NCBI GenBank assembly: GCA_038046605.1
Contig: JBBSVW010000055.1
Coordinates: forward strand, 1 to 36,963
DNA from: Candidatus Micrarchaeota archaeon
GTDB taxonomy: Archaea; Micrarchaeota; Micrarchaeia; Norongarragalinales; SBBD01
Length of the DNA: 36,963 bases
Reading direction: 5' to 3'
The notes under the pieces are model-generated. The model worked only from the letters and a program-made list of their open reading frames with translations. It had not been told where the DNA came from and did not search any database. Each line of letters starts with the position of its first letter. The stretch's first letter is position 1. The translations under genes were made by a program, and so were the position numbers. Shown here one piece after another: positions 1 to 36,963 of the stretch.

Positions 1-197
1 GCAACCATTACCTTTTGTTGAGGAGTCCGTTCATTAGGATCAATGATTAATGTAGGTTTATGCATTTCCAATTTTTCCAAAACACTTTCTTCAGCCTTCA
101 GAATTCGAGCATGTCCCGCAATGTAGGCTCTTGGTGCAACCGCTTCGGCTGCTTTTCCGATTATAGTCTGTTGTCGCCTAAATCCGCCAATTCCCAT
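1..197 (-). CDS. Hypothetical protein, 5' part only (MGIGGFRRQQTIIGKAAEAVAPRAY...), runs off the window edge
   Basis: ATG at 197 preceded by AGGTGG on the minus strand; frame open to position 1 (read by hand). Confidence 0.55.
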   Translation of the reverse strand, partial: MGIGGFRRQQTIIGKAAEAVAPRAYIAGHARILKAEESVLEKLEMHKPTLIIDPNERTPQQKVMV

Positions 198-586
198 TTA
201 ACCACCTGAAGTAAAAAAAGAATCCATTAATTTAAAATATGACGAGTTAGTGGTTAAAGATTGCTACTTAAAATAATTCAGAACCTCGCTTTACTTGATT
301 CAGTACAAACAATCGGGATATAGGAATTAAGCGAAAGCGCCGGCAAGAACTGTCGTGGAGGCTTATTCTTTTACGCCGGCGCCTCCGCCTTATGCTTATT
401 CTTCCAATTTTCCGTTATATTTGTTTGGTAAAAAAATAATCAAAAATTAGTTGATGATTTTTTGATGATACTCGTAATCGATTCATTTTTCCTAATTTTA
501 GGTTGATATTTCGTAAACTTTTAGTTGATCGCAAAACCAAGCCATTTATAAAATTGATTTTTCAGTTTGGTTGACTTAGGTAGCAT

Positions 587-1459
587 ATGGGCGTTCTCAG
601 GGAGGGCCTAATAAGCCTTCCAAGGATGGCATCAAACGGGGATAGGAAGGATTCCCGCTCGTGGATAGTGCATATCCTAAGCAAGGAATGGCCCCTTCCG
701 GCAAAGGAGATCTACAATCGCATCCACCGGGCAAACGGCTCGGAAATCACCTACCAGGGGATCCATAAATCAATCCGCCAGCTCGAATCCGAAGGCGTTT
801 TGCATAAGGCGAATTCGCGCTACTCCCTAAGCCCTGATTGGATTTCGAGCCTTCGCAAATTTGGCAACGAGCTTGAGGATGCCTTGAAGGGGCGGCGATC
901 GCTCCACCTTGGAGAAATATCCCAAAACTCATCCGTCCAGCTGGTTTTTGATTCTTTCATCGATTTTTTCTACTGGGCAATCGAAGAAGCCCTCGAGCAG
1001 AAGGCAAAAAGCGGGGGGACATTTTCATCCTACGCCTTAACATACCATCCATGGCCAGCCCTTAGCATCTCCAAAGCCCAATATTCCTCGTTAAAATCAC
1101 TTTTCTCCGAGGGCGAGCACTATATCGCATGCAAGGGAAAAGGCCGCCTGGATAAATCGCTCATGAGCGTTTGGAAGGCAGCCGGCGCAAAGATTTCCCT
1201 TGGGGCGGAGAGCCCAAAGAGCAGTGACACTTTTGCATTTGGCGATTTCGTCCTGCAGGTTTTCCCATCCCACCTGGCTAAAAAAGGCCTTAGGGGTATT
1301 TTTTCCGGGCAGGATCATTTGAACGGAAGGACGCTTGTGGAATATTGCCGGCTCTATTTTGAATCGCAAGACCCCGTCACTGTCCTTGTCTCTAGGAATG
1401 CGGAACTTTCAAGCCAGATGCGGGAGGGTGTCATGTCAGAATTTTCAAGGAAGGGCTGA
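587..1459 (+). CDS. Putative transcriptional regulator with N-terminal winged helix-turn-helix
   Basis: WPLPAKEIYNRI...ITYQGIHKSIRQLESEGVL...YSLSPDWI is a wHTH pattern; C-terminal domain not recognised. Confidence 0.65.
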   Translation: MGVLREGLISLPRMASNGDRKDSRSWIVHILSKEWPLPAKEIYNRIHRANGSEITYQGIHKSIRQLESEGVLHKANSRYSLSPDWISSLRKFGNELEDALKGRRSLHLGEISQNSSVQLVFDSFIDFFYWAIEEALEQKAKSGGTFSSYALTYHPWPALSISKAQYSSLKSLFSEGEHYIACKGKGRLDKSLMSVWKAAGAKISLGAESPKSSDTFAFGDFVLQVFPSHLAKKGLRGIFSGQDHLNGRTLVEYCRLYFESQDPVTVLVSRNAELSSQMREGVMSEFSRKG

Positions 1460-1604
1460 TTTCTTCTTATTGGGCTAATAAATTCTCGATGATATTGAGG
1501 ATGAGTTGGTTGCCTAGGAATGGCCCATTTGATGCCAATACTCCGGTTATTTTCCTTTTATCGCCCATAGGAAAAATATTAAATGGCGCAATGATAATGG
1601 ATCC

Positions 1605-2147
1605 ATGTTTGGCATAGATTTGCTCCTCACATTTCAATACGCCCTAATTGGCGCCCTTCTCTCCGAAATTGATGTGATAATTGACGAGAACAAGCGCGCA
1701 TCCGAAAACGCCGCCATTTTGCTTTCCATCATTTGCTCCCTTCTAATGGCGTGGCTAATAATTGCCGATGCCAATTCCGCAATATTGTTTGGTGCAATCC
1801 TTTTTGGGGTTTTCATATCCGGCAAGGTGGATGCGCTGCCATTCATCCTGGGCCTTCTCATATCCGCCGGCGCACTGCTCCAAAGGGCGATTGCATCCGA
1901 TTACCTTTCATACCTTCCAATTGTCCTTGCGCTGGCGTTTTGCGGCGTTGTTGATGAATATGGCAATGACCGCTTGGGCAAAATCAAAAGCAGCCTGATG
2001 AACTGGTTTTTCCGCAGGCGAATAACCATGAAGCTTGGCGTTTTTTCCGTTGCATATCTTGGCGTAATTCCCTTTTCCCATCTAGTTGCATTCCTGGCAT
2101 TCGACATCGCCTATGAGGTGAATTCGGCAAGGGCAGGGAATATTTAG
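1605..2147 (+). CDS. Conserved hypothetical multi-pass membrane protein
   Basis: 180 aa with about 5-6 hydrophobic segments, GKVD and DEYG motifs. Confidence 0.6.
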   Translation: MFGIDLLLTFQYALIGALLSEIDVIIDENKRASENAAILLSIICSLLMAWLIIADANSAILFGAILFGVFISGKVDALPFILGLLISAGALLQRAIASDYLSYLPIVLALAFCGVVDEYGNDRLGKIKSSLMNWFFRRRITMKLGVFSVAYLGVIPFSHLVAFLAFDIAYEVNSARAGNI

Positions 2148-2171
2148 CGCAAGTAATTAGCAAAATTTCAA

Positions 2172-2726
2172 TCAAATTTTCCCCAAAAGATCCGCCTTTG
2201 TGATTATCCCCAATATCCCGTTGCCCTGCATTACAACCACCGCCTGGGAATCGCGCAGTATGTGCCTTATCGTTGTTTGAGTGGTATTTTTTGCAATTGT
2301 TGGGAATGCCTCCTCGGAAATTTCCGATATCCTGCTTTTGCTGGGATTGAATGCGCTTTCCTCTTCCATTCTTGAAATTATTCCCTTTTCAGTGAGGCTG
2401 CCTGTTGGGTGGCCATGCCCATCGAGGATAAGAAGCTGAGAAATACCCTCGCGCTTCATTATGCGGATCCCTTCAATAACTTTTTGCCCTCCCCTAACCG
2501 AAAAAATCCGCCTATTCATGATCGAGGAAGCGGAATTTTCCCCTTCTTTCCTTGCACTTTCGAGGGCTTCGAAAATGGCCTTTGCCTTCGAATAGGCGGG
2601 GTCGGTCTTGCCGCCCTCAATTTTGGCAATTGTTGGCTGCGAAACCCCGCTTTGCCTTGAAAGCGTTTTTTGCGTTAAGCCTGCGCTTTCCCTCATCCTT
2701 CTTATTTCAGATAGCTCAAATAACAT
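2172..2726 (-). CDS. XRE-HTH plus CBS-domain transcriptional regulator (COG3620-like)
   Basis: GLTQKTLSRQSGVSQPTIAKIEGGKTDP HTH followed by a CBS pair ending GIITKADLL; ATG at 2726 chosen (ORF track starts 2747). Confidence 0.9.
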   Translation of the reverse strand: MLFELSEIRRMRESAGLTQKTLSRQSGVSQPTIAKIEGGKTDPAYSKAKAIFEALESARKEGENSASSIMNRRIFSVRGGQKVIEGIRIMKREGISQLLILDGHGHPTGSLTEKGIISRMEEESAFNPSKSRISEISEEAFPTIAKNTTQTTIRHILRDSQAVVVMQGNGILGIITKADLLGKI

Positions 2727-2905
2727 GGCCGATACCCCCAAAGGCAAAAATTGTGTTGCCCTATATGCTCGGATAAATATGCCCTTTGGATAGGCATCCG
2801 TTCATTTCGCCCAATATTCATTTAAGAATATTTAATTTAATAATGAATCGTAAGTGCCATTATTAAGAGAACGGTGGTAAATTCGCATAAGAATCAGGTG
2901 ATCAT

Positions 2906-4093
2906 ATGGTCCAAAGAAACATAAGCGTGGAGATGGGCGTTAAGGAAATAGGCTCGGTTGAAATTGTCGAGCGCAAGGGCATTGGCCATCCCGATTCCTT
3001 GTGCGATGGCATTGCCGAGGAGGTAAGCGTTGCGCTTTGCAGGGAATATGTCAGGCAATGCGGCACCATACTTCATCACAATACTGACAAGGTTCTTCTA
3101 AATGCGGGAGAATCCGAGGCAAGCTACGGCCATGGGAAGATATTGAAGCCAATTTATCTGGTCCTTTCGGGCAACGCCACCTATAAGACCCGCGATTTTG
3201 AAATCAATGTGCCGCATGTTGCAATCAAGGCGGCAAAGGAATACCTCAAATCCGTGCTTCGGTTCATCGATGTGGAGGATGATGTGGTGGTGGATTCGCA
3301 TATTGCTAGGGGATCTGTAGATTTGGTTGACATTTTTTCAAGGAAGGGCAAAAAAGCCAGCAATGACACCTCCTTTGGCTGCGGTTATGCGCCCTTTTCA
3401 CGCCTTGAGGAAAAGGTGCTCAAAATTGAAAAGCACCTCAATTCCCCCGAATTCAAAAAGCACGTGCCCGCATGCGGCGAGGACATCAAGGTCATGGGCC
3501 TTAGGGATGGCTCAAAGTTCAAGATCACAATAGCAAGCGCCATGGTTTCCAAATACATTTCCGGAATTGAGGGATACAAGGAGGCAATCGCAAAAATCCG
3601 CAGTGAGGCAGATAAGATTATCGGGGATGCCGATACGGTAATCCAGGTGAATACCGGCGATAATTATGAAACGGGAAGCATTTACTTGACGGCCATTGGC
3701 ACATCCGCGGAGGCCGGCGATCCGGGATCCGTGGGCAGGGGAAATAGGGTAAATGGGCTAATTGCGCCATTCCGCCCAATGTCCCTGGAAGCCGCCGCCG
3801 GCAAGAATCCCGTGACGCATATTGGGAAAATTTACAATGTCGCTGCGTTCCATTTCGCAAATGAAATTCTGCGCGAATACCCGCAGGTTTCTGATTGCGA
3901 AATTTACCTGCTATCCCAAATTGGGATGCCGGTTGACCAGCCCAAGATTGCCGATGTAAGGATAAAAACAAAGGCAACGGGGCCGGAATTCGACCGGATA
4001 AAAAAGGGCGTTCATGGCCTAATTGACAGCCGGCTTGAAAATATTTCCAGCATAACGCAGATGATTGTCGACAAGAAGCTTCCGGTATTTTGA
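2906..4093 (+). CDS. mat: S-adenosylmethionine synthetase, archaeal type
   Basis: [70 protein letters not shown]. Confidence 0.96.
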
Positions 4094-4274
4094 TGCATAT
4101 CCTTCCGGGCAGTAATTGATTTGTTAGCGGCAAATGCCGTTATTAAGCTGATTAGGTGTTGCGTTCAATCCGTTCATTTACCTGGGCGGGCAATTTTCCG
4201 GGGGCATTTTTAGGATATTTCCCTACTTGGGGTTTTTTATATTGCGGATGCCTTTTGTTCGTAAGGAATGATGT

Positions 4275-4757
4275 ATGATTAGCAGTTTTCAGTTCCGTAT
4301 TCTTTTGCTGAACATTCCAATCATTACCATCTGGCATGTCAACTTATTTATCGCAACAATCCTTTCCGCATCAATCGTTCCCCTCCCCAGCGAACCGGCA
4401 ATTGTGCTTTCCTTAAAGCTCATGGGCCCATTGGAGGTTTTTTTCATCGCGGTAATCGGTTCCATGATAGGTTCGGTTTCAAATTACTACATAGGCTACA
4501 AAGGAGTACACACCTGGCTGGCAAAGCGGGACCCAAAATTGGAAAAAAGGGCGGAGGGCCTTATAAATAAGTATGGTTTTTCCATGCTATTGCTTGCGCC
4601 TTGGATCCCATTTGTTGGCGATCCCCTCCTGATAGTTGCAGGCGCGCTTGAGATGGATTTCTACCGCTTCTTTGTGTGGGTGCTTGTTGCAAGGATGTTC
4701 AAGGTTGCAGCCCTGATATATTTCGGGGTTGAATTCTTCAAGCTTTCCGTTATTTGA
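4275..4757 (+). CDS. DedA/YqaA (VTT, SNARE-associated) family membrane protein
   Basis: SASIVPLPSE, GSMIGSVSNYYIG, WIPFVGDPLLIVAG motifs; start uncertain. Confidence 0.85.
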   Translation: MISSFQFRILLLNIPIITIWHVNLFIATILSASIVPLPSEPAIVLSLKLMGPLEVFFIAVIGSMIGSVSNYYIGYKGVHTWLAKRDPKLEKRAEGLINKYGFSMLLLAPWIPFVGDPLLIVAGALEMDFYRFFVWVLVARMFKVAALIYFGVEFFKLSVI

Positions 4758-4820
4758 GCAATTTGTTTTTGTTTGATAATGCGGGATATTTTTTCCTAAT
4801 TTCGATCCTTGCCCCCGCAA

Positions 4821-6542
4821 TTAGTCCTTGAAAAACAGCCTGTTGCTTGATTCTGGCTTATCCTTCTCGTATCCGATAAGGTCCAAAAATCTCCAAAGCA
4901 AAACCAGGAAGATGAATACGATGATGATCCTTGACGCATCCGCCGGAACCTCGATTATGGATAGCAGGAACGGGGAGAGGATGAATATCCCAAGCACGAG
5001 CAGCAGCTTTGCAAAATCGCTTGCAATATGCGCTGCCGAAAAATCGTGCCTATGCTGGGCAAGGGAGAGCCTGATCAGGTTGTATTCCATGGCAAAATTC
5101 CGGATGAGCTTATAGATTAGGAACAGGATTACAATTCCCGCAAAACCCGCAAGTATTCCAAAAGCGCCAATTGTAATGCCAAAGAGTTCGACGGTATAGT
5201 TTGATAGCAAATACCATCCTGCGCCAGTTAAGCCCAGGAATATCCCAATTGTTCCCGCATTGTCAATGATGGAGGCCCCTACTTTTGAAAATGCCATTGA
5301 AAAGCGGTTGCTTCCCTCGAAAACGGATGTGATCTCCCTCATGTATTCCGCAAAGCGCCGTCCCCTCCTTTTGAGCGAATAGGGCATGATATTTGTTGTG
5401 AACAAATGAATTCCTTCATACCTGCCGACAAGAAGCGATGTTGCAAGGGAGGAAATGAATACCACAACCGATGTCACTCCGACAAGGTCGATTATTCCGG
5501 ATGAAACGCTTGCCCCCTCCTTTGCAATCAGTAGTGAGAATTCCCCAACGGATAGCATCGCAAGGCCGGAAAAAACCGCGGAACGTGATGAAAAACCAAA
5601 CAGATAGGCGGAAATGCTGGTCCCAACGAATTTGAAAATGATGTTGGCAATCGAAATGAGGGCAATCAACAACCAATACTGGCCAAGTGATGAGATGTCA
5701 ATCAGCATGCCAATTGACATGAAGAAAAGGGATGAAAATACGAGGGCAAATGGGGATATTGCCCGTTCCAGCTCCTCGCCTTTTGGGAGTGAGGCAACAA
5801 GGCTCCCTGCGAGGAATGCGCCAATCGAAGGGGTCAAATGTACGCTTTCCGCAAAAAAGCTAAGGCCAACCCCAAGGCTTAATGCGCTGAAAACCATCGT
5901 CTCTCCTGCCTGGTATTTCACAAGCCAATCGAATACGACCCTTAGCACGCGCAGGAGAATTACATAGGCAGCTGAAAGGATGGCAAGCGCCGTTACGATT
6001 GAAGCCAGAAGGCCAAATGATGTAACCTGCTCGCCAGCATTCAGGCTTGAAAAAACCGTCAGGAAGAAAATTGCGAAAAGATCCTCAACAATTAGTGAAG
6101 CAACAAGGATTGGCACCTCCTTGCGATTGATCATCTCCTTTTGCTCAAGGACACGGACCACAAGCGCAGTTGAGCTGATTGAAAGGATCGCCCCAAGATA
6201 TAATGACAAAATGGGCGAAAAGCCAAGAAGCGCCCCAAACCAATATGATAGGAGGAAAACAATGCCCAGCTTGAATAGGGCAATTAGGAAAACGCGCATT
6301 CCAAGCTTTGAAAGCTTTGATACGTTGAATTCAATTCCAATAGTGAAAAGCAGCAGCACTGCGCCAACATCCGCAAAGGTGTTCACAAGTTCGCTTGCCT
6401 GCACCAATTTGAGGTTGTAGGGGCCAATGATTGCGCCAATTGCCAAAAGGCCAAGGACCGCGGGCTGCTTGAACCTAATTGCCAGCGCGCCTGCAATTGT
6501 TGCAAATATGATGAGAAAGCCGATTTCAGGAAACAATACCAT
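4821..6542 (-). CDS. Cation:proton antiporter (CPA2/KefB-like) with extra C-terminal membrane region
   Basis: GAIIGP, LLFTIGIEF, SISSTALV, LIVEDL, IGAFLAG, GEFSLLIA; upstream GTG at 6563 also possible. Confidence 0.9.
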   Translation of the reverse strand: MVLFPEIGFLIIFATIAGALAIRFKQPAVLGLLAIGAIIGPYNLKLVQASELVNTFADVGAVLLLFTIGIEFNVSKLSKLGMRVFLIALFKLGIVFLLSYWFGALLGFSPILSLYLGAILSISSTALVVRVLEQKEMINRKEVPILVASLIVEDLFAIFFLTVFSSLNAGEQVTSFGLLASIVTALAILSAAYVILLRVLRVVFDWLVKYQAGETMVFSALSLGVGLSFFAESVHLTPSIGAFLAGSLVASLPKGEELERAISPFALVFSSLFFMSIGMLIDISSLGQYWLLIALISIANIIFKFVGTSISAYLFGFSSRSAVFSGLAMLSVGEFSLLIAKEGASVSSGIIDLVGVTSVVVFISSLATSLLVGRYEGIHLFTTNIMPYSLKRRGRRFAEYMREITSVFEGSNRFSMAFSKVGASIIDNAGTIGIFLGLTGAGWYLLSNYTVELFGITIGAFGILAGFAGIVILFLIYKLIRNFAMEYNLIRLSLAQHRHDFSAAHIASDFAKLLLVLGIFILSPFLLSIIEVPADASRIIIVFIFLVLLWRFLDLIGYEKDKPESSNRLFFKD

Positions 6543-6588
6543 TAGGATCCCACACCTTTTCACACGAATCGTATTTTAACATGCCGCT

Positions 6589-6690
6589 GACACCGCTAGG
6601 GGGATAAGTTTCCCCCTATCTCGCGTTTCGTAGAGTTTGCCTCTACTAATGTCCGAATTGCCCACCAATTCGTACATCGCCTCTAGCCCC
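6589..6690 (-). repeat. Expanded, degenerate copy of the GTAG-hairpin element
   Basis: Minus strand reads AAATAA-GGGGCTAGAGGCGATG...GTAGAGGCAAACTCTAC...TAGGGGGAAACTTATCCCCCTAGCGGTGTC; same ends as the copies at 21480 and 24887. Confidence 0.75.
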
Positions 6691-6858
6691 TTATTTTGCC
6701 CTCCGAAATCCATAATTGATGTGATTTGCCCTCGTAAATCAAATATGGGCAAAGACCCCTAACTGTTTATCTGATCCGTTTGAATGCTCAATTTGCCCTA
6801 ACTTGTTTTATTCGAATTATTCGCAAGCATTTTATATCAAGGAAGCGGAATTATATTG

Positions 6859-7629
6859 ATGATGCGCATGTCCCAAGAGCTCAAAACCGCAATTCTGGCC
6901 GCAAGGAAGGCGGGCACAATATCCCTTGCGCATTTCAAGAGGGGGGTTGCTTATGAAATGAAGCCTGATAATACCCCTGTTACAAAAATCGACAGGATGT
7001 GCGAGAGGGAAATTATCCGGATAATCCGTTCCAAATTCCCAAATGATTCTATCCTTGGTGAGGAATCTGGAAGACATGCCGGTGATTTGCAACGGCGATG
7101 GATAATTGATCCAATTGACGGCACCAAATCCTTCATCAGGGGCCTTCCATTCTATGGCAACCTTGTTGCTTTCGAGGATTGCGGCGAAATAACCGCGAGT
7201 GCAATCTGCATCCCAGCAATGGGCCTATCCATGCATGCGGAAATTGGCAAGGGCGCTTTTTGCAACGGGAAAAAATTGCAGGTTTCGAATGTTTCGCGCC
7301 TTGATGAAGCCTACATTCTGCATGGGCGGGGAAAAGGTTTTCTGGAAAAGGGCTATTTGAAAAAACTGCGCATTCTTTTGAATTCCGTTTACCATTCATG
7401 GGGAATTGGGGATGTTTACGGCTATTACCTTCTTGCAAGTGGCAGGGTGGATGCATTCGTCGAAACATTTCCGCACCCTTGGGATGTGGCTGCGCCAAAA
7501 CTAATTGTTGAGGAAGCCGGAGGCGCTTTTTCCGACCTTACCGGAAAATCCACATTAGTCTCAAAAAACATCGCAATTTCGAGCAACGGCAAAATACACA
7601 ATGAGCTGATCAGGATCCTCAAAAAATAG
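6859..7629 (+). CDS. Inositol monophosphatase / histidinol-phosphate phosphatase family protein
   Basis: PVTKIDR, ILGEE, WIIDPIDGTKSF, PWDVAA motifs; start could be 6862 or 6868. Confidence 0.92.
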   Translation: MMRMSQELKTAILAARKAGTISLAHFKRGVAYEMKPDNTPVTKIDRMCEREIIRIIRSKFPNDSILGEESGRHAGDLQRRWIIDPIDGTKSFIRGLPFYGNLVAFEDCGEITASAICIPAMGLSMHAEIGKGAFCNGKKLQVSNVSRLDEAYILHGRGKGFLEKGYLKKLRILLNSVYHSWGIGDVYGYYLLASGRVDAFVETFPHPWDVAAPKLIVEEAGGAFSDLTGKSTLVSKNIAISSNGKIHNELIRILKK

Positions 7630-7637
7630 GTGATAGT

Positions 7638-7835
7638 ATGGCGGAAATTAAGCGGCTTTACAGATCGAGGAAGGACCGTATACTTGGGGGTGTTTGCGGA
7701 GGGATGGGGAAATATTTTGGCGTAGATCCGGTGCTAGTTAGGCTTTTGTTTGTCCTCCTTGCTTTTGGGGCAGGCTCAGGAATCCTGCTTTACCTTGTGG
7801 CATGGCTGATTGTTCCGGAAGATCCCAAGGGGTAA
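7638..7835 (+). CDS. pspC: PspC domain membrane protein
   Basis: KRLYRSRKDRILGGVCGGMGKYFGVDPVLVRL...YLVAWLIVP; AGGTGA RBS. Confidence 0.93.
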   Translation: MAEIKRLYRSRKDRILGGVCGGMGKYFGVDPVLVRLLFVLLAFGAGSGILLYLVAWLIVPEDPKG

Positions 7836-7894
7836 TGGCGCAGTTTTGCATTATTCCCGCCTCTTTTTAATATTCGTTCCCAAAATATAGCGCT

Positions 7895-7966
7895 GCCTCC
7901 GTAGCTCAGTAGTAGAGCGTTTGTCTCGTAAACAAAAGGCCGCGAGTGCGATTCTCGCCGGGGGCT
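7895..7966 (+). tRNA. tRNA-Thr (CGT), no intron
   Basis: Acceptor GCCTCCG/CGGGGGC, D arm GCTC/GAGC, anticodon arm TTTGT-CT-CGT-AA-ACAAA, T arm GCGAG/CTCGC, discriminator U. Confidence 0.93.
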
Positions 7967-7978
7967 TATAGGTCCATC

Positions 7979-8908
7979 TCAACCCCTGCACCTTTCCCTT
8001 ATTGTAGCATTGATGATTTCAAAGCACATGCCTTTATCGGAGGTTAAAGAAGCCCCTATTTCCAAGCAATTATCGTGCATGATTTCATTCTTGACCCTTC
8101 TGCAAAGCATAAGCGTCATGACACTAGAATTGCTTTTGCCAATTGCCTGGATATAGTTGCAATGGTCGCTCGCATTCGATCCAAGGGGGAATTGTTTGCA
8201 CAATTCAGGAGTAAGTTTTACATCGGTGGAAAGTAGGCAGTCCCATCTTTCTTCAGGGTCTTTTATTACGTCGCACACTCCGGTCCCCGTATCGAAAAGC
8301 GCAAAATATATTCTGCAAATCCTGCGTGAATCCTGGCCGATAACCTTATCGCAATATGCAAAGTCGTTATTAACTATAGCTTTGGCATGGAAACATTCAT
8401 CATTATCCGCCTCCTTTGCCATTGTTCCGCATGCGCTCCAATCCCTTGAGATGGCAGTGACTTCAATATAGCATACGGTCTTGCCTTCAGTTAAGGAAAT
8501 TTTTTGGCATAGATCCAGGTTTTTTGTTGCTTTTGCCACGCCTGCGATGCATAATTCACGGCTGCCAAGATCAGATACCTTGTTGCATAAATCGATTTCC
8601 CGATTATCCTCCCCTAGGCCAAAATAGCTTCCTTCCGGCGGTATCGGTTCGCCTGAAGGGAAGGGTATGGGCGATGCATCTGAGCAGGTGCAGATGCTGA
8701 TGTTCATCCTGCTCGTGTTGAAGCTTAATTTGCATTCGCATCTTGGGTTAATGGGCAACGCTGCCTGCGTTATTGCGGGCTGGCAGGAGTTTTTGCCTAT
8801 GCAAAAAGATGGAAATTGCTTTCCAGTTGATGAGTTTTCGATCAATAATAGGAGAAACAGTGCCGATATGGCTATTAACGAAAAAAACACATATTTTATC
8901 GGCGCCAT
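7979..8908 (-). CDS. Membrane-anchored or secreted Cys-rich repeat protein
   Basis: N-terminal hydrophobic helix, then about 8 repeats of roughly 25 aa of the form C-x2-(I/V)-x6-7-C. Confidence 0.8.
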   Translation of the reverse strand: MAPIKYVFFSLIAISALFLLLLIENSSTGKQFPSFCIGKNSCQPAITQAALPINPRCECKLSFNTSRMNISICTCSDASPIPFPSGEPIPPEGSYFGLGEDNREIDLCNKVSDLGSRELCIAGVAKATKNLDLCQKISLTEGKTVCYIEVTAISRDWSACGTMAKEADNDECFHAKAIVNNDFAYCDKVIGQDSRRICRIYFALFDTGTGVCDVIKDPEERWDCLLSTDVKLTPELCKQFPLGSNASDHCNYIQAIGKSNSSVMTLMLCRRVKNEIMHDNCLEIGASLTSDKGMCFEIINATIRERCRG

Positions 8909-9062
8909 AAATTCCTAAGACTCGTTTAATTATTAAAATAATACTAATATTCCATATCTTTAATGATGGGGCACTGCAAACCAAAAACCTAGCATTAATT
9001 ACCCGCAGCACCCCATCCGCAAATTTATTAATCTTCAGCAGGCACTATCAATGCGGTGTTTT

Positions 9063-9608
9063 ATGCCACATAAATGCGTTCGGTGCGGCCTCATGTACGG
9101 AACCGGATCCGATGAGCTCTTCAAGGGTTGCAGCTGCGGCTCGAGGATTTTCATGTTCATCAAGCCCGAGCTTGTCACGCTCAAGGAGCAAATGGACATC
9201 ATGGAACGGGAAAGCAAAAGCATGCTCTTGGAAAACAAGGAAGCTCTTGAGGAAATTTCAGAAATCGTCCCTATTTCAATTGAAAAGGCGCCGGCAGCAG
9301 TCCAAATCGATATTGGAACCATGAACCGCCCCCTTCTTTCCAACATAGGGGAATTGGAAAAAATCGCAAAATCTGAAAGGAAACGAATCGAACTTGCAAT
9401 GGAGGCATCTGAAATTCTTGAACAAACCCAGCAAGCGCCCATATCCCCTAGTGAAAAAGGCGTTGAAAACATCACAATTCTTGAAAAGGGCCAGTATGTG
9501 CTCGATATCAACTCCTTAATGTCCGGAAGCCCCTTGGTCATCCGTTCCGAGCACGGGATCTTTTACATCCGCATTCCTGCACCGATAAAAAAGAAGGTGA
9601 AATCATAG
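9063..9608 (+). CDS. Zn-ribbon protein, DUF2072/OapC-like
   Basis: MPHKCVRCG...GCSCGSRIF N-terminus and VENITILEKGQYVLDINSLM...EHGIFYI C-terminus. Confidence 0.8.
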   Translation: MPHKCVRCGLMYGTGSDELFKGCSCGSRIFMFIKPELVTLKEQMDIMERESKSMLLENKEALEEISEIVPISIEKAPAAVQIDIGTMNRPLLSNIGELEKIAKSERKRIELAMEASEILEQTQQAPISPSEKGVENITILEKGQYVLDINSLMSGSPLVIRSEHGIFYIRIPAPIKKKVKS

Positions 9609-9893
9609 ATGGCGCAAATTTCAACAACATCCGGCTTTGTGACGCTGGCATTTGGGAATACCGAATTGGTTATTGTTGCGGTAGTTGCAATCATACTTGC
9701 AATAGCGGTCCTGGTGATACTAAAAAAGCTGATTGTAAATTCCGTTTTGGGGATTGTTGCCTTGATCATCCTCAATGCAGTCGGTTTGAAAATCAATGTG
9801 ACTTTTCTTTCCTTCCTAATTGTTGCAGTTCTAGGCCTATTTGGCGTGGCACTCCTAGCCGTCTTCAATCTGCTTGGAATTAAGGTGCCCTGA
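9609..9893 (+). CDS. BofA-like (pro-sigmaK processing inhibitor family) small membrane protein
   Basis: Three hydrophobic helices with LIVNSVLG and LGLFGV motifs typical of this family. Confidence 0.65.
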   Translation: MAQISTTSGFVTLAFGNTELVIVAVVAIILAIAVLVILKKLIVNSVLGIVALIILNAVGLKINVTFLSFLIVAVLGLFGVALLAVFNLLGIKVP

Positions 9894-9908
9894 ACATTTT
9901 GCACTAAG

Positions 9909-10079
9909 TCATTTGGAATATTCCAGGAGCATCTTTCCGGCGCCTAAAATGAGCAGGATGGACAAAAGGAAAAATCCAAGGTAATTTGAAATTCGCCCCC
10001 CATCGGAGATGAATGTGAAATAGTAGACTGCAAATGCGCAAATTACAAGTGCCGGAAACCAGAACCTGACCTCCCCCAT
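9909..10079 (-). CDS. Small two-helix membrane protein
   Basis: MGEVRFWFPALVIC...; GAGGGTGG RBS; 56 aa. Confidence 0.5.
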   Translation of the reverse strand: MGEVRFWFPALVICAFAVYYFTFISDGGRISNYLGFFLLSILLILGAGKMLLEYSK

Positions 10080-10184
10080 TTGCCCACCCTCAACAATTAG
10101 TTTAATTCCCTGCGAATTCACATTAATATCATTTGCGGTGCCTAAGGGGTCAGGTTTATTATTGGTTTTATACAGAACAATTGC

Positions 10185-10347
10185 GGGTCCGTAGCTCAGC
10201 CTGGATAGAGCGTCTGCCTCCTAAGGACACAGCTTTTTCTTCCCAGAAGAAAAAGTAGTGTCGCTACAAAAAGAAGGGCATTTGGTTGCGAATCAAATGC
10301 CCATTGGAGAAAGTAGAAGGTCGAGGGTTCGAATCCCTCCGGATCCG
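10185..10347 (+). tRNA. tRNA-Arg (CCT) with an 88-nt intron at 37/38 (10224-10311)
   Basis: Acceptor GGGTCCG/CGGATCC, anticodon stem TCTGC/GTAGA, BHB central helix CTCC/GGAG with TAA and AAA bulges, T arm GAGGG-TTCGAAT-CCCTC. Confidence 0.93.
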
Positions 10348-10407
10348 TGCAGAATATTTTCCAATGTAATTCGCTTCATTTAAAAATCATCATTGCCTGC
10401 TTATTCC

Positions 10408-10959
10408 ATGGACGAATTCCTGTTGAAAATGCTCTCGGATTTGGAGTTGAACTCAAAGAAGCGCAATGTGATGAAGCTAAAAGAGCTTGGCGGCCAGATC
10501 GCCGAAAAGGCCTATATCCGGGGGGAGCGCCGGCTGGTTTCCCTCATAATTGTTTCCTATTCCATGGCCAAATTCCTCGAAAAGCATTATATCTCAAAAT
10601 CCGGGAAATGGGATAAATTTTATTCCAGATTCGGGGCGTTTTTGCAATCCGCAAAGGAGGAATTGCGTGAAGGGGATATGGATTCCTTCTATTCGGTGAT
10701 TGATTCGATGGTGGAATCAATCCAGGAGCTTTCGGAATTGCAGGGCAGGTTCCAATCAAACATTGTGGATAAGGCGCGTATCAAGGCGGGCACGCAGATA
10801 TATGCTCATGGCGCCTCCCTTTCAACGGCGGCCGCATTCGCAAACGTGGACAAGGGATCGCTCGCCTCTTACATCAATGTAACCAAGCTTCCGGATAAGT
10901 ACGGAACACTTACTGTAAAAGACCGCCTTAAAATGGCAGAATCACTGTTTGGAATGTAA
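10408..10959 (+). CDS. Hypothetical helical protein with possible C-terminal HTH
   Basis: 183-aa ORF; C-terminal IYAHGASLSTAAAFANV segment is HTH-like. Confidence 0.6.
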   Translation: MDEFLLKMLSDLELNSKKRNVMKLKELGGQIAEKAYIRGERRLVSLIIVSYSMAKFLEKHYISKSGKWDKFYSRFGAFLQSAKEELREGDMDSFYSVIDSMVESIQELSELQGRFQSNIVDKARIKAGTQIYAHGASLSTAAAFANVDKGSLASYINVTKLPDKYGTLTVKDRLKMAESLFGM

Positions 10960-11020
10960 GGATTTTATTTGAATGCAAATATTCCCCTTATTGAATGGAT
11001 TAAATTTTTCAGTTGATGAA

Positions 11021-11824
11021 ATGCCCCTTAACCTAATCGATGCAATCGTTCTTGCCATAATTCAGGGGATAACCGAATGGCTCCCAATTTCCAGTTCCGC
11101 ACACCTGGGATTGGCACAGATTTTCATGAACGCGCAAACTCCCCTCATTTTTGACTTGTTATTGCATGCGGGGACTCTTGCTTCCGCAATTTTGTATTTT
11201 AGGAAGGAAATTGCCGGAATGGCACTTGCGCTTTTAAAGTTTGACCGGAAAAGCGAATATTTCAATCTCTTTTCCCTAATTGTGCTCGCGAGCATACCAA
11301 CCGCCATTATTGGTTTTGCCTTCCATGATTATTTCGCATCCATGTTTTTCAGCCTCTTTTGGATTGGCATCACCCTCATGATTAATGCGGCTTTCATGCA
11401 GATTTCGAGCATGGATTTTGGCAAAGGAAAGGAAATTATTGAATTGAAGGGGAAGTCGGGTGCTATTATTGCAATCCTTATGGGCATCGCACAGGGCATT
11501 TCCATATCGCCCGGAATTTCACGTAGTGGGGCAACAATTGGCACTGCCATTCTAATGAAAGTTGATCGGTCAAAAGCACTAACTTTTTCATTCCTAATGT
11601 CCATACCCGCAATTATCGGCGCCACAATATTCGAATGGAAAGGCGCGCCAGTAACCGGAATAGGCCTTGATCTCATCATTGTTTCCATTGTTGTTTCCGG
11701 AATTGTGGGCTACATTTCAATTGATTTCATGATGAAATACGTCCGGAAAAAGGGCCTTGCGCCATTTGCCTATTACTGCTGGATCGTTGGCACGATTTCA
11801 CTCGCATTAAGCTTTATGAACTGA
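11021..11824 (+). CDS. uppP: Undecaprenyl-diphosphate phosphatase (BacA/UppP family)
   Basis: IQGITEWLPISSSAHL and SPGISRSGATI signature motifs; upstream ATG at 10973 possible. Confidence 0.93.
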   Translation: MPLNLIDAIVLAIIQGITEWLPISSSAHLGLAQIFMNAQTPLIFDLLLHAGTLASAILYFRKEIAGMALALLKFDRKSEYFNLFSLIVLASIPTAIIGFAFHDYFASMFFSLFWIGITLMINAAFMQISSMDFGKGKEIIELKGKSGAIIAILMGIAQGISISPGISRSGATIGTAILMKVDRSKALTFSFLMSIPAIIGATIFEWKGAPVTGIGLDLIIVSIVVSGIVGYISIDFMMKYVRKKGLAPFAYYCWIVGTISLALSFMN

Positions 11825-11857
11825 TTCCCCAATTATTCGTTCAACTAGGTAAATTAG

Positions 11858-11870
11858 AAAGCGCGGAGGG
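11858..11870. repeat. 13-bp direct repeat of the tRNA-Ser 3' end (AAAGCGCGGAGGG), att-like
   Basis: Identical to 12387-12399. Confidence 0.6.
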
Positions 11871-11907
11871 CGGATGTGACTTGATGTCATATATTAGCTG
11901 CGGGAAA

Positions 11908-12315
11908 TTAATCGATGTATTTAGGTACTGCAACGTATCTAGAAGTCACTGATAAATACGCAGCATATAGGCAATAAAGTAAAATTACCAATGACCCAAT
12001 AATGAACATTGCCCTTGCCCCTTCCAATAAGATTGAAATGTTATTCGATTCCATTGCGGAGCTTGCCAAATAATAACCAATTATGGACAAAACTAATCCA
12101 ATCGAATCCAAAATCATGGCAAATTTTGCATGCCTTTGTTGAAAAGGATTTCCAAATTTAAGCAATAAAAATGCGCCAATAAGTCCTAATAGAAATAGTC
12201 CAATTGTGCCAAATGTCGCTCCTATTGTGCTTGCTCCGACGTATGCCAATACTGCCCATTTAGTGTCTTCCTTAGGCTTAACTTTTCTTATTTCCAGGAA
12301 TGAGAACTTGAACAT
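11908..12315 (-). CDS. AT-rich membrane protein (DUF4870-like layout)
   Basis: WAVLAY, FQQRHAKFA and three hydrophobic segments. Confidence 0.6.
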   Translation of the reverse strand: MFKFSFLEIRKVKPKEDTKWAVLAYVGASTIGATFGTIGLFLLGLIGAFLLLKFGNPFQQRHAKFAMILDSIGLVLSIIGYYLASSAMESNNISILLEGARAMFIIGSLVILLYCLYAAYLSVTSRYVAVPKYID

Positions 12316-12390
12316 AATTGTCTAAACCATTAAGTTTAACCGATTAAATAGCTTTTCGTCCAGATCTATTTCAAAATAGGGATCTTAAAG

Positions 12391-12741
12391 CGCGGAGGGT
12401 GGGAATTTCGAGCATGTGCCGCCGTTACCCAATTTGATTTTCAAATCTAAATAAGGGGGTAGAGGCGACACACTAGAAGGGGTAAGGCAACACGTTAGGA
12501 GAAATCTTTCCCCTTGGTGTTGGGGATTATCCCCCTATAGGTGTCATTCGAACCCACGCAACGATTACTCGTTAACAGCTCTCAAGCCCGGAATTTCCGG
12601 GATATCGAACTTTTCCAGATAGCAGGCCTACGTACCTCGATTTCAGATTCTCAGATCAAAGAACTTTCTTTTTCTCGTAAAGGTCTTTTTCTTTTGAAAA
12701 GAAAAAGAGGTTTGCCGCCATAGCCACTAGGCGACCTCCGC
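12391..12741 (-). tRNA. tRNA-Ser (probably TGA) with multiple non-canonical introns: 29/30 (12712-12628), about 31-34 (39 nt, about 12623-12585) and 59/60 (12546-12405)
   Basis: Acceptor GCGGAGG/CCTCCGC with G73, D arm GCC/GGC, reconstructed anticodon arm GCAGC-CT-TGA-GA-GCTGT, long variable arm AACGA-GTAA-TCGTT, T arm GTGGG/CCCAC; clean TTCG/CGAA BHB for the T-loop intron. Confidence 0.8.
12455..12545 (+). mobile_element. GTAG-hairpin element inside the tRNA T-loop intron, with a nested degenerate copy (about 12479-12521)
   Basis: GGGGGTAGAGGCGACAC...[GGGGTAAGGCAACACGTTAGGAGAAATCTTTCCCCTTGGTGTT]GGGGATTATCCCCCTATAGGTGTC. Confidence 0.75.
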
Positions 12742-12855
12742 ATAAAAGAAGTTTTTATTGAAGGAGGATTATTAATCTAGCGGTATTTACAAATTCAACT
12801 ACAACATAACCCGCATGGATGGGGGGGATGCTGATTGGAAAAGCGTGATGCAATT

Positions 12856-13284
12856 ATGGGAAAAACAGTTACAATTGTTATGGAAGTCCAGGTCCCTGCA
12901 AAACCAATGGAAGTTTACATTGCTTTGACCGATCCGCAAAAGCATGAGGATTTCACCGGTACCGAGGCTAAAGGCACCGATAAGGAGGGAGGAAAATTTT
13001 CCACTTGGGATGGTTATTCATTCGGGAAGAATTTGCAACTTGTCAAGGGCAGGAAAATAGTGCAGGAGTGGCAAACATCCGAATGGCCCGAAGAAGCCAA
13101 GCCTTCCATCTTGACAATTACTTTAACTTCCTCAAAAGAAGGCACTTTGCTAAAAATGGTCCAGGAAAATGTGCCCGAAGAGCAGGCAAAGAATTATGAG
13201 AATGGATGGGAGGAATTCTACTGGGAACCGCTTAAAGCATATTTCAAGAGGAAAAGCAAAATTGAGAAGAAAGGGAAAAAATGA
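12856..13284 (+). CDS. SRPBCC / Aha1-like (activator of Hsp90 ATPase homolog) domain protein
   Basis: EVYIALTD, GGKFSTWDG, KIVQEWQ, NGWEEFYWEPLK. Confidence 0.88.
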   Translation: MGKTVTIVMEVQVPAKPMEVYIALTDPQKHEDFTGTEAKGTDKEGGKFSTWDGYSFGKNLQLVKGRKIVQEWQTSEWPEEAKPSILTITLTSSKEGTLLKMVQENVPEEQAKNYENGWEEFYWEPLKAYFKRKSKIEKKGKK

Positions 13285-14207
13285 AATTGCAAAGCTTTGG
13301 GGCAATATTGTTTGCAATTGCGCTTGCAGGAGTAATTTATGGGCTATTGAATATTCTTGATGCGCAAAAACACCTCAACGAGCTTGATTTGCCCCTTGCA
13401 CTGCTTTCGGCCCTCCTTTACCTGTCCTCAATTGCCCTATGGAACCTTTCATGGGGGAAATTCATCAAATTAGGCGGCAATGATTCCATTTTGATGGGTT
13501 TTGCCGCCCAATTGGGCGGGCTTACGCCCTTTAGCCTGGGCGCCGATTTCCTTCGGGGCTATTTTGCAAAAAAGGCAGGGAAAAAATTCGGGGAGGGGAT
13601 GGCTGCAAGTTTTGCCGCCAAATTCCATAAAATCTGGATTGCCTTGGTTTTTTCATCAATTGGCATAGGGGTAATCCTGCTCTCGCAAACTTACTTCCGC
13701 AGCAGCTTCCTTCTTGGGATTGGGGTCCCTATCATCATGCTGGCTGGAGTGATCCTTCTTACAAAAAATCATGCCGCCATGGCTATTTCGGGCATTTCAT
13801 TGGAAAAAATTAGCAAGAAGGATGCCCGGGATTTTTCTTACATGCTCAAAGTTTATATTAAAAATCCCCAAAAGGCCATTTTAGGCATGCTTGCAGCTTC
13901 CCTTGCCCTTGAATTCGCCTCATTTTACCTCGCATTCGCCTCTTTTGGCTTGTTTTTGGATATCAGTTCAGCCTACCTTGTTTTCATACTCCTCTTTTTT
14001 GCATCCAAAGCCCTTTTCGTGCCTCAAGGCATTGGTGTTACTGAAATCGTGGGCATCATTATCCTTGGGAATACGGCTCCCCTTTCCTTGATTGCCGCCG
14101 GTATGCTCCTTTGGAATATCGTAAGGATTTGGATCCCAACAATTATAGCTGGCGCTGCATCTTTGGCATTAGGGAAAAGATATGCAATTGGGGAATCCGG
14201 GAATTAG
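13281..14207 (+). CDS. Lysylphosphatidylglycerol-synthase-TM / flippase-like (UPF0104) membrane protein
   Basis: About 8 TM segments; TPFSLGADFLR and PQGIGVTE motifs. Confidence 0.75.
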   Translation: MKLQSFGAILFAIALAGVIYGLLNILDAQKHLNELDLPLALLSALLYLSSIALWNLSWGKFIKLGGNDSILMGFAAQLGGLTPFSLGADFLRGYFAKKAGKKFGEGMAASFAAKFHKIWIALVFSSIGIGVILLSQTYFRSSFLLGIGVPIIMLAGVILLTKNHAAMAISGISLEKISKKDARDFSYMLKVYIKNPQKAILGMLAASLALEFASFYLAFASFGLFLDISSAYLVFILLFFASKALFVPQGIGVTEIVGIIILGNTAPLSLIAAGMLLWNIVRIWIPTIIAGAASLALGKRYAIGESGN

Positions 14208-14266
14208 CAAAATATCGAGTGGTATCCCTTCGTCTAATTCAAAAATATGAGTAGGCTGTGCTTCCA

Positions 14267-14914
14267 TTATGCAGCCGTTTCCTGCGCCTTTGAAAGTTTC
14301 CTCTTGGTGACCTTGAGGGCATAGAACGCCTCGCTTTCAAGCCTGTTCAGGTGCGCGGAAATTTCCTTTATGGTCGCCTTCAGGTCCGGCTGGATGTTGT
14401 ATTCGAGGGCATTCACCTTCCGGTTGGTTTTCTCGATTTCCCTAAGGAGCCTTCTTAGCGCCGTTTCAAACTCCGCTAGCTTAATTATCAGGTTGAGTGA
14501 ATTTTCAAAATGCTCAACAGCATCATCGAATTTTGCCGATGAGCCCTGAATGGAATAGCCCCGAGTTTCCAGATCCTTCTTTACATCAATCCCCTTTATT
14601 TCGGCAATTTTAACTCCCATGATGTTCCTGGTTTTGACCTCTATTTCCGGCACATTTTGCGAGGAAATTGCAGCCATCTCTACAAAAAGATCGCCATGGA
14701 ATGCCTTGGCAATTGCTATGGACTTGAATGCCAATTGCATCTCCTTATCCACCTGGGACCTAAGGTCGCGCGCTTTTTTTACCAGTTTGAAGAATTCCGG
14801 AACCAGGGCGTCCCGCTTTTGCTTTAGTATGTGGTGGCCTTTTGTTGCCAGTGTCAATTTGGATTTGGTGTTAAGCATCTCCATTCTTGTTGGCCTAACG
14901 GATTCCTTGCTCAT
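14267..14914 (-). CDS. atpD: A/V-type ATP synthase subunit D
   Basis: VRPTRMEM, GHHILKQKRDAL, RNIMGV, EIEKTNRKVNALE; AGGTGA RBS before ATG 14914. Confidence 0.96.
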   Translation of the reverse strand: MSKESVRPTRMEMLNTKSKLTLATKGHHILKQKRDALVPEFFKLVKKARDLRSQVDKEMQLAFKSIAIAKAFHGDLFVEMAAISSQNVPEIEVKTRNIMGVKIAEIKGIDVKKDLETRGYSIQGSSAKFDDAVEHFENSLNLIIKLAEFETALRRLLREIEKTNRKVNALEYNIQPDLKATIKEISAHLNRLESEAFYALKVTKRKLSKAQETAA

Positions 14915-15061
14915 CTTGTTCACCTAATAAATTATGCATTTTGGAAATTGGGGATGGGGGTATTTTGCTATATTCATAATTGTTAATTCCTAACCCAAAT
15001 TGCATTCCCAATATTGATAATGTTCCTTTTTTCAAATTACTTTTTTTAATTATTATTGGCT

Positions 15062-15799
15062 TCAAAAACTTACCTCAAAGAATTTCGCCGCATTTGCAAA
15101 AAGCGCGCTTTTTACCTCCTCCAGGGGGATCCCCTTAATTTCCGAAATCCTCTCCCAAGCCGCGGCAACATTTGCCGGTTCGTTCCTCCCCTCGCTCCAA
15201 AGGTATGGCGAATCGGTCTCGGAAAGGAGATTATTTAGGGGCGCATTTTTAATAATCTTGTCAATTTCCTTGCTTTTGAGCGTTGCAATTGAGAGCATAT
15301 ACCCCCTTTTAAGCGCCTCTTGCATGAATGCGGGCTTGTTGAAGAAGTGGAGCATCACCTTTTGATGTGGAAAATCCTGCAAAATCATGAACAGGTCAGG
15401 ATACGCCTCCCTGCAGTGTGTCACTATCGGAAGCCCCAGCTTTTCAGCCAAAATGAGCTGCTCCCGGAATACCTGCTTTTGCCGTTCCCTGTCTTTTTCA
15501 TCTGGAAAATAATGGTACTCCAGCCCAATTTCCCCCATGGCAATTGCATCCTCGGCGTTGCGCTCAATGAATTCGAATTCCGCCGGAACATTGGTGGTGG
15601 TCGCAAAATGCGGGGCAAGGCCAATTGCGGCGTAAACGAACTTCTTATGCTGATTTCGGAAATTGAGCGCCGCCTCGTTCTGCTCCATATTCCCTCCGGT
15701 TTCAACTATTGCCTTGAGCTTGGTTTTGGCCCTGGCAAGCACATTGCTACGGTCTGCATTGAACTTTTCGTGCATCAAATGGCAGTGCGCATCGATCAT
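15062..15799 (-). CDS. tatD: TatD family DNase
   Basis: MIDAHCHL, GEIGLEY, HCREA, HFF, ETDSPY, NEPANV. Confidence 0.93.
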   Translation of the reverse strand: MIDAHCHLMHEKFNADRSNVLARAKTKLKAIVETGGNMEQNEAALNFRNQHKKFVYAAIGLAPHFATTTNVPAEFEFIERNAEDAIAMGEIGLEYHYFPDEKDRERQKQVFREQLILAEKLGLPIVTHCREAYPDLFMILQDFPHQKVMLHFFNKPAFMQEALKRGYMLSIATLKSKEIDKIIKNAPLNNLLSETDSPYLWSEGRNEPANVAAAWERISEIKGIPLEEVKSALFANAAKFFEVSF

Positions 15800-15808
15800 A
15801 AAAAAAAC

Positions 15809-16510
15809 CTACACTCCCGTATAGTCTATACCGTGATTCACTTTGTCAATAATGATGCTTTTATTATGGCCGGGAAAACTAACGAGGCCCGACCTTTTAC
15901 ACAATTTGGCGATTCCGTGCCTGAGCCCGTATTTTGGATGCTCTTCGAATGTATCCCCCAATATTTTTAGGGGAAACAGGCCCTGCCGGAGGGCGGCTTT
16001 AAATATTTCCTGCAATCCTGCAACATCCCATCCTTGATGCTCCCTAGCTCGTTTTCTGGGTAATGGGTTTTCGCCGTTGGTCTTCGAATGCGCTTGTATG
16101 TCACTGATAAATAATTTGAGATCCCCATGCTTGGAGCTGTAGGGAATCTCGGGCGGGGGATAGCGAAATGCAAATATCGTTCCGACGGCTTTGGGGTTGA
16201 TGTCCCCCCAATATACGGATTTTGGGCTTCGGGTACGCGAGGCAGCGTAAACATCGAAATGTTTGGGATTTGGATAGACGACAACCGGATGTTGGCCTTC
16301 CGAAAACTCAGATGGCAGTGCTATGATGATGTTTCTTCTTTTTACGAGCCTGTACCCGCCAAGACTCAATTCACCTCCATTTGGCCCGCTTTTAAGCCGT
16401 TCCCATGCTTGTGCTACAAGCCTATGAAGGTTTGATTGCCTTCTTGCAATTTCACCCAAGGCCGTATTTTTCCTTTCGATTCCTTGAATCCGCTCCTCAT
16501 CGGTTTCCAT
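15809..16510 (-). CDS. Hypothetical basic protein
   Basis: 233-aa ORF co-oriented with tatD; no family recognised. Confidence 0.55.
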   Translation of the reverse strand: METDEERIQGIERKNTALGEIARRQSNLHRLVAQAWERLKSGPNGGELSLGGYRLVKRRNIIIALPSEFSEGQHPVVVYPNPKHFDVYAASRTRSPKSVYWGDINPKAVGTIFAFRYPPPEIPYSSKHGDLKLFISDIQAHSKTNGENPLPRKRAREHQGWDVAGLQEIFKAALRQGLFPLKILGDTFEEHPKYGLRHGIAKLCKRSGLVSFPGHNKSIIIDKVNHGIDYTGV

Positions 16511-16648
16511 TTGTAATCACTAAATGCTTCTCCAATATATATAAAAACCTTTTTTCCTTTAAATAACTCGCTCCTGATGCGTACCAAATGCCCTAAAGGC
16601 TAGTTCGATTTCCAAATTTGGGTTTTAAACAAGAAAAAAGGTTTAGTT

Positions 16649-19600
16649 ATGGCAACAAATGATGGCGTCCTCTCGAAAATCTCCGGCCCAGTTGTCCAGG
16701 CAACTGGCATGTCCGGAGCGCAAATCAATGAGATCGTCAAGGTTGGAGATGCCGAACTCATGGGTGAAATCATTGCCCTTCGGTACGACCGCGCATCCAT
16801 CCAGGTTTATGAGGAAACATCCGGCTTGCGCCCCGGCGAAAAGGTTGTGCGCACATATGCGCCCCTCTCTTTGGAACTAGGGCCAGGCCTGCTTTCAAGC
16901 ATTTTTGATGGAATCCAGCGCCCACTCGAGGCAATTAGGGAAAAGAGCGGCGATTTCATCGCCAGGGGAATATCCGTTCCGGCACTTGACCGCAAGAAGA
17001 AATGGAAATTTGATGCAACCGCCAAAAAGGGCGATTCCGTTAAAGCTGGCGATATCCTAGGGGCCGTCCAGGAGCTTGATTTCGTCCACAAGATACTTGT
17101 CCCAAATGGCATTGAGGGCAAAATCGGATCGATCTCATCTGGCAGTTTCAACGTAACCGAAACAATTGCTGAAATTTCTGGCAAGGAAATCACCATGACG
17201 CAGCGCTGGCCAGTTAGGATCCCGCGCCCATATGGAGAAAAACTCCCCCTTAATTTGCCCCTAATCACCGGCAAGAGGATTATCGACACATTTTTCCCGA
17301 TCACAAAAGGAGGGACTGCCGCAATTCCGGGCCCCTTCGGGAGTGGAAAATGTGTTTCCGGCGACACTCCGATTTTGTTGCCCGGAAAGGGAATCCTCTC
17401 CATGAGGGAACTATATGAGAAAAGCAAGCTGGAAGGTATAATTAAAAGAACCGTGTTCGAAGAGACAATAGAGCTAAAAGAACCCATCAATTTAGTTTCA
17501 TATTACAATGGCCAAATAGTTGAAACATCCTCAAAATTATTCTATAAGGGTTATTCGGATTCGCTTTTAAGAATCAAGACAAGGTCCGGACGGGAAGTTG
17601 AAGTTACGCCTATCCACAAGCTCTTCCGTGTAACTCCGGAGTTGCAAACCGTGGAAACCGAATCAAGAAATTTGAGAAAAGGCGATTTCCTTGCAGGTGT
17701 AAGGCAATTGCCGCCTTTGAAGGAAGTAAAAATAGACTTGTTTACCCTGGGAAACTTGAGGTGTGAAGACGAACATATCGCATTGGAGATCAAAAAGATG
17801 CTACGAAACAGGTCCAATGCAATTGGAAGGGTAAATGCGGCAAAAGAGCTAGGAATGGGTTTTGGGGAGTTCAAGCGGCTGCTTTACATGGAAACATTGC
17901 CTAAGCTTTCTCAAATCAAAAGAATTTGCGAATTTTACTCACAACCATTGCCCAGGATACAAAAAATAAGGGGCGATAGAAGTGGAAATTCGGCAATATT
18001 GCCAGATAAGCTCACACCTGAACTAGCAGAATTCCTGGCACTATTTGCTGCGGAAGGGTATTTACGCGGCCCTGTAACCCTAGTTTTCACGAATTTGGAT
18101 GAGGCATTGCTCGAAAGGTTTTCTTCGCTAGCAAAGCAGCTCTTTAGTTTAGAATCAAAGATCGAAAGGCAAAATGGCAAAACCCCCAACGTCCTCATTT
18201 CAAGCAAAGCGCTGGCTGAGTATGTTAAATTTTTCGTTGGCAGCCTACGTACCGCAAAAGGAAAAATGGTACCTTCGGTGCTGTTTGGAGCAGACGAGGA
18301 GTGCATCCGAAGTTTCCTATTCGCATATATTTTTGGTGATGGCAGCTTCTACGATGGCCAAATAGAGATAACAACTGCAAGCGTCAAGATGCAAACCGGG
18401 CTTTCGTATTTGCTCTCACGCCTTGGCGTCCTTCACTCTCTATCTAAGAGGAGTATTGACGGCATTCCTTATTATCGGACATTTGTTAGGGGCGTTGAAA
18501 ATTTCAAGAAACTGACTTCCACTTCAGTGCAAACTAATGGAAAAATTGATCGCGTGAAGGAGTATATCCGCGCCCAAAAGAGCACATACACATCTACCGA
18601 TATCGTGCCCGTTTTGCCAGCAGTAATTGATCAAATATATTCTGCCGCTGGTAGGCCATACTCGAAGTTCAGGAAAGCGGGAGTGGAAATTTCAAACTAT
18701 GTAGGAAACGAGGAGCGCATGAGTGTTTCAATTTTCAAAAAATTCTTGGCAGTATCCTCGCAAAACGCTTCCAATTCTGGCGTCCAGCTGCAACTTAGCC
18801 ATTTCGCTGCATTTTCGGATGCATTGGAGCACATTTTCTGCGATGAAATAGTTTCAATTGAAGAAATTGTAGGCCCGCATGAGGTTTTCGATGTGTCCGT
18901 TCCAGGCATAGAGAATTGGGTGGGAGGCAATGCGCCAATGCTTTTGCATAATACGGTCAACCAGCAGGATCTGGCAAAATACGCAGATGCGGATATCATC
19001 ATATACGTTGGCTGCGGCGAACGTGGAAACGAAATGACCGATGTTTTGAACGAATTCCCAAAGCTAATGGATCCCAAGACGAAAAAGCCCCTCATGAACC
19101 GCACTGTGCTGGTTGCCAACACTTCAAACATGCCAGTTGCCGCCAGGGAGGCTTCAATTTACACCGGAATCACGCTTGCTGAATATTACCGCGATATGGG
19201 CTATGATGTTGCCATGATGGCGGACAGCACGTCCAGATGGGCCGAGGCCATGCGTGAGATTTCAGGCAGGATGGAGGAAATGCCCGGAGAGGAAGGCTAT
19301 CCTGCATACCTTGCAAAGAGGCTCGCCGAATTTTACGAGCGCGCAGGAAGGGTTCGGACCATTGGAAGCAAGGAACGGCTTGGATCGGTTTCGCTAGTTG
19401 GCGCTGTTTCCCCACCAGGCGGCGATCTATCCGAACCTGTTTCGCAAGGGACCCTTCGTGTAACAAAAGTTTTCTGGGCGCTTGATGCCAACCTTTCTAG
19501 GAGGAGGCACTACCCCGCAATCAACTGGCTTAAGAGCTACTCGCTTTACATGGAGGATCTTCGATCGTGGTATGGTGAAAAAGTTGCATCTGATTTCTAC

Positions 19601-19987
19601 GAGCTAAGGAACAAAGCCATGCAGCTCCTTCAAAAGGAGGCCGAATTGCAGGCAATTGTCCAATTGATTGGTTCAGATGCCCTGCCCGACCGCGAACGCC
19701 TTGTCCTCGAGGTCACCAAAATGATCCGCGAGGATTTCCTGCAGCAGAACTCCTACGATGAAATCGACGTATATTCGTCGCTCAAAAAGCAATATGGGAT
19801 GCTTAAGGTGATTTTGCATTTCTACGACAAGGCGTTAATCGCCCTCAATTCGGATGTGCCCTACGATAGGATCGCAAATGTCAAGGAAAAGCAGGCAATC
19901 TCACTCATAAAACGGCAAAAGGAGGAGGAAGCCCAAAAGAGCATAAGCGAAATCATGAAAAGCCTTGATACGGCGTTTATGAAGTGA
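16649..19987 (+). CDS. atpA: A/V-type ATP synthase catalytic subunit A, intein-containing
   Basis: [15 protein letters not shown], Walker [28 protein letters not shown]; 578-aa extein after removing the intein. Confidence 0.97.
17351..18952 (+). mobile_element. Intein (534 aa) with LAGLIDADG homing endonuclease in the AtpA P-loop
   Basis: Starts CVSGDT right after GSGK, block [20 protein letters not shown] and [10 protein letters not shown] motifs, ends LLHN followed by Thr. Confidence 0.96.
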
Positions 19988-20091
19988 TATTTTTAAGATT
20001 TGTAGGAAAAAATATTATTTTGGACAATATGGAAAAATTTTATTTCGGAAATTTGGCAATTGAAAAAACATTGCAAAAACAAGTTGATAAA

Positions 20092-21474
20092 ATGATAAAG
20101 GAATACCAGACAGTCAAGGAAATTTTCGGGCCAATCATGTTCGTCGAGGGGGTCGAAAACGCAGCCTACGGCGAACTTATCGAAGTCATCCTTCCCAATG
20201 GCGATAAGCGCAAGGGGCAGGTTCTCGAAACCTCCAAGGGCCTTGCGGCAATCCAGATTTTTGGGACCACCCAGGGGCTTGACACAAAGGAAACAAGGAT
20301 CCGCTTTTCCGGCGATGTGCTTCGTTTTCCCGTTTCCGATGAGATGTTTGGGCGCGTTTTCAACGGTTCGGGGGAGCCAATTGACAAGGGGGCGCCAATA
20401 ATTTCAAAGGAAAAGCGCGATATCACCGGCAATGCAATCAACCCCTATGCTAGGGCCGAACCCAACCAGTTCATCCAAACCGGCATTTCGACAATTGATG
20501 TGACAAATACCCTTGTTAGGGGGCAAAAGCTTCCGATATTTTCGGGAGCCGGTCTTCCGCATAATGAACTTGCAGTGCAGATCGCAAGGCAGGCAACCGT
20601 GCTTGGGGAAAAGGAGGATTTTACCGTTATTTTTGCCGCCATGGGAATAACCCACTCCGAAGCGAACTTTTTTATCCAGGATTTCGAAAAAACCGGCGCG
20701 CTTGAAAAGGCCATTTTGTTTTTGAATTTGGCAAACGACCCTTCAGTTGAAAGGCTCTTGACTCCAAGGCTTGCCTTAACCACTGCCGAATACCTCGCAT
20801 TTGAAAAAGACTACCAAGTGCTTGTTATTCTTACCGACATGACCATGTATTGCGACACCTTAAGGGAATTATCCGCTGCAAGGCAGGAAGTGCCAGGAAG
20901 GAGGGGCTATCCCGGCTACATGTACACAGATCTTTCCTCCATTTACGAGCGTGCGGGAAGGATCAAGGGCAAAAAAGGCTCCATCACCCAGCTTCCAATC
21001 CTCTCCATGCCGGATGATGATATCACGCATCCAATTCCTGACCTTACAGGCTACATTACGGAAGGCCAAATAGTGCTCTCCAGGGATATTTACCGCAAGG
21101 GAATTTATCCAAGCGTGGATGTGCTCCCTTCACTTAGCCGGCTCATGAATTCGGGACTTGGCGAGGGAAAAACGCGCGAGGACCACTCCGGAATCTCATC
21201 ACAGGTTTATGCCAGCTACGCGGAAGGAAGGGATCTTCGAAACCTAGTGGCGGTTGTGGGAGAGGAAGCATTAACCGAGCGCGACCGCAAATTCCTGCGC
21301 TTTGCCGACGCATTCGAGCAAAGGTTTGTGACGCAGGGAAAATACGAGAACCGGACAATCGGGCAATCACTCGAGCTTTGCTGGGAATTAGTAGCATCGC
21401 TGCCTGAAGAGGAATTAAAGAGGGTAAAGCCGGAGCACAAAGCGAAGTATGGCAAAAAATACCGCAAAGTCTAA
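20092..21474 (+). CDS. atpB: A/V-type ATP synthase subunit B
   Basis: [55 protein letters not shown]; start moved to ATG 20092. Confidence 0.97.
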
Positions 21475-21561
21475 TTAAAGGGGTAGAGGCGACACGAGTA
21501 GGGGGAGTATCCCCCTGGAGGTGTCGAGCACAAAGCGAAGTATGGCAAAAAATACCGCAAA
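21433..21561 (+). mobile_element. 57-bp GTAG-hairpin insertion (21469-21525) flanked by perfect 36-bp direct repeats (21433-21468, 21526-21561)
   Basis: GAGCACAAAGCGAAGTATGGCAAAAAATACCGCAAA on both sides of GTCTAATTAAAGGGGTAGAGGCGACACGAGTAGGGGGAGTATCCCCCTGGAGGTGTC. Confidence 0.85.
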
Positions 21562-21643
21562 TAATACGTATTTTTGGTTTTTTAAAAAGGATTAGCTGTG
21601 CTTCCAAAAATTCAAAATAAAAAAAATCAGGTTAAAAATAAAT

Positions 21644-22030
21644 TCATTTCGCAGTGCTTGATGTAAGCGGGCAGCTTGTCAGGGCGCTTAATGTGGCAAG
21701 ATTCTGTTCCCCGGTGTACATTTTTCCCCCAATTTCCCACGTCGGGTAGCTCGTGATTCCTCTTTCCCTGCAAAGCGCAACCTTCGCATTTACCCCCCCC
21801 GCATCGCACTCCACATAATTCACATATTTAAAAGAATTCCCAAAATCCTTCTTTTGGTTTGCGCAATGCGAGCACCAATACGCGCCATACATAACCGCAT
21901 TGTTTTTCGTCAGGCACTGTGCAAAGGAATCATACTGTCCCGGCGCTGCCGAGGCGAAAAGCAATACCCCGCCTATTAAAATCACTGCAACAAGGCCTGC
22001 GATAATCAATTTGCTAACTGCCATTTCCAT
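21644..22030 (-). CDS. Membrane-anchored thioredoxin/glutaredoxin-fold protein
   Basis: N-terminal TM helix; MYGAYWCSHC, YVEC and ITSYPTW motifs. Confidence 0.85.
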   Translation of the reverse strand: MEMAVSKLIIAGLVAVILIGGVLLFASAAPGQYDSFAQCLTKNNAVMYGAYWCSHCANQKKDFGNSFKYVNYVECDAGGVNAKVALCRERGITSYPTWEIGGKMYTGEQNLATLSALTSCPLTSSTAK

Positions 22031-22327
22031 CCCCTCCGCATAATTTCATCCCCAACCTTTTTTAAGATGAGGTTTTATTGCGCAAGTAAATTCCAATTGC
22101 AGAAAAAGGCATTATATTGGATTATTTCCCTAATCAAACGGGAGGGCGAGGATTGTTAAATGCGGGTTCATTATTCGTGCAAACAGCGTCCCAAAGAAAC
22201 CTTTATAAATGAACTTCGTAATAAATGAAAGGCGTCTGATTCGCTTTGAACCATTCGGTCCATAGATGAGGCTAAAAGCCCTCAAGATTTGCACAGATCG
22301 CTATTAATTTCCATCCAAGTTGCGCTT

Positions 22328-22615
22328 ATGCGAAACAAAATGGGCAGGGAATATTCTTTCCTGCTGGATGAATTGATCGGCGAACAATTGCAGGTTTTGA
22401 AAGCAAGCGGCAAAGGCCTATCCGGTATCGTTGGGAAGGTTTTGGACGAGAGCAAGAACACGTTTTTGCTCGCAACTTCTAATGGAAGGAAAAGGATCCC
22501 CAAAAAGGGCACCACCTTTTATTTTCCAGGAATGCGCCTTGCCGTTAAGGGCGATATTATCGCTTTTCGGCCGCAGGACCGCACCAAGAAGCTATCAAAA
22601 GAATTGAAACTGTGA
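22328..22615 (+). CDS. rnp1: RNase P protein subunit Rpp29/POP4
   Basis: ELIGEQLQV, GIVGKVLDESKNT, RIPK, RPQDR; usual position upstream of rps17. Confidence 0.88.
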   Translation: MRNKMGREYSFLLDELIGEQLQVLKASGKGLSGIVGKVLDESKNTFLLATSNGRKRIPKKGTTFYFPGMRLAVKGDIIAFRPQDRTKKLSKELKL

Positions 22616-22621
22616 TGATTC

Positions 22622-23011
22622 ATGGCTAAAGAACCAACCGCTGAAATCGCAACTCCAAAAAAGAAGGAGGCCCCAAAAGCGCATGCAAAATCGACTAAAA
22701 AGAATGAGGAAATATATGCACCCCAAAAGCCAAGGGATGGCTGCGGGGATGTCCGCTGCCCAAGGCATGGGTCCCTAAAAACGCGTGGCCGGATTTTCGA
22801 AGGGAAAGTCGTCAGTGTGAAGGCTAAGAGGACTGCCGTTGTTGAATTGCAGTTCCTCCGCAAGGTTTCAAAATATGAACGGTTCGAAAAGCGCAAAAGC
22901 AAGCTTCACGTACACATCCCTGATTGCTATTCGCCCAAGGATGGGGACATCGTCAGGTTCATGGAATGCAGGAAGCTTTCCAAGACAAAAACATTCGTAA
23001 TTATCGATTAA
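22622..23011 (+). CDS. rps17: 30S ribosomal protein S17 (uS17)
   Basis: CPRHGSLKTRGRIFEGKVVS, KYERFEKR, ECRKLSKTK. Confidence 0.95.
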   Translation: MAKEPTAEIATPKKKEAPKAHAKSTKKNEEIYAPQKPRDGCGDVRCPRHGSLKTRGRIFEGKVVSVKAKRTAVVELQFLRKVSKYERFEKRKSKLHVHIPDCYSPKDGDIVRFMECRKLSKTKTFVIID

Positions 23012-23022
23012 GCTGAATTATT

Positions 23023-23181
23023 ATGAAAGATGAAAAGTTAGTTACAAAAAAAGAATTTTATGGAGGGATTGGAATATTGATGATTTTTCTTAGTTCGGCG
23101 CAACCTGAATTTTTTATGCGGATTGTTGCCCTCGTGATTGGAATTATTTTTATAATAATGGCAGCTACGATGAAGGATTGA
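23023..23181 (+). CDS. Small 52-aa two-helix membrane protein inside the ribosomal operon
   Basis: Hand translation MKDEKLVTKKEFYGGIGILMIFLSSAQPEFFMRIVALVIGIIFIIMAATMKD; fills the rps17-rpl14 gap. Confidence 0.6.
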   Translation: MKDEKLVTKKEFYGGIGILMIFLSSAQPEFFMRIVALVIGIIFIIMAATMKD

Positions 23182-23187
23182 TATTTT

Positions 23188-23583
23188 ATGCTAGGAGTAC
23201 CCGCAAGGATCACAAAAGCCCTCACAAGGGGAAGCAGGCTTATCGTTGATGATAATTCCGGCGCCAAAATTGTCGAGATCATCAGCATCATCGGGATTAA
23301 GGCAAGGCTTCGCAGGTATCCATCCGGCGGAGTTGGAAGCGTTATCCGTGTTGCAGTAAAGAAGGGAAAGCCCGACATGATCAAGAAAAAAGAGCTTGCA
23401 TTGATTGTGCGCCAAAAAAGGGAATTTAGGCGCGGAAAGGAGCGCGTTCGCTTTGAGGACAATGCGTGCGTATTAATTGACGATCAAAACCTTCCAAGGG
23501 GCACGGAAATCAAGGGCGCTGTTGCAAGGGAAATTTCCGAGAGATTCCCAAAGGTTGTTGCAATCGCAGCATCGGTAGTTTAA
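23188..23583 (+). CDS. rpl14: 50S ribosomal protein L14 (uL14)
   Basis: DDNSGAK, VKKGKP, IVRQK, FEDNACV, IKGAVARE. Confidence 0.96.
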   Translation: MLGVPARITKALTRGSRLIVDDNSGAKIVEIISIIGIKARLRRYPSGGVGSVIRVAVKKGKPDMIKKKELALIVRQKREFRRGKERVRFEDNACVLIDDQNLPRGTEIKGAVAREISERFPKVVAIAASVV

Positions 23584-23594
23584 GTTGATATAGC

Positions 23595-24113
23595 ATGAAA
23601 TTCGAAAAATCACTGACATTCCAGCCAAGGAAGAAAAGGAAGGCGCTTTACGCCAGGAAGGTCCATTTGGTTAAGCGGCTACTTCGCATCCATCTGAGCA
23701 AGGAATTGCGAAAAACATACAAAAAGCGCGCCCTTCTTGCCAAGAAGGGGGACAAGGTAAAGATCATTACCGGCGAGCACAAAAAAAAGGAGGGCAGAAT
23801 CATTGAAGTCGATACAAAGAATGCCAGAATATTCATTGAAGGCATCATACAAAAAAAGCAGGGCGGCAAGGAAAAATTTTTCCCGATGCAGCCATCCAAC
23901 TGCATCCTGATTGAATGGGCGCAGCCGCGCAGGAAGGAAATGAGGCAGAAAACATCAATTGCAAGGGCCCCATCCCAAATAAAGCCTGCACCAGCAACTT
24001 CCCAAAAGCCAATAGTGGCGGCAAGCGCGCAAAACCCAAATAAGCAAAATGCGCCTATAACCTCCGCAATTGGCGCCCCGGAAAAATCAACCGCGGCATC
24101 AGCCACGCAATAA
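23595..24113 (+). CDS. rpl24: 50S ribosomal protein L24 (uL24) with Ala/Pro-rich C-terminal tail
   Basis: QPRKKRK, LSKELRK, KGDKVKIITGEHK KOW motif. Confidence 0.92.
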   Translation: MKFEKSLTFQPRKKRKALYARKVHLVKRLLRIHLSKELRKTYKKRALLAKKGDKVKIITGEHKKKEGRIIEVDTKNARIFIEGIIQKKQGGKEKFFPMQPSNCILIEWAQPRRKEMRQKTSIARAPSQIKPAPATSQKPIVAASAQNPNKQNAPITSAIGAPEKSTAASATQ

Positions 24114-24154
24114 TTCAAGTTAAAAAAATTATGACCATCATTTGGTGAAAATTC

Positions 24155-24868
24155 ATGGCATTGAAAGGACACAACCGGCATTTGAAAAGGCTTGCAAGAA
24201 GCCCCATGCTCCCAATCCCCGCAAAGGGGGATCTTTGGCTTATCAAATCACAGGCGGGGGCGCACAAGAAGGACGAATCAATACCGCTGCTTGTGCTCAT
24301 GCGCGATCTTTTGAAAATCGTTGGCAATCTCAAGGAGGCAAAAAGGCTGCTTACATCCAGGGAAGTTTTGGTTGATGGTAAAATCAGGCGGGAGCCCGAT
24401 TTTGCAGTTGGCCTAATGGATATTGTTTCATTCCCCAAAATAAGGAAATTCTACCAGATTTTTACAATCAAGGGCAAGCTTCGCGTAATTCCGATTGATG
24501 AGAACGATGCCAAGCTAAAATCATGCCGCATCGTTGACAAAACGCCCATTACGGGCGGGAAAGTGCAGCTCAATTTGCACGATGGGAAGAACATTATAAT
24601 CGAAAAGGAGGAGGATAGGTTCAAGACCGGAGATACGGTTAGAATCACCATCCCGGGATACAAGGTTGATGCCTTCCTTAAGCTCGAAAAGGGATCAAAT
24701 TGCTACATTTACCGCGGCAAGCATTCCGGAACGCTTGGCACTCTCGAGCAAATCATTGAGCAGCCCGGCGGGCAGCCCTCGGATGCAAAGCTCAAGGTCG
24801 GAGGAGAGGAGCTAATCACAAGGAAGGATTATCTTTTTGCAGTTAGCAAGGAGTTCCACTTGGGTTAG
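24155..24868 (+). CDS. rps4e: 30S ribosomal protein S4e
   Basis: HLKRLA, SIPLLVLMRD, VDGKIR, VGLMD, QLNLHDG. Confidence 0.95.
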   Translation: MALKGHNRHLKRLARSPMLPIPAKGDLWLIKSQAGAHKKDESIPLLVLMRDLLKIVGNLKEAKRLLTSREVLVDGKIRREPDFAVGLMDIVSFPKIRKFYQIFTIKGKLRVIPIDENDAKLKSCRIVDKTPITGGKVQLNLHDGKNIIIEKEEDRFKTGDTVRITIPGYKVDAFLKLEKGSNCYIYRGKHSGTLGTLEQIIEQPGGQPSDAKLKVGGEELITRKDYLFAVSKEFHLG

Positions 24869-24957
24869 AATATGAATTGAAATAATGGGGTAGAGGCGAC
24901 ACGAGTAGGGGAAATATGTTCCCCTATAGGTGTCAAGGAGTTCCACTTGGGTTAGAA
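24848..24957 (+). mobile_element. 64-bp GTAG-hairpin insertion (24871-24934) flanked by perfect 23-bp direct repeats (24848-24870, 24935-24957)
   Basis: AAGGAGTTCCACTTGGGTTAGAA on both sides of TATGAATTGAAATAATGGGGTAGAGGCGACACGAGTAGGGGAAATATGTTCCCCTATAGGTGTC. Confidence 0.85.
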
Positions 24958-25052
24958 AAATTTGAAACATTGATTATGGAATGGAATTGGTAAGAGGGGA
25001 TTCACAAGCCCCATTCCAATTCGAAAAAAATATTAATAAGTGCAAAAAAATC

Positions 25053-25577
25053 ATGGCAAACGTAATGCAAAGCGTGCGGCTGGATAAGCTCACGCTAAAC
25101 ATAGGAATTGGCGCGCCAGGAGAGCGCCTTGAGAACGCAAAGGTGCTTCTTGAGCGCATAAGCGGAGGAAAAGCCGTGATGACGCAATCCAAGGACCGAA
25201 ACCCCACCTTCAAGATCAGGAAGGGGGATAATATCGGATGCAAGGTCACGCTTAGGGGCAAATCCGCAAAGGAGGTCCTGGTAAAAGCACTTGATGTGCG
25301 GGATAATGCGCTTGCGGAATCAAGTTTCGACAAGTTTGGCAACGTCGCATTTGGCGTCAAGGAATACATCGATTTCCCGGGGATGAAATACGACCCCAAG
25401 ATCGGGATGATGGGATTTGATGTCTGCATCACGCTTTCAAAGCCAGGGAAGCGCATAACTGTCCGAAAAATCGCAAGCCGAAAGCTTTCAAAAAAACAGC
25501 GGGTTGGAAGGGAGGAGGCAAAGGTGTTCATGGAAAGCGCCTACAAGGTAAAAATCGAGCTCCCGGTTGAGGAATAA
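25053..25577 (+). CDS. rpl5: 50S ribosomal protein L5 (uL5)
   Basis: KLTLNIGIG, FKIRKG, CKVTLRG, FDKFGN, YDPKIG; start moved to ATG 25053. Confidence 0.95.
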   Translation: MANVMQSVRLDKLTLNIGIGAPGERLENAKVLLERISGGKAVMTQSKDRNPTFKIRKGDNIGCKVTLRGKSAKEVLVKALDVRDNALAESSFDKFGNVAFGVKEYIDFPGMKYDPKIGMMGFDVCITLSKPGKRITVRKIASRKLSKKQRVGREEAKVFMESAYKVKIELPVEE

Positions 25578-25600
25578 GCCCTTTGGCATTCGTGCTTAAA

Positions 25601-25657
25601 GGGGGTTTGGGCATCCGACCAAACTAAGGGGGAAATGTGTGCCCCCTTGGGTTGGTC
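25601..25657 (+). repeat. Possible diverged copy of the hairpin element between rpl5 and rps14
   Basis: GGGGGTTTGGGCATCC-GACCAAAC-TAAGGGGG-AAATGTGTG-CCCCCTTG-GGTTGGTC; same two-tier stem and a loop similar to the 24887 copy. Confidence 0.45.
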
Positions 25658-25676
25658 AAGTAAATTGGTGAATTTG

Positions 25677-25838
25677 ATGGCAAAGCAAAACATTGACCTG
25701 AAATTCAAGCACCGCGGCACACGCAAGTGCAAAATTTGCGGCAACGTGCGCGGATTAATACAAAAATACGGCCTGTACATTTGCAGGAAATGCTTCCGTG
25801 AGCGTGCGGAGGAACTGGGCTTTAGGAAGTTTGGGTGA
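25677..25838 (+). CDS. rps14: 30S ribosomal protein S14 (uS14, zinc type)
   Basis: CKICG...IQKYGLYICRKCFRERAEELGF. Confidence 0.95.
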   Translation: MAKQNIDLKFKHRGTRKCKICGNVRGLIQKYGLYICRKCFRERAEELGFRKFG

Positions 25839-25844
25839 AATTTG

Positions 25845-26231
25845 ATGGTTGACACTTTGGCAGATGCCTTGAATACAATTTCCGTTTCGGAAACAAAGGG
25901 CAGGGATACCGCCCTCCTTAGGAGGCCCTCGAAAATACTCATGCGCATCCTTGAGATTTTCCAAATCGAGGGGTATGTTGAAAAGTATGAGTCATTGGAG
26001 GATTCCGCCGGCGTAATGATCAACGTCAAGCTTTCCGGGAAAATCAACAAGTGCAAGGCAATCAAGCCGCGGTTTTCCGTCAAGTCCCCGGATTGGGACA
26101 AGTGGGAGAGCAGGTACCTTCCTGCAAAGGGCATTGGAACAATCATAATAAGCACATCGAGCGGTATCATGACGCATAAGGATGCGAAGGATAGGAAAAT
26201 TGGCGGAAGGCTCATTGCCTTTGTTTATTAG
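25845..26231 (+). CDS. rps8: 30S ribosomal protein S8 (uS8)
   Basis: DTLADAL, INKCKAIKPRF, STSSGIMTH, GGRLIAFVY. Confidence 0.96.
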   Translation: MVDTLADALNTISVSETKGRDTALLRRPSKILMRILEIFQIEGYVEKYESLEDSAGVMINVKLSGKINKCKAIKPRFSVKSPDWDKWESRYLPAKGIGTIIISTSSGIMTHKDAKDRKIGGRLIAFVY

Positions 26232-26238
26232 TGGTAAT

Positions 26239-26748
26239 ATGGAAATCAAGGTTCCGGCAGGCTGCGACATCAAAGTCGAAGGAAATTTGGTAGTTGCAAC
26301 CATGTCGGGTGAATCCCATAAATTCCCATTCAATTCCAGGAAGGTAAAAGTCGAGGTTGCCGGCGATCTTGTCAAGATCACCCCGATCAAGAAACTGCGG
26401 CGCGAAACCCATGCGGTGATCAACAGCATGGCAAAGCACCTTGGCAATGTGTTCAAGGGCGATTTGGCGCCATACATAAAAAATCTTCAGGTCGTGTACG
26501 CCCACTTCCCAATCAGCATCGAGGTTAAGGGCGCACGGGTAACAATAAAGAACTTCCTTGGGGAAAAACTTCCGCGCCAGGCCGATATCGTGGGCAAGGT
26601 GCAGGTTAGCGTTTCCGGGCAGGATATAGTGGTCAAGGGCGCAAGCAAGGATGCCGTTGGCCAAACAGCTGCCAACATAATCCAGTCAGTGAAAATAACG
26701 GGGAAGGATAGGCGTGTTTTCCAGGATGGGATCTATCAGGTAAAATAA
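26239..26748 (+). CDS. rpl6: 50S ribosomal protein L6 (uL6)
   Basis: YAHFPI, NFLGEK, VGQTAANI, DRRVFQDGIY. Confidence 0.95.
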   Translation: MEIKVPAGCDIKVEGNLVVATMSGESHKFPFNSRKVKVEVAGDLVKITPIKKLRRETHAVINSMAKHLGNVFKGDLAPYIKNLQVVYAHFPISIEVKGARVTIKNFLGEKLPRQADIVGKVQVSVSGQDIVVKGASKDAVGQTAANIIQSVKITGKDRRVFQDGIYQVK

Positions 26749-26765
26749 AAATATTCGTGATAAAA

Positions 26766-27101
26766 ATGGTTAAGCACCCGAAATTCCAAAGGCCAAACCG
26801 CTCGATTGACAAGCGTGTGAAGGATACATGGAGGAAACCCCGCGGAATAGACAATAAGCAGCGGCAGAAATTGAAGTGGGCTGGAGCAGTTGTGAACAAG
26901 GGCTACCGCGGCGATGCATTGGTTCGGGGATTGCATCCGCTTGGGAAGAAGGAATTCATGATCCGGGGGCTTCCTGACTTTGAGAAGAACAAGGCGGTGC
27001 TTAAAAATTATGTGATCCGGCTTTCAGCTACCATTTCCAAGCATAACAAGGAAAAGATACGCAGGAAGGCTGCGGAGATGAAATTTATTGTCTTAAACTA
27101 G
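26766..27101 (+). CDS. rpl32e: 50S ribosomal protein L32e
   Basis: HPKFQR, WRKPRGIDNKQR, RGLHPLG. Confidence 0.94.
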   Translation: MVKHPKFQRPNRSIDKRVKDTWRKPRGIDNKQRQKLKWAGAVVNKGYRGDALVRGLHPLGKKEFMIRGLPDFEKNKAVLKNYVIRLSATISKHNKEKIRRKAAEMKFIVLN

Positions 27102-27121
27102 GAAAAGTTGGCGAAATTATT

Positions 27122-27571
27122 ATGTCAGTACAAACCGTTCGAAGGATTGCAGGAAAGCTCCTAAAAGCAGGCACAAGCCGCATAAGGATACTTGATGCAA
27201 AGCGCGCATCAGAGGCGCTCACACGCGAGGATGTTAGGGGTCTAATCAAGGAAAAGATAGTTATCGAGCTTCCAAAGAGGGGAATTTCAAGGGGCAAGGC
27301 GCGCATCACCCAAAGCAGGAAACAGGCGGGAAGGGGCAGGGGGGAGGGCAAGACCAAGGGCGCAAGGTATGCTGGCGTTTCAAGGAAGCAGCTATGGATG
27401 CGCAAGGTTAGGGCCCTTAGGAAAACCCTTAAGAACAATTCTTTCCGGCTTGAATCCGCGGATTACCGGATAATTTACAGGATGGTTTCCGGCAATGCGT
27501 TCCGGGGCAGGAAGCAATTGTTGGATTATGTCATGAAAACAAGCACGGATAAAAAAACAAGCCCTGAATAA
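27122..27571 (+). CDS. rpl19e: 50S ribosomal protein L19e
   Basis: RRIAGKLLK, TREDVRGLI, GRGRGEG, WMRKVRALR. Confidence 0.94.
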   Translation: MSVQTVRRIAGKLLKAGTSRIRILDAKRASEALTREDVRGLIKEKIVIELPKRGISRGKARITQSRKQAGRGRGEGKTKGARYAGVSRKQLWMRKVRALRKTLKNNSFRLESADYRIIYRMVSGNAFRGRKQLLDYVMKTSTDKKTSPE

Positions 27572-27605
27572 AAAAAAATAATTCGTTATAAAAGTGATTC
27601 GTTAA

Positions 27606-28112
27606 ATGACCAAGGCAACTGGCGCAATATTCCAGGTCCATTTCAGGAGAAGGAGGGAGGGCAGGACCGACTATCAAAAGCGCCTATCTCACCTCAAATC
27701 CGGAAAGGTTCGGATGATTGTTCGCAAAACCAACAAGTACGTTTACGTGGCGTTCGCAAATTTTGATTTGTTGGGCGATAGGATCATTGCATCCATCACT
27801 TCCAAATCACTTCTTAAGCTGGGCTACCCCGGCAAATGCAACACCCCTTCGGCATACTTAACCGGGCTTTACTGCGGAATGCTGGCAAAAGGAAAGGGAG
27901 TTACGCAGGCTGTTTTGGATATTGGCAGGCACGATGCAACCAAGGGCGGGCTGTTGTTCGCAGCGCTTAAGGGGGCATCCGATTGCGGCATCAAGATACC
28001 ATTTTCCGATTCCATATTGCCCGATGAGAATCGCCTTGCCGGCAGGCACCTTGAAGGGGATGGCGCATTGAAATTCGACGAATGCAAGGGCAAAATCATG
28101 AAAGTCAAGTAG
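27606..28112 (+). CDS. rpl18: 50S ribosomal protein L18 (uL18)
   Basis: FRRRREGRTDY, NTPSAYLTG, LDIG, FAALKG. Confidence 0.95.
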   Translation: MTKATGAIFQVHFRRRREGRTDYQKRLSHLKSGKVRMIVRKTNKYVYVAFANFDLLGDRIIASITSKSLLKLGYPGKCNTPSAYLTGLYCGMLAKGKGVTQAVLDIGRHDATKGGLLFAALKGASDCGIKIPFSDSILPDENRLAGRHLEGDGALKFDECKGKIMKVK

Positions 28113-28115
28113 AGG

Positions 28116-28913
28116 ATGATGTTGATGGGACGAGATAGGGATAGGGAGGAGAGGAATTGGATTCCAAGGACCGAAATTGGCAGGAAGGTTGCCGCAAAGG
28201 AGATCACAAACATCGATGAGATCCTTGCAAGCGGCAAGCGGATTTTGGAAACCGAGATAGTGGACGCCCTATTGCCCGACCTAAAGGATGAGGTTTTGCA
28301 AATCAAGAGCACCCAGCGCATGACCGCATACGGAAGGAAGCAGCAGATGCGCGCGGTTGTCATTTTGGGGAACCAAAGGGGCTACATCGCAGTTGGGGTA
28401 GGGAAGGCGGCGGAGGTCCGCGATGCAATTGCAGAAGCCATTGTTGAAGCCAAGAAAAACATAATTCGTGTACGCCTAGGATGCGGCTCATGGGAGTGCG
28501 GCTGCGGCTCTGCGCATTCGCTTAGGCAAAAAGTCAGCGGAAAAAGCTCATCCACGCAGGTTACAATTGAGCCGGCGCCTAGGGGAATTGGCCTTGTGGC
28601 CGGCGAAAACACCAAGAAGGTTTTGGAGCTTGCCGGAGTGAGCGATTGCTGGACATTTTCAAGGGGAAGGACAAGGAACATCCTTAATGCGGTTTTGGCA
28701 ACGCTAAAGGCGCTAAATTCTGCCAACATGCTAAAGCAGGGCAAATATTTCGTCGAGGAAATAGCAAAAATTGAAGTGGAAATAAAGGAGGAGCCCAAAT
28801 CAGGGGAGGAAATTGCATTAAAAGAGGGCGGGGAGGCAAATGCGCAAGGGGCGGCAAAAATCGAAGGAGCCGAAAATATTGAAAAACCATCCAGTGAGCC
28901 AGCCACACCTTAA
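28116..28913 (+). CDS. rps5: 30S ribosomal protein S5 (uS5) with acidic C-terminal tail
   Basis: WIPRTEIG, GCGSWECGC, PAPRGIGLV. Confidence 0.96.
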   Translation: MMLMGRDRDREERNWIPRTEIGRKVAAKEITNIDEILASGKRILETEIVDALLPDLKDEVLQIKSTQRMTAYGRKQQMRAVVILGNQRGYIAVGVGKAAEVRDAIAEAIVEAKKNIIRVRLGCGSWECGCGSAHSLRQKVSGKSSSTQVTIEPAPRGIGLVAGENTKKVLELAGVSDCWTFSRGRTRNILNAVLATLKALNSANMLKQGKYFVEEIAKIEVEIKEEPKSGEEIALKEGGEANAQGAAKIEGAENIEKPSSEPATP

Positions 28914-28952
28914 AATCCGATATGAATATATATTATTTACATGGTGAACCAA

Positions 28953-29423
28953 ATGTCAAAACTTATTGCAATCATCCGGATCCGTGGAAGCATGGAAACA
29001 AGGAGCAGGACGGAAGATTCCCTAAAACAGATGCATCTTGGGCGAAAGCACAGCTGCATCCTCATGCAGGATACGCCGCAACTTCACGGCTTCCTGATCC
29101 AATGCAGGGACTTCATCACCTGGGGGGAAGTTGACGAAAAATTGGTTTCCAGCCTTCTTGCGGCGCGTGGAGGGATGGAAGGAGGCAAAAAACTAACTGA
29201 TTCCGAACTTTCAAAAAGCTCTAAATTCAAATCGATTGATGATTTTTCAAAAGCGCTTGTGGATGGCTCAGCAAAACTTAAGGATGTGCCTTCAATCAAG
29301 CCGCTTTTCCGCCTAAGCCCCCCAAGGAAGGGCTTCAAGGGCTCAATCAAGCTTCCCTATCCCAAGGGCGCGCTTGGCAACCGGAAGGAAAAGATTTGCG
29401 AGCTTATTGGACGGATGCTTTGA
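28953..29423 (+). CDS. rpl30: 50S ribosomal protein L30 (uL30, archaeal long form)
   Basis: IAIIRIRG, FITWGE, FRLSPPRKGF, GALGNR. Confidence 0.95.
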   Translation: MSKLIAIIRIRGSMETRSRTEDSLKQMHLGRKHSCILMQDTPQLHGFLIQCRDFITWGEVDEKLVSSLLAARGGMEGGKKLTDSELSKSSKFKSIDDFSKALVDGSAKLKDVPSIKPLFRLSPPRKGFKGSIKLPYPKGALGNRKEKICELIGRML

Positions 29424-29538
29424 AATCTGTTTTTTCAATTTCGAATTTTAATGGCTTTACGGATAGGCTTGGATGATGGGGATCGATTTTACTAATTTTC
29501 AGGGCAGAAATCAAATTACCTGCATTTATTAAAAAAAA

Positions 29539-29570
29539 GAAAAGCCCGCCTTCCCATTAGGCGGGTTTTC
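29539..29570. terminator. GC-rich hairpin flanked by A/T runs; probable terminator
   Basis: GAAAAGCCCGCCT-TCCCATT-AGGCGGGTTTTC, preceded by an A-run (U-tract on the minus strand). Confidence 0.55.
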
Positions 29571-29878
29571 AAAACCCTTTAAGCCTCCTCCGTATTTGCA
29601 CTCGAATGAAGGGCGCGGTAGGTCTTGAACAGGAACAAGGAAAACGCGAATGTCACCGCAACGCTTGCCAGCATGACGCCTATCTCATTCATCCCCACCA
29701 CCGCATGCTTCAGGCAAAACTTTAATATATTGCCTTGTCGTTTTATTTGCGACAACAAACTTATTGATTGGGGGAAAAAATTCAACTTCAAAAAAAGGGG
29801 AAATGATTAAACGGTTTTTGGATGGTCAAATCCTCCGTTCGTTTTTAATTTGATAGCCTGAAATTTAGCTGGTAATTT

Positions 29879-30649
29879 ATGGTCAAGGAAACCCTGAAAA
29901 AATTGGGCCTAAGCGATGCCGAAGCGGATGTCTATTTATGCCTTCTTCGAAACGGCCCCCTTCGTGCCAGCGAAATTGCAAAGAAAGCGGGAATGTACCG
30001 CCCATACGTTTATGACAACCTGAACAAGCTCATGGCAAGGGGCCTTGCTTCCAACATCATCATAGATGGGAAAAAACAGTTCAAGGCAGCAAACCCCGAC
30101 ACATTGCGCGATTACCTCAAAGGGAAAATGGACGAGGTTGAAAGCGCCCTTCCCGAGCTTCACAAGCAAATGGCGCAGGCAAGCCAGGGGGCATTTGTTG
30201 AGGTTTACAAGGGAAAGAATGCGGTCCGCAAAGCGCACCTGGACATCCTTCGCATCCTCAAGGAAAATCCCAATATTGAGCATTTGGGCCTTGGGATAGA
30301 TGAGGAGCTTTGGATAAAAAACGAGCCCAGCTTTTCTAGGTGGTTCATAAAGCAGCTTGAAAAAAACAAAATCAGGGAGCGCATGATAACCTATGAAAAT
30401 GAAAAGGTATTCTCGGGGGGGAAAACCTCCCAGTATAGGTTCATTCCCGAACAATTCTTCAATCCCACAATGATTTACATCGATTGGGATTTGGTGACGA
30501 TCATCCTTTGGGCGGACCCAAATGTTGCAATAAAAATCCGCAGCACGGAACTTTCCGATTCCTACCGCAAGCAATTCGAGCTTACATGGAAACATGGCAA
30601 AAGGAAGAAATGGAAGCAAACACCCATCGAAAAGGAAAAAGCCGGGTGA
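29879..30649 (+). CDS. TrmB family transcriptional regulator
   Basis: LKKLGLSDAEADVYLCLL, EIAKKAGMYRPYVYDNLNKL, FKAANP, VEVYKG, IYIDWDLV, FELTW. Confidence 0.9.
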   Translation: MVKETLKKLGLSDAEADVYLCLLRNGPLRASEIAKKAGMYRPYVYDNLNKLMARGLASNIIIDGKKQFKAANPDTLRDYLKGKMDEVESALPELHKQMAQASQGAFVEVYKGKNAVRKAHLDILRILKENPNIEHLGLGIDEELWIKNEPSFSRWFIKQLEKNKIRERMITYENEKVFSGGKTSQYRFIPEQFFNPTMIYIDWDLVTIILWADPNVAIKIRSTELSDSYRKQFELTWKHGKRKKWKQTPIEKEKAG

Positions 30650-30738
30650 TGGATATTCATGTTAGATGATTGTCGATTAAGCGGCGCAATATGCCCCATT
30701 AATATTTTTTTCCATGCAAATAGGTTTTTCGGGGCAAA

Positions 30739-32172
30739 ATGGGGAAAAAAAGAATGGCATCGTTTATCCTTGGAGTGTTTGCGCTAGCTTTGCTAATGGC
30801 TATTCCGGCGGGCGCGCTTTTCCCCGGCCTTGAGGCAAACAAGCCAATCTGGAATTCACCAACTCCAGAAGCATCATTTTCACCATCTCCGATAGCATCT
30901 TTTTCAGATCCTTCCCCCCAAAAAACGGCCAGTTGCACGCAGGAGGTTTGTGATGGGCTGGACAATGATTGCAACCAGCTTATTGATGATGGGAACTTGT
31001 GCGTATCCGGCTATGCCTGCGTGCAAGGAGGGTGCATCCGCGATGGGCCGCCGGATGGCGCAATGCCGCTAACCCAATCAACTCCCATTGACCTTGGCGC
31101 CTTTGCGAAATCCCAAACCGCCAATTATTTTGCCGGCTCAAAAAAGATAGCTGAAAAGGAAAATTCCAATTTGAAATACATCCATGGCGACAACCTTGGC
31201 AGCCCCGTGCTGAAAACGGACTCCGCCGGTACGGCAATTGCCGGCACATCCGCCGCTTATGATTCATTTGGCGCTTCCACCGGTGCCTCCGCGGAATTCA
31301 CCGGAAAACCCATGGATGAGGGCACCGGCCTTGCCTACTTCGGCGCGCGCTTTTACGATCCCCAAATCGGCAGGTTCGTTTCCGCCGATTCGCTTCCAGG
31401 AAAGGCCGCCATTCCCCAGACATTCAACCGCTACAGCTATGTGAGCAACAATCCCCTGAAATACATTGACCCTTCTGGAAGGCAGCAAAAATCAGCCCAA
31501 AATAACGTCTACTTTTATGATTCGTCTAATGCAGATGCAATCGGGATGGCCAATGAGATTATTTCCTATGTGGAATCAAAGGGCATGAAGATTAGGGGAG
31601 TAGGCGGGCTGGATGTTGAGTTTCTCGATTCAAATTCTGGCGATTCCCTGATTTACGGAAACCTTGGCCAGAACGGGCAGACCATCTTTACCCTGGCAAT
31701 GACGATAACCTACATGCCAAAAGGCTCAAGTTCCGCTATTACTGAGACAAACATTTATTCGACATACGATGAGGCTAGGGGGGTTATTGACAGCCTAAGC
31801 CAGCAAAATGATGTGGTCGATGCCCAATTTTTAGTTGCAAACAAGGTCCGGGTAAAGCCGGAATTCTTCAGCTATTTCTTCCCGGTAGATCCGAACCTGG
31901 ACCAAGAGCAGCTCGCCCGCCATTATTTTCCATACGCCCTGTATCCACACGAACTTAAGCATAATTATGATTTCTTCAAAACGATGGGCGAAATCGACAG
32001 CACTGCCTCCGAAAGGAACGCGTTTGGATTCGAGCTAAATGCAATTGATGAGCTCCTGATCCCCAAGGTCAAATCGGATTACAATGCGGGCCTAATAACC
32101 AACGCGCAGAGGGATTTTGTGCTTCAAAATCTAGTGCCCGTATGGCGCAACCAAGCAAAAGCAAATAAGTAG
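30739..32172 (+). CDS. Secreted RHS-repeat-associated core protein with Cys-rich motif and C-terminal HExxH domain
   Basis: Signal peptide; EVCDGLDNDCNQLIDD motif; YIHGDNLGS, FTGKPMDEGTGLAYFGARFYDPQIGRF, PQTFNRYSYVSNNPLKYIDPSG; HELKH in the tail. Confidence 0.9.
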   Translation: MGKKRMASFILGVFALALLMAIPAGALFPGLEANKPIWNSPTPEASFSPSPIASFSDPSPQKTASCTQEVCDGLDNDCNQLIDDGNLCVSGYACVQGGCIRDGPPDGAMPLTQSTPIDLGAFAKSQTANYFAGSKKIAEKENSNLKYIHGDNLGSPVLKTDSAGTAIAGTSAAYDSFGASTGASAEFTGKPMDEGTGLAYFGARFYDPQIGRFVSADSLPGKAAIPQTFNRYSYVSNNPLKYIDPSGRQQKSAQNNVYFYDSSNADAIGMANEIISYVESKGMKIRGVGGLDVEFLDSNSGDSLIYGNLGQNGQTIFTLAMTITYMPKGSSSAITETNIYSTYDEARGVIDSLSQQNDVVDAQFLVANKVRVKPEFFSYFFPVDPNLDQEQLARHYFPYALYPHELKHNYDFFKTMGEIDSTASERNAFGFELNAIDELLIPKVKSDYNAGLITNAQRDFVLQNLVPVWRNQAKANK

Positions 32173-32208
32173 CGAGTATCTGCCAATTAGATAATCAGAA
32201 ATAAACGT

Positions 32209-32688
32209 TCATTTCCTCCGTCTTCCAATCCATTCCATTACCGGGCTTTGGCGCCTGCTCACAGGAACTGATGGCCTGAATTCATTGACCGGTACTTCTT
32301 TCCCGCCCAGCCTGAATCTGCCCTCGAAATGATGCTTAACCCACCCTTCCCTGCTTGGAATAAGGCCAATTCCAGTTGAATCATGTATTTCCTTGAACAT
32401 CGAATCTATGCGGTTCCTTGGAGGAAGCCTTCCCTGAGGCGGAGGGACCCTCGTCCATTTGAAGAAAATTGTCTTTTCCCTAGGAAGCCCTAAAACCGTA
32501 TCAATCTGGGCTGGCCTAGCAATTTCAAAGCCATACCTTTGGGGAATCCCCGTAAGGGATACTTTGCGCTCGACTTCGGGCGTAATTGGCCTTGGGGAAA
32601 ATCCCTTTCCTGCCGCTGCAACTGCAACAAGCAAAAGCATCGTGCCGATGGCGGATTTCAGGTGCCCCTTTCTTGCCGCTATATCCAT
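32209..32688 (-). CDS. Hypothetical basic protein with N-terminal hydrophobic segment
   Basis: MDIAARKGHLKSAIGTMLLLVAVAAAG...; about 159 aa, convergent with the RHS-core gene. Confidence 0.5.
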   Translation of the reverse strand: MDIAARKGHLKSAIGTMLLLVAVAAAGKGFSPRPITPEVERKVSLTGIPQRYGFEIARPAQIDTVLGLPREKTIFFKWTRVPPPQGRLPPRNRIDSMFKEIHDSTGIGLIPSREGWVKHHFEGRFRLGGKEVPVNEFRPSVPVSRRQSPVMEWIGRRRK

Positions 32689-32856
32689 TCGACCACGCAA
32701 CGATAGGGCATTTGCACCTTAATAATATTGCCGCTTGCCAAGAACTGCTTTTTTCCATTCTCCTTTTTAAAAAAAACATATGGGGCAAAATCCTTTCGGA
32801 CTTGCAAATTAGGGGAATAGCAATATTTATTAATAAAAAAAATCAGGTAGAATACA

Positions 32857-35403
32857 ATGTGGATTAGACAAGGTTCGTCAATACGCGTAGCAGCGCTAAT
32901 GCTATTATTTTCTATTTCAATTTCTTTTGCAGCCATTGCGCCCCCTTCTCCAGCTGCAATGCAGCCTTATTCGCGGGGGGATGTCGCATTCAACGGGGAT
33001 ATGTCCTTTAGCATTCCTCTAATGGATGTTCCGGCAACCGGCGGACTCTCATTCCCAATTGTTGCACACTACCAAACCGGAATCCGGGTTGATGATGCAC
33101 CCGGCCCAATTGGAATTGGCTGGAATTTGGAAACCGGCTCGGTTAGGCGCATCCAGATGGGGCCAGCTGTTGATTTCCACGACATAAGCGAAATCGACCC
33201 AACCTTCAATGCATACGACCCAGTCCCCGATGCATTCTATGTCACTTTTCCAACCGGAGGAATGAAATTCTTCAATTATGGCACGGTTAGCGCCCCAAAC
33301 TTCCAGCCCGAATCGGCAAATTCCCCCATGAGGCTTGAGATCATTGATTTCAATTGCCTTCTTCCAAAGCAGGGGGGTGGCTCCTTTGACAATGCCTGCG
33401 ACTATACCGGCTTTGTGCTGACCCTTTCTGATGGAACCAAATATGTTTACAACTATCCATTGAAGGAAACCGTTTCAGATAGATACGACAATGGCGATGA
33501 ATTCCGAACCTCCTCTCCAGCATTTGGCAGCTACAAGGGCAACATGGAATGGAAACTTACCGCAATCCTCTCATCCGATTACCAGGAAAACCCCCCGGGA
33601 GTTGAGCCAATCGATTATGATCCCCTTAATTCACAGTCAACTAACCTTGGAAGCTGGATTGCCCTAACCTACTCCAAATACGTCCGGCACTACCAATTTG
33701 AAGGACCCTCCTCGCCCATATTCCACAAGGAATTCGCCTATCCGCTTTTCATCCAATCAAAAACTGCTCGGGCAGTATTCAATTTGCAATTCATGGAAAA
33801 ACAGTACGATTACCAGATGTGGCCCTATGAAATCAACCCAGCATCCGATTCGGAGGGGGACAATTCAATTGAGGAGCAAAATTACCGCTATCAATCCGTT
33901 GATCTCTACAATGCATTTTCGGGCGGATCCAAAATCAAAAGCGTTTCGTTCGAGTTCAATACGGATAATGGCATCACAACAACATCTGAAGAATACAGCC
34001 CTGTAAGCTGTTTATCCGCCGGAATAACGGGTTACCCCCTAAACACCCCCATGTCAAGGCTTATGCTTACTAAAATTACCACTTACGGATATAATTCCGC
34101 AATTTTGCCCCCATACGAATTCAAATATTTCGCCGGACCAACAACTGTTGACGGCAGGCCCTCATGCAGCCGGGCAAGCCCATTCAATAAAAGGGACATA
34201 TTCGGGTATTACACAACAAACCCCGATGGGCTCGATATTGCCTTCGAATCAAATGGCATCCCCAAAACAGATGATGCCAAGGTTTGGAGCCTAAACCAGA
34301 TAAGGTATCCGACAGGAACAACTTACTCCTATGATTTTGAAAACGATGTGCTATACCAGGATTTTGATTTGGATGGCCCGGGAGGCATTTTTTCGGATTC
34401 AACAAACCACATTTATAAAATGGGCGGCATCCGACTAAAATCCACCAGCATTACTGTTGCAAATGACAAGACCTACATTTACTCGCAAGAATACCTAACC
34501 CCAGATGGGCCCCTCCCTGATGCAGCTGGCGGAGTTGGGGTCATTAGCAAAATCCCGCAAAATTATGTGCAAATTAAGCTTGCTTCAGCAGGATATGGTT
34601 ATCTGCCCTCATTTTCCAGCGATATTGGTGAATTTGTATTCTATGGAAAAACCAAATTAGTGCTGCCCGGATCTGCGGGACATGTCATCAGCTATTTTTT
34701 CGAGGGATCGGGCATTGAAAATTATTATGACCAATCGCAGCTAATCTCTGCTAGCTCTATTTGCTACAAGAACAACAATGATTTTTCAAACACGCTATGC
34801 CCATCGCATGGCGAAACATATGTGGGCATGCTGCCTCCTGATGAATATGATGGGCTGATCGGCTTTCCAGTAATGACTAAATATTATGCCAATGGCGGCT
34901 CATCTGATGGTACAACCACTGCTGGCCTTGTGAAGATGGATGAAACCATCCGTTCCCCCACATACACAAAGGTTTTCGAGCAAAGCCCATCCGTTGTCGG
35001 CCCAGCTGGTTTCTTGACGGAGAGGCTCTTTTGGAAGAAGCTGGATTTGCCAACAAAAAGCATCAGCCGGGTTTATGACCCATCCGACCCATCCAAATAC
35101 ATGGCAACTTCGACTAGTTACACTTACTCTGATTTCGCCTCTGAATATCCAACAGTCACAAATATGAATGTGTTCCTGCCAACATCCGCCTCCACTTGCA
35201 AAGTGAATGCGGCAAATTCCTGCATTGGCGCTGTGCGCACGACTTCCACCATTTATGCCTTCCAAAATGATGTGAACAACCCAAATAAGGACATTGCAAA
35301 TTTCCGCGATACCGTCAAGAAAAAATTCATGCTCACCCTCCCAGCCTATGTGGAATCCCCAAAAGGGAAGGCAAAAACGACCTACAAGATTTTGGCAAGT
35401 TGA
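32857..35403 (+). CDS. Secreted protein resembling the N-terminal (SpvB/TcB-like) part of large RHS/YD proteins
   Basis: Signal peptide; FNGDMSFSIPLMDVP...LSFPIVAHY..GI...GPIGIGWNL, PDAFYV, WKLTAI, PPYEFKY, DIFGYY, WSLNQIRYPTG, GGIRLKS. Confidence 0.8.
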   Translation: MWIRQGSSIRVAALMLLFSISISFAAIAPPSPAAMQPYSRGDVAFNGDMSFSIPLMDVPATGGLSFPIVAHYQTGIRVDDAPGPIGIGWNLETGSVRRIQMGPAVDFHDISEIDPTFNAYDPVPDAFYVTFPTGGMKFFNYGTVSAPNFQPESANSPMRLEIIDFNCLLPKQGGGSFDNACDYTGFVLTLSDGTKYVYNYPLKETVSDRYDNGDEFRTSSPAFGSYKGNMEWKLTAILSSDYQENPPGVEPIDYDPLNSQSTNLGSWIALTYSKYVRHYQFEGPSSPIFHKEFAYPLFIQSKTARAVFNLQFMEKQYDYQMWPYEINPASDSEGDNSIEEQNYRYQSVDLYNAFSGGSKIKSVSFEFNTDNGITTTSEEYSPVSCLSAGITGYPLNTPMSRLMLTKITTYGYNSAILPPYEFKYFAGPTTVDGRPSCSRASPFNKRDIFGYYTTNPDGLDIAFESNGIPKTDDAKVWSLNQIRYPTGTTYSYDFENDVLYQDFDLDGPGGIFSDSTNHIYKMGGIRLKSTSITVANDKTYIYSQEYLTPDGPLPDAAGGVGVISKIPQNYVQIKLASAGYGYLPSFSSDIGEFVFYGKTKLVLPGSAGHVISYFFEGSGIENYYDQSQLISASSICYKNNNDFSNTLCPSHGETYVGMLPPDEYDGLIGFPVMTKYYANGGSSDGTTTAGLVKMDETIRSPTYTKVFEQSPSVVGPAGFLTERLFWKKLDLPTKSISRVYDPSDPSKYMATSTSYTYSDFASEYPTVTNMNVFLPTSASTCKVNAANSCIGAVRTTSTIYAFQNDVNNPNKDIANFRDTVKKKFMLTLPAYVESPKGKAKTTYKILAS

Positions 35404-35410
35404 AAAATTT

Positions 35411-36934
35411 ATGACCATAAGAAAATACGTGGCAAAAATCGCAAATAATCAATTATTCATTGATGCAATTACTTTGAAGTCCATCTTATTCCTATTTTTT
35501 ACATTCATTATTTTTATATCTGGAAACGCCGATGCTGACATTGGTTATTGCGTAAATAATTTTGACCAAATTGTGCCAATTGGTTTTATTGAAAAGGACA
35601 TCAATAATGTTGTAACAGGTAGGGTTTGCAAGGCATATGGATCAAACATTGAATACACGGGAAGAATGCTCTACGATTGCACTATTTCTGGTTGCGCTCC
35701 AGGATATACTTGTTTTCATGGCGGAACATGCCAAACATTATCTGCGCCTTGGATATGCCTAGGTAGATTTGGGGAGCCATTGGTTGAAAACACCTGTGAA
35801 ACATTCCTTCCGGGGCATCCTCGGGCAGGACAGCAAACTGGGGATCGATGCTATGTTATTGGAAGTGACCATGACTTAGGGGTTGTAGGCAATTCCCTTT
35901 GCAGCTGCCCAACTGGCTACTATATGGATACCGGCCAATATTCGCCTACTAGGTCAATGTGCCTACCCCTTACTTGTTTTGACAGTGATGGGGATCAATA
36001 TGGCGTTCCCGCTTACGGCAATACCTGCACTTTTGACCATTTGGATTGTAATGATGCAAATAACGGGATAAATGCAGGCGTTTCTGAAATTTGCGGCGAT
36101 GGGATAGACCAGGATTGCTCTGGCGCCGACCTTGCCTGCGTTTGCACTGCTGGTTCAATCCAAGGATGCACAAACATTATTTCGGGAATAAGCAGCCCCG
36201 GAACCCAAACCTGCCTTTCGGATGGTTCAGCATGGGGCGCTTGCGTCGATAATCCGGATGGGATCCCCTGCCCAACTGGATCGACTCAAAGCTGCACAAA
36301 TAATTATGCAGGGCAGGTTTGCGGCGGAATAAGCATTTGCAGCCATGAATCAACCGGATGGAGCTCTTGCTTTGATGACCCAATAGACATTTGCCCCTGC
36401 CAGGATGCATGGGACTGCTCTTCATGGAGCGCTTGCAGTGGAGGCTTAGTATCAAGAACTTGCACTTATAGTGGCACTTGCGCAGCCAAACCCCCAAAAA
36501 CTGAAAACTCGGCTTGCATAGGTGCATTCCTCGACCGGATAGTTCCCTCCAAATCATCCGTATTTTACGTGGACGAAAGCCGCTGGATAGATTCTGCCAC
36601 TTACGGCTATTTTGACCAGCTTACAAATCCCCTTTCCATTACATCAGCTGGCAAAAAGCCAGGCGATGCGGGCATTACCACTTATTTCTCATATTATCCA
36701 GACGGAAGCTTGCTTTCGGAGGCGCATCCCCCAATCAATGGGATGCCCCAAACAAAAAGGTACACTTACGATCCGGCATTCAAAACGCTTTCGACAATTA
36801 TTGATGAAAACAGCCAATCGACCCAATACACTTATGATGATTTTGGGAGGCTCAAAAAAATCATAAAGCCAGGCGCATCCTCCTTAAACCCCTCAACCGA
36901 ATACACATATGCAATTTCCCAATCAAGCGATTAA
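35411..36934 (+). CDS. Secreted Cys-rich protein with C-terminal YD repeats
   Basis: Signal-like N-terminus ending NADA; DCNDAN...EICGDGIDQDCSG motif; TSP1-like WDCSSWSACSGG; TYFSYYPDGSL, RYTYDP, TQYTYDDFGRL. Confidence 0.85.
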   Translation: MTIRKYVAKIANNQLFIDAITLKSILFLFFTFIIFISGNADADIGYCVNNFDQIVPIGFIEKDINNVVTGRVCKAYGSNIEYTGRMLYDCTISGCAPGYTCFHGGTCQTLSAPWICLGRFGEPLVENTCETFLPGHPRAGQQTGDRCYVIGSDHDLGVVGNSLCSCPTGYYMDTGQYSPTRSMCLPLTCFDSDGDQYGVPAYGNTCTFDHLDCNDANNGINAGVSEICGDGIDQDCSGADLACVCTAGSIQGCTNIISGISSPGTQTCLSDGSAWGACVDNPDGIPCPTGSTQSCTNNYAGQVCGGISICSHESTGWSSCFDDPIDICPCQDAWDCSSWSACSGGLVSRTCTYSGTCAAKPPKTENSACIGAFLDRIVPSKSSVFYVDESRWIDSATYGYFDQLTNPLSITSAGKKPGDAGITTYFSYYPDGSLLSEAHPPINGMPQTKRYTYDPAFKTLSTIIDENSQSTQYTYDDFGRLKKIIKPGASSLNPSTEYTYAISQSSD

Positions 36935-36963
36935 TTGGTTTCCGCCAAATCATTGATCGACAC

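Follow-up and report, generated by a model that had tools for sequence, protein, structure and literature searches.

The third intron of the tRNA-Ser(GCT) gene described here, which splits the T-loop between positions 59 and 60, consists for the most part, judged by its matches elsewhere in the genome, of a hairpin element that is dispersed and looks mobile. The host is a groundwater archaeon of the Micrarchaeota (DPANN). Its assembly (G000) is 90.7% complete, and the window, the whole stretch of DNA analysed, spans 36,963 nucleotides. In the reading that we favour, with some reserve, the gene is a working one, its three introns are spliced by proteins, and the body of the T-loop intron has been exchanged between mobile modules, the hairpin being not demonstrably the founding insertion. 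Intron 3 thus links mobile DNA to tRNA introns; the comparisons below do not show that a jump of the element created it.

How archaeal tRNA introns arrive at new positions is an open question on which this genus bears ("how they arrive remains open", in the available part of a 2026 preprint on tRNA introns of Asgard archaea). The T-loop intron bodies of the genus are short structured repeats that elsewhere lie between target duplications and crowd tRNA ends, and close relatives differ by the presence or absence of introns in tRNA-Gly(GCC) and tRNA-Pro(TGG). With alleles both filled and empty, and with element and endonuclease each defined, this is a concrete, testable system.

The tRNA-Ser(GCT) gene and its introns

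In the raw window, the gene is missed by both ARAGORN and Rfam, and a permissive Rfam scan of 12300-12800 returns chance-level matches only. Blind enumeration of bulge-helix-bulge (BHB) pairs gives too many candidates, and the exon borders in Table 1 are settled from the orthologs in five congeneric genomes. Removal of the three introns leaves an 85-nt product that ARAGORN calls tRNA-Ser(gct), with a standard cloverleaf and a 7-nt T-loop. The acceptor stem is GCGGAGG/CCTCCGC, the D-stem has 3 bp, the variable arm in exon 3 is AACGA-GTAA-TCGTT, position 73 is G73, and the T-arm is split as GTGGG-TTCGAA ... T-CCCAC. The predicted spliced junction at 59/60 reads GGGUUCGAAUCCCAC, or, as RNA, ...GGGUUCGAA/UCCCAC... 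(here and below, a slash within a junction or bulge marks the splice site).

The sequence AGC-CTGCTA is kept in 6/6 Ser(GCT) genes, each time with a variable insert behind it and A-GCTGT after the insert. The conserved CTGCTA loop, with the variable insert after it, indicates that the anticodon is GCT and that the gene has a canonical 37/38 intron. The earlier note had taken CTTGAGA for a TGA anticodon loop and the gene for Ser-TGA. This identity is dropped, since CTTGAGA lies inside intron 2 and the orthologs keep CTGCTA.

Spliced by alignment, 5/5 congeneric orthologs again give tRNA-Ser(gct). Across the six genomes, the ortholog exons are identical at 76-82 of 85 positions (89-96%), and the lengths and sequences of the introns diverge. 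Intron 1 is wholly absent from the G002 ortholog; in G000 it is of one family with the canonical introns that interrupt tRNA-Leu(TAA) and tRNA-Leu(CAA). A BLAST search of the 90.7%-complete assembly with the exons finds no second copy of them. These comparisons indicate that selection maintains the gene and that it is not a wreck. Positions 12377-12603 occur unchanged in a DNA run on a second sample, and one metatranscriptome run (X6) gives a contig at 12776-13001, outside the gene.

For this genome the ARAGORN count stops at 21 tRNA genes, because most are interrupted by introns such as the T-loop type. T-loop-interrupted tRNA genes are a practical warning for annotation.

Table 1 Features of the tRNA-Ser(GCT) gene, parts of its T-loop intron and further copies of the hairpin element in the window
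Feature	Position	Strand	Remarks
tRNA-Ser(GCT) gene	12391..12741	(-)	351 nt; four exons and three introns; class II
Exon 1	12713..12741	(-)	tRNA positions 1-29
Intron 1	12628..12712	(-)	29/30; 85 nt; BHB candidate, inner helix ACCTC/GAGGT
Exon 2	12620..12627	(-)	tRNA positions 30-37; contains anticodon GCT
Intron 2	12581..12619	(-)	canonical 37/38; 39 nt; contains CTTGAGA
Exon 3	12547..12580	(-)	tRNA positions 38-59; anticodon stem 3' strand, variable arm, T-stem 5' strand, TTCGAA
Intron 3	12405..12546	(-)	59/60; 142 nt
Exon 4	12391..12404	(-)	U60, T-stem 3' strand, acceptor 3' strand, G73
Intron 3: outer element copy, 5' part	12522..12546	(-)	TGACACC...CCCC; from intron nucleotide 1
Intron 3: inner hairpin-element unit	12477..12521	(-)	nested in the outer hairpin; long-form subfamily
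Intron 3: outer copy, 3' arm	12449..12476	(-)	CTAGTGTGTCGCCTCTACCCCCTTATTT
Intron 3: 3' extension	12428..12448	(-)	AGATTTGAAAATCAAATTGGG; module also found after many dispersed copies
Intron 3: tail	12411..12427	(-)	TAACGGCGGCACATGCT; in the fold, GGCGGCACA pairs with UGUGUCGCC of the element
Intron 3: 3' end	12405..12410	(-)	CGAA (3' strand of the central helix) and AT of the 3' bulge
Short-form element copy	24849..24957	(-)	exact 22-nt direct repeats, 24849-24870 and 24936-24957
Short-form element copy	21433..21561	(-)	exact 36-nt direct repeats, 21433-21468 and 21526-21561
Long-form element copy	6588..6700	(+)	different internal insert

Splice motif of the T-loop intron and the endonuclease

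As the earlier note had proposed, a 142-nt intron separates A59 from U60, and its removal restores the T-arm, GTGGG-TTCGAAT-CCCAC. The outer helix of the splice motif is the T-stem (5 bp), the central helix TTCG/CGAA consists of 4 Watson-Crick pairs in the required register, and the sequences at the splice sites provide the bulges AA/T (5') and AT/T (3'). All these parts had been described as a clean BHB, a description that does not extend to the 5' side: the inner helix that would close the 5' bulge has 1 bp only. In the minimum-energy fold of the T-arm with intron 3 (-60.8 kcal/mol, z = -5.15, 0/200 shuffles as good), the T-stem and the AUU bulge are kept together with a 5-bp UUCGA/UCGAA helix; the 5' site falls within a three-way junction, on a single strand of 7 nt, with no closed 3-nt bulge. 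The predicted structure fits the relaxed bulge-helix-loop class (hBH/BHL) and not the strict hBHBh' motif.

Other tRNA genes of this genome have the same arrangement. A first scan for split T-arms is too noisy (378 rows), and a tightened scan gives 21 candidates. Five of them are judged by eye to be no tRNAs (C13, C32, C61 and the plus-strand candidates of C73 and C75), and the candidate on C57 is not a T-loop intron either: the tRNA there is intact, and behind it come a cassette and then a duplicate of the tRNA 3' end. This leaves 15 tRNA genes with T-loop introns. Two further candidates, one on C70 and one on C26 near 14.7 kb, stand outside this count.

The central helix is fully paired (4/4) in 8 of the 15 T-loop introns, compared with 0/90 shifted-register controls, and the mean number of pairs is 3.33, compared with 1.71 in the shifted registers. 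The first base of its 3' strand is C in 3/5 loops with G57 and in 0/10 loops with A57, where it is T in 6/10. This covariation with loop position 57 indicates that the central helix is real and selected. In 10/15 T-loop introns, the 3' bulge is AAT, identical to T-loop positions 58-60.

At C20, 292-1458, the genome encodes a splicing endonuclease (EndA) of 388 aa, with the Pfam domain tRNA_int_endo twice and an N-terminal domain. Over residues 14-388 it matches PDB 4FZ2 from end to end (E 3.5e-126), which is the epsilon2 EndA of ARMAN-2, Candidatus Micrarchaeum acidiphilum (PMC3488258). In vitro, the ARMAN-2 enzyme cleaved a relaxed 59/60 intron in tRNA-Cys (PMC3239211). By analogy, the genome encodes a splicing endonuclease that should be able to cut relaxed motifs. 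In the likeliest route of removal, this three-unit, epsilon2-type EndA would cut the bulge-helix-loop motif of intron 3, in which the T-stem would serve as the outer helix and UUCG(A) would pair with (U)CGAA at the intron 3' end; the 3' bulge would be AU/U, and the 5' cut would fall after A59 within the open junction.

T-loop introns at 59/60 and a tolerant endonuclease are already documented for Micrarchaeota (PMC3239211). ARMAN-2 pre-tRNA-Cys(GCA) shares with the present case the phylum, the intron position, the relaxed bulge-helix-loop motif and the EndA architecture (PMC3239211; PMC3488258), and ARMAN-2 pre-tRNA-Pro(GGG) has introns at 53/54 and 59/60 that are cut by the epsilon2 EndA (PMC3239211). 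The ARMAN-2 Cys intron has 13 nt (PMC3239211), in contrast to the 142 nt of dispersed-repeat intron here, and the available sections of both papers make no mention of a link between the ARMAN-2 introns and repeats.

The hairpin element and its dispersed copies

An nhmmer profile built from seven short copies gives 54 matches to the hairpin repeat in this genome (E <= 0.01), and the family is genus-wide. The unit of ~55 nt has the sequence (Y)GACAC - C..AGGGGG-loop-CCCCCT.. - GTGTCG - CCTCTACCCCC-TTATTT, after which ..TGCGAATCAAAT.. is often found. Its helix P1, in which the leading Y pairs with G, is present in 29/33 copies and is kept through compensatory changes: CGACA/TGTCG in 10 copies, TGACA/TGTCG in 7, CAACA/TGTTG and CAACC/GGTTG in 4 each, and, more rarely, TAACA/TGTTG in 3 and CGACA/TGTTG in 1. 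Since the leading Y is part of P1, the element begins at intron nucleotide 1, and not with one nucleotide between its end and the 5' splice site as first described.

The large share of the element in intron 3, also claimed by the earlier note, is borne out. The body of the intron matches contig C89 over 101 nt at 89% (BLAST, E 3.5e-24) and has many shorter matches, and the short-form profile matches both of its ends. Contigs of other copies skip 12472..12521, the region of the inner unit. The same nested long form occurs at C89, C26 and C52, indicating that it is a propagated subfamily and not the product of an event unique to intron 3.

Exact direct repeats of 17-36 nt flank 8 of the 33 full-length copies examined, and some repeats seem longer with mismatches. 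Across the dispersed copies, the 5' end is fixed and the 3' end is variable. Six of the 46 5'-complete copies lie at a T-loop or within a few bases of a tRNA 3' end, compared with ~0.3% of positions as a rough background.

A 16-mer of the element 3' arm occurs in 83 stretches of GTDB species genomes, mostly as single chance matches in unrelated bacteria. By our own arithmetic, hundreds of chance occurrences are expected in 596 Gb, and only genomes with multiple hits are informative; these are Candidatus Micrarchaeota and Norongarragalinales MAGs. In IMG/VR the same 16-mer has 3 matches, two without the hairpin and one (L157) with a P1-like helix.

A search of the 90.7%-complete assembly for mobilising enzymes finds no RVT_1 and no Phage_integrase domain. 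One Y1_Tnp gene is present (C9, 24297-24650), with no demonstrated link to the hairpin element. An IS200/IS605- or REP-type element would be mobilised by a Y1 (HUH) enzyme with no target duplication, but long duplications flank the copies here. REP/BIME, MITEs and Rickettsia palindromic elements are small non-autonomous hairpin repeats of prokaryotes, and insertion sequences of the IS1634 group make long target duplications of variable length. The hairpin element resembles the former in being short, structured, multi-copy and non-coding, and the latter in its variable long target duplications. Unlike those repeats, it has no terminal inverted repeats, prefers tRNA T-loops and 3' ends, and uses its 5' end also as a splice site. 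A literature search in full text, without supplements, finds neither a description of this repeat family nor an intron whose body recurs as a dispersed repeat flanked by duplications.

Tentatively, we raise the possibility that the hairpin elements, with the composite cassettes in which they occur, are a new kind of tiny, non-coding mobile element of Micrarchaeota. Such an element would aim at hairpin loops, chiefly at the tRNA T-loop and 3' end, and duplicate a target stretch of variable length, and a duplication confined to the T-loop would leave a ready-made, or nearly ready-made, BHB intron. If this is true, the hairpin element is the vehicle, long sought, by which archaeal tRNA introns are gained and undergo "intron transposition" at the DNA level.

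Origin of the 59/60 intron

Within the genus, 6/6 of the Ser(GCT) genes found have the 59/60 intron, as against 0/4 in the other genera of the family; 0/5 congeneric orthologs have an empty T-loop. In other genera the Ser(GCT) T-arm is uninterrupted (G007-G010 of the same family, and G019, G020, G024 and G040), and G031, also outside the genus, carries an unrelated 57-nt T-loop intron in Ser(GCT). Within the genus, the 59/60 intron is of the hairpin type in G000, G003 and G006. In G002, G004 and G005 it belongs to a second module family, GCCTTGCC(CC)TTTCTTT...AAAGAAAG..., which is palindromic (GCCTTGCC...GGCAAGGC). Pairs of GCCTTGC...GCAAGGC occur at 13 loci. All five that carry TTTCTTT modules are at T-loops, and among the 13 loci no TTTCTTT module is dispersed away from T-loops.

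The G000 and G003 introns have the tail 10-mer GGCGGCACAT in common, indicating that at least these two are homologous. A tree of one protein, SecY, in which four of the seven genus genomes have no resolved placement, groups G000 (hairpin), G005 (other module) and G001 in one clade with support of 100/99. By this grouping the intron body has changed at least twice, and either the hairpin or the other module may have come first. The alleles of intron 2 pair G000 with G004 and G003 with G005, in conflict with the SecY tree, which suggests recombination. The G005 module is matched best by a paralog from the same genome (90%) and less well by the Ser orthologs (85-86%), indicating that this module, too, is a member of a mobile multi-copy family.

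The hairpin is found in other tRNAs as well. In tRNA-Gly(GCC) on contig C31, an 81-nt T-loop intron consists of the hairpin and a short tail; its motif is perfect (CCGGG/CCCGG, TTCA/TGAA, GACAC/GTGTC), with no duplicate of the flank. Among the eight Gly(GCC) orthologs read, G000 included, the T-arm is uninterrupted in five (G003, G005, G006, G007 and G008, of which G005 is a close relative), G001 has an unrelated 32-nt intron, and G002 has a large intron of the palindromic module. The hairpin intron of G000, which the five uninterrupted orthologs lack, therefore represents at least one recent hairpin-made gain. The want of a flank duplicate suggests that this gain was the arrival of a ready-made intron. 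The hairpin is also found at the T-loop of a probable tRNA-Asp on C26 (same subfamily, 92% over 63 nt), of tRNA-Met in G001 and of tRNA-Asn in G003. It starts exactly at intron nucleotide 1 in at least five tRNAs: three of G000 (Ser, Gly and a probable Asp), Met of G001 and Asn of G003. Similar hairpin introns thus lie in non-orthologous tRNA genes, as transposed introns would. Of 68 genomes from the order, 3 contain the junction GGTTCRAAWGACAC, and all three belong to this genus.

Three Ser(GCT) orthologs are without the hairpin at this site. The earlier note had held that orthologous introns that predate the element and lack it would speak against an origin by insertion, and the genus comes near to this, with the intron in 6/6 genes and no hairpin in three, but either type of intron body may be the older one. 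The three unrelated introns of Gly(GCC) indicate that independent gains at 59/60 are evidently common, and occupancy of 6/6 need not mean a single ancient gain.

At Ser(GCT) itself, the 3' end of the intron had been read as a decayed duplicate of the upstream flank. The last 32 nt of the intron and the 31-nt upstream flank resemble each other no more than expected by chance (p = 0.70, 5000 shuffles), and the comparison without the last 8 nt gives no signal either (p = 0.47); the local alignment score is 10, with a shuffle mean of 9.3-10.6. It had also been argued that duplication of the palindromic TTCGAA would itself create the BHB helix. A perfect duplicate of TTCGAAT would give a continuous 6-bp helix with one bulged base, not two 3-nt bulges. 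CGAA is the strand that base pairing with TTCG calls for, and at TTCAAAT loops the matching 3' strand, TGAA or TGGA, complements the loop and does not repeat it. From this pattern we infer that CGAA has been selected for its complementarity to the T-loop and is not a relic of a target duplication.

In the reading favoured at the outset, the 59/60 site of Ser(GCT) would have been occupied since about the base of the genus. The intron body would later have been swapped between mobile modules, hairpin and palindromic, probably by recombination of T-loop cassettes, and the hairpin copy in Ser(GCT) would be one module within a mobile T-loop intron cassette that had formed beforehand. A rather unlikely rival is that the hairpin, alone or in a composite cassette, founded the intron by entering an intact Ser(GCT) T-loop in the genus ancestor, with the duplicated T-loop then mutated to CGAA. 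Its start at intron nucleotide 1, repeated in several tRNAs, is what a founding insertion would give, but the tail and flank at this locus match at chance level only, and CGAAAU is several indels away from a TTCGAAT duplicate. The family does make target duplications and favours T-loops and tRNA 3' ends (6/46 copies), and the identity of the 3' bulge with T-loop 58-60 in 10/15 introns points the same way. The Gly(GCC) intron cuts both ways: its absence from 5/8 orthologs argues for gain, and its already perfect motif with no flank duplicate suggests that ready-made introns move. Duplicates are found at other loci. In tRNA-Pro(TGG) of G000 and G001, the 59/60 intron lies between exact GTTCAAA duplicates; of the orthologs, G002, G005 and G006 have a 53/54 intron, G003 has introns at both positions, and G004 has a 20-nt 59/60 intron. 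At C26, C57 and C9, a cassette behind an intact tRNA is followed by a duplicate that runs from the T-loop to the tRNA 3' end; at C9 this duplicate has TTAAAAT, one step from TGAAAAT. Insertion with T-loop duplication, followed by tuning of the helix, is in these comparisons a live route for the family, not shown for Ser(GCT), where three orthologs are without the hairpin. The route to intron gain proposed in the earlier note thus has circumstantial examples in Gly(GCC) and Pro(TGG) and no trace of duplication at Ser(GCT); origin by insertion is plausible for the family and unsupported at this locus.

The reverse direction, in which excised T-loop intron RNA or a DNA copy of it seeds the dispersed hairpin copies, appears improbable. 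It would account for the fixed 5' end, (Y)GACAC, and the variable 3' ends of the dispersed copies and for the coincidence of the fixed end with the 5' splice site. Target-primed copying in LINE/SINE biology leaves target duplications of variable length, and those of the hairpin family resemble them. However, the 90.7%-complete assembly has no RVT_1, most of the 54 matches lie outside tRNA genes, and the hairpin is at the T-loop of only three tRNAs here; sequence alone gives no copying direction. That the element simply disrupted the gene, leaving an "intron" that is never spliced, is very improbable. The 5' site outside a canonical bulge and an RNA contig that lies outside the gene would agree with a dead gene, but its exons are conserved across six genomes while the introns diverge, all six genes give a valid Ser(GCT), the assembly holds no other copy of the exons, and in at least 15 tRNA genes here the T-loop is arranged in this way, the helix covarying.

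Comparable systems are known from other archaea. In Thermoproteales, near-identical introns occur in different tRNA species (Fujishima et al. 2010, via the review PMC4090602), and according to that review, of 2014, introns are transposed by an unknown mechanism, thought to operate on DNA. Near-identical introns are likewise found here in different tRNAs (Ser, Gly, probably Asp, Met and Asn), but the shared sequence here also lies outside tRNA genes with long target duplications, which the available part of the literature on Thermoproteales does not report. For Caldiarchaeum, a mobile-element route to tRNA intron gain has been proposed (PMC3293823). In the available text, that model invokes a gene-carrying element, a recombinase and att-type recombination, whereas the element here has ~55-140 nt and is non-coding, and a search of this assembly for a tyrosine recombinase (Phage_integrase) finds none. 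The general claim is the same in both cases, and the Caldiarchaeum model has direct repeats of tRNA ends at the element borders, comparable to those at C26, C57 and C9.

tRNA genes and their T-arm introns

When the whole source genome is searched by ARAGORN with intron search, only 21 tRNA genes are found in 1.64 Mb. A scan for split T-arms finds that T-loop introns hide at least 15 further tRNA genes. In the window, Rfam matches two tRNA genes on the forward strand, and the length of the 163-nt match implies an intron.

Features of the window: tRNA matches and short-form hairpin copies
Feature	Position	Strand	Source	Flanking target direct repeats
tRNA-Thr(CGT), uninterrupted	7895-7966	+	Rfam	
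tRNA match, 163 nt	10185-10347	+	Rfam	
Short-form hairpin copy	21433-21561			exact, 36 nt
Short-form hairpin copy	24849-24957			exact, 22 nt

The T-arm of tRNA-Pro(TGG) in a same-genus genome (G003, contig C1, stretch L043) is interrupted twice, with introns at 53/54 and 59/60. Introns at the same two positions are reported for ARMAN-2 tRNA-Pro(GGG) (PMC3239211).

A second variant of the hairpin, TGTCTGCGGCGGGGG..CCCCC..GCAGAC, forms the beginning of the T-loop introns on contigs C23 (55708-55985) and C79 (12788-12516) of the source genome. Its architecture matches that of the GACAC element, but the paired bases differ. In the orthologous tRNA-Met of another same-genus genome (G001), the GACAC variant lies at the same place.

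Cassettes behind tRNA 3' ends

On contig C9 of the source genome (~22980-23200; 150-480 of stretch L154, minus strand), CTC and then a composite cassette come after the 3' end of a tRNA, and beyond them the tRNA segment from T-loop to 3' end is present again as a near-exact duplicate (TTAAAATCCGGGCTGGCCCA). The cassette consists of the hairpin and a module ending in GGGGCAAGGCG. A 277-aa ORF lies immediately upstream, and a gene for an IS200-type Y1 transposase lies ~1.1 kb away. On contig C57 (9932-10246), tRNA-Pro(CGG) is intact. Behind it lie a composite cassette of 140 nt and then a 21-nt duplicate of the tRNA's own segment from T-loop to 3' end. In another genus of the family (G007, contig C3, stretch L050), an unrelated 41-nt hairpin insert lies behind tRNA-Pro(CGG), followed by an 18-nt duplicate of that tRNA's 3' end.

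Direct repeats, strain variation, and a viral-collection sequence

Both short-form hairpin copies in the window lie between exact direct repeats of the target. For small elements, target duplications so long and variable are unusual.

Downstream of the tRNA-Ser(GCT) gene, a contig from the DNA sequencing run X5 joins window position 12388 to 11790 through 32 other letters, indicating that a related strain differs in this region.

An IMG/VR contig carries, at 10650-10740 (stretch L157), CGACAC...GTGTCGCCTCTACCCCC with a P1-like helix and a degenerate inner hairpin. This sequence may be a member of the hairpin family, in which case the contig would be either viral or misfiled.
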